DNA of 64,000 bases, from the NCBI GenBank assembly GCA_002840505.1, contig PHBC01000002.1:517544-581543 (forward strand), in the 5' to 3' direction. The translations under genes were made by a program, and so were the position numbers. How positions within the stretch are numbered: the first letter of the stretch is position 1; the number at the start of each line of letters is the position of its first letter. Positions 1-64,000 of this stretch are shown here, piece after piece. This DNA is from Deltaproteobacteria bacterium HGW-Deltaproteobacteria-2. GTDB taxonomy: Bacteria > Desulfobacterota > Syntrophia > Syntrophales > Smithellaceae. The notes below the pieces were generated by a model. It had not been told where the DNA came from and did not search any database. It worked only from the letters and a program-made list of their open reading frames with translations.

Positions 1-1244
1 TTGGCGCCGCTCCCGCTTAACGTGAGATTGTAGTAATTGTTGTTATGCACAGTTTGCGCCGCGCCGTTATAATTTACAGTGTTACCGTTTGCGGTTGCGG
101 TCAGCGTGGTGATGCCCGAAGTGCCACCGATATTGAGAATACCAGAGGTACCTTGAGTTACTCCGCCAGTTCCCGATAGGGCAGTACTTGCATTAATAGT
201 TCCGTTGTTAGTGAGTGTTGTACCGGTAACAGTAAGCAATGTTGCAGATGTCAATGTTCCGCTATTTGCATATGCCCCTGTGAATGTTGCTGTTGGAATT
301 ACAATAGCCGTTGTTCCACTTAAGGTTTTGTTTGTCCCACTAAAAGTATGTGTTCCGGTATTTGCCGTAAAAGTGGTTGCGTTGTTGGTCAGGCTCCCGG
401 CAAAGTTAATCGCCGCAGCGCCGGTTTCATTCCAGACACCACCGGAATTAATTGTTACATCTCCGGTAAAGGTCTTGGTGGCAGTATTGGCAAGGGTTAA
501 CGTGCCGGTAACTGAAGTTGCACCGGCAACAGAAAGCGTCCAGGTATTTGTAGAGCCGGTGGAAAAAGTTGCTCCGGAGTTCACAGTCAGATTGTTGTTG
601 ATAGTTAAAGCTCTGCTCATCGTCGTGGTATTACTGGCGATGATCAGGTTGTAAAATGAAGTGAATATCGTACTGGGGAGAGTATTGGTTCCGGTGAGTT
701 GAACCGTTCCGGTTCCGGGTGTCCAATTTAATGTCGCTCCTGATGTGTTAAGCGCAAGACCACTGGTGATAAGTGTTCCACCGTTACTCATGTTGAGGGT
801 GGCACTTGATATGATGCAACCCCGTCCAAGTGTTGTTGTACCAGTCACCGTAACTTGAGAACCGCTATTGAAACTCAGTGTTGTGGCGAAACACCACGCT
901 GCGTTTGGACCAACTGAAAGGGTGGAAGCATTATAAGTTCCATCTACGGTTATTGAATACGAGCCCACGATTTCAACAGTGTCAGCGGATGTTGGCACGT
1001 GTCCGCATGACCAGTTTCCAGCTGTACTCCAATTGCCGGTCGTATCCGATTGGCACGTCGCCGCGTAAACATTTTCACTCAACGTAAACAGCCAGATAAG
1101 CGACACGAAAAGCACGAATATGGAGAATCGTCTACTTATAACATTTCTGCTCTTTTCATGACTTAAGATTCCGCTCTCGACAGGGGATTGAAACAGTTGC
1201 CGTTCCTGTAAAGAACAATTTTCAGATTCGTGGTTTTTCGTCAT
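1..1244 (-). CDS. Secreted beta-helix / 'beta strand repeat' adhesin-like protein, N-terminal part (gene continues beyond the left edge)
   Basis: The minus-strand frame is open from ATG 1244-1242 (GGAG about 7 nt upstream) to the window edge. It is absent from the ORF track because it has no stop here. My translation gives a hydrophobic anchor/signal (FSIFVLFVSLIWLFTLSENVYA). It is followed by Thr/Gly/Asn/Ser-rich degenerate repeats (…GTLTLANTATKTFTGDVTINSGG…, …NYYNLTLSGSGA), typical of parallel beta-helix surface proteins. The Val-rich + ORF 205-654 is its antisense shadow. Confidence 0.6.
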   Translation of the reverse strand, partial: MTKNHESENCSLQERQLFQSPVESGILSHEKSRNVISRRFSIFVLFVSLIWLFTLSENVYAATCQSDTTGNWSTAGNWSCGHVPTSADTVEIVGSYSITVDGTYNASTLSVGPNAAWCFATTLSFNSGSQVTVTGTTTLGRGCIISSATLNMSNGGTLITSGLALNTSGATLNWTPGTGTVQLTGTNTLPSTIFTSFYNLIIASNTTTMSRALTINNNLTVNSGATFSTGSTNTWTLSVAGATSVTGTLTLANTATKTFTGDVTINSGGVWNETGAAAINFAGSLTNNATTFTANTGTHTFSGTNKTLSGTTAIVIPTATFTGAYANSGTLTSATLLTVTGTTLTNNGTINASTALSGTGGVTQGTSGILNIGGTSGITTLTATANGNTVNYNGAAQTVHNNNYYNLTLSGSGA

Positions 1245-1705
1245 TGGATCACTCCGATTTTGCATTTATCTGTTCCAGCCTCTTAAACTTTTATAATCAT
1301 TAATTAAATTGATAGTTTAGTGCATTTTTTATACCAAGGCAACTACTATATTTCCCTATTTAAATCTAATTTAAATTAGCAAGTAATATCATAGATATAC
1401 GTTTGTTAAACGCCTGCGTATCAATACCTCTGGCAATCAATAAAATCGCCAAATGGTTTTTTTACATCATAATATGTAGATTCATCTACAAATACTGTTA
1501 GTTGCGGTAAATCATTGAATTTATCGTAAAAGATTTGTTCGGTGGAATATGGGATAAATTAAAAGAAGGATATGGAAATATCTCTTTATTCCGGCACAGT
1601 CTCATCCGCCTGTGTTCTCTACAAGATACAAAAAAATCTTAATCGAAATGTTCAATCCAATTGAACGAAAATATGAAGAAGATTCATCTTCCTTTTGCAC
1701 GGTGC

Positions 1706-4471
1706 TTAATCAGCGTCGGGAAAAGTAAAAAGAACTGTTCTCTCTGCCTGTTTCTGCGCGGGAGCGTTTTGATCGGCACTGTTTTCCTGATATAAATCCT
1801 TCGGTATTACGGTTTTTATTCGCTTATCACCGTCGGTTTCTTTTTGAACACCTTTTTGTGATAGTGGCGTCTGAACAGAAGGTATTGAAATAGAGGTTTT
1901 TGAAACAACGCATTGAATTTCTCCCAGATCGGTAATAGTTTCTCCTGCCTCGGTAAATGTAACGGTAAACCCGCATTTGCCGCCCTCATAATCCACAGTG
2001 GCGCTATAGGTGCCCGGCAAGATTGTATTTCCACCTGATTTTCTTAGTTTCGCGATAGCGCTGCAACTCTGGTTATTCTGGCTATCGGCAGCATCTGCGT
2101 TCGTTTCTGCGGATAGGCTGTTTTCAATATAAAATTCCCCTCCTTTTCCAGTGGGGTACGACAAATTCTTTTCACCTGTTTTCATGGATATTTCTACAAA
2201 TTCCAGCGGTTCTTTTTTCCCTTCTTTTTGCACAACCAGTGTTCCTGTGAGCGCCCGAACCTGCCGTGCGTCGAAGTAAACGCAGGAACCGCTCCATAAC
2301 GAAGGCGAGATCGACTTGTTCACGTCGGATATACTGTAATCGATCGGAATATTTTTTGTATCGAGCGTGATCTTGTTTTGGCCGTAGGAAGCAAGTGTCG
2401 GCACAACCATTGTACCGGAAGAACTTGCTTTTCCAATCTCCTGACCATTATTGAGCACCGCGGCCCCAGGCACTTCTTTATTAAGCACCACGATGCTGAA
2501 ACTATCGCTGACCGGCCGCGAGAAACCAAAAAATCCTCCGGTATACACAAGCGATCCGGCGGCTGAAAAATTATACGATTCGGTAGTTGTACCGGCGGTG
2601 TTCTGCATGGTGGCATCAACAGAATAGATGCCGTATTTGGCATTATACTGAACATAGGGATTGAACGCGGTTGTTGTATTTGTCGCAGTTTCGGAACGAT
2701 TGAGGGAAGCACGATAGCCGACACCTTCCCCGACGGGTACGTCTTTTTGTATTTGCAGAGTTTCCGAATTAACGTCGCCGCTGCCGGCGCTTGCTTGTGC
2801 GGAACCCCGAATACCCTTACCCAGATCAAAGTTGAGACCGACATAACAACTGTAAGTTGTATTCTTCGTTGTATCGGTGGTTGTATGGGTAACCGAACCG
2901 GTCGCAAAGAGGCTGATTGATTTGTAGAGCGTTCGGGAATAGTTTAGAGAAATGACGCGCGTATCAACACCCTTGAACGTTGCGGACTCCGCGTAATTGA
3001 CAGAAAAACTCCCCAGAGGATTCAGCAGTAAACCCGCTCCCACGTTCATTTCCAGTTGATTGCTGTCAGCCGTTTGCAGGGGATTGCCGACGGTCGCGTA
3101 GTCCCGGGAATATCCACGCAACAGAGCATTCGTGTTGAAACTGCCGAGCTGATAGGAATGCTGGAGTGATACTGCTCCTCCCAAATCGTTGCCGCTTGCG
3201 GAACTTCCGGCAAGAGACATAGTCAACTGGCCCAACTGGGGAATGGCAAATGCCGCGTATAGTCCGCCGTTATAGACACCATCAGAATCTTCTGTCCGCA
3301 CTCCGATATTAAAGTTATTAGTTACGCCGTAGCGATGGAACGCGGAAAAGGCGGCGTTGCCATAATCATCGCTTGCGATTCCATAATTGTTCCGCATTAA
3401 ACCAACATGATAACTGTACTCGTGCAGACCCTGCCGCAGCATTTGAGCACTAAAATACGCCAGATAGGAAATTTTCTGCACATTGCCAAAGGGATCTTTA
3501 AGCAAGACTTCAACATTATGGGAACCGGAGGATGAGTAAATATTTTTTAAATCGAACGACCCGGGCGTAATGGTCTGTTTCCCTATCAGTATGCCGTCCA
3601 GATAGATTTCTGCCTGAGTAGGAAAAATGACCGATCCCCTTAGGTCCATAACCGGCTGGGTTATGAAATAGGGGTCAAGCCTGTAAACCTTCGAAAAACC
3701 GATGCCTCCCATGTTGACGGTACTGCCCAGATCTCCGGAGTTGGCATACTGATCTCCCATTACTAACCACTGGAGATCACCCCGGCGCTCGTAGGTGGCG
3801 CTGCTCTGAAGCCGCGCGAAATTATCGCCGGTTGGTGTTTTCGTATAGACGGAATCGGAAGTAAGAAAAACGTCCCCGGTCCTGAAGCCCACTTTGTTTG
3901 TAACCGCAAAGGACTTAAACCCGTCGGTGTTCGTATAAATATAGTTCAGCCCGTAATTGACAAAGGCGCTCGTCTCCTGCGGATAATAGATATTCTTGGC
4001 CGCCGCCCGAAGTGAAAAAAGATCGGCGGCAGTTTTTCCGGATTCCGTGGTTTTGCCGATGATCGCAACGGTTAGTTTGTTCTCATCGAAAGTGTAAGTA
4101 ACGTCGAGCAGAGCGCTCAGAGGAACGTACTGCTCGTCCCCGCGTATGATGTTGATCCGATCTTCGGCGTATTGCAGTTTCAGGGTTTTTAAATCTTCCA
4201 CCCGGATGAACAACTTTTGCTCATTGTCGAGTTCGACAAAGAAATCTCCCTTTGATTCCGTGTTAACAATGACATTCACAACTATCTGAGTTGTGTCTTT
4301 CTGTGAGGCAGGAACAGCCGCGCCATTTTTGGGCTTCTCCTTATCGGATGTGGCTGTTGTTGAAACAGTAGTTTGATCAACATTTTTTTCATCCGCCGGA
4401 AATGCGGAATTAGTAAAAAAGGAAATAAATAAGATTATCGCAAGGATAAAAAAAAATAAACCTTCGTTCAA
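1706..4471 (-). CDS. Outer-membrane fimbrial usher (PapC/FimD/CsuD-like) of the SCPU chaperone-usher system
   Basis: A large beta-rich ORF (982 aa in the track). The N-terminal segment VIVNTESKGDFFVELDNEQKLFIRVEDLKTLKL and the plug-like AEIYLDGILIGKQTITPGSFDLKNIY resemble usher domains. It lies directly downstream of a PapD-like chaperone and SCPU subunits. The first ~60 codons of the track ORF (to 4654) read through two GC-rich palindromes. An in-frame TTG at 4471 precedes a signal-like NEGLFFFILAIILFISFFTNSAFPA, so the start is placed there; the start remains uncertain. Confidence 0.8.
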   Translation of the reverse strand: MNEGLFFFILAIILFISFFTNSAFPADEKNVDQTTVSTTATSDKEKPKNGAAVPASQKDTTQIVVNVIVNTESKGDFFVELDNEQKLFIRVEDLKTLKLQYAEDRINIIRGDEQYVPLSALLDVTYTFDENKLTVAIIGKTTESGKTAADLFSLRAAAKNIYYPQETSAFVNYGLNYIYTNTDGFKSFAVTNKVGFRTGDVFLTSDSVYTKTPTGDNFARLQSSATYERRGDLQWLVMGDQYANSGDLGSTVNMGGIGFSKVYRLDPYFITQPVMDLRGSVIFPTQAEIYLDGILIGKQTITPGSFDLKNIYSSSGSHNVEVLLKDPFGNVQKISYLAYFSAQMLRQGLHEYSYHVGLMRNNYGIASDDYGNAAFSAFHRYGVTNNFNIGVRTEDSDGVYNGGLYAAFAIPQLGQLTMSLAGSSASGNDLGGAVSLQHSYQLGSFNTNALLRGYSRDYATVGNPLQTADSNQLEMNVGAGLLLNPLGSFSVNYAESATFKGVDTRVISLNYSRTLYKSISLFATGSVTHTTTDTTKNTTYSCYVGLNFDLGKGIRGSAQASAGSGDVNSETLQIQKDVPVGEGVGYRASLNRSETATNTTTAFNPYVQYNAKYGIYSVDATMQNTAGTTTESYNFSAAGSLVYTGGFFGFSRPVSDSFSIVVLNKEVPGAAVLNNGQEIGKASSSGTMVVPTLASYGQNKITLDTKNIPIDYSISDVNKSISPSLWSGSCVYFDARQVRALTGTLVVQKEGKKEPLEFVEISMKTGEKNLSYPTGKGGEFYIENSLSAETNADAADSQNNQSCSAIAKLRKSGGNTILPGTYSATVDYEGGKCGFTVTFTEAGETITDLGEIQCVVSKTSISIPSVQTPLSQKGVQKETDGDKRIKTVIPKDLYQENSADQNAPAQKQAERTVLFTFPDAD

Positions 4472-4486
4472 CGCATTCGAAGGAAG

Positions 4487-4547
4487 TGTCCCCCGCCGGC
4501 GGGGGATCAAGGAGTATGCGCTTTGCGTGTCCCCCGCTGGCGGGGAT
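4487..4547. repeat. Two direct copies of a ~21-bp GC-rich palindromic hairpin element between the chaperone and usher genes
   Basis: GTGTCCCCCGCCGGCGGGGGAT (4487-4508) and GTGTCCCCCGCTGGCGGGGAT (4527-4547). Each contains a near-perfect palindrome (CCCCCGCC/GGCGGGGG). They stand out sharply in AT-rich surroundings. Confidence 0.7.
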
Positions 4548-4657
4548 AGGGGGTGGACGTTAATGTCGCCGTAATTCTCACCCAATTTATGAGTGCAAAG
4601 TCCTTTATCCACCTTCGTCACTGCGCGACACCTCCGCCAGCGGAGGATACGCAAAGA

Positions 4658-5458
4658 TTATTGTGCGCACATGTTTTTCTGAACATTCAGTGTCCCGTTG
4701 ATATTGCTGCTTTCTGTTTGAGCGCTCACCTCGATCGTCGCCAGTTGTCCACATATCTCTTTCGGGACGGCCGCTTCGTACGGAATTGACAGGCCGTTGA
4801 GGATATACCAGCCGGCAACTTCCTTGGTGTACATTTCCTTTCCGGCAGCGGTTTTTCCGCCGAACTTAACGGTGCGCAATTTAATATGAACATTTCCTGT
4901 GTTTTTAACAATCGCCTTCACCGCGCCGTTGGACATTTCGATCTTTTCTAAGACATAGCTCTCCTGTGGCTGTAGAGGCTTAACGAATATCGGCATCGCG
5001 AACCGAAACGCTATCGTGAGCCCTGCCTTTATGTTCTTATTAGCCTCCACGTCAGTTGTCTTTTTCGATGTGGGAATCTCTTCAACGAAAAGGCGATAAG
5101 TCTTTTCCTTGGCGGAGGGTGGGGTCTTGAGGCCTATTCTGACTGCCCGCTGCGAGTTCGCTTCCACGCTCATGATCTTTGGGTGAAAAACTATTTCCTT
5201 CGTGTCCCCATACACATCCTTGCCTTTTTCGTCCTGATTCCACTCTTTAACCGATACTTGAAAATCAACTTTGTCGCCGCCGTTATTGATTACGGAGAAA
5301 ACGCCGCTCTTTACATTGCGGCCCAAGTCCATAGTCGTCGGCTGTACCTGAAAATTAGCGAAGGCAGGAGAAATGAATATGGCCACAAACAACAAACTGG
5401 CAACCAATCCTACGCATTTATTTATTGATGCCTTAAACCCGCGAAAAATGTTCTTCAT
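4658..5458 (-). CDS. Periplasmic fimbrial chaperone (PapD/CsuC-like)
   Basis: 266 aa with a signal peptide (…LLFVAIFISPAFA). It shows the PapD-like pattern FQVQPTTMDLGRNVKSGVFSVINNGGDKVDFQVSV and two beta-sandwich-sized halves. It sits between the pilin genes and the usher. Confidence 0.8.
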   Translation of the reverse strand: MKNIFRGFKASINKCVGLVASLLFVAIFISPAFANFQVQPTTMDLGRNVKSGVFSVINNGGDKVDFQVSVKEWNQDEKGKDVYGDTKEIVFHPKIMSVEANSQRAVRIGLKTPPSAKEKTYRLFVEEIPTSKKTTDVEANKNIKAGLTIAFRFAMPIFVKPLQPQESYVLEKIEMSNGAVKAIVKNTGNVHIKLRTVKFGGKTAAGKEMYTKEVAGWYILNGLSIPYEAAVPKEICGQLATIEVSAQTESSNINGTLNVQKNMCAQ

Positions 5459-5526
5459 GCCTTATCTCCATTTCTTAATTGAAATTTTTTATTCTTCACT
5501 ATTAAAGTTGTATACCAAAAAACCGC

Positions 5527-6552
5527 TTAATAGCTAATCGTTAATGTTATCGTGTCACTATACGTGCCCGCCGGCGCGTCGTTAAGGGCTCCGGCAGGAA
5601 TAGAAGGTGTCAGCGCTAAATTACCAGTTCCACTACCACCTATGCTAATCGTATCGCCCTTACCGGTAATGGGGGTCGTATAGATAATATTATAAGCGAT
5701 ATAATCGCTTGTGCCATGTAAAAGCCTGTACCCCGTACCCATATTTGTTCCGCCATTAGCACCGGCAGCTGTAACAGCATACGTGTTCCCGGCAGCAGTA
5801 CAATAAATGACCGGTTTGGTTGTTACAAGTGCTTCCGAGGCTGCAACTCCTCCGGCATTTGCAACTGCGTTAAGAGTGCCGAAATCTATCACTCCGTTAC
5901 CACCCGTATGGCATCCCCTTGCGGAATTGACCGTGAGACTGTAAGTGGCGGAGGCTTGCGATCCGTTGACATCCGTCACTGTAACCGTAAAACTAAAAGG
6001 TCCTGAAACCTGCGGTATTCCTGTAATCGTAATTGAGGTGCCCGAAGTGCTGCTCAGGTTAAGCCCGGGGGGAAGATTCGTGGCTGTCCAAGAGTACGGG
6101 GTCGTCCCTCTGTCCGCTGTCAAAACAGCAGATGTTGTATATGATTGATACTGAGTCGCATTAGTAGAGAATGTGCCGCTCGTGAGCGTAAGGCGAATGG
6201 CACGATTGATCACAAGGGTGTACGCGCAGGTCGGATCGATGCCGGCCTCGTAATGTCTTATCGAAAGGTTGTAAGTACCCTGTGAGTTTCCAGCCAGCGA
6301 ACCCGACAGATCAACTGAATTAATATAGTTATTATGTAAACTCAGGCCGTTCGGATACCAGCAAAACAAACAGTACCAACCTGGGGTTTGATTCCCGTTG
6401 GTACCAGTAAAGGTGTACAAATAGGGTCTCCCCACTGTACCTTGCGGGAGCGTTCCCGGGCACGTAATTGCAGCATAAGCAGTGCTGATCAGCCCTGTCA
6501 GCAATAATGAAATAATAATATATCCTGCTTTCAGATTCTTACGCTTCATCAA
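5527..6552 (-). CDS. SCPU-domain pilus subunit with two N-terminal Ig-like (He_PIG-type) domains; candidate adhesin
   Basis: 341 aa with a signal peptide. It contains two segments with the 'putative Ig' pattern: LPQGTVGRPYLYTFTGTNG… and TTPYSWTATNLPPGLNLSSTSGTSITITGIPQVSGPFSFTVTVTDVNGSQASATYSLTV. A pilin domain follows, ending GTYSDTITLTISY like the two SCPU subunits upstream. Confidence 0.75.
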   Translation of the reverse strand: MMKRKNLKAGYIIISLLLTGLISTAYAAITCPGTLPQGTVGRPYLYTFTGTNGNQTPGWYCLFCWYPNGLSLHNNYINSVDLSGSLAGNSQGTYNLSIRHYEAGIDPTCAYTLVINRAIRLTLTSGTFSTNATQYQSYTTSAVLTADRGTTPYSWTATNLPPGLNLSSTSGTSITITGIPQVSGPFSFTVTVTDVNGSQASATYSLTVNSARGCHTGGNGVIDFGTLNAVANAGGVAASEALVTTKPVIYCTAAGNTYAVTAAGANGGTNMGTGYRLLHGTSDYIAYNIIYTTPITGKGDTISIGGSGTGNLALTPSIPAGALNDAPAGTYSDTITLTISY

Positions 6553-6566
6553 ATGAATGCCTTAAT

Positions 6567-6616
6567 AAAAAACGCAGCCTTCTGCAATCATCCTTTTTCA
6601 GGCAAACAGGCTGCGT
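6567..6616 (-). terminator. Putative intra-operon attenuator/terminator hairpin after the second SCPU gene
   Basis: An 8-bp GC-rich stem ACGCAGCC (6572-6579) / GGCTGCGT (6609-6616). An A-run at 6567-6571 gives a U-run after the hairpin on the minus-strand transcript. The loop is large (29 nt). Confidence 0.4.
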
Positions 6617-6646
6617 CAACAAATTAAAGAGTTGCCGTTTTTCAAA

Positions 6647-7177
6647 CTAATACGAAAGAGTCAATGTAACCATGTCCGAATAGTCGGTATGGGCAATAGC
6701 GGCCTGTGCGTCTGCCGCCGGAACCTTTATGCTGATACCCATAGCCCGCGCGGTAGTGTATCCCGCACCCGTAAAATGGCCCGTGCCTCCGGTGTCGCCG
6801 GCGCACATAAAGGTGTACGCGATTGCGTCTGCCGGCCAACTTATGGATCTGAGCGCCATTCCGCTGACACCACCGGATGTGCAGGTCTGATTAACGGCGG
6901 TTCCGTTGGCGCTGGACACATTAACCGTAAAGACTACGCCGTTGGTGCACTTCACCAATTCATCGGCAGTCGGTGAAAAGTTCTGATCCGCCGCCGACTG
7001 TGAATCAATAGTTAGCGGATTCGGGAACGAGCCATGCTGGGCCTCCATGCACGATGCTCCTATCTGCGCACTCACCGTCACGGTCGTACTTGCAAATCCC
7101 GAAGGAGTTGCCGCAAACGCACCTGTTGTTATGCTAATGGCAGCAAATGCTGCCACTAGCCATAATATCTTCTTCAA
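6647..7177 (-). CDS. SCPU (spore coat protein U / Csu-type) pilus subunit
   Basis: 176 aa with a signal peptide (…ISITTGAFA). The N-terminal strand is TTVTVSAQIGASCME and the C-terminal strand DYSDMVTLTLSY. This is the same architecture as the neighbouring subunits. Confidence 0.8.
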   Translation of the reverse strand: MKKILWLVAAFAAISITTGAFAATPSGFASTTVTVSAQIGASCMEAQHGSFPNPLTIDSQSAADQNFSPTADELVKCTNGVVFTVNVSSANGTAVNQTCTSGGVSGMALRSISWPADAIAYTFMCAGDTGGTGHFTGAGYTTARAMGISIKVPAADAQAAIAHTDYSDMVTLTLSY

Positions 7178-7227
7178 GGACGATCACCACTCGTTTGATT
7201 AAATTCCCGTTAACAATTGGCCATAAA

Positions 7228-7710
7228 TTAATAGGAAAGCGTTAACACTAAAGTGTCTGAATAGTTTCCTGCTATAACGCCTTCAGCAGCTGAATGAGTA
7301 ACGGTGCCTGTAAGACTTAATAATCCGGTACCCTTGGCACCTATATTAGTACCAGCCGCTCCATCGCCTGTCAGCGGTGTATTATAGTCGATAGAGTACG
7401 GTAGTTTTGTTGTCGTGCCACCATCCATAAATAGATTTTTTCCTGACCCACCATTCAGCCCTCCATCGTTGGTAATCGCAACGCTGGTACCTTTAGTACA
7501 TTGAATCGAGATTCCTCCGGCAGCATCAACAGTTACGTCCACCCCGTCTGCATTGACCGTTCCGAACGGTAATGTCCCGCCATGAACATTACAAATCGAT
7601 GTAACAGTAGCTGTTGCGTTCACGCTAACAGTTGCTTGCGCCGCAAACGCTCCACTTACCATGGCAATAACCATCATCATCGCCGCCAATAGTACTAAAT
7701 ACTTTTTCAT
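7228..7710 (-). CDS. SCPU (spore coat protein U / CsuA/B-type) pilus subunit, probable major subunit
   Basis: 160 aa with an RBS AAGGAGA before the ATG and a signal peptide (…AMVSGAFA). It has ATVSVNATATVTSICNV … GNYSDTLVLTLSY. It is the first gene of the operon. Confidence 0.8.
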   Translation of the reverse strand: MKKYLVLLAAMMMVIAMVSGAFAAQATVSVNATATVTSICNVHGGTLPFGTVNADGVDVTVDAAGGISIQCTKGTSVAITNDGGLNGGSGKNLFMDGGTTTKLPYSIDYNTPLTGDGAAGTNIGAKGTGLLSLTGTVTHSAAEGVIAGNYSDTLVLTLSY

Positions 7711-7879
7711 AATTTTCTCCTTTTGTTTGAGTAAATATTATTTTTAATAAATCAAAGTTTTTACAATAATTTAGTCCTGCAGGGTAAACCAAGCACAGGG
7801 ATTTCCCGACAGGGTGGATGCTTTGAGCTTCATTCATCCTAAAACTTCATACTTTTTTGTTACAAATTTTGGCGTTCTG

Positions 7880-7913
7880 AGAACGTACCGGACTGCACAG
7901 AAAACGTACTGGA
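7880..7913. promoter_or_regulatory. Two 13-bp direct repeats upstream of the chaperone-usher operon (candidate regulator binding sites)
   Basis: AGAACGTACCGGA (7880-7892) and AAAACGTACTGGA (7901-7913) share 11/13 identity and their starts are 21 bp apart. The first overlaps the palindrome GTTCT-G-AGAAC (7875-7885). The sites lie ~170-200 bp upstream of the first SCPU gene. Confidence 0.3.
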
Positions 7914-8104
7914 TTAGACAATTGGCACTCGTGTAGTAAAAAAGATCAACTTTGTCAAGCAAAAAGAAGAAGTGTTCATGATGGTTTTTATCAATATTTT
8001 TAATTATTTATGTGAAATTAATTTCACTTTTATTATAGATACAATCAAAGGCTAAAAAATGGCATCAATTAAAGATGAAAATGTTCTCTTATTTAAAGCT
8101 GATA

Positions 8105-8593
8105 TTATGTCAGGTAGGTTTGAAGTGTTTTATAACTCTTAAAATCAGCATCAACGAAGGCGGCTCCGACATGAATGCCGTCTTCTTCATCAAACACTCT
8201 ATTGGACTCACAGGTCAACTTTATGGGCTTGTTCTCAACAGGCAAATTGAAAACAACCTCAAATCTTGAGTTTTGCTCATCAATACGGATATGTTGCTTG
8301 AAATCCTTGGGAATTAAAATTCTTACACCGCCAAGAGAAATATTTGTGATGGTTACTATTCCCATTTTTTCAAGCTCCGGTTGATTAATCACGGCTGAAA
8401 CAAAAAGATCCTTTCTCGGATAATGACGTTTTTCTTTTTCAACACTTGGAAATGCTTTCCTCTCTTTCAGGTAACTGTTCAGGACATTTTCAATCGTTGA
8501 AGATAATGACCGCCTGTCTTCTTTTGCAACTCGAGCCAGGGCTTTATGCAAAGCCTTGCTGGCACGAAAACATATGAGGCTTTCTTTTTTCAT
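8105..8593 (-). CDS. Ribbon-helix-helix (CopG/Arc-like) :: PilZ domain fusion protein; predicted c-di-GMP-responsive DNA-binding protein
   Basis: 162 aa. The N-terminus, SLICFRASKALHKALARVAKEDRRSLSSTIENVLNSYL, fits a beta-strand plus two helices of the RHH fold. The C-terminal half carries both PilZ c-di-GMP motifs: RxxxR (RHYPR) and D/NxSxxG (NISLGG). Confidence 0.8.
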   Translation of the reverse strand: MKKESLICFRASKALHKALARVAKEDRRSLSSTIENVLNSYLKERKAFPSVEKEKRHYPRKDLFVSAVINQPELEKMGIVTITNISLGGVRILIPKDFKQHIRIDEQNSRFEVVFNLPVENKPIKLTCESNRVFDEEDGIHVGAAFVDADFKSYKTLQTYLT

Positions 8594-8706
8594 GATTTAT
8601 TGCTTTCCTTATATAGCGCGTGCACGTTTATACCATACAAAATTACTATATTTAACACGAAGTCGAATTTGATTTGGGGCGGTTGTTGCCTTTTTGTATG
8701 TCACTA

Positions 8707-9831
8707 CTACTCCACAGGGTTTACGGAAATGGAAAGAGGCCACGCATAAGTTCCCGCCTGCGAAGACTCGTCAAAAACAAAACGATAGTTTAACGCTACT
8801 ACGGACGTGCCAACGATTTGACGAGTGATAATCCCGCCGTTGGGCCCGAGCGCAACTTCCCTGCCAAAACCATTCACTAGCGCTTCTTTAAAAGGCAATC
8901 CGTGAGTTTCGAAGGTCATATTAACTCCCGCCCTGCTGTTATTTTTGATTTCCAGAAGAGAACCAACATTTACATCGAGATATCCTCTTTTTATATCGGC
9001 ATCGGTTACAACGATTTCCGCCTGTTGTCTTAGCACATGCACGCTGGCCCGCGCCAGAACTCTCGCGGTCACCGATATCTGCGTACTCATCACCTGCTTA
9101 GATGACTGCGCGGCAATCGCTGCACTAATAGGCGCAAGAGACAGGGCCGCGATCAACGCCGCCGCAACAAGCTTTTCCTGTATCCTGAGGCCATGATCGA
9201 TATGGCGCTGTTTGGCATAGCCGGCTTCAACCAGCACTTCGCCGATTTTCTTTCCGCTTTCGCTTTCGTGCTGACGTTTCAGTCCGTCTTCAAGCTGTTC
9301 ATGTGTGATGTATCCGGCGGAAATAAGCAGTTCTCCCAGCATCAGACAGGAAGGAATCTTTCTTTCGCCCAGCCGGGATTGAAAGGACAAAGTGACATCT
9401 AGTTGACGCTTATCGAGGAAACCAAGGCGCACTAAAATCTCGCCCAGTTTTTCGCCTGATTTTTTCTGTTCATCAAGCGCAGTATCGAGCTGATTCTGCG
9501 TGATGCAGAAAGCCTTCAACAGCAGTTCACCCAACAAGTGACGAATGCCGGCGGCCGCCATAATCGCTTCTTTGACCGTCGAAAAATCACGCTGAATCCA
9601 CAGTACAGCATAAAGCTCAGCTTTATCCAACGCGCCAAGATCAACCAGGATATCACCCAAGAGCTTATTTGTGCGCATTTGCTCCGCAAGAGCGGCATCA
9701 AGAGCTTCAGGCTCTATAAACGCGCCATCCAGCAGAATACGTCCCAGCGGACGCTTGACAGGCAGAGAATAACGGATATTTTCCTGCAATTTCTGCTTTT
9801 CTACACCTTTGTACTTTTTTGTAACCACCAC
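8707..9831 (-). CDS. Membrane protein with three tandem MshEN-like (T2SSE_N) c-di-GMP-binding motif pairs, one TM helix and a periplasmic beta-rich domain
   Basis: 374 aa with a GTG start preceded by AAGGGGG. It has six ~24-aa LGxxLVxxGxxxxxxLxxxLxxQ motifs in three pairs. A TM helix (LVAAALIAALSLAPISAAIAA) and a ~135-aa beta-rich C-terminal domain follow. There is no ATPase domain. Confidence 0.65.
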   Translation of the reverse strand: MVVTKKYKGVEKQKLQENIRYSLPVKRPLGRILLDGAFIEPEALDAALAEQMRTNKLLGDILVDLGALDKAELYAVLWIQRDFSTVKEAIMAAAGIRHLLGELLLKAFCITQNQLDTALDEQKKSGEKLGEILVRLGFLDKRQLDVTLSFQSRLGERKIPSCLMLGELLISAGYITHEQLEDGLKRQHESESGKKIGEVLVEAGYAKQRHIDHGLRIQEKLVAAALIAALSLAPISAAIAAQSSKQVMSTQISVTARVLARASVHVLRQQAEIVVTDADIKRGYLDVNVGSLLEIKNNSRAGVNMTFETHGLPFKEALVNGFGREVALGPNGGIITRQIVGTSVVALNYRFVFDESSQAGTYAWPLSISVNPVE

Positions 9832-10407
9832 ATCGCCCCCTTTGGCTGCGATTAGTTCTGTATATCTTTACTTCTTTTTTCGATGCCATGATAAAACTAC
9901 ACTTTCAGTTTGTCAAGCATATTTTTTATAGTGTATCAATTTGTATAACAATTATCGTTTAATATCATGAATTACATAACATGTTGATTTACATTATGAA
10001 TACATTAAATTTCTAGAACTTAACATTAAGAGTAAAAAAGATATTTTTTTATAAATGAAGTAAACTGTATTACATTTCGATACAATATCGATAAAGAAAT
10101 CAATTACCATTAATCCATTTTGCTGCATCTTGAACCGAGTTTTGGTCAAACTTTACGCGGAAACGGACAAACGATCTTCAGACTGTAAAGTCCGCTTGGA
10201 AAAAGTCCTTATCATTACAACCAGTAAAATTGTAGCCAAGGATAATTTCTTAAAAGACGTGCAAATTAGACTTCCTTTTTTCATCCAAGAAGTGTATAAG
10301 TCTGAACGTTTGCACTATTTTTAGGGTACAGGACACTGTAATAAGAAGCCTGTAGCGCACAAATCAGAAGATTTAAATTACTTTCTTTGGGAAGAATAAA
10401 AGATTAC

Positions 10408-12201
10408 ATGTCGATTAACTATTTTATTGTATACAACCCCCTTACCTATAACTTGATGGATCTTTTGTCTGCCGATTCTATTACTCCCATTGATGTCATA
10501 TCCTATCTCACGGGTAAAAACGCGCATGAAATGACGTCTGAAAATTTTCTCGACTTTGTTGATTTTCAGCCGGAAAAACAGCGTGCGACCATGGTTGACG
10601 CTCTGGCTATTGAAATGTATGCCGGTGTATATATTCATAATCAATTGGCAAGGCTGGCTAAAGACCATCTAATTGTAATGGTGGATGACAAAAGGAGATA
10701 TTTTGCTCAGGTAATAAAAGAAAAAAATTGTTTACCGCGAGCCGTCTTTATTTCCGCCATGAGCTCCAGCTTTCCTGCCGCCGCCTCCATTGCTATCGCA
10801 CTGAATCACGCTAAAATACCGGTTGTTATAGGTGGAATACATGTGTCCACAATGCCAGAAGATGCGGATACATTTATTAGAAAATACTCGCCCCACCCGG
10901 AATTGATTTCAATTGTGAAAGGGGCCGGAGACTCAACCGTTATCACATCTATTCTAGATGATCTGAAAAATAATTCTCTAAAAAGCGAATACTCCGGATA
11001 CAATCTGATTGAAAACGGTGTCTGGGGAAATTTTCAGAATCTTGAGCCTTTAGAACCTCTAAAAATAAATCTCTTAAACAGGCTGCCGTTTATAAAACAC
11101 TCGCCATTGAAGGATTTTAGGATTAATCCTGTAGCTCCATCCACGGGATGTTTGTTTTCCTGTAAGTTTTGCTCAATTTCAACCCTGCCGGAAAAACAAA
11201 AAGCAGTTCAATTTCGTGATCCGGATGATTTCGTGGCAGAATTGCGTTACTATCAAAAAGAAACCGTTAATTTTAAAAACCGATATTATTTTTTTACACC
11301 GGACAATTTGTTTCCCAGCAGAAACAGTCTTATTCCTTTTTTAGAAAAAATCATAGAAAGTGATCTGCGCATCAATTATGCAGTCCAGATATCCATTGAA
11401 GTTGCGGATGATGAAGAGCTGCTTGATTTGATTCGGGCTTCCGGAGGTACTCATTTCTTTGTAGGGTTTGAATCTCTTGATATGCGCAACTTGAAGCATA
11501 TCAATAAGCACATCGTCGGAAATATAGAAAAAAGTGGAATGACAGTTTCAGAATACTATGAATCCAAAATAAAGAAGATTCATGCGCATGGCATCTCCAT
11601 ACACGCTTCTTTTATAGTGGGACTGCCCTATGACTATTATAAATCCAAAACCGATAATACCGCTGTAGATATAACAAAATTCTGTATAAAGAACAGGATT
11701 GGCGCTCAGCCAAGTACAATAGTAGATCTTCCTGGTTCTGTGTTTTTTAATGAAAGTCAGGAAAATAACCAGTTCATCTATGGAAAGAAAGGCACGATGG
11801 ATTATTTCCTGTCTTTATCCATTGCCGACCTTGCCGAAACGAACAAGATACCGCCCGACTCCCTCTACAACAGCCCCCTGGTCATCGCGTCAATGGTTTT
11901 TTATATATCAAGTAAAGTGGGCTCACCTCTAAGAGCAGTAATAAATTCTACAATAATTTTTATCAGGTCTTTTGTTCATCCTACGAAAAACGGAAAAGGA
12001 TTCCATATCTGGCAGCGTTTTATTGATTCCCTGTGCTCCGCAGTTTCCCAGACCGCTGTTGCCCTTTACAAAGAACAGGGTGATTCTTTAGTGCAATCAA
12101 AACATGGTGTCAGGGGAATCATGGAGAGGCTTTATGACGCGGAAAAAAATCCTGAAGTAAGAAAATTGTTTAAAGACTACATACACCAATTTACTGAATA
12201 A
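10408..12201 (+). CDS. B12-binding-domain radical SAM protein
   Basis: The CxxxCxxC cluster motif is CLFSCKFC. It is preceded by a Rossmann-like B12-binding-domain pattern (VFISAMSSSFPAAASIAIALNHAKIPVVIGGIHVS). The long C-terminal extension has hydrophobic helices. The track ORF starts at TTG 10387; the first ATG is at 10408. Confidence 0.8.
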   Translation: MSINYFIVYNPLTYNLMDLLSADSITPIDVISYLTGKNAHEMTSENFLDFVDFQPEKQRATMVDALAIEMYAGVYIHNQLARLAKDHLIVMVDDKRRYFAQVIKEKNCLPRAVFISAMSSSFPAAASIAIALNHAKIPVVIGGIHVSTMPEDADTFIRKYSPHPELISIVKGAGDSTVITSILDDLKNNSLKSEYSGYNLIENGVWGNFQNLEPLEPLKINLLNRLPFIKHSPLKDFRINPVAPSTGCLFSCKFCSISTLPEKQKAVQFRDPDDFVAELRYYQKETVNFKNRYYFFTPDNLFPSRNSLIPFLEKIIESDLRINYAVQISIEVADDEELLDLIRASGGTHFFVGFESLDMRNLKHINKHIVGNIEKSGMTVSEYYESKIKKIHAHGISIHASFIVGLPYDYYKSKTDNTAVDITKFCIKNRIGAQPSTIVDLPGSVFFNESQENNQFIYGKKGTMDYFLSLSIADLAETNKIPPDSLYNSPLVIASMVFYISSKVGSPLRAVINSTIIFIRSFVHPTKNGKGFHIWQRFIDSLCSAVSQTAVALYKEQGDSLVQSKHGVRGIMERLYDAEKNPEVRKLFKDYIHQFTE

Positions 12202-12414
12202 GAAAAAGACAAGATACACCGCATAGTCTCATCAAGAGAAATGTTCCCAGGCATTTTAAAAATGTATTAATTTCAACAACTTTATTAACTGAATGTTAAC
12301 CGTAATCTCTAAAAACCTGATAATTTCAATTTTCACTCTAAAAACAATCAATTCTCACTAATCAAAAAGCTATCGCAGTTGATCAATCATTGTTGATTTT
12401 TTTCATAATATCTC

Positions 12415-12443
12415 TTGACTTTAGTAGTTGTTTTACTTAAAAT
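12415..12443 (+). promoter_or_regulatory. Sigma70-type promoter for the riboswitch/minor-pilin transcript
   Basis: TTGACT (12415-12420), a 17-bp spacer, then TAAAAT (12438-12443). This places the transcription start just before the riboswitch aptamer. Confidence 0.55.
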
Positions 12444-12449
12444 ATAAGT

Positions 12450-12555
12450 GAAAGCTTGATAAAGGCAAACCGTTCTGAAAAGACGGGACGCAAAGTTACT
12501 GACCTAAGTCTTAATTGTAAGATAGGGTGGCAGAACAGCCGGGCGACTCTAATAA
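12450..12555 (+). promoter_or_regulatory. c-di-GMP-I (GEMM-I) riboswitch
   Basis: …AAAGGCAAACCGUUCUGAAAAGACGGGACGCAAAGUUACUGACCUAAGUC…GAUAGGGUGGCAGAACAGCCGGGCGACU. It matches the GEMM-I core seen in V. cholerae Vc2 (GGCAAACC-hairpin with GAAA tetraloop-GGGACGCAAAG). The second hairpin carries a tetraloop-receptor-like CCUAAG…AUAGG. The element lies ~135 nt upstream of the first minor pilin gene. Confidence 0.85.
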
Positions 12556-12688
12556 GTAGTCCTGCATATCTGCGGAATAAATCCCTAAACAATTAAAGAC
12601 AAAACGAAAAGTATTGAATGTAAACGTTTTGATATGTGTTGAAGGGAAACAGATATTTCCTTTACGCGCCTGCAAATGAGGGGACAGT

Positions 12689-13159
12689 ATGATAAGGACA
12701 AACATTCCAAAAGGTTATACGCTAGTTGAAGTCTGCATCGTAATCGCCTTGCTGGCCATCATATCGACTTTGGCTATTCCTGCCTGGCAGAACTATTCGT
12801 CCAACATCAATTTAAAAACAGCCGCAAGAGAAGTAATGTCTGATCTTCTCAACGCAAGGCAGCGGGCAATTGAAGAGAATCTCAGTACTTACCGTATCAC
12901 TTTTAATGTGGGTGAAAACAATTATACCCTTTCACGTACCGACACCGGAATTACATACTGGACAAAACCATTAACATCTTACGGAAGTGGCATTTCCATA
13001 CAGAGCGTCAACTTTAATAACGGTTCCGTAGTTAGTTTTCAAAGACGTGGAACAGTAACAATGGGAAACTTGGTCCTGACAAACCTAATAGGATCAAAGG
13101 CTACCATTACTGTCCAAATAACAGCGAGAACGTATGTACAGTATAATATGCAAAAATAA
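12689..13159 (+). CDS. Type IV minor pilin, GspH/FimT-like (prepilin N-terminal methylation domain)
   Basis: MIRTNIPKG/YTLVEVCIVIALLAIISTLAIPAW shows a class III signal peptide with Glu at +5 and a hydrophobic alpha1-N helix. An RBS GAGGGGA lies upstream. Confidence 0.75.
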   Translation: MIRTNIPKGYTLVEVCIVIALLAIISTLAIPAWQNYSSNINLKTAAREVMSDLLNARQRAIEENLSTYRITFNVGENNYTLSRTDTGITYWTKPLTSYGSGISIQSVNFNNGSVVSFQRRGTVTMGNLVLTNLIGSKATITVQITARTYVQYNMQK

Positions 13160-13574
13160 TAAGGGAATATCACTGGTTGAATCAATCATTTCCGTCCTGC
13201 TCGTTTCCATAGGACTGATTGCTTTCATGTCTCTGCAACCAACTTCTTGGAAAACCAGCGCTCGTACCGATTATCTCGGACGAGCAATTATGGTACTCAA
13301 TAATGAGATTATGACCCAGGAACTTTGGATCATGAACCCCTGCAATACCGTAACGACGGGAACGGTCGATAAAGTTTTATATTCCAGCGACCAGCAAACG
13401 GCTCAGTCGGGCGATGTAAGTTTTAATGTTCAAACGGTTACAAGTGCCGTTTCCGGCAGTGCAAATACATGGAAAGTTACAGTAACGGTAACTTGGCCGC
13501 CTTTGAGTACACGGGGCATTACAGATAATATGATAGTCACCAGACAGGAATCTTTTCGTTTTGGATGTATATGA
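13134..13574 (+). CDS. pilV: Type IV minor pilin, PilV-like
   Basis: …NNKG/ISLVESIISVLLVSIGLIAFMSLQ is a prepilin motif. Size and position after the FimT-like gene fit PilV. Confidence 0.65.
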   Translation: MYSIICKNNKGISLVESIISVLLVSIGLIAFMSLQPTSWKTSARTDYLGRAIMVLNNEIMTQELWIMNPCNTVTTGTVDKVLYSSDQQTAQSGDVSFNVQTVTSAVSGSANTWKVTVTVTWPPLSTRGITDNMIVTRQESFRFGCI

Positions 13575-14263
13575 AAAATCATAAAGGCTATACATTAGTG
13601 GAAGTTTTAATTGCGCTTGCTTTGGGTGTTATAATCCTCTCCGCCATTTATTCATTGGTAAACATGGGGCAGAAGTCTACCTACAATATTGAGAGAAGAG
13701 TGGCGGCTCATCAGGATGTCCGTACCGCTCTGGAAATGATGTCCATGGAAATTCAGATGGCCTCTTACAATCCAAGACCCGACTATGAAGGCAGTAACTT
13801 CTGGGTATCTTCCGGGAGCTGCACTGCTTCCACTAATCAGATATATAAAGGTATTCAGACAGCGACAGATTCTTCCATCACCATCGAGATGAATCTCGAC
13901 GGAAGCGCCAGTATAGGCGATTCTATCAATGAGGTAATCAACTATACTTACGATTCTAACAACCAATACATCAGCCGTTCGACGAATTGTACAGGAGGTA
14001 ATCAGCCTTTTTTAGGAGATGTACCGGGCAATCTCCGGGCGGTTCGCGTAATTAATACCAGTGCAGTCCCGGTTTTCCGTTACTTTAATGCACTGGGAGC
14101 CGAAATAGCAGCCTCGTCATTACCGGCAGGAATTCCGAACGTTGCCAGAATAGACATTACTCTATGGGTAGAGACGGAAAATGCCGATTTGAATACAGGA
14201 CAAAGAAAAAAGTCATTTTATTCTACAAGTATAATTCCGAGGAACCATGTTATCATTAAATAA
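13565..14263 (+). CDS. pilW: Type IV minor pilin, PilW-like
   Basis: MKNHKG/YTLVEVLIALALGVIILSAIYSLV is a prepilin motif. The ~230-aa size and gene order fit PilW. Confidence 0.65.
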   Translation: MYMKNHKGYTLVEVLIALALGVIILSAIYSLVNMGQKSTYNIERRVAAHQDVRTALEMMSMEIQMASYNPRPDYEGSNFWVSSGSCTASTNQIYKGIQTATDSSITIEMNLDGSASIGDSINEVINYTYDSNNQYISRSTNCTGGNQPFLGDVPGNLRAVRVINTSAVPVFRYFNALGAEIAASSLPAGIPNVARIDITLWVETENADLNTGQRKKSFYSTSIIPRNHVIIK

Positions 14264-14732
14264 AATAAAAGACGTTTTAAATACGAAACATCAAGGTGGT
14301 TTTTCTCTAGTTGTAGCACTTCTTGCTATCTTGATCCTTATGGGATTAGGTTTTCTGGCCATTTCCGTCACGACAAATGATCTTCAGATTACCACCAGAA
14401 TCGTCGGAGAAAAGAAGGCATTGATTGCGGCTGAAGCAGGCATTAACATGCTTTCACATAGTTTCGCACCGGATACTTCATCTAGTGTAAGCGGACATGT
14501 GGTTGATTCCTCCGACCCGGCGTCAATTTATTCGATCAGTAATGCGACTCGTCCGACTTCTGGCGCTGATACACTGCCATTAAAAGGCTACGCAATTGGA
14601 GGAGGCCAGCAATGGGGACAGATGCTTTTTAATGTCCGGGTAACTGGTGAAAACACCTATTATGGAAGCCAGGTACAAATAGATGTGGGAATGGGCTACG
14701 GCCCTGTTGAGATAACCACCATGTTTAGATAA
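14247..14732 (+). CDS. pilX: PilX-like minor pilin / pilus assembly protein
   Basis: …HQGG/FSLVVALLAILILMGLGFLAISVTTNDLQITTR resembles the PilX N-terminal domain pattern. The gene precedes pilY1. Confidence 0.6.
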   Translation: MLSLNKIKDVLNTKHQGGFSLVVALLAILILMGLGFLAISVTTNDLQITTRIVGEKKALIAAEAGINMLSHSFAPDTSSSVSGHVVDSSDPASIYSISNATRPTSGADTLPLKGYAIGGGQQWGQMLFNVRVTGENTYYGSQVQIDVGMGYGPVEITTMFR

Positions 14733-14743
14733 GGGGGGCTTTT

Positions 14744-17700
14744 ATGTTAATAAAGAAAATAATAACAATCTTATTTATTATTGTCCTTTGTCTTTATGTC
14801 AATATATCCCACGCAGATGACACAGATGAAATGGCTCTATTTACCAGTTCGCTGTCTCCGGACACTCTTTTAATTCTGGATTTGAGCGGAAGTATGGAAT
14901 GGAACCCTGAAGGAGGCACCAATATATGGGGGAATTCCTCCTGTAGCGGAACATTTTACTCTTCACCAACCACCGGATATACAACCAATTGCAGCCGTCT
15001 GGCCATAGCCAAGCGGGCTATCTTCGGCATTTTGGACGACAATGGCGACAACAGCCTCACCGCCGCTGATGAAACCAGCCTGGGCGTAAGAATAGGATAT
15101 ATGAGATTTTATAACGGCAATGACACTGCCGGAGATTATCTAACCGGATACAATAGGCTTTCCAAGGCAATAGGAGTCACCTACAGACGTATTTATTGCA
15201 ATAGTTCATCCAGTTGTTCTATCAACAGCGTATGCAGAACATGTTCCTGCGGATCAACCTGCGCAGAGTATTCTCCCTGCGTCAACAGCGAATGTGCCTA
15301 CGGCGGCACTCCTCTTGCCGCATCCCTCAACGAAGCAAAACTTTATCTCGACGTTCATAAAACCGCGGACGGCGCTTCCGGGGCCTGCCGTCAGAAGTTT
15401 GCCATTGTAATCACAGACGGGGCAGACACTTATGCCTGTAGCGGTAACGGTACAGAAACACAAGCCGACATGTATAAAAGACGTCGAGAATCCGTTGCCA
15501 AAGCCAAGGCGCTGGCCGATGCCGGGTACCGACTTTTTGTCATCGGGTTCGGCAAGTCTATGCCTGATTATCTGGAAAATACTTTACACTGGATGGCCTA
15601 TTTTGGCGGAACGGATAACCCCCTGATCGCAAACACGGGTAGCACATCAGCCTACGTTCCTTCCGCAGTCACCTCCTGCGGGGCTTCGGAAACAACCGGC
15701 ACCTGTGACGGCAGCAGTACAAACTGCTTTGCCAATTCCAATGATCCTGGAAATACTGCTCTTTCCGGATACGCCTTTATTGCCACCGACGGCGATCAGA
15801 TTGCCACCCAGCTTAAATTGGCTTTCAGTATTATTCGTGAAGCCAATTACTCTTTTTCGCAAGCCTCCGTACAGTTAAACAGAACCGTTGATGAAAATTA
15901 CATTTATGAGGGCACCATCCAACCCATTTCCAACGATCCCTTCTGGTATGGTCATTTGAGAAAATACACTATCAATACAGACGGCAGCAGGGGAAGCGAA
16001 TTATGGGACGCGGGAACGGTTTTAATGAACACAAGTGACTCCGTCCGTAATATGAAAACGTACAAAACGGTTTCCGGAGCCGGTACAATAATCGATTTTA
16101 CAACATCAAACCTGACCAACGCTGATCTTGCCGTTACAACGGACGATCTTCGCAGTAAGGTGGTCGGCTTCTTCCGTGGTGAAAGCGCCTATAATCTGGA
16201 AAGCTGGAAGCTGGGTGACATTTTCCGCTCCAAACCGATTACAGTGGGCACACCTTCTTCTTTCTTTGAAGACGTCAGGGACACAAATCACGCTTTTGCC
16301 ACGCACAGGACAAATCATAAACGTGCCACCAATGATCCTGTTCTGGGTTATACGGGAAGAGTAGTTCTCGTCGGAGCCAATGACGGACAATTACATTCCT
16401 TCAAAACCAGCGATGGAACCGAGGCCTGGAGTTTCATTCCTCCCAATCTTTTATCACGTTTGAAGATGATCGCGCACAACACTCACCCGACAACCTTGAC
16501 ACATCAAAGCTACGTTGACGGGCCGGTAAGTGTCGCTGACGCGTGGGTTCCTGAAACAGCGAACAGTGGAACAGCAAAAAGCGCTTCCGACTGGCAAACA
16601 ATCCTGTTATTCGGAGAAGGACAAGGAGCCGGAACAAACCTCTGGAGTACCTCCACGAATTGCGATGCGGGATTCAATCAGACATATTCGACTACTTATC
16701 CATACTATTGCGGTTATCATTGTCTCAATGTAACAAATCCATTGGTCCCTACCTACTGCGGACCAACAGGCTCAACCACCACCAAGTGGTTACGTTTAGG
16801 ATTATCATCTTCCCAGACATATATAGGAGCTCCTTGGAGTTCGCCGATGATCGGCCGGGTTATGGTTAACGGCAATGAAAAATGGGTAGCCTTTATCGGC
16901 GGAGGATTTTCCTCACCCGGCGCGGCAAACAGCGGCAAAGGAATTTTTGTTTTTGATCTCGTCAATGGAAATCTACTGTGGAGTTATACCAAAGCAGACA
17001 ATTCTGATCTGGATAATCCCATGCCGGCAACCCCCTCTATTGTTGACATAGATAACGACGGATTTATTGATACGGCCTATTTAGGCGATACCGGCGGCAA
17101 TATGTGGCGTTTCAAATTTTGCAGGGCAACGAGCGGCACTTCCTGCGGTACTTCCAACTGGACAGGTGGACGTTTTTTCCAGGCGAACAGTTCTTCGGGG
17201 ATTCGTCCGATTTTCACCACCGCTTCGGTGGCCAAGGACGGCGTGGGTAATATTTGGGTCTATTGGGGAACGGGGGACAAACTTGATCCCACCAGCCCAA
17301 ACGCCCAGGAAAAATTTTACGCTTTAAAGGATACGGACTTTACCAGCACCCGCACCATCAGCGATATGCAGAATATTACCGATGAGGGAGGAACATATTC
17401 AGGTAGCGCTTATGGTTATTACATTAATCTTACCGGACAGGGAGAGAAGATACTTGCCGAACCGACGGTATTTGGTGGCGTTGTCTACTTTACCTCCTAC
17501 GTGCCGGCTTCGAGTAATGATCCCTGCGCTCAGGGTGGAACAGCAAAATTGTGGGGAATCAATTACACGACCGGCGCGGGAGCGCTTAATATTATAGGAT
17601 CTACGCCTTCAACTACGTTGCCCCGTTCAATGACCATAGGAACAGGTATCGCTTCCGCTCCTGTTGTTTCGATGAGACCTGGAACTGACGCTACACCTGA

Positions 17701-17824
17701 TCTCTATGTAACTACCAGCGGCGGTGGCGGCATAGACGGTCAGACTCAACGTGCCAATATAACTCCCCAAAGCCTGGTGAATAGGACAAACGTTCTTTTC
17801 TGGAGAGACACACGTATAGAATAG
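14744..17824 (+). CDS. pilY1: PilY1-like type IV pilus tip adhesin with N-terminal von Willebrand A domain
   Basis: 1026 aa with a signal peptide. It has a vWA MIDAS motif LLILDLSGSM (DxSxS). The C-terminal beta-propeller-like region carries the PilY1-type Ca-binding loop DIDNDGFIDTAYLGDTGGNMWRF. It is the last gene of the minor-pilin operon. Confidence 0.85.
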   Translation: MLIKKIITILFIIVLCLYVNISHADDTDEMALFTSSLSPDTLLILDLSGSMEWNPEGGTNIWGNSSCSGTFYSSPTTGYTTNCSRLAIAKRAIFGILDDNGDNSLTAADETSLGVRIGYMRFYNGNDTAGDYLTGYNRLSKAIGVTYRRIYCNSSSSCSINSVCRTCSCGSTCAEYSPCVNSECAYGGTPLAASLNEAKLYLDVHKTADGASGACRQKFAIVITDGADTYACSGNGTETQADMYKRRRESVAKAKALADAGYRLFVIGFGKSMPDYLENTLHWMAYFGGTDNPLIANTGSTSAYVPSAVTSCGASETTGTCDGSSTNCFANSNDPGNTALSGYAFIATDGDQIATQLKLAFSIIREANYSFSQASVQLNRTVDENYIYEGTIQPISNDPFWYGHLRKYTINTDGSRGSELWDAGTVLMNTSDSVRNMKTYKTVSGAGTIIDFTTSNLTNADLAVTTDDLRSKVVGFFRGESAYNLESWKLGDIFRSKPITVGTPSSFFEDVRDTNHAFATHRTNHKRATNDPVLGYTGRVVLVGANDGQLHSFKTSDGTEAWSFIPPNLLSRLKMIAHNTHPTTLTHQSYVDGPVSVADAWVPETANSGTAKSASDWQTILLFGEGQGAGTNLWSTSTNCDAGFNQTYSTTYPYYCGYHCLNVTNPLVPTYCGPTGSTTTKWLRLGLSSSQTYIGAPWSSPMIGRVMVNGNEKWVAFIGGGFSSPGAANSGKGIFVFDLVNGNLLWSYTKADNSDLDNPMPATPSIVDIDNDGFIDTAYLGDTGGNMWRFKFCRATSGTSCGTSNWTGGRFFQANSSSGIRPIFTTASVAKDGVGNIWVYWGTGDKLDPTSPNAQEKFYALKDTDFTSTRTISDMQNITDEGGTYSGSAYGYYINLTGQGEKILAEPTVFGGVVYFTSYVPASSNDPCAQGGTAKLWGINYTTGAGALNIIGSTPSTTLPRSMTIGTGIASAPVVSMRPGTDATPDLYVTTSGGGGIDGQTQRANITPQSLVNRTNVLFWRDTRIE

Positions 17825-17835
17825 CTGGTAGATCT

Positions 17836-17874
17836 TGGCGTGATGGGTGGCAAATGTCCCCATCACGCCAAGCG
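17836..17874 (+). terminator. Long perfect hairpin downstream of pilY1 (terminator-like or REP-like)
   Basis: CTTGGCGTGATGGG - 11-nt loop - CCCATCACGCCAAG forms a 14-bp perfect stem 12 nt after the stop. No clear U-tract follows. Confidence 0.45.
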
Positions 17875-18197
17875 ACTACTATCGATGGATTAAATCATCT
17901 GTCAGATAAAAAATCACTGAAACATTTTTAGTTGTTACAATATAGTCTCTTGGATTTTCCTTGTCGGATAATACAAGAGGCCTTTTTGTCTTTAACATCG
18001 CCTGCTAAATTTCCATGTCTAAATTACTACCATAATAACTGGTGTAGGCAAGCATATCAAGAAACTTTGCCCCGAGTATTCGGATAATTAAATTTTGACA
18101 TATTATTCAATATAATTTATGGAACTAGCAGCTAATTTTTCATAATTTAGATTTTGTAAGATTAAAAAATACTCTCTAAAATAAAGGAGCGATTTTT

Positions 18198-19337
18198 ATG
18201 AAAACAAAAATTACTGATTTATTCGGAATTGAATATCCTATCATTCTGCCCGGTATGAGTTGGATCAGTGTACCGGAATTAGTCGCCGCGGTTTGCAACG
18301 CCGGAGGCATAGGTTATCTCGCCACCGGCCCTTTAAGTCCGGCCAAAACCAGAGAATCCATCAAACGAATTAAAAAGCTTACGAACAAACCTTTCGGAGT
18401 GGGTATCACCCTTTTGATGCCGGGAGCTCATGAAAACGCCATGGTCGCGATCGAAGAAAAAGTTCCCGTTCTCAACATATCCCTCGGCAAGGGTGAAGAT
18501 TTGATAAAAAAAATTCACGCTTACAACGGCAAAGTAATAGCCACGGTGACAACCGTTCAACACGCGCTTGCCGCTCAAAAATCAGGAGCGGATGCTTTGC
18601 AGGTAACCGGCTATGAAGCTGCGGCTCACGGCAGTCAGATTCCGACAATGGTTCTAGTCCCTGCTGTAGTAGATGCGGTTAAAATACCTGTGGTCGCGAT
18701 AGGCGGAATCGCTGACGGCCGGGGAATGGCTGCGGCTTTTGCCTTGGGTGCTGAAGGTGTTGGAATGGGCACGAGACTTTCCATCACGAAGGAAAGTCCT
18801 GTTCATGATTTCTGTAAGAAAAAGCAATTGGAAAGCACAATAGAAGACACAATATATTCCAATAGATTCGATGCTCTATTTTGCAGAGTTTTAAAAACCC
18901 CTTCCGCTGAAAAAGCGTTCAAACAAGGCCGCAATCTTCGCAAAGGTCTTAAGGCATCGTTCGCAATTGCTAAGGCAGTGGACATTCCATGGATGAAACT
19001 GGCAACGGCAGCTTCATCCGGCCCTAAAGGTGAAAAATCAGAGAGGCCTAAAGAATCCGGCGCAAATTCCGGTTCCGCATCAAAGCCAAAAGAAAAGAAA
19101 TCTTTAATGGACAAAATGCTTAAAGTCCCCAGAACGGGAATGAATCTCATGCATATGGCTCAAGCTTACGTCGATATCCAGCATGCGACGGAGACTGGCG
19201 ATCTGGATAAAGGATTTTATCTTTCAGGACAGGTCCAGGGCATAATCCATGATATACCGACAGTAGCAGAGGTGATTAATAGAACCGTGAAAGAATTTCT
19301 CAAAATTCAAGAAGAAGTTGCGGCAAAAACAAAATAG
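18198..19337 (+). CDS. NMO/FabK-family FMN oxidoreductase (nitronate monooxygenase / enoyl-ACP reductase II-like)
   Basis: LFGIEYPIILPGMSWISVPELVAAVCNAGGIGYLA and VVAIGGIADGRGMAAAFALGAEGVGMGTR match the 2-nitropropane-dioxygenase-like TIM-barrel family. An RBS AAAGGAG lies upstream. Confidence 0.8.
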   Translation: MKTKITDLFGIEYPIILPGMSWISVPELVAAVCNAGGIGYLATGPLSPAKTRESIKRIKKLTNKPFGVGITLLMPGAHENAMVAIEEKVPVLNISLGKGEDLIKKIHAYNGKVIATVTTVQHALAAQKSGADALQVTGYEAAAHGSQIPTMVLVPAVVDAVKIPVVAIGGIADGRGMAAAFALGAEGVGMGTRLSITKESPVHDFCKKKQLESTIEDTIYSNRFDALFCRVLKTPSAEKAFKQGRNLRKGLKASFAIAKAVDIPWMKLATAASSGPKGEKSERPKESGANSGSASKPKEKKSLMDKMLKVPRTGMNLMHMAQAYVDIQHATETGDLDKGFYLSGQVQGIIHDIPTVAEVINRTVKEFLKIQEEVAAKTK

Positions 19338-19340
19338 CAA

Positions 19341-20165
19341 TTATTTGACTGATTTTCTGCGCAACGCCCATTTGATGATTATATCAGATGAAAGTCGAAA
19401 CAGCGAAGGAGTCAGACGTTGGGTGAGCCAGAGCCATTTTGCCATGAAGCCGGGCACCATTATAAACTTCTTACGCGCAACGGCCAGCAGCATATGCGCG
19501 ACTACAGATTCTAGTTTTACCTGACCGGCCATATTTTTAAGTATGCGGCTTTCATAGGGCATGGTTTTCATTTCATCAAGCAGCATCGGCGTATCTATCT
19601 CAGGAGGACATACCAATGTTAGATAAATCCCCTTCTGCTTCAATTCTCCTCTCAAACACTCTGCTAAACCAACCAGCGCAAATTTTGAAGTGCCGTAAGC
19701 GGTATATCCACACATACCAACTAATCCGGCCATTGAGGAAATGATGACAATATGCGCTCCCTTTTTCATTGCGGGAAGAACTTCAGCAATCATATTACGA
19801 GTACCGTACAGGTTTATTTTCATGACAGCATCAAATGTGTCGTAAGAAATATTCCCCAAATAATCACAGCTGATAATTCCAGCACTATTAATTAGAATAT
19901 CAGGCGTTCCGAATTCTTTCACCGCCTGTGGGATTACATGGGACAGCTCGTCACTATTGGAAACGTCCACACTCAGACATCGGATAAACTGTGCGGAGGA
20001 TACTCTGAATTGCTCTATATTTCGGCGTGCATCTTCGAGCTTCGCGCTATTGCGTGCAATAATTGTAAGATTGGCATCATAGCTGAAAATTTTTCGCGCG
20101 AGTTCCAGGCCGATCCCGCTTGATCCTCCTGTAATGTAAACATGCTTGTTTTTATAATAGTTCAT
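19341..20165 (-). CDS. Short-chain dehydrogenase/reductase (3-ketodihydrosphingosine-reductase-like SDR)
   Basis: It has the TGxxxGxG motif (ITGGSSGIGLELA) and the catalytic YxxxK (YGTSK). The C-terminal segment is hydrophobic. Confidence 0.8.
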   Translation of the reverse strand: MNYYKNKHVYITGGSSGIGLELARKIFSYDANLTIIARNSAKLEDARRNIEQFRVSSAQFIRCLSVDVSNSDELSHVIPQAVKEFGTPDILINSAGIISCDYLGNISYDTFDAVMKINLYGTRNMIAEVLPAMKKGAHIVIISSMAGLVGMCGYTAYGTSKFALVGLAECLRGELKQKGIYLTLVCPPEIDTPMLLDEMKTMPYESRILKNMAGQVKLESVVAHMLLAVARKKFIMVPGFMAKWLWLTQRLTPSLFRLSSDIIIKWALRRKSVK

Positions 20166-20269
20166 GTTTATTCTCCTTTGGAATTATCATTTTCAGCGTA
20201 GCATTAAATGGAAATAATATGCGACGATATATCAATAAGAGTCTCTTTTAAATCAAGATAAGAAAAGTT

Positions 20270-23263
20270 TCATATTCCGTATTCCGCACGTTCGATAAGT
20301 TCAAGCTGCATATCACGATTTAGTGTTACAAAATAGGCGTTGTAACCCGATATCCGTACAAGAAGATTACGATAATTTTCCGGGTGCGCCATCGCATCTT
20401 TGAGCATATCTGATGTAACCACGTTTAGTTGTATCTGCATGCCGCCCAGTTCGAAATAAGTCTTAACGTAAGAGAACATATCATCCACTGTCTTTTCGCG
20501 TGAGTCGCCCGCTGAGGGTACCACCTTGACATTGAAGGCAATATTATTGTTCAGGTTTAGAGGATCAAGTTTAGCCACATCACGTATATTGTCGAGCAGG
20601 CTCTTTGATGCAAACGGCTGCGGTGTAAGGCCAGGTGTAAAGGGCTTGCCGGCAAGCCTTCCAGAAGGTAGAGCGCCCGTGAGCGTTCCAAAAGCCACGT
20701 GGGTGGACATTGACCAGAATCCGGTGGTGTATCTTCCGCCGCGGTAGTGCGGCAAACCACCATAATAATCATGCGCCCATTTTGCGATGCGATTGGCCAT
20801 AGCTACGGCTTCTTCACTTCCGGAACCAAACAGGGGTACTTTTTTTTGCACCAGCGCCAGCAGAGCCGGGTCGTTTTCAAAGTTGGTGTCTACGGCTCTT
20901 TTCAAGTCCATAAAAGGAATTTTCTCATCATCATAGACGAGTTTTTTGATTACCATAAGCGAGTCAGTAACATCCGCAAGACCGATTATAGCAGTGCCGG
21001 AACTGTTGTATTTCGCGCCGCCTTTGGTGACATCTAATCCTTTTCGAATAGAATCATCAATAAGTGACGAAAGAAGCGGTGTTGGTCGCAGATACTGGTG
21101 AGCCTCAGCCAGCATGTGGTTATATTCAATGGATTGGTCGATAATGAATTTGAATTGCTCCGTGAACGCGTCGAAAAAATCATCGAATGTTTTAAAATCA
21201 CCGCGTGCTACAACGCCGGTATCGGGACCCAATTTCCAGTCGGTAAGCGGGTGCCTGCCGTTATTCATGGCCATTTCCAGAGCGGCAACCATATTCATCA
21301 TCTGCATGTTGGTGTGGCCAATGTGTTTGCCGGATAAAGTAGGTTCAACACATCCCGTGGCCGACCAGTTACGGATATCCTGAATATCGTAGTTCATATT
21401 AGAAAGAGAAGAAATAATTGCGGCGTCGTTGTGCATGGAAGGCGTGGCCGCGGTAATAAGGTTAACCTCGCAAAGCCGTTTCAGGTAAGTATCACTATTT
21501 ACACCAGGCATAAAACGTGCGTTTACATTGGGGTCACGGATGGAGAGTATTTCGGTAACCTTAAGAAAAATATACGTCATATCATTTACGGCATCTTTGC
21601 CCTCGGGAGTGATACCACCTAAAGTTATGGCCTGATCTGAAGAACTGCCGCCGAAATAGAAATTGGCCAGGTCTGGTGTAAGCGGGAAATGGTCGGTACA
21701 ACGCATATAGAAGTGGCCAATAAGTTCCAACGCGTGATGTATATACGCTTCACGCGCGCTTTTCGATTTTATTTTTTCCATGTCCGCAACAAAATATGGT
21801 TGAAGCCACTGATCTAGTCTTCCCAGCGAAAGCCCCGCGTTCATGCTTTCCATATGGAGCCCCACCCATGTAATCCACATAGAATTAACTGCCTCTTCAA
21901 GAGTGCGGGCTGGGTTTTCCACTACGTGCTCGCATATTGATGCAAGGGTTTCGAGTTCTGCCCTGCGTCCCGGATCCTTTTCCGCCGCGGCATCTTTTAG
22001 AGCCTGACGCGAAAGGTTTTTGGAATAGGCCGTAAGTCCTTCCAGGCAAAGTACCATTGATTCAAGTGTCGCCTTTCTCTCCGGGTTTGTCTCTCTTTCT
22101 AATTCTGTTTTAATTTCCGCAATTATTCCCGAAGTGCCCAGGCGTAATATCTTGGGGAAATCAGGAATAGTGTGGGATATCGTTGCTACCTTCCAATTAA
22201 AATAAAGCGCAAATCGTTCATCAATTTGCTGGCACAAAGGGTTGTTATATTTTCCCCGCACCCACTCGCGAAAATTTCGTTTTATCCAGTAGGGGAATAT
22301 ATCATTATGAAGGAGCTCGCGAGTCTCTTCGGAAATGTCGAAGGGATTGTACGTACGGTACGGCATGGTGATGAGCTCATTCCATATGATAACTGCGCTC
22401 CCCTCAGGGTATAAGGGACATCCTATCTTTTTACTCGTGGTGGTCCCGGCAATAAGTGAATCATCGCCAATTATTGGCTTACGGTTTTCCATTAGATATT
22501 TGTATGCCAAAGCTTTGCGCATGACCGGAATATAAGGATGACCGTTATTGTCAATTTCAAAACCGTTTTTTCTGTGCCACTCTGTTACAAGTCGGGGAAT
22601 TTCCGGACACACCTCCGGTTTTACGGTGAGGTGAATGTCGAGAATTTTTTTGAGACGCGGAAAACTATCGAGGCTGTAGTCCGGAAGATAGGGATCCTCG
22701 AGATATTGTACGCCCGCATCTATTTTCACACATTTGAGTCGTAACTTTCTTCGCGAGGAAAGTTCATCGCTCAAATCTTTGCGGGCATCAGGAGCCTTTT
22801 TCAGCAAGCTTTTTTGGGCATTATTCCTCTCTTTTTCCATGAGCTTTATTTGTTTTTTGTTGATCAACAGGGAAAGAAGAAAAGCGAAGAGGTTAAGATA
22901 GGTAATGCTTCCATCAACCCGTGCCTCATTCTTGAGGATCATGTAAATCTGATCAGTGGATGTACCACCAAGTAGTTTCCTCACTGCGGTGTCGGTGCGA
23001 AATCTTATCACTGCATCGGCTCTGTTGGGCATGCCGCGTACAATGGACACTGCGCCTTCCCGAAAAACGATACCCGAGAATACCGAACCGCTTTCGGTAC
23101 GGATACCGATAGCGAAATTCAGCGGACCATCCGATGTTATAAGATATCTTTTCAGTGCGGACCGATAATTGAAGTTCGCGGCCATTACCTTCAGAAGCCC
23201 ATGCAGTATCAATCCTGTAGGAGACATTTTTGCTTTATCAGCAATTTCAGTATGAATTAGCAT
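20270..23263 (-). CDS. Glycyl radical enzyme (PFL2/glycerol-dehydratase-like class) with N-terminal SCP2-like extension
   Basis: 997 aa. The C-terminal glycyl radical motif is LVRISGYNAYF (RVxG[FWY]-type). The thiyl loop WSATGCVEPTLSG has Cys-x-Glu as in the dehydratase/lyase class. The first ~135 aa (…AVIRFRTDTAVRKLLGGTSTDQIYMILKNEARVDGSITYLNLFAFLL) resemble an SCP2 sterol-carrier fold. Confidence 0.85.
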   Translation of the reverse strand: MLIHTEIADKAKMSPTGLILHGLLKVMAANFNYRSALKRYLITSDGPLNFAIGIRTESGSVFSGIVFREGAVSIVRGMPNRADAVIRFRTDTAVRKLLGGTSTDQIYMILKNEARVDGSITYLNLFAFLLSLLINKKQIKLMEKERNNAQKSLLKKAPDARKDLSDELSSRRKLRLKCVKIDAGVQYLEDPYLPDYSLDSFPRLKKILDIHLTVKPEVCPEIPRLVTEWHRKNGFEIDNNGHPYIPVMRKALAYKYLMENRKPIIGDDSLIAGTTTSKKIGCPLYPEGSAVIIWNELITMPYRTYNPFDISEETRELLHNDIFPYWIKRNFREWVRGKYNNPLCQQIDERFALYFNWKVATISHTIPDFPKILRLGTSGIIAEIKTELERETNPERKATLESMVLCLEGLTAYSKNLSRQALKDAAAEKDPGRRAELETLASICEHVVENPARTLEEAVNSMWITWVGLHMESMNAGLSLGRLDQWLQPYFVADMEKIKSKSAREAYIHHALELIGHFYMRCTDHFPLTPDLANFYFGGSSSDQAITLGGITPEGKDAVNDMTYIFLKVTEILSIRDPNVNARFMPGVNSDTYLKRLCEVNLITAATPSMHNDAAIISSLSNMNYDIQDIRNWSATGCVEPTLSGKHIGHTNMQMMNMVAALEMAMNNGRHPLTDWKLGPDTGVVARGDFKTFDDFFDAFTEQFKFIIDQSIEYNHMLAEAHQYLRPTPLLSSLIDDSIRKGLDVTKGGAKYNSSGTAIIGLADVTDSLMVIKKLVYDDEKIPFMDLKRAVDTNFENDPALLALVQKKVPLFGSGSEEAVAMANRIAKWAHDYYGGLPHYRGGRYTTGFWSMSTHVAFGTLTGALPSGRLAGKPFTPGLTPQPFASKSLLDNIRDVAKLDPLNLNNNIAFNVKVVPSAGDSREKTVDDMFSYVKTYFELGGMQIQLNVVTSDMLKDAMAHPENYRNLLVRISGYNAYFVTLNRDMQLELIERAEYGI

Positions 23264-23392
23264 GACAGGACATCCCTTTACTGCAATATTTCTAAGAAAA
23301 CGACACCTTTGTGTTAATCCAAAGTTAGTAGTGAGGGTTTCCGTTCGAACTAGCCAAAGAATATATACTAATCGGTGTTAACGGAGATACGA

Positions 23393-23830
23393 CTATTTCA
23401 ATTGGACAGTCACTACCTTGTTCAGAACAGCCTGAGCCTTGATAAGCTTTCTATACTTTGTATCGATCTTATTGAGATTCTTGGACAGAAGAGCCTTGAG
23501 CAAGTCCCCCTCTACCTCGGCAACACCCAGCCGTTCGTAATAATCAAGCATTTCCTTCATATGCGCCAGAACAATCATACCTGTAAGGATGGGATGATTG
23601 TTCGTCACGTTCGCGTCATCGAACATTGTACCGTGCTCAAGTTCCACTTCCAATCCCATACGAAATTCTTCGAGAGGAATGGGCATCTTTTTAACATTGA
23701 CAATTTTGAGGATGACACCGGCTTCTTTTGCTGTTACTTTCGGCTCTTTAATTTTAGTCCAATCCCTCAAACCCAATTCTTTACAAACCCTTTTCACCTC
23801 GCTGACGGTTACATACTGCGGAATCTTCAT
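23393..23830 (-). CDS. Hypothetical protein (conserved-looking ELEHG … HMKEMLDYYERL motifs)
   Basis: A 145-aa ORF with plausible coding character, co-directional between an SDR and the glycyl radical enzyme. I cannot assign a family with confidence. Confidence 0.5.
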   Translation of the reverse strand: MKIPQYVTVSEVKRVCKELGLRDWTKIKEPKVTAKEAGVILKIVNVKKMPIPLEEFRMGLEVELEHGTMFDDANVTNNHPILTGMIVLAHMKEMLDYYERLGVAEVEGDLLKALLSKNLNKIDTKYRKLIKAQAVLNKVVTVQLK

Positions 23831-23870
23831 AACTATAGCTCCTATAATTCATTTACAATTAATTTAGATT

Positions 23871-24656
23871 TTACTGAGCCGACAATCCGCCATCCACGTG
23901 GAAAATACTACCAGTGATGTAGTCCGAGGCTTTGGATGCCAAAAAGACGGTCAGGCCTTTGATCTCGTCCTCATCGCCGTACATTTTGAGTGGAATAGCA
24001 GCCACGGTAAGGTCAAGAATCTGTTTATTCTCCGGCTTGAAGATATAGGACATCATATCGGTCTTAAAAAATCCCGGAGCAACGCAATTAACATAAATTT
24101 TGTAACGGGCTAATTTTATAGCCAGCGTCTTAGTTAAACCCTCTACTGCAAACTTGGAAGGATTATAGGCTATAGCCGGATGTTCTTCTTCATTAGAACC
24201 TCGTGAGCCATAGATTGATGAAATATTAATCATCTTGCCTCCACCCTTTTCTTTCATGATTCGAGCCACCTGCTGGGACAGGATCCACACGCCCTTGACA
24301 TTCACGTCGAATATTTTTTCCCATTTATCCAATGGGAAATCCAGAGTTGGTGCTCCCCAGGTGAGTCCGGCGTTATTGACCAATATATCAATGGTACCGA
24401 ATTTATCCATTGTGGTTTTGACCAGGTTGTCAATATCTTCCTTTTGGGCCATATCACATTTAACAGCAAGAGACTTAACTCCCAGTTTTTCCAATTCCTT
24501 TGTTTCTTTTTCGCAGTTTTCCAGCTTGCGCGAGGCAATCACCACATTCGATCCCGCCTCAGCCAACCCCGTAGCCATGAATTTGCCAATACCTCTACCA
24601 CCACCGGTAACTAAGGAAACCTTACCTTTTAAATCAAACAAATCTTTTACATTCAT
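23871..24656 (-). CDS. Short-chain dehydrogenase/reductase (FabG / gluconate-5-dehydrogenase-like)
   Basis: VSLVTGGGRGIGKFMA (TGxxxGxG), NNAG, and the catalytic YNPSK. Confidence 0.85.
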   Translation of the reverse strand: MNVKDLFDLKGKVSLVTGGGRGIGKFMATGLAEAGSNVVIASRKLENCEKETKELEKLGVKSLAVKCDMAQKEDIDNLVKTTMDKFGTIDILVNNAGLTWGAPTLDFPLDKWEKIFDVNVKGVWILSQQVARIMKEKGGGKMINISSIYGSRGSNEEEHPAIAYNPSKFAVEGLTKTLAIKLARYKIYVNCVAPGFFKTDMMSYIFKPENKQILDLTVAAIPLKMYGDEDEIKGLTVFLASKASDYITGSIFHVDGGLSAQ

Positions 24657-24797
24657 TACAAGCTCCTTAAGTAATGTAGTTATTTACGTTGAAAGTATAT
24701 GAAGAATGATCTTTTGTGTCAATAAAATATAGATGATTAAAAATCTCAAAAATAAAGAAAATGGATTACAGCATGCACCATAACCCCTTGAAATAAA

Positions 24798-24872
24798 TGG
24801 TAGGCGGTACTGGATTTGAACCAGTGACTTCTACCGTGTGAAGGTAGCACTCTCCCGCTGAGTTAACCGCCC
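24798..24872 (-). tRNA. tRNA-Val (anticodon CAC)
   Basis: The reverse complement reads GGGCGGTTAACTCAGCGGGAGAGTGCTACCTTCACACGGTAGAAGTCACTGGTTCAAATCCAGTACCGCCTACCA. It has a 7-bp acceptor stem, a D-arm, an anticodon stem CTACC/GGTAG with loop TTCACAC, a T-arm GGTTCAAATCC and an encoded CCA. Confidence 0.9.
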
Positions 24873-25042
24873 AAGTGAAGTTTGCTATAACTTAAAGCAT
24901 CCCTTATTTCAAGAAAAAAAGTTTTTTTACATCAAGCACAAAATACCTAAGAATCAGTCTTAAGCAAATCCGGATAATGCTCAGGTGTGCGATCGTTAAA
25001 GATTTTGATTTTATTTTTTATTAAAAACTTTTAAGGCCAACC

Positions 25043-25076
25043 CCTCCGCTATCCTCTATGATGAGGATAGCGGAGG
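25043..25076 (-). terminator. Hairpin downstream of the thiolase gene
   Basis: A 14-bp perfect stem CCTCCGCTATCCTC / GAGGATAGCGGAGG with a 6-nt loop, 47 nt after the stop. The U-tract is not immediately adjacent. Confidence 0.45.
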
Positions 25077-25122
25077 AATTGTATAGAGTTACAGCTTGAA
25101 GCTAGAAGGGACAATTTGTTTG

Positions 25123-26316
25123 TTAAAGCATTTCAAATATAGCGGCAGCTCCCATTCCACCACCGATACACATGGAGACAATGCCGCGTTTTGCTTTTCG
25201 GCGTTGTAGTTCATGGAGCAACTGAGCAGTCAGTTTGGCACCCGTGCAGCCCAGTGGATGACCCAGGGCAATAGCGCCACCGTTAGGGTTAATGTCACCT
25301 GCATTCAGACGGTCTTCAATTCCGATCTTGCGGATACAGTAAAGCGCCTGTGATGCAAAGGCCTCGTTGATTTCAAACACATCAATATCCTTCGTTGTCA
25401 AACCAGCCATTTTTAGAACCTTCGGAATAGCATATGCCGGACCGACACCCATTTCTTCAGGTTTGCAACCGGCTACAGCGTAATACGCCAACTTGGCAAT
25501 CGGCTTCACACCTATAGCCTTGGCCTTTTCTGCCGTCATGACTAGAGTAAATGCGGCACCATCAGTCATCTGAGAAGAATTGGCCGCAGTGCAGTTTCCG
25601 CCCTGTTTGAATGGTGATTTCAATTTAGCCATATCCGCGATGCTGACCGGCCATCTTACACCATCATCAGTATCAAATACGAATTCCGTACGGACGCGTT
25701 TTCCATCCTTATCTTTCTTATATTTGAAGGCTTTGATGGGAATAATCTCATCCTTAAATTTACCGGCCTGGATGGCTTCATAAGCTTTACGGTTACTTTC
25801 CACACCGAACTTATCCAGATCTTCGCGGGAAACATTGTAATTCATCGCAACATTTTCCGCGGTGTTTCCCATGTTCATGTATACATTGGGCATAGTGGCG
25901 TAATCCCAGTCAGGATTGGGGCGGAAGATACCGCCGCCCATAGGGATATGGGTCATGGACTCGCAACCACCGGCGATAATTACTTCTGACCAGCCGGCGC
26001 GAATCTTCGCCGTAGCGTCAGCAATTGACTGAACACCTGATGAGCAGAAACGGTTAAGGGTCATACCGGATACCGGCTCGGGCAAACCGGCGCCGACAGC
26101 CAATACTTTACCGAAATTCATTCCTGCTTCCGCTTCAGGAAACGCACAACCGACAATTAGATCATCAATATCATTGGGATCAAGCTGGGGAACTTTCGCC
26201 AGCAAACCTTTAATAACCTGAACACCATAGACGTCGGCACGGGTATCGGCCAAACCGCCTCTTTTATATCTTCCACCGGCACTCCTTACGGATGCGACAA
26301 TGACAGCTTCACTCAT
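25123..26316 (-). CDS. Acetyl-CoA C-acyltransferase (3-ketoacyl-CoA thiolase)
   Basis: The active-site Cys context is NRFCSSGVQSI. The C-terminal motifs are GHPLGCTGAKL and CIGGGMGAAAIFE. Confidence 0.9.
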   Translation of the reverse strand: MSEAVIVASVRSAGGRYKRGGLADTRADVYGVQVIKGLLAKVPQLDPNDIDDLIVGCAFPEAEAGMNFGKVLAVGAGLPEPVSGMTLNRFCSSGVQSIADATAKIRAGWSEVIIAGGCESMTHIPMGGGIFRPNPDWDYATMPNVYMNMGNTAENVAMNYNVSREDLDKFGVESNRKAYEAIQAGKFKDEIIPIKAFKYKKDKDGKRVRTEFVFDTDDGVRWPVSIADMAKLKSPFKQGGNCTAANSSQMTDGAAFTLVMTAEKAKAIGVKPIAKLAYYAVAGCKPEEMGVGPAYAIPKVLKMAGLTTKDIDVFEINEAFASQALYCIRKIGIEDRLNAGDINPNGGAIALGHPLGCTGAKLTAQLLHELQRRKAKRGIVSMCIGGGMGAAAIFEML

Positions 26317-26403
26317 AATATATTTCCTCCTTACAGGCTTTTGTTATGTTAAATGCCGGAGGCCTGAGGCTTCAACCACAAGTCGGCCGGCATATCCTTT
26401 ATT

Positions 26404-28830
26404 TTAGTTGCGCAGGGGTTTGCCAGTTGATAAAATGGCACTTATTCTATCTTGCGTCTTCTGTTCACCGCAGAGGCTCATGAAAGCTTCTCTTTCCAGA
26501 TCCAGAATCTCCTGTTCCGTCACAAAAGTTCCTTCCGCGCAGGTTCCTCCACCTAGTACATGAGCAATCTTCATAGCAATGTGAGCATCATATTCAGAGG
26601 CGTATTTACCGGCCTTCATGTTACTGATGATAGCTCCAGCCACGCCCCGCAGATTTTCTCCCATGACGGGAATAAGAGCTGGTTTCGGCGGTTTATAGAA
26701 CTTGGACATACCCAGAACAATCTGTTTGGCTTCGAAAATCTGCATGTCTCGGCTCATGTTAATCATGCAGGTCTTACGGATAAAACCTAAATCCTGAGCT
26801 TCCTGAGCGCTTGTGGCAACCTTGGCAGTGGCGATATTTTCAAAAATCTTGCCAAAATGATACTGCATATTCAATCCGGACTCTACAACACCAGCCGGAA
26901 TTCCTTCCGTCATACGTAAGGCCATTTCCTTACAACCGCCGCCGGCTGGAATAACTCCAACACCGACTTCGACAAGACCCATGTATGTTTCACCGTTAGC
27001 TAGACAATAGTCGCCATGCATAGCGATTTCACAACCACCGCCTAGAGCCATGCCTGCTGGAGCCGTAACAACGGGCTTGGGCAGATATTTCATCTTCATA
27101 TTGGCATTCTGCAATCCTGCAACCATTTTCTCCAATTCAACCCATTGTTTTTCAGTAATGGCACACAATACAGCAAAGATGTCGGCACCGGCAGAGAACA
27201 TACGCTGATCATGGTTGGCAACGACCATACCAAGGAAATCTTTATTCACGATATCGCAACTCTCCGATATCATCTGAATCATATCGGCATTAACAGAATT
27301 CATCTTGGTATGGAATTCCAGACAGGCGACACCGTCACCAATGTCCACAAGTGTTGCAGCCGCATTTTCTTTAACGGTTTTCTTTCTTTCCTTGAGACCG
27401 GACAGTACGATGATTTTAGGATTCTCAGCCATCTTCACATAGCCCTTCTTCTTGAAATCATAGTAGGACTTGACGCCTTTACTATCGACCTTGTAGAAAG
27501 ATGTGCATTTCTTCTTCAGCATTTCTTCGATCTTGGCGGGAACTTTTTTGCCGAGTTTCTTCATTACTTCAACGGCTTCTTTAACGCCTACAGCATCCCA
27601 TGATTCAAAAGGACCAAGCTGTTGATTGTAGCCCCACTTCATAGCATTGTCTATCTCAACGATTGTATCGCATATTTCGGGAATGCGGTTGGTAGCGTAA
27701 ATGAAGTTGTTGCACATATATTCGCGCAGATAATCGCCGGCGGCATCCTGTCCGTTGAAAGCTACTTTCATACTAACTGCAACACCGGAATCGGCCCACT
27801 TCTTTGCTTCGGAAATAGACGCGAATTTTGGTTTCTGGGCTACGGCATATTCCATGGTCTTCCAGTTAATGGCGTATTTAACGTTCTTGCCGTTTTCGTC
27901 CTTTACTTTCTTGTAATAACCACCTTTGGTTTTGTTACCAAGCCACTTGTTGGCTATCATTTTTTTCGCAAATTCCGTGGGGGCAAAGGTATCACGGCAT
28001 TCATCGTCGGGAACAGCGTCATAGAGGTTCTGCGCAACATGAGTACCGATATCGAGACCGACCAGATCTATTGTTCCGAAGATTGCTGTGCCGGGACGGC
28101 CGACTGCCTTACCGACAATGGCGTCAACTTCTTCAATACTCATACCTTTTTCCATCATGACCTTACCGGCATTACACAGATCATAGACACCGACACGGTT
28201 GCCGACGAAATTGGGAACATCCTTGCATATAACAACGCCTTTACCGAGGACTTCCTCGCTGAATTTTACCATATAATCGACGACTGCCTTATCCGTATCC
28301 GCACCGGGAATGATCTCCATTAACTTCATGTACCGGGGCGGATTAAAGAAATGGGTTCCCAAAAAATGCTTCTTCAGGTTAGCGCTGAATTTAGCGGAAA
28401 TGTCTTTGATGGGAAGACCGGAGGTATTTGTGGAAACTATACATGTCGGTTTAACAACTTTTTCCACCTTGGCAAAAAGTTCCTGTTTGATTTTTAGGTT
28501 TTCGACAACAACTTCACAAACCCAGTCACAGTCGGCCAGCAATTTTAAATCGTCTTCAAAATTACCTATTGTAACCATTGAAGCATTGCTTTTCGCATAA
28601 AAACTAGCCGGTTTCGACTTGGTGACCCCAGCCAATCCGTTTGCAGCAAACCGGTTGCGCCACGCCGGGCTTTTCTCTGTTAATCCTTTCTTCTTATCGT
28701 CCTCGGTAAGTTCAAAAGGAATGATATCCAGCAAATAGCACTCAATGCCGGCATTCGTTAAATGGGCTGCGATACTCGCACCCATAACTCCCGCGCCTAA
28801 AACGGCAGCTTTCTTGATCTCCAATGACAT
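26404..28830 (-). CDS. Bifunctional 3-hydroxyacyl-CoA dehydrogenase / enoyl-CoA hydratase (FadN-type domain order)
   Basis: 808 aa. The N-terminal NAD-binding motif is AAVLGAGVMGASIAAH. The C-terminal crotonase fold shows FSAGADI and ALGGGCEIAMH. Confidence 0.9.
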   Translation of the reverse strand: MSLEIKKAAVLGAGVMGASIAAHLTNAGIECYLLDIIPFELTEDDKKKGLTEKSPAWRNRFAANGLAGVTKSKPASFYAKSNASMVTIGNFEDDLKLLADCDWVCEVVVENLKIKQELFAKVEKVVKPTCIVSTNTSGLPIKDISAKFSANLKKHFLGTHFFNPPRYMKLMEIIPGADTDKAVVDYMVKFSEEVLGKGVVICKDVPNFVGNRVGVYDLCNAGKVMMEKGMSIEEVDAIVGKAVGRPGTAIFGTIDLVGLDIGTHVAQNLYDAVPDDECRDTFAPTEFAKKMIANKWLGNKTKGGYYKKVKDENGKNVKYAINWKTMEYAVAQKPKFASISEAKKWADSGVAVSMKVAFNGQDAAGDYLREYMCNNFIYATNRIPEICDTIVEIDNAMKWGYNQQLGPFESWDAVGVKEAVEVMKKLGKKVPAKIEEMLKKKCTSFYKVDSKGVKSYYDFKKKGYVKMAENPKIIVLSGLKERKKTVKENAAATLVDIGDGVACLEFHTKMNSVNADMIQMISESCDIVNKDFLGMVVANHDQRMFSAGADIFAVLCAITEKQWVELEKMVAGLQNANMKMKYLPKPVVTAPAGMALGGGCEIAMHGDYCLANGETYMGLVEVGVGVIPAGGGCKEMALRMTEGIPAGVVESGLNMQYHFGKIFENIATAKVATSAQEAQDLGFIRKTCMINMSRDMQIFEAKQIVLGMSKFYKPPKPALIPVMGENLRGVAGAIISNMKAGKYASEYDAHIAMKIAHVLGGGTCAEGTFVTEQEILDLEREAFMSLCGEQKTQDRISAILSTGKPLRN

Positions 28831-28886
28831 GACTTTCCTCCTTTGCCTTTTCTTACTTCAATCTTTTGGATTATCTTAAATATTCA

Positions 28887-29516
28887 TCACGCTTTTTTTA
28901 AGCCCTTGATAAATATCTCCAATGCTAATTTAATTGTGGAATGAATTCTTTCTCTTCGTTTTTCCTGCGCCCCCGAAAAAATATACAGGGAGATAATTCC
29001 ATTAAGCAAACCCCAGATCGCATTTCGATTTTGCTTTAAATTAATATCTGCGGAAAATTCTTTTGACGCTGCTTCCTGAAATATTTTTCCAATAACATCT
29101 ATTGACCTGGCATTTGCGTTAATAATTTGAGAGTTAAGCTCCTCTGTTAAATTTATTTTAGCTGGTTGCAGCATGTAGGTCATAAGTATCCTGAATAATT
29201 CTGGCTCATTGAGGAAAAAATCAACATAGATACAGGAGAATTCAAACAGCAAGTCATCCACCGATTTTTTCTCATCAAATAAAACAGAAACATGCTGAGT
29301 AAAGTTATCAATATCATTCAGTAGAATTTGTGCGTAAATTTCTTCTTTACTATTAAAGTAAAGATAAATTGATCCTTTACCTAATTCGGAGGATTTGGCA
29401 ATTTCATCTACGGTAACATTATTAAAACCTTTTTTAAAGAACAGAGTTCGCGCTGATTTGAGAATTAGTTTCTTACGGTTATCTTTCTCTTTTCCTCTAC
29501 GTTCCTGAAGTCCCAA
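28887..29516 (-). CDS. TetR/AcrR-family transcriptional regulator
   Basis: The HTH region is ILKSARTLFFKKGFNNVTVDEIAKSSELGKGSIYLYFNSKEEIY. The track ORF extends to a GTG at 29588 through a palindromic operator-like site. An in-frame TTG at 29516 with the RBS-like AGGAAGAAGG upstream is preferred. Confidence 0.8.
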   Translation of the reverse strand: MGLQERRGKEKDNRKKLILKSARTLFFKKGFNNVTVDEIAKSSELGKGSIYLYFNSKEEIYAQILLNDIDNFTQHVSVLFDEKKSVDDLLFEFSCIYVDFFLNEPELFRILMTYMLQPAKINLTEELNSQIINANARSIDVIGKIFQEAASKEFSADINLKQNRNAIWGLLNGIISLYIFSGAQEKRRERIHSTIKLALEIFIKGLKKA

Positions 29517-29560
29517 AGCAACCTTCTTCCTGCCTGAAATACGCGCATATTTAAAACAAC

Positions 29561-29585
29561 GGTCAATATCTGACCAGCGGTCAGA
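29561..29585. promoter_or_regulatory. Candidate TetR operator (alternating GGTCA/TGACC half-sites)
   Basis: GGTCAatatcTGACCagcGGTCAGA includes the perfect inverted repeat TCTGACC-AGC-GGTCAGA (29569-29585). It lies immediately upstream of the preferred TetR start. Confidence 0.4.
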
Positions 29586-29993
29586 CACAAGTAAAACAAT
29601 AAACCCTAAAAGTCAAGAAAAATAAAATAATTTTTAAGATAAAAATAGTGAAATTTTTTTCTATAATTATAAGGTTAATTTTACAAGTATTTGTATTTAT
29701 GAAACAAAACATAATATTAACGGATAAACGATCGCGCCCAATGGCCGAATCAGATTTATCTTTATGCTAAAATAATTGGTGTTTATATTTCTCAACTATT
29801 ACGAACATCTTGGCATTATTATTCATTGCATATTCATAAATCCCCCCATGTTGTAATACCTATATTTCATTGACATACAAAACGCTTCTTTATATATTCC
29901 CTCTCTAAAAAGAAATTTATTATCAAATTCTTATGTCGGTTCAATAAATTTGCTTTTTCAAACTGCCTCATTCAGAAAGGTACGTGCCGAAAG

Positions 29994-31664
29994 ATGCCAA
30001 TTAATAAAGTCAGCAGATTAAACTTTCTTATCCAGATACTTCTGGGTATGACAATTTTATTCTTGTTAGTTACGTTAATTATACTAAGCATGCTGCCACC
30101 CATCGCTACCGACGCACTGATTCACCACTTAGCCATTCCCAAACTCTGGCTATTAAACGGCGGATTCTATGAAATCAAATGGTCAGTATTCTCTTATTAT
30201 CCCATGAATGTTGACCTGCTTTATCTCATACCACTTTATTTCCATAATGATATAGTTCCCAATTTTATTCATATGGGTTTTGGTATCGGAACGTCATGGC
30301 TGATTTTTCGTTATCTCAGCGATAAATTTAATCGCGTTACGGGATTATTGGGAATTCTTGTTTTTATCAGCACTCCTATAGTGATGCGGATGTCAACTGT
30401 TGCCTATGTTGATCTCGGTCTTACATTTTTTACGACAACCAGCATTCTCGCCTATCTTCATTGGCGCAATAACGGATACAATGAAAACAAATGGCTTTTT
30501 ATTTCATCTATCGCCATGGGTCTGGCCTTGGGAACAAAATATAACGCCCTGATTGCCTGGTTTGTACTATTAATGGCAATTATTTTTTTCTACTCCCGCG
30601 ATGAAAAAACACAGTGGCCGGCGGTAAAGTATGGTGCCATCTTCTTTATCATTTCTCTTCTTATATTTTCTCCCTGGCTTATAAAAAATCTGATCCTGAC
30701 AGGTAATCCTCTATTTCCTTTATTTACAGGATTTTTTAACACAAACGTTAACGGCATTGCCAATGACGGAAATACTTATAGCGTGGTTTCCGGTAACAGC
30801 TACATGGGCATGTTTAAATACCGGGCAATGCTCTATGGTGAAAGCTTCTGGGAGACATTGATGATCCCCCTGCGATTTTTTTTCCAGGGACAGGATTTTT
30901 CAGATCGTTATTTTGACGGCGTCTTAAATCCAATACTGATTATTATGATTCCTTTCGCCTTCATGAACAGATCCTTTCAAAAGGACAAATTCTTTTTTGT
31001 CCTTTTTGCCTTTTTTTTCATCCTTATGGCCTTTTTACTCGATCAACTGCGGATCCGCTATATACTTCCGGCCATACCCATCCTCGCCATTCTTACGGTA
31101 ATGGGTATAATGAATGTCTTAACCTGGTCTGCAGAAAAAGCTGCTCCAATAAAATACTTCTATACAGGAATCATTTTATTATTTCTGGTAATGTTCGGGG
31201 CTAAAAACATCATGTACTTAAGCAATTACTTTCAGAATCTTCAACCCCTCAAATATATTTGCAACATGGAAACGAGAGATGAGTACATTAACCGCCACAT
31301 GAAAAGCTATGCTGCCATGTCTTATATTAACAAACAAACACCCCCAAATTCCAGAATCAGGCTTATCTTTCTGGCTGGACGGGGATACTATCTGGATCGC
31401 CTGTACGATGACGATTCCTCTTTCGGAATGAATGTTATTCAAAATCTTGTCGCAAAATCCAACGACGATAAATTTTTTCAAAAGTATCTCCATTCGCTCG
31501 GATGCACGCATTTGCTTGTGCGAACTGATTTGTATTGGAAATATCTGCAAGATAATTATTCTCTGGAAAAAATAAACAGATTATCACGGCAAATGAAAAG
31601 GTCCACAGAAACGATTTATGAAGCCAATGGATACGTGGTATACAGGTTAATATCCCCGAACTAA
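29994..31664 (+). CDS. Polytopic membrane protein, GT-C-fold glycosyltransferase-like (ArnT/PMT_2 family-like)
   Basis: 556 aa with ~11-13 hydrophobic helices over the first ~400 aa and an acidic residue in the first loop (ATDALIHH). A soluble C-terminal domain follows. This architecture is typical of lipid-carrier-dependent glycosyltransferases. The family call is by architecture only. Confidence 0.5.
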   Translation: MPINKVSRLNFLIQILLGMTILFLLVTLIILSMLPPIATDALIHHLAIPKLWLLNGGFYEIKWSVFSYYPMNVDLLYLIPLYFHNDIVPNFIHMGFGIGTSWLIFRYLSDKFNRVTGLLGILVFISTPIVMRMSTVAYVDLGLTFFTTTSILAYLHWRNNGYNENKWLFISSIAMGLALGTKYNALIAWFVLLMAIIFFYSRDEKTQWPAVKYGAIFFIISLLIFSPWLIKNLILTGNPLFPLFTGFFNTNVNGIANDGNTYSVVSGNSYMGMFKYRAMLYGESFWETLMIPLRFFFQGQDFSDRYFDGVLNPILIIMIPFAFMNRSFQKDKFFFVLFAFFFILMAFLLDQLRIRYILPAIPILAILTVMGIMNVLTWSAEKAAPIKYFYTGIILLFLVMFGAKNIMYLSNYFQNLQPLKYICNMETRDEYINRHMKSYAAMSYINKQTPPNSRIRLIFLAGRGYYLDRLYDDDSSFGMNVIQNLVAKSNDDKFFQKYLHSLGCTHLLVRTDLYWKYLQDNYSLEKINRLSRQMKRSTETIYEANGYVVYRLISPN

Positions 31665-31878
31665 TCCGTTGGAAATAGAAAATTCAAAGAATGTTATTCG
31701 ATTAAAATAAGTTAAAAGGAATGTAATTATAGTATGCCCGTCCGGCTATTTTTCTTTGCGCATAATAATTGCATTTTACAAATTCTTCCGATTTTCCTTG
31801 TAGTACAGACTAAATATCTAAAGACTTCTCCAGACAAAAGCTTGTTTAACGATATAGCCCGTAATTGGATAAACTATA

Positions 31879-32322
31879 TTACATGTGTCTTTTTTTAAAA
31901 CTCGGAAGAAAACGAAAAACCCCAAAAATTGTAAATACAGAACCCAGAACAAGCATAAAAAAAGCCGAAACAAGCGAAGGACTACCTCCATACATGGGGA
32001 TATTACGATCGGGATTTGAGGGGTTGTATCTTATTTCCAAATTATCATTAACCTGCAGAGCATCCCACTGTTGCTTGGCGATAATACTGCTGGCGTTTAT
32101 TTTATTGCCGGTGGAAGACATAAACCAATAATCCATATAATAATTGCCGCTGCCGTCAGTAGCCGTCCGATAATGTTTTTTAGTTATATGGCCACCGGCC
32201 CGCCCGCTATACTCCTTTATACGGGTATGTTCTAAATAGATGCCCCAGCTGCCAGCCAGGAAAAAACATCCTATCCCTAGACAGATAAGTCCACCTAAAA
32301 TGCCGGAAAAAGAAACCTTCAA
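31879..32322 (-). CDS. DUF3592-like membrane protein (TM - beta domain - TM)
   Basis: 147 aa with a TTG start preceded by GGAGGT. It has an N-terminal TM, a central beta-rich region and a C-terminal TM (LVSAFFMLVLGSVFTIFGVF). Confidence 0.55.
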   Translation of the reverse strand: MKVSFSGILGGLICLGIGCFFLAGSWGIYLEHTRIKEYSGRAGGHITKKHYRTATDGSGNYYMDYWFMSSTGNKINASSIIAKQQWDALQVNDNLEIRYNPSNPDRNIPMYGGSPSLVSAFFMLVLGSVFTIFGVFRFLPSFKKRHM

Positions 32323-32429
32323 CCTTTACCTCCTGCACCAATTATGTTTTTTTATATGAGAATTGTTTGACTCATTTTAGTAGAAAACACAATAAATTAT
32401 TTTGCAAAAACAAAGTTAAGAATATTATT

Positions 32430-32472
32430 CAGACAAAAAAAGGAGCGTTATAAAACGCCCCTTTTTTGTCTG
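32430..32472 (-). terminator. Bidirectional intrinsic terminator after the major pilin gene
   Basis: CAGACAAAAAAAGGAGCGTT-ATAA-AACGCCCCTTTTTTGTCTG. A GC stem is flanked by A- and T-runs that extend the pairing. It begins 18 nt after the pilin stop. Confidence 0.65.
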
Positions 32473-32489
32473 TTATGAGTTGAATAATT

Positions 32490-32891
32490 CTATTTTGCTG
32501 CCGGGGTTACCACCAACGTACCATTGGTAACAGTATAGACTGCATTAGGTGTACCCAAACCCCAGTTTGCGGAACCGGCACATGTAATAACGAAATTACT
32601 CTCGTTAGTCCAACTACCAACTGTAGTTGATACATCGGAAGACTGAGAATATCCGCCAACTGTTAAATCTGTGGTTCCTACTGTTACACCGCTATGATCA
32701 GCACTATAGGCGATAGCGGCAGTGTAAGCATTTTTACAATCACTATTGATGGTGGCAACATAGCCTCTTTTTCTATACTGTATGAACTGCGGAATAGCGA
32801 TAGCCGCCAGAATACCGATAATCGCGATAACGATCATCAACTCAATCAACGTGAAACCTTTCTGTCCTTCTTTACGGAAAATTTTTAACAT
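32490..32891 (-). CDS. pilA: Type IV major pilin (PilA-like)
   Basis: MLKIFRKEGQKG/FTLIELMIVIAIIGILAAIAIPQFIQYRKRGY is a canonical prepilin leader and alpha1 helix. It is 133 aa with two Cys in the C-terminal half. A strong RBS AAAGGAGG lies upstream. Confidence 0.85.
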   Translation of the reverse strand: MLKIFRKEGQKGFTLIELMIVIAIIGILAAIAIPQFIQYRKRGYVATINSDCKNAYTAAIAYSADHSGVTVGTTDLTVGGYSQSSDVSTTVGSWTNESNFVITCAGSANWGLGTPNAVYTVTNGTLVVTPAAK

Positions 32892-33241
32892 AATAGACCT
32901 CCTTTTATAATAGTATTTTAATTTTTGTTGCTTGCCATGTTACTAATTAACTTTATTTTCCCTATCATACTTTATTTCTCCGACATCTTAAGTTACAGCA
33001 ACATATATGCCAAACACAGCAGACATATCGAATCCATCAATAAAAATATAATTTATTGTGTAAAATCAAAGACAAATATTTAATATGCATCTGGATGAAA
33101 GTAACTATAGATAAAGCCGCCTGCCAAAAAAGTGGTTATTTTCACCAAAACTACCGTGATTTCCACCTTCCACTAATTAATTATTCCCCCTCGTCATAAA
33201 ATATGATATTAATTACCAGTTTAAAATTAAAGAAGGTGGAA

Positions 33242-33613
33242 ATGTACGAAGTTACAATTATAAAATCGTTTTCTTCAGCACATCTTCTGTCCCAAATCGG
33301 CGGAAAATGCGAGGAACTGCATGGCCACAATTTCAAAGTGGAAGTGACTGTTTGGGCAATGGATTTAAAAGAATCGGGATTGCTGATCGACTTTCGGATA
33401 GTTAAAAAATGGCTGGATGAGATTCTGGATCAAATGGACCATAAACACTTAAATGAGCTTCCCTTTTTTTCCGGAATCAATCCATCAGCGGAAAATATAG
33501 CTAAATATATATGCGAAGAAATGGCACTAAAAGTTAAAATATCCGGGGTCAAAGTGGCGCGTATAAAAATCTGGGAATCGGAAAATGCAGCTGTTACTTA
33601 TATACCCCAATAA
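33242..33613 (+). CDS. queD: 6-carboxy-5,6,7,8-tetrahydropterin synthase
   Basis: The size (~123 aa from the ATG at 33242, RBS AAGGTGGA) and the motifs FSSAHLL … CEELHGHNFKVEV fit the PTPS/QueD family. Confidence 0.85.
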   Translation: MYEVTIIKSFSSAHLLSQIGGKCEELHGHNFKVEVTVWAMDLKESGLLIDFRIVKKWLDEILDQMDHKHLNELPFFSGINPSAENIAKYICEEMALKVKISGVKVARIKIWESENAAVTYIPQ

Positions 33614-33646
33614 CGTTAAAACATCTTTTTAAATAATTGCTTTATT

Positions 33647-34414
33647 ATGATTGACATTCAAAACCAGAAAGATTTTCGCAATATAGATATTAAAAAAGTC
33701 GGCGTGAAAAATATAAAATACCCGATTATCGTCCTTGACCGGGTTAAAGGAACACAGATTGTCAACGCAACGATAAATATGTACGTCAATTTGCCTCATC
33801 ATTTCAAAGGCACACACATGAGCCGTTTTATAGAGGCGCTCAATGAATTTAAAGGCCAAATCAGCATTAAAACTTTTCAGTCAATTTTGGAGAAGACAAG
33901 ACAAAAGCTGCATGCGCATTCCGCTCATATGGAAATTGAATTCGCTTATTTTCTGGAAAAAACGGCCCCCGTTTCCAAAGCGAAAAGTCTCATGGAGTAC
34001 CACTGTATATTTTGCGGAGAAAGTAACGCAGAAAAGTCCGATTTCCAGGTGGGAGTCATGGTTCCCGTTACAACCGTCTGCCCCTGCTCACGCGAAATAA
34101 GCCAGTTTGGAGCTCATAATCAGCGCAGCATCGTAACAACAAAGGTCCGTTTCAGAAAATTTTTCTGGATAGAAGATTTGATAAAAATTGTGGAAGATTC
34201 CGCCAGTGGTGAGGTATACTCCCTTTTAAAAAGAGTGGATGAAAAATACGTAACGGAAAAGGCCTATGAAAACCCCAAATTTGTTGAAGACGTCGTTCGC
34301 AGCGTTGCAGTGAAACTAAATAAAGACGATAATTTTACCTGGTATTGCATTGAAGCGGAAAATTTTGAAAGCATTCACAATCACAGCGCTTACGCTTATG
34401 TAGAGAAAGGATAA
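33647..34414 (+). CDS. folE2: GTP cyclohydrolase I type 2 (FolE2/MptA family)
   Basis: [15 protein letters not shown]…, [12 protein letters not shown] and [11 protein letters not shown] are characteristic of GTP cyclohydrolase IB. Confidence 0.85.
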
Positions 34415-34418
34415 ATTC

Positions 34419-36488
34419 ATGCCGGCAAGAAAAAAGAATGAGTTCTTTAATTTGTATAATCATGGTTTTATTCGCACCGCTGTTTGCATTCCGGAACTGA
34501 AGGTTGCCGATACCGTTTTCAACACGCAAAGAACTATTGAACTGGCTCGGGAAGCATCTTCTCATAAGGCAATTCTGACCATTTTTCCGGAGTTGGGATT
34601 ATCCGCTTATTCCAATGAAGATCTGTTTCATCAGGACGCTCTACTGCGGGGCGTTCGTGAAGCTATTACCGAAATTAAAAAAGCGTCTGAAAAGATCAAT
34701 ACCATTATCGTAACCGGCGCACCACTGCAAGTTGATTGCCGTCTTTTCAATTGCGCTGTTGTCTTTTACCACGGGCAAATACTAGGTGTGGCCGTAAAAT
34801 CATACCTGCCTAATTATCGTGAGTTTTATGAAGCCAGACAATTCACTCCCGCCGTCAATGCATTTTCTTACCAGATAGAATTAGCCGGGCAGAAAAATAT
34901 TCCTTTTGGTGCTGATATTATATTTAAAGCTGCCAATATTAATAATTTCATTTTTTTTCTCGAACTTTGCGAAGATTTATGGGTTCCTATCCCGCCATCA
35001 AGTTTTGCGGCAATGACCGGAGCTACCGTTATCGGCAATTTATCAGCGTCCAACATCACCATCGGCAAATCCGAATACCGCCATCAGCTTGCCTCTAATC
35101 AATCAGCTCGCTTAGTCGCCGCTTATCTTTACGCTGCCGCCGGCCCCGGCGAATCCACGACCGATCTGGCCTGGGACGGCCATGCCATGATTTACGAAAA
35201 CGGCAATATCCTTGCCGAATCCGCCCGCTTCGCGCAAAAGGCTCAAATAATTTACAGCGATCTGGATCTTGACCGTCTGGCGCAGGACAGGATGCGCTTA
35301 ACTTCCTTCAGTCAGAACGCCGCCGCTCATAAAGAAAAAGTTTTATCCTTCCGTAGAACGGAATTTAATGTAAGCGTTCCCAATGGAAAGATTCTGTTAA
35401 ATAGAGAATATCCCCGTTTTCCTTACATTCCGGCCGATCCTTCCAAACGCGACCAGCGCTGTTATGAAGCTTACAACATACAGGTTCAGGGCTTATCAAA
35501 ACGTTTGAAGTCGTCAGGCATATCTAGTATTGTTATTGGTGTTTCCGGAGGCCTTGATTCCACTCACGCTCTTATTGTAGCCGCAAAAACAATGGATTCT
35601 CTGAACTTACCCAGATCGAATGTTAAGGCCTACACCATGCCTGGCTTTGCAACGTCCGCGAAAACCTACAACAATGCTTTAAAACTGATGAAAGCACTTG
35701 GCGTGGAAACAAATGAAATCGACATCAAACCAGCCTGTCTGCAAATGTTAAAAGATATTAAACATCCATACGCTAAGGGTAAAAAAACCTTCGATATTAC
35801 TTTTGAAAACGTTCAGGCCGGACAACGTACGGCGCATCTTTTCCGCCTCGCCAACATGCGTAACGCTCTGGTAGTAGGCACGGGAGATTTAAGCGAACTG
35901 GCTTTAGGCTGGAGTACTTACGGAATTGGCGATCATATGTCGCATTATAACGTCAATGCCAGCGTTCCCAAAACTCTTATCCAACATTTAATTCGCTGGG
36001 TCGTAAATACCAATCAATTTTCACGGGAAGTTTCTAAAATTCTCATTGATGTTCTGGAAACGGAAATATCTCCTGAATTGATTCCCGGCAAAACGGGCAG
36101 CCAACCCAATCAAAAATCAGAAAACACTGTTGGCCCTTATGAGCTTCAGGATTTTAATAATTTTTATATAACCCGTTTCGGCTATCTGCCTTCAAAAGTA
36201 GCGTTCTTGGCTTATCATGCCTGGAGGGATAAAACAAAAGGTCTCTGGCCGGACATTGCCACAGATAAAAGAAACGCCTACAGTTTGAAAGAAATTAAAA
36301 AATGGCTTTATGTTTATTTGTACAGATTTTTTAAAACTTCTCAGTATAAACGCTCGTGCGTACCCAATGGACCTAAAGTAGGTTCCGGCGGATCGCTTTC
36401 ACCGCGCGGCGACTACCGCGCTCCCAGTGACAGCGAAGCCGAAATCTGGCTGAAAAATTGGGGAAATATTCCTGATTCCGGAGGGTGA
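34419..36488 (+). CDS. nadE: Glutamine-dependent NAD+ synthetase (long form, CN-hydrolase + synthetase domains)
   Basis: 689 aa with an N-terminal nitrilase-like domain, the PP-loop [12 protein letters not shown] and the C-terminal synthetase region. Confidence 0.9.
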
Positions 36489-36491
36489 CAA

Positions 36492-36695
36492 TTGAAAATG
36501 AGGGAAACCTACAAAGATTTTGATGCCACAGAATTGTTCTGTCCTCGATACAAAAGAGCTGTTGCCGTAAGAAAAAGATTGTTGCTGATTCTCCAGGAAG
36601 GAGAAAAGTATGATTATTGTTGCGTCTATTGCGGAACTTCCGTGGGTGATAAACTGGTCAAAGCAAATATGAATTCAAAACTTATACTTTGCTGA
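36492..36695 (+). CDS. Small Cys-rich (zinc-ribbon-like) hypothetical protein
   Basis: A 67-aa ORF starting 4 nt after the nadE stop. It has the Cys pairs FCPRY … CCVYCG. There is no family assignment, so coding status is uncertain. Confidence 0.35.
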   Translation: MKMRETYKDFDATELFCPRYKRAVAVRKRLLLILQEGEKYDYCCVYCGTSVGDKLVKANMNSKLILC

Positions 36696-36697
36696 TA

Positions 36698-37168
36698 TTA
36701 TTTCTCCGGTTTATTTTTTTGTAGAGCTTTTTTCAATTTTTCGGCAAGCATTCCTGAACCGACAGAAACTTGCGAATCATCATACACCAGACTTACCTCT
36801 TTACTATGCGCATCACCCCCGAGGTATTCCGCCAAGACTCCCCGGCTATGAACATCTTCATGGCAATAGGCGCAAAGATTTTCCCAGTTGCTTCCATCAG
36901 CAGGATTATTGCTGTGATTGCCGTCTTTATGATGAACGGTCAAAAGTTTCCTTTTCGATCCGGGAAACTCCCGGCCGCAACGGGCGCAAACAAGACCATT
37001 AATTGCCAATGATTTTTCCCGGTAATCCTCTCCTGCCGTAGTTTTTTGAGAATCTTTCATTTCCCGAACTAAGTCTTCCGCTGATTTTACCGTTTCCACA
37101 ACAGGCAAGACCGATTTTTTTTGAACTTTAACGCTGCCCCATTTACTGGAGAATGTTACTTTTGCCAT
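36698..37168 (-). CDS. yajD: HNH nuclease family protein (YajD-like)
   Basis: CARCGREF … HHKDGNHSNNPADGSNWENLCAYCHEDVH forms an HNH/zinc-finger core. Confidence 0.7.
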   Translation of the reverse strand: MAKVTFSSKWGSVKVQKKSVLPVVETVKSAEDLVREMKDSQKTTAGEDYREKSLAINGLVCARCGREFPGSKRKLLTVHHKDGNHSNNPADGSNWENLCAYCHEDVHSRGVLAEYLGGDAHSKEVSLVYDDSQVSVGSGMLAEKLKKALQKNKPEK

Positions 37169-37183
37169 TATAATTTCCCCGTA

Positions 37184-37579
37184 TTAAGCTTTTTGTTTTT
37201 TTACAAGAACATCTATAAAAACGCTTATTCCTTTTATAATTGCAATAATATTTTTAAAGGAACTAAAAACAGGCAATTTCATGGCCAGAGGTGCAAAGTA
37301 TTGTATATTGTCAATAACATCATTTATAACCGATCCGGAACGGTTTGTGGTATCAGAAAAATTCTGAATTTTTTTGTTAATCACCGATGTGGAGTTATTA
37401 ACATTTGCGGTAATCTCTTCCATGTTTTTCAATATGGTGGGCAAACTTTTATTCATAGTTTGCAACGTGATTGTCAAATCTTTCGATACACGCCATATCT
37501 GTAAAAGAACGGGAATACAAAATATTATCAGCAGAATAAGAATAACAACTAAAATTAATAAGCCTATTTCTAAATCCAT
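37184..37579 (-). CDS. DUF948-like membrane-anchored coiled-coil protein
   Basis: An N-terminal TM (LLILVVILILLIIFCIPVLL) is followed by a helical region. It is paired with a YtxH-like gene. Confidence 0.55.
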   Translation of the reverse strand: MDLEIGLLILVVILILLIIFCIPVLLQIWRVSKDLTITLQTMNKSLPTILKNMEEITANVNNSTSVINKKIQNFSDTTNRSGSVINDVIDNIQYFAPLAMKLPVFSSFKNIIAIIKGISVFIDVLVKKQKA

Positions 37580-37642
37580 TGATTTTCTCCTTAATTATTT
37601 ATTCTATTTTTATAATTTATTTTTAACTGCTGTAATTAATAA

Positions 37643-38026
37643 TCAATTTGTTTTTTTGATACTTTCTTCTTTGTAAGCTTCTAATCCCGCATCGACCGCT
37701 TTTCTCAACCTAATTTTATTATCCTCGATAACTTCGGAGCCTTGTTGAGCAAATTCATTTATCCGCCCTTCCACTTCCTCCATTTTTTCTTTTGCCGATA
37801 TTTCCAAATCCTTCAAATGCTTAACAGTTGTTTCACAAATCGCTTTACCTTTTTCTATGGCATTTTCATACCCTTCTTTGGCATGCTCTAAGAATTCATC
37901 TGTTTTGCGGATGATATCCTCTCGTGTCTCCTTGCCGCTTTTGGGCGCAAACAATATTCCCAGAGCAACTCCAATCAATCCGCCAATAAATAAACCTTTT
38001 AATAAATCACCGCTTTTTTCGGACAT
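37643..38026 (-). CDS. YtxH-domain protein
   Basis: GLFIGGLIGVALGILFAPKSGKETREDI is the typical YtxH N-terminus. The rest is a charged helical region. Confidence 0.7.
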   Translation of the reverse strand: MSEKSGDLLKGLFIGGLIGVALGILFAPKSGKETREDIIRKTDEFLEHAKEGYENAIEKGKAICETTVKHLKDLEISAKEKMEEVEGRINEFAQQGSEVIEDNKIRLRKAVDAGLEAYKEESIKKTN

Positions 38027-38194
38027 AAAACACCTCCAAAGTTATTCATATTCAATTTCTTTTGCATGTAACATTTTTTATAAGAAAGGAAAAAACTTCC
38101 AGCAAGATATTTCAATGCCATCTTACCCGGAATTACAAATAATTTAATTTTTTTGCATTATAACACAATAAAATAATTTAAGCCTTATATAGAA

Positions 38195-38232
38195 TAAAAA
38201 ATCGGACATTCACAAAAATGTAAATGTCCGAT
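38195..38232 (-). terminator. Intrinsic terminator after the small lipoprotein gene
   Basis: The stem ATCGGACATT / AATGTCCGAT has a 12-nt loop. An A-run at 38195-38200 gives a U-tract on the minus transcript. Confidence 0.6.
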
Positions 38233-38263
38233 TAATTTGTCCTGCGACTTTATTTTAAAGCAA

Positions 38264-38452
38264 TTATTTTGCAGGTGCCGGTGCGGCTTCAGGAGCAGGT
38301 ACTGCAGTAGCTGCAGGTGCAGGAGCAACAGGTACTTCGACTTTAGGAGCCTCTGCTGGTGCCGGCTCTTCAGCTTTTTTACAGCCTACGACTGCAAAAG
38401 ATAAAGAAGCAACAAAAAGCATAGCGACAAAAATAGCAAATATTTTTTTCAT
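38264..38452 (-). CDS. Small Ala/Pro-rich lipoprotein
   Basis: It has a signal peptide with a lipobox (SFAVVGC), followed by AEEPAPAEAPKVEVPVAPAPA… An RBS AAAGGAGG lies upstream. Confidence 0.55.
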   Translation of the reverse strand: MKKIFAIFVAMLFVASLSFAVVGCKKAEEPAPAEAPKVEVPVAPAPAATAVPAPEAAPAPAK

Positions 38453-38665
38453 TAACGCCTAACCTCCTTTCAAAGATTTCGTAATGCCCGGCTTAAACAA
38501 GCCAAGTCTTTGTATTGAAGGGGAAGAATACGCTTTTTTTTCACCTTGTCAAGAACAAATTTAACAATTCTTTAAGGTGTATGCATGTATTGTAAGTAAG
38601 TTTTATATATGCTATTTAACTCATAATTAAGAAACCTTTGCGAAAATTTTATAATTTAATTGTAT

Positions 38666-39466
38666 ATGAAAAAACATACTCATAAGTATTTAGAAAAAAT
38701 GGAAGAATTGAAGCAATTAATCAAAAAACTCCGTGCGCCAGACGGCTGTCCCTGGGATCAACAACAAAAGAAGGAGGATATAAGGAAATATATCTTGGAA
38801 GAGGCTTATGAAGTAGTTGATTCTATTGACAAGGGAAGTCCTCAAGCTATAAAAGAAGAATTGGGCGATTTACTCTTTCAAATATTATTTCTGACTGAAA
38901 TATGCTCCGAATCAAACCTTTTTTCTCTGAGTGATGTTCTGGACGGAATTATAACAAAAATGATCCGGCGGCACCCGCATGTTTTTGGCAGTAAAAAAGT
39001 AAACTCCGTGCAGGAAGTGAAGGAAAACTGGCAGCAAATAAAGAAATTAGAACGAAAAAATAAAAATGTTGAAGAAGATTTGTTTTCCGGCGTTCCTCTT
39101 TCATTTCCGGCTTTGAAAAGAGCTCAAAAAATAACAGCCATTGCTTCTGCTTACGGTTTCGATTGGTCCAAAACGCAGGATGTAATAAATAAATTGAAAG
39201 AAGAAATTAAAGAGCTAAGAACTGCCGTAAAAAACAGCAATGAAGATGAGATTGAAGAAGAATTAGGCGATATCTTATTTACCCTGGTCAATGTAAGCCG
39301 TTTCTTGTCTGTTGACGCGGAAAACGCCTTATCAAAAACAACAGAAAAGTTTTTACGCCGATTTTCTTATCTGACTGAACAATTATCCGCTAGAGGCATA
39401 CCCATTAAAGATGCAACTTTAGCCCAAATGGATGCGCTCTGGAATGAAGCAAAATCAAGGGTATGA
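38666..39466 (+). CDS. mazG: Nucleoside triphosphate pyrophosphohydrolase MazG
   Basis: It has two MazG repeats with EEAYEVVDSI…ELGDLLFQI and EELGDILFTLVNVSRF. The N-terminus reads LRAPDGCPWD. Confidence 0.85.
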   Translation: MKKHTHKYLEKMEELKQLIKKLRAPDGCPWDQQQKKEDIRKYILEEAYEVVDSIDKGSPQAIKEELGDLLFQILFLTEICSESNLFSLSDVLDGIITKMIRRHPHVFGSKKVNSVQEVKENWQQIKKLERKNKNVEEDLFSGVPLSFPALKRAQKITAIASAYGFDWSKTQDVINKLKEEIKELRTAVKNSNEDEIEEELGDILFTLVNVSRFLSVDAENALSKTTEKFLRRFSYLTEQLSARGIPIKDATLAQMDALWNEAKSRV

Positions 39467-39479
39467 ATCCCTCAGCTTT

Positions 39480-39496
39480 GTCCCGATTCATCGGGG
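39480..39496. repeat. Short dispersed hairpin GTCCCGATTCATCGGGG (copy 1)
   Basis: A 16-nt core, GTCCCGATTCATCGGG, is identical at 46390-46405. The stem is CCCGA/TCGGG and the location is intergenic. Confidence 0.6.
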
Positions 39497-39598
39497 TTCA
39501 ACTTACCGGCTCCGATACGCCCATAGCGACCCCGTGGTGCCCTTCAGTGTATTTAGGTTATTCGCTGAAACTGGAGTTTCACAAACAAAGGATTGAAT

Positions 39599-39790
39599 AT
39601 GAAATATTTTCTCTGCGTAGTGGGCATGGTTTTTATCATTGAAGGTTTGCCTTACTTTCTCTTCCCGGAAAAATTGAAAATCTATTTGCTTAAAATAACA
39701 ACTATCGATGACTCCGCTTTACGATTTTTAGGAATATCCGCAATGATTTTCGGGCTGATTCTGCTGTATTTCGGACGAAACCGAGAGTAA
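39599..39790 (+). CDS. DUF2065-like small membrane protein
   Basis: A two-TM small protein (MKYFLCVVGMVFIIEGLPYFLFPEKL…). The ATG at 39599 has AAGGA upstream. Confidence 0.55.
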   Translation: MKYFLCVVGMVFIIEGLPYFLFPEKLKIYLLKITTIDDSALRFLGISAMIFGLILLYFGRNRE

Positions 39791-39857
39791 TTATATTGAC
39801 ATCCACATCGTAATCTGATTATTTGCCAAAACTTTTTCATTTTGCACAAAGAGATAT

Positions 39858-40895
39858 ATGGAATTAAAAGATTTTTCATATTTTTTACCCGATGAACTCA
39901 TCGCTCAGCACCCCTGCCAAAAGCGGGACCAATCACACTTGCTTGTTCTGGACAAGAAGAAAGAAAAAATGGCGGATTTCTCTTTTTTTCAACTACCTGA
40001 TTTCTTACAAAGCGGTGATGTTCTCGTCATTAACGATTCTCGTGTTATTCCCGCAAGACTTTTTGGTAAAAAGCCGACCGGAGGCATTCTGGAAATATTG
40101 CTTTTAACCAGGAAAGCAAATGAAAAAGATTCTCAAACATGGGAAGTGCTGCTAAGATCTGCCAAGAAACTGCAGGAGAATGATGTTATAGACCTCGGCA
40201 ATAAATGCGAGGCAAAGGTTTTAGCCCGCATATCTGATAAAAAATGGTTGCTGGAATTTTTTTCACTATATGGTTTTGAAGCTTATTTGAATACTTACGG
40301 CCGCGTCCCCCTGCCCCCTTACATTAAGCGTAAAAAAAATGCTGAATCGAATATTACCGACCGCGAACGTTACCAGACTATTTACGCGAAAAATCCGGGC
40401 TCAGTTGCTGCCCCAACCGCAGGACTGCATTTTTCTGCTGATGTTTTGCAAACATTGCAAAAGAAAGGTATTCAAATAGCTCCGATAACTCTACACGTTG
40501 GATATGGAACTTTTATGCCTATCGAAGTAAATGAAGTGGAAAAACATGTTATGGAATCAGAGTATTATGAGATAAATGCGGAGTCCAGCCAAATAATTAA
40601 CAATTCAAAGCGGGTAATTGCGGTGGGAACGACCGCTACCCGCACATTAGAGAGTGTTGCCGATGATGATGGATATATCCCCGCAAAGTCCGGCACTACC
40701 AATTGTTTTATTTATCCCGGTTATAAATTTAAAAGAGTTAAGGGACTTTTAACCAATTTTCATTTGCCGCAATCATCATTATTTTTACTTGTCTGCGCTT
40801 TCGCCGGGACAGACTTAATTAAGAAAGCTTATCAACACGCCGTAGAAAGCCGTTATCTTTTTTATAGTTACGGCGACTGCATGCTTATTATTTAG
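39858..40895 (+). CDS. queA: S-adenosylmethionine:tRNA ribosyltransferase-isomerase
   Basis: F.Y.LP.ELIAQHP at the N-terminus, VPLPPYIKR, and TAGLHFS with VGTTATRTLES. Confidence 0.9.
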   Translation: MELKDFSYFLPDELIAQHPCQKRDQSHLLVLDKKKEKMADFSFFQLPDFLQSGDVLVINDSRVIPARLFGKKPTGGILEILLLTRKANEKDSQTWEVLLRSAKKLQENDVIDLGNKCEAKVLARISDKKWLLEFFSLYGFEAYLNTYGRVPLPPYIKRKKNAESNITDRERYQTIYAKNPGSVAAPTAGLHFSADVLQTLQKKGIQIAPITLHVGYGTFMPIEVNEVEKHVMESEYYEINAESSQIINNSKRVIAVGTTATRTLESVADDDGYIPAKSGTTNCFIYPGYKFKRVKGLLTNFHLPQSSLFLLVCAFAGTDLIKKAYQHAVESRYLFYSYGDCMLII

Positions 40896-40907
40896 GACAA
40901 ATGAAAG

Positions 40908-42020
40908 ATGCCTTTTCAATTTGATTTGATCAAACAAGATTCTGCCACTTCCGCCCGTTTAGGAAAGATGACCACCCCTCACGGTATAGTGAATACACCC
41001 ACGTTTATGCCAGTGGGCACTCAGGGAACAGTTAAATCAATGCTGCCCGAAGAAATCAAAAATTGCGGCGCTGAAATTATTTTAGGCAATACTTATCATT
41101 TATACTTGCGTCCAGGCCATGAAACTATCAAAAAACTGGGCGGTCTGCATCGGTTCATGAATTGGCCGGACCCGATTCTGACCGACAGCGGCGGTTTTCA
41201 GGTATATAGTTTAGGTGCTCTACGTAAAATTACGCCCGAAGGCGTCATATTTCGTTCTCATATTGACGGCTCCAAACATTTCTTAAGTCCTCAGAAAGCT
41301 ATTGAAATCCAGGAAGCGCTCGGTTCGGATATTATGATGTGCCTTGACGAGTGTACACCCTACCCTGCTACATTCTCTCAAACCGAAGAATCTCTGAAAC
41401 TGACTGTAAAATGGGCCGATTTGTGTAAAACGGCGCAAACAAACAATGAGCAGGCGCTTTTTGGCATTATTCAAGGGGGAACTTATCTGGATTTACGTAA
41501 ACAAGCAGTGGAACAATTGATACCTCTTGATTTTGATGGTTACGCTTTAGGCGGAGTCAGCGTAGGCGAACCTAAAGAAATAAAGTATAAAATCACTGAT
41601 TCAATCACTCCTTTATTGCCCGCTAATAAACCGCGTTACCTTATGGGTGTAGGAACTCCGGAAGATATAGTTTTTGCGGTATCATGCGGAATAGATATGT
41701 TTGACTGTGTTATTCCCACCAGATGTGCTCGTCATGGATTATTGTTTACAAATGAGAAAAATGTTGTTATAAAAAACGCCCGTTGGCGGGAAGATAATAA
41801 TCCTATTGAACAAACGTGCGATTGTTATACTTGCCGGAATTATTCCCGGGCATATTTACGTCATCTTTATGTCGCCGGTGAAATATTGGCGATGGTACTG
41901 AATACCATTCACAATGTCCGTTATTATATGCGATTAATGGAGCAAATCAGAACGGCATTAAAAGAAGGTCGTTTTTTAGAATTTAAGAATGATTTTTTAT
42001 TAAAGAAAACAAATTTATAA
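40908..42020 (+). CDS. tgt: tRNA-guanine transglycosylase
   Basis: TPTFMPVGTQGTVK, LTDSGGFQV, and the zinc site CDCYTC…. Confidence 0.9.
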   Translation: MPFQFDLIKQDSATSARLGKMTTPHGIVNTPTFMPVGTQGTVKSMLPEEIKNCGAEIILGNTYHLYLRPGHETIKKLGGLHRFMNWPDPILTDSGGFQVYSLGALRKITPEGVIFRSHIDGSKHFLSPQKAIEIQEALGSDIMMCLDECTPYPATFSQTEESLKLTVKWADLCKTAQTNNEQALFGIIQGGTYLDLRKQAVEQLIPLDFDGYALGGVSVGEPKEIKYKITDSITPLLPANKPRYLMGVGTPEDIVFAVSCGIDMFDCVIPTRCARHGLLFTNEKNVVIKNARWREDNNPIEQTCDCYTCRNYSRAYLRHLYVAGEILAMVLNTIHNVRYYMRLMEQIRTALKEGRFLEFKNDFLLKKTNL

Positions 42021-42201
42021 GAAATCCTGATAAAGATTAAATTTAATACCATTTCTAAATCAAAAATGATATTGAAGCGGCAAGAAAGAAGAGGCAAGAC
42101 AAATTATACAAATATTCCTGAAGTTAATATTCCCGCAAAGATGGGACAGGTCCTGCCAAAAATATTTTTTTTAGCATTACAATAAGGAGGAAGTTAAATT
42201 G

Positions 42202-42549
42202 ATGACTTTAGCATACGCAATGGGCGGTGCTCCGGGTGGAACGGCAACCGGTGGCGGCGATTGGGGTTTTCTCATAACCATGGCAGTAATTTTCGTGATT
42301 TTTTATTTTTTACTGATTCGCCCTCAACAAAAAAAACAAAAAGAACTCAAGGCCATGTTAGATAATCTTGCCTATGGTGACGCAGTAATGACAACCGGAG
42401 GTATTCACGGCAAAATAACAGGTTTAGCCGATTCAGTTATAACCTTAGAAATTGCCGACAAGGTTAGAATAAAAGTCGCACGAAGCGCTATTGGAGCTAT
42501 TATTCAGAAATCCGGTGCAGCGACTCCGACACCTCCAACAAAGTCATAA
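42202..42549 (+). CDS. yajC: Preprotein translocase subunit YajC
   Basis: A single TM followed by LLIRPQQKKQKE and the GGIHGKI motif. It lies upstream of secDF and has the RBS AAGGAGGA. Confidence 0.85.
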   Translation: MTLAYAMGGAPGGTATGGGDWGFLITMAVIFVIFYFLLIRPQQKKQKELKAMLDNLAYGDAVMTTGGIHGKITGLADSVITLEIADKVRIKVARSAIGAIIQKSGAATPTPPTKS

Positions 42550-42567
42550 TATAGAAAGGGGCATTGC

Positions 42568-44169
42568 ATGTTCAAATCTTTAAAGCTCAGAGTAGCGATA
42601 ACTTTAATTGTTTGTCTTGGCGCTTTATATTTCCTAATACCTACATTTTTCCCAAATATTCCATCGTCCTGGAATAAATATCTGGCCAAAGAAAAAATTC
42701 ATTTAGGTCTGGATTTACAGGGCGGTATGCACCTTGTTCTGGAAATTGACACGGATAAAGCTCTGGAGGCGATGATGGAGCGAACTTCCAATGAGTTAAA
42801 AGAATCATTGATGGACAGCAAGGTTCGTTTCCGCAATTTGGAAAAAGCCAAAGGCGCTACAATTTCCATGGAATTAACAGATTCTGATGGTAAAACCGTT
42901 TTGGAAAAAGTGTTACTCGACAAATATCCTGATCTGGAAATCGATACAACCAGTCATCACGATAAAGGACAACTTGTTACTTTAAAAATAAACGATAAAA
43001 GAGCCGCTGACCTGAAAAAGCTAACCGTTGAACACTCTTTGGAAACAATCAGAAACAGAGTCGATCAATTCGGAATAGCGGAGCCGGAGATTATACCGGA
43101 AGGCGATAATCGTATTCTTATTCAACTCCCTGGTATTAAAGACCCGGAGAGGGCCAAAAATCTCATCGGTAAAACAGCTCTTTTGGAATTTAAAATTGTT
43201 GACGACGAAAATTCACTGGAAGAAGCTCTCCGGGGCAATCTCCCGGAAGGAGATATTGTTGCTTACGGATTGCGTGCTGATAAATCAACAGGAGAGAGAG
43301 GCTCATCTCCGTATTTGCTAAAAGACAAATCATTGTTGACCGGTGCTTCACTGGAAACCGCCAAGGTTCAGATTGCTGACCGTTTCGGTGATGTTACTGT
43401 TAGTTTGACATTCAACTCTCAGGGATCGGTTGATTTTGAAAGAATAACGGGAGAAAATGTTCGCAAAAGATTGGCAATTGTTTTGGACGGCGTCGTTCAC
43501 TCCGCTCCCGTCATTCAGGAACGTATCTCGGGTGGTCAAGCTCAGATTACCGGCAACTTCACTATGGAGGAAGCACGCGACTTGGCTATTGTTTTACGCG
43601 CCGGAGCTCTGCCCGCACCTGTTAATATTCTGGAAGAAAGAACCGTCGGTCCATCACTGGGCAGTGACTCCATTAGGCAGGGCATTCTTGCAACCATTAT
43701 CGGTTCGCTTTTGGTTATTTTATTCATGATTGTTTATTACCGCCTTTCCGGCGCTGTTGCCGATATTGCGCTCATCGTTAATATATTGTTGATTATGGCG
43801 GTACTCGCAGCCTTCCGGGCAACCCTGACTCTGCCGGGGATTGCCGGTATGCTTCTCACGGTCGGCGTTGCCGTGGACGCGAATATTCTGATATTTGAAA
43901 GAATACGGGAGGAATTACGGACGGGGAAAACCGTTCGCCTGGCTCTTGATACAGGCTATGACAGGGCATTCATTACTATCATTGACACGCATATCACAGG
44001 TATTGTCGCTGCCGTTGTTCTGATCTTTTTCGGGACAGGCCCGATCAAAGGATTCGCGGTAACAACAATCATTGGCCTTCTGGCCAGTCTTTTTACCTCC
44101 ATTTTTATCACGCGGGTAATCTTCGATTATGTTATGGGGAACTACAATATTAAAAAATTGAGCATTTAA
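42568..44169 (+). CDS. secD: Protein translocase subunit SecD
   Basis: LGLDLQGGMHLVLE, a large periplasmic domain, and C-terminal TM bundle motifs (VDANILIFERIREE). Confidence 0.9.
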   Translation: MFKSLKLRVAITLIVCLGALYFLIPTFFPNIPSSWNKYLAKEKIHLGLDLQGGMHLVLEIDTDKALEAMMERTSNELKESLMDSKVRFRNLEKAKGATISMELTDSDGKTVLEKVLLDKYPDLEIDTTSHHDKGQLVTLKINDKRAADLKKLTVEHSLETIRNRVDQFGIAEPEIIPEGDNRILIQLPGIKDPERAKNLIGKTALLEFKIVDDENSLEEALRGNLPEGDIVAYGLRADKSTGERGSSPYLLKDKSLLTGASLETAKVQIADRFGDVTVSLTFNSQGSVDFERITGENVRKRLAIVLDGVVHSAPVIQERISGGQAQITGNFTMEEARDLAIVLRAGALPAPVNILEERTVGPSLGSDSIRQGILATIIGSLLVILFMIVYYRLSGAVADIALIVNILLIMAVLAAFRATLTLPGIAGMLLTVGVAVDANILIFERIREELRTGKTVRLALDTGYDRAFITIIDTHITGIVAAVVLIFFGTGPIKGFAVTTIIGLLASLFTSIFITRVIFDYVMGNYNIKKLSI

Positions 44170-44196
44170 AATTAAAGCGCAGGCAGGAGATATAAA

Positions 44197-45111
44197 ATGA
44201 GCATGGAGTTGATAAAACCAGGTGTTAACATAGATTTTGTCGGAAAAATGAATTACGCGATTGCTTTTTCAGCCATCCTGATTCTCATCGGCATCGGATC
44301 GATTATCTATCATGGAGGGTTTAATCTGGGTATTGATTTCGCCGGCGGATCAATCATTCAGGTAAAATTTTCAAAAAATATTTCCGCCGATCAAATTCGT
44401 ACTGCTTTAAAGTCAACAAAGCTGGAAAACAGCACTATTCAACAGTTCGGCGCCAATGAATTTTTGATCCGCACATCGGAATCTTTCTCAGATCAAAAGA
44501 TACTGGCCGCCAATGTGGAACAACCGCTCTCTGCGGCTTTCAACAAGGATTACGAAATCCGGCGCGTGGAAGTTGTCGGTTCTAAAGTCAGTGCTGATTT
44601 TACCAGAAAAGCTATTATTGCTGTTATTTTTTCCTGGCTGGCTATCTTGATTTATGTAACCTGGCGCTTCGAGTTCCGCTACGCCGCAGGAGGAATTCTT
44701 GCTCTGGTTCACGATACGTTGATTGTAACCGGAGCTGTCGCCGTTATGAACATGGAATTCACCATAAACATTCTCGCGGTACTCATATTTGTTATCGGTT
44801 TTTCTATTAATGACACCATTGTTACGTTGGATCGAATTCGGGAAATTGTAAAACGGAACCCCAAACAGAAGTTAGGCGATATCATCAATTTGGCAATTAA
44901 TGAAACCCTCAGCAGAACCATCTTGACGTCTCTGACTGTTTTCTTTACTGTTTTAGCCCTGTACATTTTTGGCGGAGCGGTTATCCGCGATTTTGCTTTT
45001 GCCATGCTGATCGGCACCGTTATTGGAACCTATTCCACTATTTATATTGCCTGCACCAGTGTGCTGCTTTTTGAAAATCTGCAGCTTTCAAAAATGAAGA
45101 GGAAAAATTAA
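44197..45111 (+). CDS. secF: Protein translocase subunit SecF
   Basis: GIDFAGGSIIQV, a C-terminal TM bundle, and INDTIVTLDRIRE. Confidence 0.9.
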   Translation: MSMELIKPGVNIDFVGKMNYAIAFSAILILIGIGSIIYHGGFNLGIDFAGGSIIQVKFSKNISADQIRTALKSTKLENSTIQQFGANEFLIRTSESFSDQKILAANVEQPLSAAFNKDYEIRRVEVVGSKVSADFTRKAIIAVIFSWLAILIYVTWRFEFRYAAGGILALVHDTLIVTGAVAVMNMEFTINILAVLIFVIGFSINDTIVTLDRIREIVKRNPKQKLGDIINLAINETLSRTILTSLTVFFTVLALYIFGGAVIRDFAFAMLIGTVIGTYSTIYIACTSVLLFENLQLSKMKRKN

Positions 45112-45112
45112 G

Positions 45113-45625
45113 TTGTCTTTTTTCGCAGCAGCAGGATTTACGGTTTTTATTTTAATATTATTCGCGGGTATTTTCCTGAATTTGTTTGGATTACCCGGAA
45201 CTGTAGTTGTTTTTTTTGATGTTTTGTTTTATGCAATTTTTACCGGCTTTGATCACATTGGGTTAAAAATTATCCTGTTTCTGCTCATTTTCACTATAAT
45301 TGCCGAAACAATCGACTTATTTTTTGTTATAGGCGGGGCATTTCAACCGGTTGCTTCAAAAAAATCTTTTGGAGCGGCGGCATTAGGAGCTTTGGGGGGA
45401 ATATTTTTGCTTACGCCATTTTGTGGAGGACCAGGAATATGGATAGGATTTTTTTTAGGAGGCCTTGCCGGAACATTGATAATAGAATTTATCCATCAAT
45501 CAAAATTAAAGGCTCCTTTCCGAATGCCTGGTCGCGTTATTTTTACTATGATAGGAGGAAAGATATTTAAAGGAATAATTGCCCTTTCTATGATCGCCTT
45601 TTCTCTATCCAATATTTACTCTTAG
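45113..45625 (+). CDS. DUF456-like integral membrane protein
   Basis: A 170-aa, Gly-rich, 4-TM protein translationally coupled to secF. The start is TTG. Confidence 0.5.
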   Translation: MSFFAAAGFTVFILILFAGIFLNLFGLPGTVVVFFDVLFYAIFTGFDHIGLKIILFLLIFTIIAETIDLFFVIGGAFQPVASKKSFGAAALGALGGIFLLTPFCGGPGIWIGFFLGGLAGTLIIEFIHQSKLKAPFRMPGRVIFTMIGGKIFKGIIALSMIAFSLSNIYS

Positions 45626-45640
45626 GGGTTTCTAGTTAAT

Positions 45641-46273
45641 ATGGCTGAAAATAATAAAACAAAAGAAAAAAGAAAATCGAAAGTTAAAGAATACGTTGAA
45701 TCAATCATCATAGCGATTTTGATCGCTCTTTTTATCCGCACATTTATAATCTGTGCATACAAGATACCTTCCCGCTCCATGGTACCGACTCTGTTGGTTG
45801 GAGATCATATTTTAGTCAGTAAATTTATTTATGGCATTAAAATTCCTCTTTTAAGAAAAACTATTGTCCCTATTAGCAACCCGCAAAGAGGTGATATTGT
45901 AGTTTTCATTTACCCCAACGACCGGTCGAAAGATTTCATCAAGAGGGTGATCGGCATGGCCGGTGACAAAATTGAAATAAAAAATAAAAAAATATTCATC
46001 AATGATAAAGAATATAAAGATTCTTATGGTATATACAGCGATAGCGTAATTTATCCGGCTTCTATCCAGAACCGCGATAATTTCGGACCGGTTACAGTTC
46101 CTGAAAAATCTATTTTTGTCATGGGTGATAACCGCGACGAAAGTCTGGACAGCCGTTTCTGGGGATTTGTCAATTTAAAAGATGTTGAAGGAAAAGCTTT
46201 TATAATATACTGGTCGTGGAACCGCGAAGATCATAATCTCCGTTGGCAAAGGCTGGGCAATTTGTTACATTAA
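45641..46273 (+). CDS. lepB: Signal peptidase I
   Basis: The Ser nucleophile box is PSRSMVPTL. Other motifs are KRVIGMAGD and GDNRDESLDSRFWG. Confidence 0.85.
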   Translation: MAENNKTKEKRKSKVKEYVESIIIAILIALFIRTFIICAYKIPSRSMVPTLLVGDHILVSKFIYGIKIPLLRKTIVPISNPQRGDIVVFIYPNDRSKDFIKRVIGMAGDKIEIKNKKIFINDKEYKDSYGIYSDSVIYPASIQNRDNFGPVTVPEKSIFVMGDNRDESLDSRFWGFVNLKDVEGKAFIIYWSWNREDHNLRWQRLGNLLH

Positions 46274-46389
46274 TACCAATTCTAAAGGAAATTTTCGCCC
46301 TGTTGGCGAAAATTCTCGGTAATGTAAGATTCTATTTATTACGCACGCCTTGCGGAAATGCGCTCCCGATCAAGGCGCTATTTTTGTTG

Positions 46390-46406
46390 GTCCCGATTCA
46401 TCGGGA
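46390..46406. repeat. Short dispersed hairpin GTCCCGATTCATCGGGA (copy 2)
   Basis: It has the same 16-nt core as 39480-39495. It is intergenic, between the convergent lepB and NRAMP genes. Confidence 0.6.
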
Positions 46407-46502
46407 TTGTCAGCTTCCTCAACGTATATAAAATACGCCTCGTCGTCTTTGCCCATCCGCCTTAATATCATCTCTGATTTAGAAATGGTAATCAGTAGAT
46501 AT

Positions 46503-47765
46503 TTAGTCAAAGAATGCCGATATTACCATAGCCACGGAAAGACAATTCAGAATAACAACTGTTGCCCAGGAAACAATATTCATCAACCGGCCATTTACAT
46601 AATTACCCATAATTCGTTTATCATTGATCAAAAGAAGCATAAAAATCAGAATAAAGGGAAGCAGCATTCCGTTAATAACCTGCGAATAATACATGATGCC
46701 GATCAAAGGCACATTGGGCAGAAGAATAAACCCTGCACCCAGAAAAATCATTAACGAATACATGCCGTAAAACTGCGGCGCTTCGGCGAATTTGCTGTTT
46801 AAGCTTGATTCCCATCCAAACGCCTCACAAATTGTATAAGCTGTGGAAAGCGGCAGAATGGAAGCGGCAAAAAGAGAGGCATTAAGCAAACCGAAGGCGA
46901 ATAAAGAAGCAGCGTATGACCCTGCCAGAGGAACCAGCGCCAAAGCCGCATCCTTGGCTGTTTCAATTTTAAACCCGTGTTGAAACAACGTAACAGCACA
47001 AAGCATTATAATAAAAAACGCCACCACATTAACGGTTATCGAACCGAAGATAACATCCATTCGCGAATATTTATAACTCTCTGCTTTTAAACCCTTGTCT
47101 ACGATGGATGATTGAAGGTAAAACTGCATCCATGGTGCGATCGTTGTTCCAACGATACCTATGGCCATAGTAAGCATTCCGGTATCGAAGTTCATGGTTG
47201 GTGTAAAGGCAGCTTTACTGATTGCCGACCAGTCGGGATGCACAATAAATCCGGAAATAATATAGGAAAGATAAAAAACACAGGCGATTAGAAAAACCTT
47301 TTCCACTGATTTATAATTTCCTTTTACCACCATCCACCACACAAGAATAGCGCCAACCGGAACCGAGATATGTTTACTAACACCGAATATTTCCATACTG
47401 GCGGCAATTCCGGCAAACTCGGATAATGTATTTCCTAAATTAGCCAGGAAAAGAACAATCATCAAATAGAAAGTGATTTTTGCCCCGAAACGTTCGCGAA
47501 TTAAATCCGAAAGACCCTTGCCGGAAACAACGCCCATGCGGGCGCACATTTCCTGAATAATTATTAAGGCAACGGTTACGGGGATAAGTATCCAAATTAA
47601 TTTCAAGCCATAATGAGCACCGGCCAAAGAATAAGTGGTAATACCGCCGGCATCGTTGTCCACATTGGACGTGATTATTCCCGGGCCAATCAATGCAAAA
47701 AAAAGACCGATTTTCCAGAAGCCTTTTTGTAATATTTTTTCCCAAAGCTGTTTTATTTTATTCAT
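46503..47765 (-). CDS. NRAMP-family transporter with non-canonical metal site (NRAMP-related Mg2+ transporter-like)
   Basis: 420 aa with ~11 TM helices. The TM1 motif GPGIITSNVDNDAGG replaces the canonical …DPGN. The TM6 motif VGTTIAPW replaces the canonical GA(T)xMPH. Confidence 0.8.
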   Translation of the reverse strand: MNKIKQLWEKILQKGFWKIGLFFALIGPGIITSNVDNDAGGITTYSLAGAHYGLKLIWILIPVTVALIIIQEMCARMGVVSGKGLSDLIRERFGAKITFYLMIVLFLANLGNTLSEFAGIAASMEIFGVSKHISVPVGAILVWWMVVKGNYKSVEKVFLIACVFYLSYIISGFIVHPDWSAISKAAFTPTMNFDTGMLTMAIGIVGTTIAPWMQFYLQSSIVDKGLKAESYKYSRMDVIFGSITVNVVAFFIIMLCAVTLFQHGFKIETAKDAALALVPLAGSYAASLFAFGLLNASLFAASILPLSTAYTICEAFGWESSLNSKFAEAPQFYGMYSLMIFLGAGFILLPNVPLIGIMYYSQVINGMLLPFILIFMLLLINDKRIMGNYVNGRLMNIVSWATVVILNCLSVAMVISAFFD

Positions 47766-47794
47766 AGTTCTTCTTGCAAATTCAGCTTAAGTTG

Positions 47795-49057
47795 TTATTT
47801 TTCCAACTGAGGAGCGACAACTTCCAAAAGATTCTTAAATATAATGGTCCCATGCATCCGGTCATTTTCATCAACAACAGGAATAGCTGTTACTCCGTAT
47901 TTAGCAAAATGTTCGGCAATCGTATCATCATTATCATCAAGTTTTACCGAAATGACACGCTCATCCATCAGCTCTTCGAGTTTTTTGTCCTGATCGGCCA
48001 GAATTAAATCACGTAAAGTTACTACCCCCAAAAGATGTTCTTCGTCGTCAGTAACGTACACATAATAAACCATTTCAATATCCGCCGCTTCCTGGCGAAA
48101 TCTTTCCAGTGTTTCTTGTACAGTCATTGATGGACGGAAACTTAAGTAAGACGTTGTCATCATACCACCGGCTTCTCTTTCCGGATGGGTTAAGAGCTCC
48201 TTGACATCATCGGCAATATCCTTTTCCATTTCGTTTAAAATTCCCTCGGCCTTGGCTTTGGGCAAATCAGCAATAAGGTCGGCGGCTTCAGATAAAGACA
48301 TTTCTTCGATAATATCTGAGGCTTTTTCCGAGTTAAGATCATTAATCAGACTGACCTGAACCTTGGGATCAGTTTCTTCAAGAGTTTCCGCCGCAGTCTC
48401 GACATCAAGAGCCTGAAATACAGCAGCACGCTGCTTAATGTCCATTTCTTCGAGAATATCCGCCAAGTCAGCCGGATGAATTTTACCGAGCCTGTTCTGA
48501 GTTATATTCAAGCGCAGCAAATCCGGCGAATGCACCGGCTGTACGAATTTCCACGAAATAAACTGATTGGGTAATTTGTAGTCGAATAGCCCCTGAAAAA
48601 TTATATCAAAAGGTTTTATCAAACCCATGCGGCGGATCACACCACGAAAACCTACATCAACGTGGACGAGATGCATCCCCTGGCTTGTTTTTAAAAACTG
48701 AAGATCATTAACCCTTCTGATCTTGGCTCCATCAGTATCCACAACCTGCTTATCCAATAAGGCGTCCTTGAGTAGCAGTTCCCCCTGCCGCAAATTAAGA
48801 GTAAGCAACTCACTTGTTGAATGTATGGAAACGGATACATCTCCATTAAAATCAACTACGTTTCCCCAAGGAAGAAAAACGGGATTTTCTTTTTGCGCGG
48901 AACTGAATATTATTCCGGTAACTATAGGAAAAGGATCAATAAACTCCGCGGCTAAATCATAAACTTTGCCCAGGGTTTCGCCTCCGGCTCCGATAATTTT
49001 TTTCCCCAGAATTCTGCTTAAAAATAAAAAAATTTCGGGATCCTGATTTATATCCAT
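47795..49057 (-). CDS. Soluble MgtE-like regulatory protein: PRC-barrel(s) + MgtE N-domain + CBS pair, no transmembrane domain
   Basis: 420 aa. PRC-barrel-like segments are LGKKIIGAGGETLGKVYDLAAEF… and LLDKQVVDTDGAKIRRVNDL. The acidic MgtE_N-type helices are HPADLADILEEMDIKQRAAVFQALDVETAAETLEE. A CBS pair follows (…VYVTDDEEHLLGVVTLRDL…, …IPVVDENDRMHGTIIFKNLL). No hydrophobic helices are present. The NRAMP gene starts 29 nt downstream of its stop. Confidence 0.75.
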   Translation of the reverse strand: MDINQDPEIFLFLSRILGKKIIGAGGETLGKVYDLAAEFIDPFPIVTGIIFSSAQKENPVFLPWGNVVDFNGDVSVSIHSTSELLTLNLRQGELLLKDALLDKQVVDTDGAKIRRVNDLQFLKTSQGMHLVHVDVGFRGVIRRMGLIKPFDIIFQGLFDYKLPNQFISWKFVQPVHSPDLLRLNITQNRLGKIHPADLADILEEMDIKQRAAVFQALDVETAAETLEETDPKVQVSLINDLNSEKASDIIEEMSLSEAADLIADLPKAKAEGILNEMEKDIADDVKELLTHPEREAGGMMTTSYLSFRPSMTVQETLERFRQEAADIEMVYYVYVTDDEEHLLGVVTLRDLILADQDKKLEELMDERVISVKLDDNDDTIAEHFAKYGVTAIPVVDENDRMHGTIIFKNLLEVVAPQLEK

Positions 49058-49129
49058 TTTCCCCTCCGAATTTTCATTTATATCAGTTATTCTTTTTTAA
49101 CAAAAGTTTTTTTGAATTATTTTTTCATC

Positions 49130-49158
49130 TTGACATTTTAACACCTTAGTTGTATTAA
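49130..49158 (+). promoter_or_regulatory. Sigma70-type promoter of the pyr operon
   Basis: TTGACA (49130-49135), a 17-bp spacer, then TATTAA (49153-49158). Confidence 0.6.
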
Positions 49159-49170
49159 AAATCAGATTTT

Positions 49171-49271
49171 ACCCTTTTAATTTAATCCGGTGAGATTGAA
49201 AAAGGAAAACATAATGAAATGTTTATCAAGATATTATCAAGCCTTTCTCCTTTCGGGGGAAGGCTTTTTTT
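49171..49271 (+). promoter_or_regulatory. PyrR-type transcription attenuator (PyrR binding loop + intrinsic terminator)
   Basis: CUUUUAAUUUAAUCCGGUGAGAUUGAAAAAGG resembles the PyrR binding-loop consensus (…UCCAGAGAGGCU…). The terminator AAGCCTTTCTCC-TTTCG-GGGGAAGGCTT plus TTTTTTT follows at 49239-49271, just upstream of pyrR. Confidence 0.55.
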
Positions 49272-49296
49272 ATAACATTACCCGAGGTTGACACGT

Positions 49297-49845
49297 ATGT
49301 CGAACAATAAAAACATCAAAACAGTAATGGATAAGGACGGGATTGAAAGATGCCTCACCCGAATCGCTTATGAAATTCTGGAAAAAAATAAAGGCATGGA
49401 AAACCTTGTACTCGTCGGCATAAGAACCGGTGGAGTTTATCTGGCCCAAAGACTACAGAAGAAAATGTCCGATATCGAACACGGAAAGATTCCTCTGGGA
49501 ATACTTGATATAACTCTCTATCGTGATGATATTTCCGCGTCCAACAAGAAACCTCGCCTCGGGGAAACAAAAATAAATTTCTCTCTTGATGATAAAATAG
49601 TCATACTCGTTGATGATGTCCTCTTTACCGGTCGAACCATCCGAGCGGCAATGGACGCACTGATTGATTTCGGACGCCCCAGGATGATTCAGCTTGCCGT
49701 TTTAATCGACCGCGGCCATCGCGAACTCCCGATAAGAGCCGATTTTGTCGGCAAAAATCTCCCCTCTTCTCTTTGGGAAGCCGTCCGTGTCGACCTGGTG
49801 GAAAAAAACGGTGTGGATGAGGTTGTCATAGAAGAAGGACCATAA
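49297..49845 (+). CDS. pyrR: Bifunctional pyrimidine operon regulator / uracil phosphoribosyltransferase PyrR
   Basis: The PRPP-binding motif is VILVDDVLFTGRTIRAAMDAL. The ~180-aa size fits. The ATG at 49297 lies inside the track ORF, which starts at TTG 49288. Confidence 0.9.
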   Translation: MSNNKNIKTVMDKDGIERCLTRIAYEILEKNKGMENLVLVGIRTGGVYLAQRLQKKMSDIEHGKIPLGILDITLYRDDISASNKKPRLGETKINFSLDDKIVILVDDVLFTGRTIRAAMDALIDFGRPRMIQLAVLIDRGHRELPIRADFVGKNLPSSLWEAVRVDLVEKNGVDEVVIEEGP

Positions 49846-49869
49846 ATTAAAAACTTTTTAAGGCTTGTT

Positions 49870-50796
49870 ATGAAATTTGAAAGAAAAGATATTCTGGGAA
49901 TAAAAGACTTATCCGTTGATGAGATAAATTTCATTCTGGAGACAGCGGAATCTTTTTTGGAAGTATCCACCCGTAAAATAAAGAAAGTGCCCACACTGCG
50001 CGGTAAAACAATCATCAATCTTTTTTATGAAGCAAGTACGCGCACCAGAACATCTTTCGAAATCGCCGGCAAACGATTAAGCGCCGACACTATCAACATT
50101 TCAGCTTCAACCAGTTCCGTGGTCAAGGGAGAAACTCTTATTGACACCGCCCGCAATCTGGAAGCCATGAATCCCGACGTCATTGTCATCCGCCACAGCG
50201 CTTCCGGAGCTCCGCAAATGCTGGCCTCACTGGTTAAACAATCTATCATCAATGCCGGCGATGGCGCGCATGAACACCCAACGCAGGCTCTGCTGGATAT
50301 GATGACTATTAAAGAACACAAAAGTAAAATCGCCGGATTGAAGGTGGCGATAATCGGCGATATCGAACACAGCCGTGTCGCCCGTTCCAATATTTACGGC
50401 CTGTCCAAAATGGGCGCTGATGTTGTCCTGGCCGGTCCGGCGACCATGCTGCCGCGCGATATCGAACAAATGGGTGTAAAAGTTTTTAACAAGATGGAAG
50501 AAGCTATTGAAGGCGCGGACGTAGTAATGATGCTGCGCATTCAGTTGGAAAGGCAAAAACAAAGCATCTTCCCGTCACTGCGCGAATATTCCCAGCATTA
50601 CTGCCTTAACCGCAACAACATTAAACTAGCCCAAAAAGATGTCATCGTTATGCATCCGGGACCGATTAACCGTGGCGTGGAAATATCGCCCGACATTGCC
50701 GACGATTCTTCTTATTCTGTAATTCTTGATCAGGTGAACAAAGGCGTGGCCGTAAGAATGGCACTGCTTTACCTGCTCACCGGAGGTAGTGAATGA
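49870..50796 (+). CDS. pyrB: Aspartate carbamoyltransferase catalytic subunit
   Basis: [23 protein letters not shown], and the HPGPINRG motif. Confidence 0.9.
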
Positions 50797-52091
50797 AACT
50801 ATTATTAACCGGCGCGAGAATAATAGATCCCGCGCAAAACATAGACTCCCGAATGGATATTTTTCTGGAAGACGGTAAAATTGCCAAGATTGGCGCAAAT
50901 CTTTCCAAGTCATTAAAATCAAAAGATTCAGAAAAAACATCGAAGATTATTGATTTGGCCGGAATGATTATCGTTCCCGGGCTGATTGATATGCACACAC
51001 ATCTGCGCGAACCTGGTTTTGAATACAAAGAAACAATAGCATCAGGAGCCGCTGCCGCAATTGCCGGTGGATTTACCTCTATTGCCTGCATGCCCAACAC
51101 CAATCCGATTAACGATAATCGTTCCATTACAGAATTTATCAAAAGAAAAGCAGCGGAGGCCGCGCTGGTTAATGTTTATCCGATTGGCGCCATCAGCATG
51201 GATTCAGCAGGTTCAAAGCTTACAGAATTCTGGGACCTCAAAGAAGCGGGCATTGTCGCGCTTTCCGACGACGGCAATCCGGTAATGAACGCCGCCCTGA
51301 TGCGCAGGGCTATGGAATATGCCTTCTCCCTGCAATTACCGGTTATTTCGCACTGCGAAGACACAAACCTCTCTGCGGATGGGTTGATGAACGAAGGTTA
51401 TTATTCAACCATCCTGGGACTGCGCGGTATCCCCGGCATCGCGGAAGAAGCAATGATTGCCCGTGATATTCTAATTGCCGAATTTACCAAGACTTGTGTT
51501 CACATAGCGCATGTCAGCACGGCCGGTTCCGTTCGCCTGATTCGCGATGCCAAAAAAAGAGGTCTGAAAGTAACGGCGGAGACCGCACCCCACTATTTCA
51601 CTCTGACCGAAGAATCACTTCAGGGCTATGATACCAACTTCAAAATCAATCCCCCGTTAAGAAGTGAAAAGGACATCGCGGCAATTAAAGAAGGTCTTGC
51701 CGACGGAACGATTGATGTCATTGCCTGCGACCATGCTCCCCACGGACGTACAGATAAAGAAGTGGAATTCGAATACGCTGCCAACGGAATCAGCGGTTTG
51801 GAAACATCGCTGGGATTAAGCTTAAATCTAATCAACAGCAAAATTCTTAATTGGCCGGAATTAATTGCCAAGATGAGCTTAAATCCGGCGCGCATCTTGA
51901 ATTTGCCGAAAGGAACGCTGGAGACAGGCGCGGATGCCGATATCACCGTAATCGATCCCCAACTCAAATGGACTGTTGATGTGCAGGCGTTTCGCTCGCG
52001 CGGGAAAAACTCTCCGTTTCATGGACGCCAGATGCAGGGCAAAGCTATCCTTACGATCGTAGGCGGTGAAATAAAATTTGATGGTCGCTAG
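50793..52091 (+). CDS. pyrC: Dihydroorotase
   Basis: [14 protein letters not shown], with the amidohydrolase metal ligands (HVS…, CDHAPH). It overlaps the pyrB stop by 4 nt. Confidence 0.9.
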
Positions 52092-52854
52092 AGAACAAAT
52101 AAAAACCACCGGATTCGTTCTGCGTACGTTAAACTACAGTGAATCGGATTTAATCGTAACATTCTACAGCTCTGATTTCGGCAAGCTCAAGGGAATTGCC
52201 AAAGGCGCCAAGAGAAGCAAGAAAAGATTTGCCAACGTTTTTGAACCTTTTTCTCTGACCAACATCATCTTTACCCGTAAAAGCCGTGACATGCTGGCTT
52301 TCATCGAATCCTGCGATATCATCGACCATCATCACGCCATTCGTCAGGATATGGAAAAAACATTGATGGCGTCTTATTTTATCGACCTCACAGATCACTT
52401 CAGCCCGGAAGGAAAAAAGAATGAGTGTGTATTTCAGCTATTGCATGATTTTCTACTGTTGCTGGGTAGAGAAAAAGCATCCGATGCGGTCGTGCGCTTT
52501 TTCGAAATGCGTTTGCTGAAATTAGCGGGATTCGAACCGACCATTGATCGTTGCATCGTCTGCAAAACACCGGTGACCAACGGCAACTCTTATTATTTTC
52601 ATGCTCATGAGGGTGGAATCAAATGCAGTGCCTGCGCCAAGCCTCAAAGATTTGAACAGCCGATTTCCGCCGGCACAGTGCGCACCCTGCTTCTGGGCAA
52701 AGATGTGGATATTGATAAAATTAAACTAATCTCGTTTACTAATTCTCTAGCCATGGAATCGCGCAGTCTTCTCATTGATTTTATTGCTCATGTGCTGGGA
52801 CGAGAAGTCAAATCGCTGAAGGTCATGGAACAGGTCAGGAAGCTCTGCACATAA
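52081..52854 (+). CDS. recO: DNA repair protein RecO
   Basis: An N-terminal OB-fold pattern (GFVLRTLNYSESDLIVTFYS.DFGKLKGIAKGAKRSKKRF) and the zinc motif CIVC…CSAC. Confidence 0.85.
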   Translation: MVAREQIKTTGFVLRTLNYSESDLIVTFYSSDFGKLKGIAKGAKRSKKRFANVFEPFSLTNIIFTRKSRDMLAFIESCDIIDHHHAIRQDMEKTLMASYFIDLTDHFSPEGKKNECVFQLLHDFLLLLGREKASDAVVRFFEMRLLKLAGFEPTIDRCIVCKTPVTNGNSYYFHAHEGGIKCSACAKPQRFEQPISAGTVRTLLLGKDVDIDKIKLISFTNSLAMESRSLLIDFIAHVLGREVKSLKVMEQVRKLCT

Positions 52855-53027
52855 TACTTTCACAAAGTCTCAGTAGTGGGCAGTTTTCAGAATTTAAGAT
52901 TACCGGTTGAATTTCGGTATTCGATTTTATATGTTTATTTCAATATATAAATATATATTTATGTAAAAAATGTTAACAATGTATTTGAATAAGTTATTCA
53001 TAACATATTATAAAATAACAGGATGCA

Positions 53028-53057
53028 GACCTTTATTTGTGTAAGGTCAATTTTTTT
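53028..53057 (+). terminator. Weak hairpin + T-run in the recO-U32 spacer
   Basis: GACCTT - 9-nt loop - AAGGTC, followed after 2 nt by TTTTTTT. The stem is only 6 bp. Confidence 0.3.
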
Positions 53058-53097
53058 GTTAATATATTTTAACGAAAATATTTTGATGAGGTTTTAA

Positions 53098-54321
53098 ATG
53101 CGCAAACCGGAGTTACTGATTCCCGCAGGTAATCTGGAAAAATTACGAACCGCCCTGCTCTATGGAGCTGACGCTGTATACGTTGGCGTGGAAGGTTTGA
53201 GCTTGAGGGCAAGTTCGTCTGAAATATCTATGGCCGATTTAGCCTCAGGCGTGAATGAAGCACACGCCAAAGGCGTAAAGGTTTACGCGGCAGCCAATAC
53301 GTTCGCCCGCAATACTGATTTGGAACAGGCAAAGAAAATTATTCCCGAACTTACGGCAATTGGAGTTGACGCTCTGATTATCAGCGAACCGGGAATGCTG
53401 AGGCTGATTAAAAGTTTAGCGCCGCAGTTGCCGATTCACTTGAGCACGCAGGCTAACACCACAAATATCGAAGCTGTCCGTTTCTGGCAAGACCAGGGAG
53501 TGCGGAGAATTATTCTGGCTCGGGAACTTAATTTAAATGAAGTCAGAGAAATTGCCGCGGCTGTTCCCGAAATGGAGTTGGAGATTTTTATCCACGGCGC
53601 GATGTGCATGGCCTATTCCGGACGATGTTATTTATCGGCATTCCGCAACCGCAGGAGCGCCAATGAAGGCGATTGCAGTCAACCATGCCGATGGGAATAT
53701 TTACTTTACGAATCAACAAGACCATCCGATCCGTTTATTATTGAAGAGGACGAACGCTACAGTTATCTTCTTAGTTCCAAAGATCTATGCCTCATCGAAT
53801 ATCTGTCCGAAGTACTGGCATCCGGCGTTACCAGTCTTAAAATCGAGGGCCGGATGAAATCGGCTTATTATGTGGCGGTAGTTACCCGGACATACCGGCA
53901 GGCACTTAACACGTTAATGCGCCAAACAAAAAAATACAAATGTCGACACGAATGGATTGACGAGCTTACAAAAATATCCAACCGCGGCTATACCACCGGC
54001 TTCGCGTTCACTGAAGAAAAAATAAACGAAACCAATCCGGAGATTAAATATATTCAAACTTATGAACCGGCGGGGAAAGTGCTAAATTATGACAGAGAGA
54101 ATAAAAGAATTTTGTTTAGCGTTAGAAATCGCATAAAAATAGGTGACTGTCTGGAAATTCTACTGCCCGCAGATATTGTTACCATAAAAATCATTTCCAT
54201 AACTGACAGGAACGGGAATAATTTTTCAGAGGCACACAGCGGTTCCGAAATATATGTTCCATTCGAACACGAAATACAGATGGGAGTTTTTGCCCGTCAG
54301 CAAATCACGAATCATTCATAA
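53098..54321 (+). CDS. Peptidase U32 family protein
   Basis: The U32 signature is EIFIHGAMCMAYSGRCYLS. The typical N-terminus PELLIPAGNLEKL is also present. Confidence 0.8.
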   Translation: MRKPELLIPAGNLEKLRTALLYGADAVYVGVEGLSLRASSSEISMADLASGVNEAHAKGVKVYAAANTFARNTDLEQAKKIIPELTAIGVDALIISEPGMLRLIKSLAPQLPIHLSTQANTTNIEAVRFWQDQGVRRIILARELNLNEVREIAAAVPEMELEIFIHGAMCMAYSGRCYLSAFRNRRSANEGDCSQPCRWEYLLYESTRPSDPFIIEEDERYSYLLSSKDLCLIEYLSEVLASGVTSLKIEGRMKSAYYVAVVTRTYRQALNTLMRQTKKYKCRHEWIDELTKISNRGYTTGFAFTEEKINETNPEIKYIQTYEPAGKVLNYDRENKRILFSVRNRIKIGDCLEILLPADIVTIKIISITDRNGNNFSEAHSGSEIYVPFEHEIQMGVFARQQITNHS

Positions 54322-54402
54322 CAATTTAAAATAATTGTCATATATACCAGATACGATTCTTTGAAGCTGCTTTAGCAATATGTTATTGCATTGTATTGAG
54401 AG

Positions 54403-54457
54403 CTTTGCATAACTCCATTTGCGTCATTCCAGTTAAAACCGGAATCCAGGAAATACT
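54403..54457. repeat. REP-like palindromic repeat unit (CTTTGCATAACT … GTCATTCC-hairpin-GGAATCCAGGAAATACTT)
   Basis: It shares the CTTTGCATAACT box and the GTCATYCC…GGAAT hairpin organisation with 58829-58887. It produces the spurious ORFs 54383-54565(-) and 54396-54677(+). Confidence 0.6.
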
Positions 54458-54673
54458 TGAAAATACTGGATATACCCTAAAGGGCAACATGGCCGACCTA
54501 CGCCGGGAAGACAAAAGTGATGGATTTCTCTGGCTCCGCAGCGTGCCTTTAAAATCTAACAACATAAATCAGGCACGAATAAAATCCCTTGACATTAGCT
54601 TGGAAATAGTTTATTGGTTGAACCACTGGACCAATCAATCACAAGAAAAGAATGGTTTAGAAGGAGATGTACC

Positions 54674-55390
54674 ATGACAGCCAAGAAAGTCTTTTCCCAG
54701 CCGCTTACACGTTCACGTCTTCATGAGGAGATTGTGACAATTATCCAGAAGCAGATTATGAATGGCACGATTACTCCGGGAAGCAAATTGCCTCCCGAGC
54801 GGGAAATGGCGGAAACGTTCAGTGTCAACCGTGCTACGGTGCGTGAGGCATTACGTAAACTGGAGAATCTCGACCTTGTTGAAATCAGACATGGTGACGG
54901 ATTATATGTCAAAAATTATCTGGAAAGCGGTAATTTTGATCTTATCAAAGCCGCTTTAAATTTGGATAAGGGAACGGAAATAATCTTAAATATACTGGAG
55001 GCTCGCAGCTATGTAGTGCCGCAGATGGCTTACATGGCGGCGCAAAGGCGCACTTCCACTGATCTTGAAGACCTTCAGCAGGTCATCTCTAACGAAGACT
55101 TGAGCATGCTGGAACGGGATATCAAGATACATCAGTTAATCGCTCGTTCCACCCATAACTTGCTCTACACTATTTTTCTCAACTTCTTCAATCAGATTTT
55201 CCGCGACTACGGTTATCTTTATTTTGACAACAAAAAAAACGTTGAACGTTCACGTAAGTTTCATCAGGAAATTTATGAAGCCATCAAAAAAAAACAGGCT
55301 GGAGCGGCCAGACGGATTATGCAGGAAGTACTTCTTTATGCAGAGGAGGCCGTTAAAAAATCACTGACCGGCAAACAGAGAAAGGAGTAA
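54674..55390 (+). CDS. GntR/FadR-family transcriptional regulator (wHTH + FCD domain)
   Basis: LPPEREMAETFSVNRATVREALRKLENLDLVEIRHGDGLYV, followed by a helical FCD-like C-terminal domain. The ATG at 54674 has AAGGAGA upstream. The track ORF start (54614) runs into the repeat region. Confidence 0.8.
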   Translation: MTAKKVFSQPLTRSRLHEEIVTIIQKQIMNGTITPGSKLPPEREMAETFSVNRATVREALRKLENLDLVEIRHGDGLYVKNYLESGNFDLIKAALNLDKGTEIILNILEARSYVVPQMAYMAAQRRTSTDLEDLQQVISNEDLSMLERDIKIHQLIARSTHNLLYTIFLNFFNQIFRDYGYLYFDNKKNVERSRKFHQEIYEAIKKKQAGAARRIMQEVLLYAEEAVKKSLTGKQRKE

Positions 55391-55395
55391 ATGCC

Positions 55396-57039
55396 ATGCA
55401 GCGGTTTATTGAAAACCATACAGATGAACATTTTGATGTCATTGTTATCGGCGGAGGCATCAGCGGGGCTTCGGTGGCTTATGAGGCAGCCACGCGGGGG
55501 TTGAAAGTGGCCCTTCTGGAAAAAAATGATTTTTCCTGGGCCACATCGGCGGCCACGTCCAAGATGATTCACGGAGGCTTGCGATATTTGGTCAACGGCG
55601 AGATTATGTTGGTACGTGAGTCGCTGCGCGAGCGCCGGGTGCTGGAAAATATAGCTCCTAACTTCGTTTATCCCTGGCCAATGATGATGACCCATTACAA
55701 AACACCGCTTAAAAATAATAAATGGATCGTCAAAATAGGCATGCTGGTATATGATGCACTTTCCTACGATAAGAATTTTACCTGGGATGCCTGCAAGAAG
55801 ATTCCTTCGCATAGAACCATTTCCAAAAAGGAAGTTATGCAAAACGAGCCGCATGTTCGTTCTGAAGGACTCACCGGAGCGTCAATTTTCTGCGACTGTG
55901 TCAGTATCTTTCCCGAAAGGTTAACGCTGGCTTTCATCAAATCCGCCGCAGCATATGGCGCTAAAGTATCCAACTATACCCGGGTTGAAGGATTCATGAT
56001 GGGTTCCGAAAATAATGTAACCGGAGTAAAAGTAAGGGACCTTTTAAATAACAAAACATATGAAGTATCCGGCACAATTACAATTAACTGCGGCGGACCG
56101 TGGGCGGACATTGTTTTGGGTCTGGCTAAATCGAAAGGCGACGGCAGTTCAACATTGCGCAGGTCTGAAGGTATTCACATTATCACTTCGAAGCATCTGC
56201 TTTCCGGTAATTACACTGTTGCATCCATGACTCCATCCGGCCGTCATTTCTTCCTTATACCCTGGCGCAATCACACTCTCATAGGTACCACAGACAAACC
56301 TTTTACCGGAAATCCTGATGATTATCATGTCACTAGGGAAAGCATTATGGAACTGATAGACGATATCAATTCCTCTTTTAGTGACGGCAAACTAAGCTAC
56401 GCAGATGTAAAGCACACCTACGGAGGCCTGCGTCCTTTGGTAGAAGAAGATACGTCGGAAACTTATTCATCTTCCCGTAAGTACGAAATATACGACAACA
56501 AAAAAGATGGATTAAACGGTCTGATCACCGTTGAAGGCGGCAAATATACGACGAGCCGGAAACTGGCGGAAAACTGCCTCAATATTGTAGCATCCAAGAT
56601 GGAACAATCTCTGGGTCAAAGCGTTACCGACAAACAGTTTCTGACCGGATGTGAAATAAAAAATCTAGATGCCTTCTTATCCGATATTCAAAAAGAAAAT
56701 AGCGATTTCGGCAAGCCTACCATGAATTATCTCGGGCGTAACTATGGTACCGAATACGCTGAAATCATCAAGTTGGCGCGAGCGGACAAGACTTTATCTG
56801 AGACATTAAACGAAGATGGCGAAATTCTGGCACAGGTAGTTTATGCCGTGCGTGCAGAAATGGCGCGCACTTTAACCGATATAGTAATGCGCCGGACCGG
56901 TATCGGCACTCTCGGTAATCCCGGTGAGAATATATTGCGCAAAGTTGCCAACGTTGCCGCTAAGGAATTAAATTGGGATGCGAATAAAGTTGAGCAGGAA
57001 ATCTCAAACACTGTTAAATTGCTTACGCTGCCCAAGTGA
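55396..57039 (+). CDS. FAD-dependent glycerol-3-phosphate dehydrogenase-like oxidoreductase (GlpD/GlpA family)
   Basis: FDVIVIGGGISGASVAYEAATRGLKVALLEKNDFSWATSAATSKMIHGGLRYL is the canonical GlpD N-terminus. The protein is 547 aa. Confidence 0.85.
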   Translation: MQRFIENHTDEHFDVIVIGGGISGASVAYEAATRGLKVALLEKNDFSWATSAATSKMIHGGLRYLVNGEIMLVRESLRERRVLENIAPNFVYPWPMMMTHYKTPLKNNKWIVKIGMLVYDALSYDKNFTWDACKKIPSHRTISKKEVMQNEPHVRSEGLTGASIFCDCVSIFPERLTLAFIKSAAAYGAKVSNYTRVEGFMMGSENNVTGVKVRDLLNNKTYEVSGTITINCGGPWADIVLGLAKSKGDGSSTLRRSEGIHIITSKHLLSGNYTVASMTPSGRHFFLIPWRNHTLIGTTDKPFTGNPDDYHVTRESIMELIDDINSSFSDGKLSYADVKHTYGGLRPLVEEDTSETYSSSRKYEIYDNKKDGLNGLITVEGGKYTTSRKLAENCLNIVASKMEQSLGQSVTDKQFLTGCEIKNLDAFLSDIQKENSDFGKPTMNYLGRNYGTEYAEIIKLARADKTLSETLNEDGEILAQVVYAVRAEMARTLTDIVMRRTGIGTLGNPGENILRKVANVAAKELNWDANKVEQEISNTVKLLTLPK

Positions 57040-57108
57040 TTACCAAAAATATAAACATAAAAGCACCAGCGACGTACTGACAAATCGTGAGCCAAGGTAT
57101 AGGAGGAC

Positions 57109-58800
57109 ATGCTGATGAAATCAAAAATATTCCGGCCGGATTGGACGGAAAAATCGCCTGCGCCCGGTACATACAGATCCATTTTTAAATATGGTGATCC
57201 TCAACATTTCAAACATCCCAGTGATGCCTGGTACAGGATGATCAAACAGGATTTTCACTTAAGTGACACCGATTTTACCAGTAAAGTTAAAGAAGGACTT
57301 GAACAAGTTACTCTAAACCGTCCTGTAGATCTGAAACAGCAGCAGATGGAGGCCATACAAGCCATCGTAGGAAAAGAAAATGTTTCTCTGGATGATTACA
57401 GCCGTGTCAAATACGCTTCGGGGAAAACAACGGAAGAAATGTTGGAGCTTCGTCAGGGAATTATTCATGAAGTAGCAGACGTCGTAGTGCACCCGCGAGA
57501 CAAGCATGATGTTCAAAAAATTGTCGCTTACTGTGATAAAGAGGGAATCCCCGTTACGGTATTCAGCGCCGGTTCTTCCGTGAATTTCGGTTGCCGTCCG
57601 GTCACAGGAGGTATTTCTCTGGTAGTCAGCACTCATATGAACAAGGTTCTGGAAGTCAACGAACTCAATCAGACCGCCCGGGTGCAGCCGGGTATTTTCG
57701 GACCGGCTTATGAGGATGCTTTAAACAAAGCACCCGAACTTTTTGGCTCTAAACTGCGTTATACCTGCGGCCATTTCCCGCAGTCTTTCGAATATTCAAC
57801 AGTGGGAGGCTGGATTGTTACATTAGGTTCCGGACAGGCATCGACTTATTACGGCGACGCTTACGACATTGTGTTCAGTCAGGAATACGTGACTCCGGCA
57901 GGAACCTTTAAAACTCTGGACTATCCGGCTACCGCCACCGGTCCCAAAATAAACGATATAATGAAGGGTTCAGAGGGTGCCTTCGGCATTCTGGTTGAGG
58001 TAACAATGAAAATATTTCGTTACATGCCCGAAAATCGCGCGCGTTTCAGCTTTATGTATCCTACCTGGGACGCCGCTGTAAACGCCAGCCGCGAAATTAT
58101 GCAGTCCGAATTCGGCAAGCCTGCCATTTATCGTATTTCCGATCCCGAAGAAACAGACAGGGGGTTAAAGCTCTATGGCATGCCGGGCATTGTTGATAAA
58201 TTTTTGGTGCTGCGAGGATTTAAACCGATGCAGCGTTGTTTGAGTCTGGGCAATGTGGAAGGCGACAGAGATTACACGCGATTGGTAGCGCGCAAAATAA
58301 AGGCTATTGCCCGCCGCCACGGGGCAATGTCCCTGGGCAGTTATGCCGCACGCAAATGGGAAAAGACCCGCTACACTGAACCATATATGCGCGAGGATTT
58401 AGGTGACTATGGAATTTTGATTGATACGCTGGAAGCCGCTGTAACCTGGGATAATCTTCACCATCTGCATGAAGGTGTTCGCGCTTATATGAAAAGCCGG
58501 CCGGACACGATGTGTATGACGCATGCCTCGCACTTCTATCCGCAGGGCACAAATCTTTATTTTATTTTCATTGCTCACATGAACGATCCTGAGGAATACC
58601 GGAGATTTCAGCACGGCATCATCGACAGCATTCAAAAACACGGCGGATCATTGAGTCACCATCATGGAGTGGGACGCATGATCGGCCCCTGGATGGAAAC
58701 CCATCTGGGGAAAGAACAAATGGATGTTTTGCGCGTGTTGAAACGGCATTTCGATCCGCACAATATAATGAACCCCGGAGGTCAGCTGGGATTGGATTAA
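57109..58800 (+). CDS. FAD-linked oxidase, alkyldihydroxyacetonephosphate synthase (AGPS)-like
   Basis: The FAD-binding PCMH-type region is ADVVVHPRDKHDVQKIVAYCDKEGIPVTVFSAGSSV. The C-terminal SLSHHHGVGR matches the HHHGVG motif I associate with AGPS, rather than the GEHGIG of GlcD/D-lactate dehydrogenases. Confidence 0.7.
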   Translation: MLMKSKIFRPDWTEKSPAPGTYRSIFKYGDPQHFKHPSDAWYRMIKQDFHLSDTDFTSKVKEGLEQVTLNRPVDLKQQQMEAIQAIVGKENVSLDDYSRVKYASGKTTEEMLELRQGIIHEVADVVVHPRDKHDVQKIVAYCDKEGIPVTVFSAGSSVNFGCRPVTGGISLVVSTHMNKVLEVNELNQTARVQPGIFGPAYEDALNKAPELFGSKLRYTCGHFPQSFEYSTVGGWIVTLGSGQASTYYGDAYDIVFSQEYVTPAGTFKTLDYPATATGPKINDIMKGSEGAFGILVEVTMKIFRYMPENRARFSFMYPTWDAAVNASREIMQSEFGKPAIYRISDPEETDRGLKLYGMPGIVDKFLVLRGFKPMQRCLSLGNVEGDRDYTRLVARKIKAIARRHGAMSLGSYAARKWEKTRYTEPYMREDLGDYGILIDTLEAAVTWDNLHHLHEGVRAYMKSRPDTMCMTHASHFYPQGTNLYFIFIAHMNDPEEYRRFQHGIIDSIQKHGGSLSHHHGVGRMIGPWMETHLGKEQMDVLRVLKRHFDPHNIMNPGGQLGLD

Positions 58801-58828
58801 TAACTGTTAATCGGAGATAAGGTGAGAA

Positions 58829-58939
58829 CTTTGCATAACTACTTGTTTTGTCATCCCGAATCCCGACGAGTCGGGATGAGGAATCTTAAAGTAAAAAATT
58901 AGTTCAAAAAAAAGATTTCTCGCTTCGCTTCGAAATGAC
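58829..58939. repeat. Composite REP/MITE-like palindromic element (two inverted units)
   Basis: CTTTGCATAACT box (58829-58840); unit GTCATCCCGAATCCCGACGAGTCGGGATGAGGAATCTT (58850-58887); inverted unit AAGATTTCTCGCTTCGCTTCGAAATGAC (58912-58939). The outer ends GTCATYYCGA / TCGAAATGAC are inverted repeats. Confidence 0.65.
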
Positions 58940-58998
58940 ATTATACAAAGATCTCAAGGTATAAAAAATATGTTCAAGAAAACAAGTGAGGTAAAAAT

Positions 58999-60570
58999 AT
59001 GCCACAAGAAAATATTAAATCAAAAGAAATAATCCTGTCGATAGACGCAGGCACTCAGTCTATAAGGGCCGCCCTTATAGATACGGACGGAAACATACTG
59101 CATATCGTTAAAACACCAATTCAGCCTTACTATTCGGAACATCCCGGCTGGGCGGAACAACAACCGGATTACTATTGGGAGATGCTCTGTAAAACAACTG
59201 GCCAGCTCTTGCAAAAGCAGGAACATCTCAAGGCAAATATAGCAGGCGTTACGCTTACCACACAACGTGCCACAATGATTAATGTGGACAAAGACGGAAA
59301 AGCTCTTCGCCCGGCAATTACCTGGCTTGACCAGAGGAAGGCTGATTCATGTAAGATACTGCCTGGTGCTCTTCGTCCCGTGCTTAAGACCGTAAAACTG
59401 CTGGATACTGTGGAAAGTGCAATACAGGATTGCGAGGCGAACTGGATATGTCAGCAACAACCCGATATTTGGGAAAAGACACACAAGTTTTTGCATCTGT
59501 CCGGATTCTTCACTCACCGACTCACCGGTGAGTTCATTGATTCCGTGGGCAACAACATCGGCTATCTGCCGTTTAACAACAAGACATATCAATGGGCCGG
59601 AAAATACGATTTCAAATGGTGGCTATTTAAAATTGAGCAGGAAAAACTTCCTGCAATGATTAAGCCCTCAGAAATTTTGGGACAGATCACAAAAAAGGCG
59701 TCTTTGGAAACCGGTATACCGGCAGGATTGCCTGTCTTCGCGGCGGGATCGGACAAGGGCTGCGAAATACTCGGTTCGGGATGTCTCACGCCCGAAACCG
59801 GATGTCTAAGCTTCGGAACAATAGCAACTTTTGATGTGGCTACTCCCAAGTATGTCGAACTGCGTCCTATGATACCGCCATATCCTGCTTCAGTGCCGGA
59901 CACATACTACACGGAAGTTTCGATATTCCGCGGTTTCTGGATGGTCAGCTGGTTCAAGGAGGAATTCGGGCTTCAGGAGTGTATACTCGCCGAAAAAAAT
60001 AATGACGTGCCGGAAAAACTTTTTGATTCGTTGATTCAAAATGTGCCGGCCGGGTCCATGGGATTAATGCTCCAGCCTTACTGGACTCCGGGAATAGGTG
60101 CCGACTCTTACGCGAAAGGATCCATAATCGGTTTCGGTGATGTGCACAATCGCGCGTATCTCTATCGCGCCTTACTTGAAGGATTGATCTATGGACTGAG
60201 AGAAGGCGGAGAATTGACACAACGCAAAACAAAAGTGCCGGTAACAAAACTTAAAGTCTCCGGAGGAGGATCGCAAAGTGAAGCCGCAATGCAAATCACA
60301 GCGGATATATTTGGTATGGCTGCGGAGCGGCCGCACACTTTTGAAACATCCGCGCTGGGCGCGGCAATTGATGCCGCTGTGGGACTCAAACTTTATTCCG
60401 ACTTTCCATCAGCGGTCAGAAGCATGACCAGAACAGGAAAAGTATTTGAGCCGTCATTGAAAAATCATCAACTCTACGATAACCTCTATAAAAGAGTTTA
60501 CCTTAAAATGTACGGACAACTAAAACCGCTGTTTAAGGAAATCAAAGACATTACCGGTTATCCGAAGTAA
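58999..60570 (+). CDS. FGGY-family carbohydrate/polyol kinase
   Basis: The N-terminal motif is ILSIDAGTQSIRAALID. The C-terminal motif is VSGGGSQSEAAMQITADIFG. The protein is 523 aa. Confidence 0.85.
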   Translation: MPQENIKSKEIILSIDAGTQSIRAALIDTDGNILHIVKTPIQPYYSEHPGWAEQQPDYYWEMLCKTTGQLLQKQEHLKANIAGVTLTTQRATMINVDKDGKALRPAITWLDQRKADSCKILPGALRPVLKTVKLLDTVESAIQDCEANWICQQQPDIWEKTHKFLHLSGFFTHRLTGEFIDSVGNNIGYLPFNNKTYQWAGKYDFKWWLFKIEQEKLPAMIKPSEILGQITKKASLETGIPAGLPVFAAGSDKGCEILGSGCLTPETGCLSFGTIATFDVATPKYVELRPMIPPYPASVPDTYYTEVSIFRGFWMVSWFKEEFGLQECILAEKNNDVPEKLFDSLIQNVPAGSMGLMLQPYWTPGIGADSYAKGSIIGFGDVHNRAYLYRALLEGLIYGLREGGELTQRKTKVPVTKLKVSGGGSQSEAAMQITADIFGMAAERPHTFETSALGAAIDAAVGLKLYSDFPSAVRSMTRTGKVFEPSLKNHQLYDNLYKRVYLKMYGQLKPLFKEIKDITGYPK

Positions 60571-60640
60571 CAGGAAACTTGTCTTTTGTATTCGGACATA
60601 TATTTTTCTGACAGTAAAAATTCAATGACTGCCGTATTGA

Positions 60641-61867
60641 TTAGTTGCCCGACGTAATCTCGTAGATTGACAGCTTGTTGTCGCAGGCCGCGGCCAGCCG
60701 CCTGCCGTCCGGACTGACGGCCAGGCTTATGGGACCGGGATTGTTCTTGATCTCCTGAACCATCATTCCCGCTTCTATATCCCACACCGCTAACGTTAAA
60801 TGGGTATGAATCTGGCTCTTGGCGCCGAATAGATATTTCCCATCCCGGCTGAAGGCCAATGACCACACACGGGATTGCACCGGCAGTTCCTTAACCAATT
60901 TTCCGGTATCCACATTCCAAATGCGCACAGGATCATTGTTCCCTTGTGGGTATAAAATTGTGTCAGTGCTGCCGGTTGTTGTGCCGGTAGCCACCCACTT
61001 GCCGTTGGGGCTGATGGCTAAGGCTGTCGGATTATCAGTATGGATGTTGTCGATGCTGCGCAGGTACTTGCCGGACTTTGCATCCAAGAATAGTATCTTG
61101 GGCCGAAATCTATAACCGGACCCCGAAGCGACCAATTCTCCTTCGCCCAGAATCACGAATTTGCCATCGGGTGTGAATACCAGCGGCGTTGTGAAACGTG
61201 TTATCTCTTTCGGTTCATAGGACCAGGCAATTTGCCAGTTTTCTGTGCGATAGGCAATCACGATTCTCTTCTTACCGCCATGAACAACGACCAGCATCTT
61301 GCCATCCGGGCTAAAGCGCAGGGAGACAATGTCTACTTCTTGAGGTATGCCGGGCGTTATATGCGGAGCAATTAAAGTCGCCTGCGTGGTTCCATCAGCG
61401 ATTTTCCAGACATTGATAATTTTGAGGCCTGAGACCAAATATTGACCATCCGAACTGAAGGTTATGTTATCTAAGCCAAGGCCTCTGGCGCCTTGATTCA
61501 ACTGCTTTCGGATAGAAAGAGATGCTGCATCCCATATAACCACATCCGTTGGTAGACCCCCGGCTGTGGCAATTGACTTGCCATCTGGGCTCCAGGCCAC
61601 TGCCGTAATGTTATCGTATGTGTTCTCAGAGATCAGCCGAAGAATGTGATTCTTGGTCATGGCATGCCATCCTTTCATAAAGATGTTTTCGTCATCCGCA
61701 ACGGCATTGGTTGTAATAATTACAATTATTGCAACCAATATTAAAGGCAGTGTTCTACTTTTTTTAATTATTTTAGTTAGGAAAAGTTTTTTGCCATTCA
61801 GGCTAGTTTGATTTATCAAGAATAATTCTTTGACAGATGTCTTCTTACGATCAAAAGGGAAATACAT
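60641..61867 (-). CDS. Exported WD40/beta-propeller repeat protein
   Basis: Repeated …SPDGK…A(T/S)G… blades (WSPDGKSIATAG, FSSDGQYLVSG, FSPDGKMLVVV, ISPNGKWVATG, FSRDGKYLFGA, VSPDGRRLAAA) follow a signal/anchor (LPLILVAIIVIITTNAVA). The ATG at 61867 is preferred over the longer track ORF (to 62002). Confidence 0.7.
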   Translation of the reverse strand: MYFPFDRKKTSVKELFLINQTSLNGKKLFLTKIIKKSRTLPLILVAIIVIITTNAVADDENIFMKGWHAMTKNHILRLISENTYDNITAVAWSPDGKSIATAGGLPTDVVIWDAASLSIRKQLNQGARGLGLDNITFSSDGQYLVSGLKIINVWKIADGTTQATLIAPHITPGIPQEVDIVSLRFSPDGKMLVVVHGGKKRIVIAYRTENWQIAWSYEPKEITRFTTPLVFTPDGKFVILGEGELVASGSGYRFRPKILFLDAKSGKYLRSIDNIHTDNPTALAISPNGKWVATGTTTGSTDTILYPQGNNDPVRIWNVDTGKLVKELPVQSRVWSLAFSRDGKYLFGAKSQIHTHLTLAVWDIEAGMMVQEIKNNPGPISLAVSPDGRRLAAACDNKLSIYEITSGN

Positions 61868-62149
61868 GTTTTTTCTCCACGTTGAATTGTTTTTTATAAA
61901 AGCATTGATATTTTTTAATCTAAAAAACCCGTGAAACTTGTTCTGTGAAAACTTTTTGAAACAATTTTTTGAATTTATAATAGTATTCAATAAACAAATC
62001 AATATTTCATGTCAACTTAAATTCATTGAATATCGTTGTGCAAAATCACTTCTTTTTAACATTGACTTCGGATGTCCATTGCGCTAATAGAATCCACTCT
62101 TTTGCTTTTATAATCTCGTTGGGAATTTACCAGCGATACAGGAGGTCAT

Positions 62150-63217
62150 ATGGGTTCAAAAAAATCTTATAAAATCGCCGTAGTCCCGGGTGACGGAACA
62201 GGGCCGGAAGTTATTGCGGAAGGTCTCAAAGTGCTCAAAGCCGTAGCCGCTTCTCAATCAATCAAGTATGAGCTTGTCCATTATGATCTGGGAGGAGAGC
62301 GCTATAAAAAAACCGGGGAAATCCTTCCTGATTCCGTTTTGGAAGAATTTAAAAAATTCGATGCCATTTATCTGGGAGCTATCGGCCATCCGGATGTAAA
62401 ACCGGGAATTCTGGAAAAAGGAATCCTCCTGCGAATGCGTTTTGAACTTGACCAATACATTAATCTGCGGCCGGTAAAACTCTATCCTAATGTTCCCTGC
62501 CCTCTCAAAGACAAAGGGCCAAAGGAAATTGATTTTGTCGTCGTCAGGGAAAACACGGAAGGGCTGTACACGGGAGGTGGAGGATTTTTAAAAAAAGGCA
62601 CTCCTGATGAAGTGGCTATTCAGGAATCCATTAATACCAGAAAAGGTGTCGAACGCTGCCTGCGTTACGCTTACGAGTACACCGCCAAAAGAAAAAAGGA
62701 CAACAAGCTTACTCTCTGCGGCAAGACGAATGTTCTAACTTACGCTTTCGATCTATGGGAAAGAACATTTAAGGAACTGGCCAAAGAATATCCGAAAATA
62801 AAAACCGATTATGTCAATGTGGATGCAACCTGTATGTGGATGGTGAAAAATCCCGAATGGTTCGATGTTATCGTAACAGACAATATGTTCGGCGACATTA
62901 TAACGGATCTGGGCGCCATGATTCAGGGCGGAATGGGCATAGCGGCAGGAGGAAATATCAACCCCAAGGGAGTTTCTATGTTTGAACCCATTGGCGGTTC
63001 CGCCCCGAAATACACAGGGAAGAATGTTATTAATCCGCTCGCAGCTATCTGTGCCGGAGGCATGATGCTGGAAACTCTGGGAGAAGACAAAGCCGGCAAG
63101 CGTATTGAGGCCGCTGTTATTAAACTCCTGGAAAGCGGAAAACTAAAAAGCCTTGATGCCGGCAGAATGGGAATGTCTACCAGTGAAATAGGAGACTGGC
63201 TGGCAAAGAATATTTAA
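62150..63217 (+). CDS. Isopropylmalate/isocitrate/tartrate dehydrogenase-family enzyme (LeuB-like)
   Basis: [24 protein letters not shown] and [12 protein letters not shown] are present. An RBS AGGAGG lies upstream. No other leu genes are nearby, so substrate specificity is open. Confidence 0.8.
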
Positions 63218-63255
63218 TTCAAATTACGCAATAGACGTTTAAGAAAATCAAAGCT

Positions 63256-63444
63256 GTCATTTCGAGAAGTCCCGACTATAGGGACGACGAGAAATCTTTA
63301 TCGTTTTTGTTTAAAGATTTCTCCCTTCGGTCGAAATGACATTTTTCAATAAATGTATTCTGTAAATTAATTGTCATATCGACAATCAATTTATCAAGAT
63401 TTCTCGCGGAGTATAATCCCGCGTATGCGGGACTCGAAATAACA
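63256..63444. repeat. Cluster of three REP/MITE-like palindromic units
   Basis: Unit A: GTCATTTCGAGAAGTCCCGACTATAGGGACGACGAGAAATCTT (63256-63298). Unit B, inverted: AAGATTTCTCCCTTCGGTCGAAATGAC (63314-63340). Unit C, inverted: AAGATTTCTCGCGGAGTATAATCCCGCGTATGCGGGACTCGAAATAAC (63397-63444). They belong to the same family as 58850-58939. Confidence 0.65.
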
Positions 63445-63471
63445 ATCCTTTAATGAATTTAGATGTAGGAT

Positions 63472-63503
63472 AAAAAAAGCCCCTTCAAAATAATGAAGGG
63501 GCT
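63472..63503 (-). terminator. Intrinsic terminator of the rRNA operon
   Basis: The stem AGCCCCTTCA / TGAAGGGGCT has a 6-nt loop. The A-run at 63472-63478 gives a U-tract on the minus transcript. It lies 13 nt downstream of the 5S rRNA. Confidence 0.7.
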
Positions 63504-63515
63504 TCATGTTTTAAA

Positions 63516-63630
<115 letters not shown>

Positions 63631-63729
63631 AATTCCTTATATAATTGCGTGACAATGCATATCGCACCTACTGCTTAGTTGAAAGCAAAGCGCTATAGTA
63701 AATATGAGACCATATATATAAATAATTAT

Positions 63730-64000
<271 letters not shown>

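Follow-up and report, generated by a model that had tools for sequence, protein, structure and literature searches.

An AGPS-like flavoenzyme, a GlpD-like dehydrogenase and an FGGY kinase in one operon of a Smithella-type syntroph: a possible route for 1-substituted glycerol

The operon and its control region

The window, a stretch of 64,000 nucleotides from a Smithella-type syntroph, carries four co-directional genes on the + strand, all of which a preceding sequence-only reading had listed and all of which contain the expected domains. The first encodes a FadR-subfamily GntR transcription regulator of 238 aa (54674..55390; Pfam GntR 72.6 bits, FCD 57 bits, FadR_C 47 bits). It is followed by a GlpD-like FAD dehydrogenase of 547 aa (55396..57039; DAO 178 bits, DAO_C 82 bits), by a FAD-linked oxidase of 563 aa with FAD_binding_4 and FAD-oxidase_C domains (57109..58800), here called the AGPS-like flavoenzyme, and by an FGGY-family kinase of 523 aa with FGGY_N and FGGY_C domains (58999..60570). 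A U32/TrhP-like gene, a gene for a WD40 protein and leuB flank the operon. The REP element reported between the oxidase and kinase genes was found as a REP/MITE-like palindromic repeat (58829..58939) containing a hairpin at 58851-58879, whose 12-nt arms are 92% complementary and which sits in the 198-bp spacer 5' of the kinase gene. No terminator-like site was found on the + strand of this spacer, and in the relatives L001, L003 and L005 a DUF362 gene takes the place of the repeat.

The upstream region of the window was aligned with those of four relatives (L001, L002, L003 and L006). An AAGGAG ribosome-binding site and the ATG at 54674 align in the five sequences, and because both are conserved the regulator start is placed at this ATG, as originally called. 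A longer ORF opening with TTG at 54614 was rejected as the start; it begins within the candidate operator described below. On the + strand, the hexamer TTGACA (54589..54594) would act as the -35 box of the promoter, CTTGAC being invariant in all five sequences. The candidate operator, ATTGGTTGAACCACTGGACCAAT (54613..54635, + strand), is a block largely invariant in the alignment that overlaps the -10 region and is formed by a FadR-type palindrome, TGGTT-G-AACCA, with outer ATTGGT/ACCAAT arms; the 23-mer has a single exact occurrence in the 3.28-Mb genome. The operon's own FadR-type GntR would bind this palindromic operator over the promoter, and by repressing there would keep the operon inducible. 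Among the first 80 related loci, 23 have a GntR/FCD gene at the operon head, and the local regulators beside the module in related loci are of the GntR/FadR, GntR/UTRA or TetR types. The spread is patchy: of 61 genomes sampled from the order, 6 have matches of at least 53% identity. Local regulators, a conserved operator and a patchy distribution would suit a gene set of catabolic style.

The AGPS-like flavoenzyme and its partners

Among PDB entries the AGPS-like protein matches AGPS structures best, with 240 bits (E 5e-70) for Dictyostelium 2uuu and 186 bits for guinea-pig 4bby, whereas GlcD/D-LDH enzymes score about 80 bits, in line with its initial assignment to the AGPS and not the GlcD type. 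The AlphaFold model (pLDDT 86.8) matches AGPS chains at a TM of about 0.8 over 512-581 aligned columns, so that the long N-terminal extension, noted from the outset, is the equivalent of the AGPS N-terminal domain. The C-terminal motif picked out earlier is present as SLSHHHGVGR, and comparison with characterized AGPS found the catalytic Arg/Tyr/HHH set intact: R342, Y484 and H517-H519, corresponding to guinea-pig R419, Y578 and H615-617, are invariant across 40 family members from many phyla. Because this set is conserved, a substitution of the AGPS type, with a derivative of DHAP as substrate, is favored over a simple oxidase or dehydrogenase activity. Of the two interpretations offered by the sequence-only reading, a catabolic pathway with the enzyme acting as oxidase or dehydrogenase fits the context better, although its enzymatic part is the less favored one.

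In the family tree, a 46-row clade (support 98) unites the two solved AGPS enzymes with every one of the 30 loci that have an acyltransferase context, and contains no locus with a GlpD, FGGY or DAGK context. The window lies outside this clade and groups with 142 loci having GlpD-like, FGGY or DAGK-type kinase partners, and the two contexts never mix. The residue at Asp303 (guinea-pig numbering) is Asp in 46/46 members of the AGPS clade and Gln in 141/142 of the GlpD/kinase group, the window's protein carrying Q225 there. An acyltransferase, an alcohol-forming reductase or an alkyl-DHAP reductase was found neither beside the window gene nor in the 142 GlpD/kinase-context loci, and a search of the genome for a fatty acyl-CoA reductase gave no strong match (best PF07993, 57 bits). 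The AGPS-like protein of the window is thus not an orthologue of the ether-lipid synthase.

The dehydrogenase does belong to the GlpD-like family, as first read, but not in the canonical form then attributed to it, since it scores 309 bits against an NCBIfam GlpD cut-off of 360; its best PDB match is GlpO 2rgh (232 bits). It is not the G3P dehydrogenase of the organism, a true GlpA/B/C being encoded elsewhere: canonical glpK (766 bits), glpA, glpB and glpC lie on another contig and all pass equivalog cut-offs. Given this separate canonical operon, the four genes do not form a line supplying DHAP from glycerol. Nor does DHAP require a supply of its own. A GlpD-like gene is present in 129 of the 240 loci with an AGPS-like gene; the partners within 4 kb of the latter, surveyed in 223 loci, were GlpD plus FGGY in 81, GlpD alone in 38, FGGY alone in 13 and a DAGK-type kinase in 8. 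Fusion proteins of about 1100 aa, forming four independent clusters, join the AGPS-like domain to DAO and DAO_C, and have at least three origins on the tree. Gene fusion and conserved adjacency show that the two enzymes are physically and functionally coupled. The dehydrogenase that partners the AGPS-like protein in Bacillota, Thermotogota and Spirochaetota is accompanied by Pyr_redox_2 and DUF1667 subunits, a trio known as a G3P dehydrogenase complex from Thermococcus.

The FGGY kinase matches XylB best among NCBIfam models (246 bits, cut-off 380) and the GlpK model with 150 bits (cut-off 590), and the three glycerol contacts of GlpK, residues E84, Y135 and F270, are not retained. It thus represents a distinct specificity group and not GlpK, while comparison of the kinase site pointed to no substrate. 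In 34 of the first 80 loci, and in 97 of 240 overall, an orthologue of this kinase (40-84% identity) is encoded next to the AGPS-like gene. The eight loci in which a DAGK_cat/YegS lipid kinase takes the kinase slot include archaea and Bacteroidota.

A possible pathway and its rivals

It is quite possible, though still short of probable, that the inducible operon constitutes a three-step route for a 1-substituted glycerol, the likeliest being a monoradyl-glycerol lipid (1-O-alkylglycerol or monoacylglycerol). The FGGY kinase would phosphorylate the free primary hydroxyl to give a 1-substituted glycerol-3-phosphate, whose C2 would be oxidized by the GlpD-like FAD dehydrogenase to yield a 1-substituted dihydroxyacetone phosphate. 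The AGPS-like flavoenzyme, to judge from its conserved catalytic residues, would carry out a Tyr-assisted enolization and form a covalent flavin N5 adduct with expulsion of the C1 substituent, and would then let in water or another small nucleophile, producing DHAP and the freed alcohol or acid. Against this step, alkoxides leave poorly, and to our knowledge AGPS runs towards DHAP with water solely as a side reaction. Hints of a lipid substrate come from the swap to a DAGK-type kinase, from lipid-type neighbors in other loci (a DegV fatty-acid-binding protein, a GDSL lipase or phosphoesterases), from the absence of a regularly linked transporter and from the P. aeruginosa trio, co-induced with phospholipase C and the YegS lipid kinase (PMC8151288). 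The lipid-related neighbors, however, belong to generic families and occur in about a dozen of the 240 loci, which counts against a lipid. So does the usual preference of FGGY kinases for small polar sugars and polyols. For this widespread module, breakdown or salvage of a substituted glycerol is more likely than the building of ether lipids, and the compounds that it handles without oxygen could possibly include ether lipids.

A rather unlikely explanation, which nonetheless accommodates several observations, is the catabolic interpretation of the sequence-only reading: the operon would break down a polyol, or its phosphate, that is not a lipid, the kinase and the GlpD-like enzyme acting as EryA and EryB do and the AGPS-like protein serving as a second flavin dehydrogenase/oxidase, or in an isomerase-like manner, on the ketose phosphate that they form. 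FGGY kinases mostly use small polyols or ketoses, and the best family match here is xylulokinase; an ABC transporter, an enolase-superfamily enzyme or a glycoside hydrolase adjoins the module in some loci; and the E. coli genes for YgcU and YgcE, set among an SDR, two MFS transporters, ETF and FixCX, resemble a sugar-alcohol oxidation cluster in which YgcU would be a redox enzyme. YgcU, however, shares no more than 27% identity, is without the N-terminal domain and belongs to the outermost clade. Strict conservation, moreover, extends to the AGPS-specific Arg, Tyr and HHH loop as well as to the N-terminal domain typical of AGPS. A DAGK-type lipid kinase is able to fill the kinase slot, and across the 240 AGPS-like loci neither a transporter nor a sugar-phosphate isomerase is regularly linked.

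Ether-lipid biosynthesis is improbable, either as the glycerol-to-DHAP line feeding ether-lipid synthesis that the sequence-only reading had offered as its other interpretation, or as a variant in which the GlpD-like enzyme would oxidize lysophosphatidic acid to acyl-DHAP, replacing DHAP acyltransferase, and the AGPS-like enzyme would swap the acyl chain for a fatty alcohol. In its favor, the AGPS fold and catalytic residues are intact, the fusion of the two domains would fit consecutive steps, and alkylglycerol lipids are reported from some sulfate reducers and other anaerobes; the same pathway has been proposed in silico for PA3026-PA3024 (PMC8151288). The genome's own glpK-glpABC speaks against the supply line, and both versions have against them the position of the window outside the clade that holds characterized AGPS and all acyltransferase/SDR/HMG-CoA-reductase-family contexts, the change of Asp303 to Gln, and the lack of a strong fatty acyl-CoA reductase match in the genome and of any reductase or acyltransferase in the GlpD/kinase-context operons. 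Substrate-type local repressors, the patchy distribution and homologous modules in E. coli and P. aeruginosa, neither of which is known to make ether lipids, argue in the same direction. The accompanying premise that the anaerobic route to ether lipids is unresolved is dated, a preprint treating the plsA/plsR-related Ger enzyme of Thermotoga as the characterized anaerobic route. Very improbable is an auxiliary glycerol/G3P module, with the kinase and the GlpD-like enzyme working on glycerol and G3P and the AGPS-like protein either acting in metabolite repair, on DHAP itself or on a form that arises from it by damage or side reaction, or serving as an electron sink: the Pyr_redox_2 and DUF1667 subunits and the GlpK/GlpD redundancy that was assumed in the P. 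aeruginosa study would suit it, but the canonical glycerol set of the same genome, the missing GlpK contacts and the unaffected glycerol growth of the P. aeruginosa operon deletion oppose it (PMC8151288).

Relation to known systems

AGPS/ADPS enzymes (EC 2.5.1.26; 2uuu, 4bby and M. xanthus MXAN_1676) share with the window's protein the three-domain fold, including the N-terminal domain, and the Arg419/Tyr578/His615-617 equivalents, but are 27-28% identical to it and form their separate, well-supported clade. The switches from AGPS to the GlpD/kinase group are near-invariant (Asp303 to Gln, Met321 to Gln, Val/Ser527 to Thr and Lys508 to Arg). The partner genes differ as well, being a dehydrogenase and a kinase here and an acyltransferase, a fatty alcohol-forming reductase and an SDR for AGPS; MXAN_1676 adjoins a FAR-GNPAT fusion.

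The E. coli ygc cluster, likewise uncharacterized, comprises the FAD-linked oxidoreductase YgcU, the FGGY kinase YgcE, YgcP and YgcQR/NO. The Arg, Tyr and HHH motifs are retained in YgcU, whose residue at the Asp303 site is also Gln, and YgcE aligns with the window's kinase along its entire length, at 31% identity. In contrast, YgcU has 484 aa, and the cluster includes no GlpD-like gene, containing instead the SDR, ETF, FixCX, a GlpP-like antiterminator and the two MFS transporters. The ETF/FixCX genes beside YgcU hint at a true redox role, at least in that branch. In the erythritol catabolism of Brucella and rhizobia, EryA, an FGGY kinase, and then EryB, a GlpD homologue, act on the polyol; that pathway has no AGPS-like enzyme, and its EryC/H/I isomerases/racemases are not beside the cluster described here.

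The closest parallel is P. aeruginosa PA3026-PA3024, of the GliR/PA3027 regulon, which encodes a FAD-binding oxidoreductase predicted as alkylglycerone-phosphate synthase, a GlpD homologue and an FGGY kinase, and whose deletion was without a phenotype, both on glycerol and in Biolog plates (Int J Mol Sci 2021; PMC8151288). There the adjoining dedicated regulator is an AraC-type activator, whereas the window has a FadR-type GntR; the gene order is different, the YegS lipid kinase (PA3023) comes after the trio, and the host is aerobic. The same trio, compared by gene description, is already described, though uncharacterized, in P. aeruginosa.

An AGPS homologue in an operon with its own regulator gene

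The flavoenzyme encoded at 57109-58800 is a true homologue of alkyl-DHAP synthase (AGPS), and the sequence-only reading was right to set it apart from GlcD-type dehydrogenases. Its best matches of solved structure were the AGPS enzymes of Dictyostelium (E 5e-70, 240 bits) and guinea pig (186 bits), whereas GlcD/D-lactate-dehydrogenase enzymes reached only about 80 bits. The PCMH FAD-binding domain, the cap domain and an AGPS-type N-terminal domain were all found. The catalytic Tyr, His and Arg implied by this assignment are present, as R342, Y484 and H517-H519 of the window protein align with guinea-pig Arg419, Tyr578 and His615-617, the tyrosine column being identified through the Y578F variant structure (4bca). 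Among 40 relatives from many phyla the mean column identity was 68%, and the catalytic Arg/Tyr/HHH set and several residues of the N-terminal extension were invariant. When the AlphaFold model (pLDDT 86.8, pTM 0.85) was compared with the PDB by Foldseek, the top 37 matches were all AGPS chains, with TM scores by query length of 0.72-0.82 over 512-581 aligned columns, and D-lactate dehydrogenases came next at about 0.68. Hence, the N-terminal extension corresponds to the AGPS N-terminal domain.

The domain search of the window recovered the four co-directional genes listed previously, on the forward strand at 54674-60570. Near relatives of the window's proteins bear Smithella or Smithellaceae names, in line with a syntroph of that type. 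They encode a FadR-subfamily GntR regulator (GntR and FCD/FadR_C domains), a GlpD-like FAD dehydrogenase (55396-57039; DAO and DAO_C), the 563-aa FAD-linked oxidase (FAD_binding_4 and FAD-oxidase_C in Pfam) and an FGGY-family kinase (58999-60570). The regulator start at ATG 54674 also stands, since an AAGGAG ribosome-binding site and the ATG are conserved and aligned in 5/5 sequences (the window and four relatives); the alternative, longer ORF from a TTG at 54614 begins within the conserved operator. Upstream of the regulator gene the same five sequences share a -35 box, CTTGAC (read as TTGACA in the window), and a 23-bp element, ATTGGTTGAACCACTGGACCAAT (54613-54635), a candidate operator that includes a FadR-type palindrome and overlaps the -10 region. 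An autoregulated repressor would be laid out in this way. The exact 23-mer occurs once in the genome, and the two further exact copies of its 11-bp core, both intragenic, were taken as chance. The sole similar intergenic site, ATTGGTACTACCATTGGACCAAT, lies about 90 kb upstream of the window on contig C10 of the source genome (G000:C10:428074-432353; L246:4074-8353 in the collected locus), before a paralogous FadR-type GntR gene (34% identity) that is followed by a gene for a 1108-aa protein in which a radical-SAM activase domain is joined to a glycyl radical enzyme. Promoter and terminator consensus scans gave hits no commoner than in shuffled sequence. Other lineages have GntR/UTRA or TetR regulators in the regulator position.

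The 198-bp spacer between the oxidase and kinase genes (58801-58998) holds the palindromic repeat element noted from the sequence. The window copy differs here from its close relatives, in which a DUF362 gene occupies the position of the repeat (L001:7737-9071 in one collected locus). A DUF362 paralogue elsewhere in the genome (42% identical, G000:C9:342168-343472) was rejected as part of the system, given its unrelated DUF1893 gene context. Convergent with the kinase gene lies a gene for a 453-aa bacterial WD40 beta-propeller protein (60641-62002, minus strand), whose position next to the module is not conserved in other loci.

Separation from the ether-lipid synthases

The window flavoenzyme and the ether-lipid synthase are not orthologues. 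Searching 1.84 billion representatives in full with HMMER yielded 772 relatives below E 1e-30. In a tree of 123 of these, the window protein falls in a 13-row clade (SH-aLRT 100), both solved AGPS enzymes and an acyltransferase-AGPS fusion protein fall in a separate 17-row clade (100), and E. coli YgcU forms the outermost clade. Genomic context was studied in 240 loci collected from three scans by clustering all neighbouring ORFs, and 223 loci were scored within 4 kb of the AGPS-like gene. GlpD-like and FGGY neighbours occurred together in 81 of the 223, a GlpD-like neighbour only in 38, an FGGY neighbour only in 13, a DAGK_cat/YegS lipid kinase in 8 (six of them also with a GlpD-like gene) and GlpD-like plus SDR neighbours in 2. 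A PF01553 acyltransferase was found in 30 loci, nine of which also carry an HMG-CoA-reductase-family enzyme, with an SDR in addition in six of the nine; one locus had SDR and HMG-CoA-reductase-family neighbours only, and 50 had none of these families. The acyltransferase context overlaps the GlpD, FGGY or DAGK context in no locus. This division is matched by a 226-row tree, where a 46-row clade (support 98) contains both solved AGPS enzymes, 30/30 acyltransferase-context loci and none with GlpD/kinase context, the window lying outside it.

The AGPS clade and the 142 loci with GlpD-like or kinase partners have 74 conserved columns in common, the catalytic set included, and differ at a few near-invariant positions. 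At the position of guinea-pig Asp303, 46/46 sequences of the AGPS clade have Asp, whereas 141/142 in the GlpD/kinase group have Gln (Q225 in the window protein). Met321 and Lys508 of the AGPS clade are likewise replaced by Gln and Arg, and Val/Ser527 by Thr in 142/142. E. coli YgcU has Gln at both the Asp303 and Met321 positions, which suggests that Asp/Met arose as a specialisation within the biosynthetic clade. The database name alkyldihydroxyacetonephosphate synthase has been put on proteins of both groups alike. The context rule (acyltransferase/SDR versus GlpD/kinase neighbours) and the Asp or Gln at position 303 separate the probable ether-lipid synthases from the orphan group, and both can guide annotation and experiments.

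In a Verrucomicrobiales MAG (locus L122:4049-8126) one operon encodes an enzyme of the HMG-CoA-reductase family (331 bits), a PF01553 acyltransferase, an AGPS that belongs to the true clade and an SDR, and the same gene order recurs in L104, L112, L142, L152 and L154, the lineages concerned being Verrucomicrobiota, Calditrichota and Ignavibacteria. [quoted passage not shown]

Partner enzymes and the proposed reaction

The partner enzymes are functionally tied to the AGPS-like flavoenzyme, judging from gene fusions and neighbourhoods. Proteins of about 1100 aa in four independent representative clusters (P0138, P0150, P0160 and P0203; genes at L086:6001-9321 and L091:6001-9311), from Fidelibacterota, Calditrichota and other uncultured lineages or MAGs, join the AGPS-like domain to a GlpD-like DAO plus DAO_C domain. 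The fusions arose in at least three places on the tree, and argue for consecutive steps or a complex of the two enzymes. In Bacillota, Thermotogota, Caldisericota and Spirochaetota the operon order is GlpD-like, Pyr_redox_2 protein, DUF1667 protein, FGGY kinase and AGPS-like. Five Dehalococcoidia loci (L191, L220, L223, L227, L229) have two further genes before the GlpD-like/AGPS-like/FGGY trio and in the same orientation, one for a calcineurin-like phosphoesterase of about 459 aa and the other for a 179-aa protein with no Pfam match. A NUDIX hydrolase domain is found at the N-terminus of AGPS-like proteins P0129, P0144 and L168:6001-8087 (Leptonemataceae), which fall within the window's own clade and are 41% identical to the window protein. 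Archaeal AGPS-like genes occur in Conexivisphaerales and Nitrososphaerales (L091, L099) and in Heimdallarchaeota (L127, L132, L164), and the two Thermoproteota loci, L091 and L099, show the order AGPS-like, GlpD-like, DAGK_cat/YegS lipid kinase. Within the window's own order, 6/61 sampled genomes, its own included, had a match at 53% identity or more; thus, the module is an accessory trait. Cultured organisms that have it include Clostridium sediminicola, a Haloimpatiens sp. and strain NaphS2.

Clues to the substrate come from the company of the trio. The operon core is compact and no regularly linked transporter was found across the collected loci, which suits a membrane-resident or endogenous substrate. 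A DAGK_cat/YegS lipid kinase takes the kinase slot in 8 loci, among them Nitrososphaerales and Conexivisphaerales archaea, Flavobacteriaceae, Chitinophagales and one Bacillota genome, and the additional neighbours of other loci include a DegV fatty-acid-binding protein, a GDSL lipase, a type I phosphodiesterase and the calcineurin-like phosphoesterase. The P. aeruginosa trio, moreover, is co-activated with a phospholipase C and a YegS-type lipid kinase, as described below. These hints agree with one another but are thin. AGPS uses its flavin for non-redox covalent catalysis, and our preferred reading, held tentatively, is that the module strips a glycerol substituted at C1 of that substituent, a monoradyl-glycerol lipid being the most plausible substrate. 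The kinase would phosphorylate the 1-substituted glycerol, the GlpD-like enzyme would oxidise C2 to give a 1-substituted DHAP, and the AGPS-like enzyme would take off the group at C1 through covalent flavin chemistry of the AGPS type, leaving DHAP. With alkylglycerol lipids as substrate, for which we see a rather low probability, the module would cleave the ether bond independently of O2: the alkylglycerol would be phosphorylated and oxidised to alkyl-DHAP, and the AGPS-type enzyme, run backwards with water, would release fatty alcohol and DHAP. Such a route may be redox-neutral, if the tightly coupled, sometimes fused, GlpD-like flavoprotein draws electrons from alkyl-G3P and gives them back to DHAP, and this would suit fermenters and syntrophs without an electron acceptor.

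A non-lipid polyol-phosphate pathway, with the flavoenzyme in a redox role, is possible though on the unlikely side; the ETF/FixCX, SDR and MFS-transporter genes around ygcU in E. coli speak for it, and it has to be set beside the transporter-poor, partly lipid-related neighbourhoods of the collected loci. Ether-lipid biosynthesis, including a variant from lysophosphatidic acid, is improbable: the window operon has no DHAP acyltransferase, fatty-alcohol-forming reductase or acyl/alkyl-DHAP reductase, nor does the genome (3.28 Mb, 98% complete) have a strong match to fatty acyl-CoA reductase (PF07993).

An auxiliary glycerol/G3P module is the least probable, as the following comparisons suggest. 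The dehydrogenase had been called a canonical GlpD, and its 309 bits fall short of the cut-off of 360 of that model. Against the GlpK model, with its cut-off of 590, the kinase reached 150 bits; xylulokinase was its best family match, again below the cut-off of that family. The glycerol-binding residues of E. coli GlpK, which we take to be R83, E84, W103, Y135, D245 and F270, were mapped on the E. coli glpK sequence. In 35 cluster-linked kinases the general FGGY Arg, Trp and catalytic Asp are kept (equivalents of R83, W103 and D245), the E84 position is Ala, Asp, Ser or Asn, and Y135 and F270 are not retained. This comparison rules out GlpK and gives no pointer to the substrate. A dedicated glycerol-to-DHAP supply line for the central metabolite, as the sequence-only reading had proposed, is unlikely and was rejected because the genome has a separate glycerol operon on contig C2, with canonical glpK (766 bits) and then glpA, glpB and glpC, all over the NCBIfam equivalog cut-offs. 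Behind glpC, in the same locus (G000:C2:591-8774; L082), follow genes for an LsrF-like aldolase/thiolase (NF006081, 510 bits) and a zinc alcohol dehydrogenase.

To our knowledge, no enzyme other than AGPS makes the ether bond in the ether lipids of eukaryotes and myxobacteria. Its sister group in bacteria and archaea, which is large and highly conserved, retains the AGPS catalytic machinery, wired to a kinase and a glycerol-phosphate-type dehydrogenase; this implies an uncharacterised use of AGPS chemistry. If, within the preferred reading of C1-substituent removal, the substrate were alkylglycerol, the module would explain O2-free degradation or recycling of ether lipids in sediments, digesters and guts. 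Moreover, ether lipids serve as persistent biomarkers, so that their interpretation would be affected. In the parts of the literature available, the only ether-lipid-cleaving enzyme described is the animal alkylglycerol monooxygenase, which depends on O2 and tetrahydrobiopterin.

Comparison with known systems

The erythritol EryA/EryB pathway has linked racemase/isomerases and the window module is without them: the tetrulose-phosphate racemase/isomerases EryC, EryH and EryI are absent from the operon and its flanks, and no isomerase is among the annotated recurrent neighbour families of the collected loci, the smaller neighbour clusters being partly annotated. A distant uncharacterised cousin exists in a model organism, the ygcN-ygcE cluster of E. 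coli K-12 (L081:3658-14375), where the AGPS-type Arg, Tyr and HHH motifs recur in YgcU, whose gene lies in one cluster with that of the FGGY kinase YgcE. The literature search found no functional study of ygcU, and only incidental mentions of mycobacterial Rv2249c-Rv2252.

Among the closest known systems is PA3026-PA3024 of P. aeruginosa, with the same trio of AGPS-like, GlpD-like and FGGY proteins and a dedicated regulator, a likeness drawn from the published description (PMC8151288); in the window, too, the three genes are adjacent and co-directional and have their own regulator. GliR, a regulator of the AraC type, activates the Pseudomonas trio more than 100-fold, along with PA3464 (a phospholipase C) and PA3023 (a lipid kinase of the YegS type), and the authors of that study proposed in silico a route from glycerol to alkylglycerone phosphate; deletion of PA3026-PA3024 in strain PAO1161 gave no phenotype on glycerol or Biolog plates (PMC8151288). 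The module is already described in P. aeruginosa, without a characterised function. New here are the finding that biosynthetic and GlpD/kinase contexts strictly exclude each other, in agreement with the tree, the use of Asp303 versus Gln as a diagnostic, the AGPS-like::GlpD-like fusions, the lipid kinase in place of the FGGY kinase in several lineages, and the operator of the window operon.
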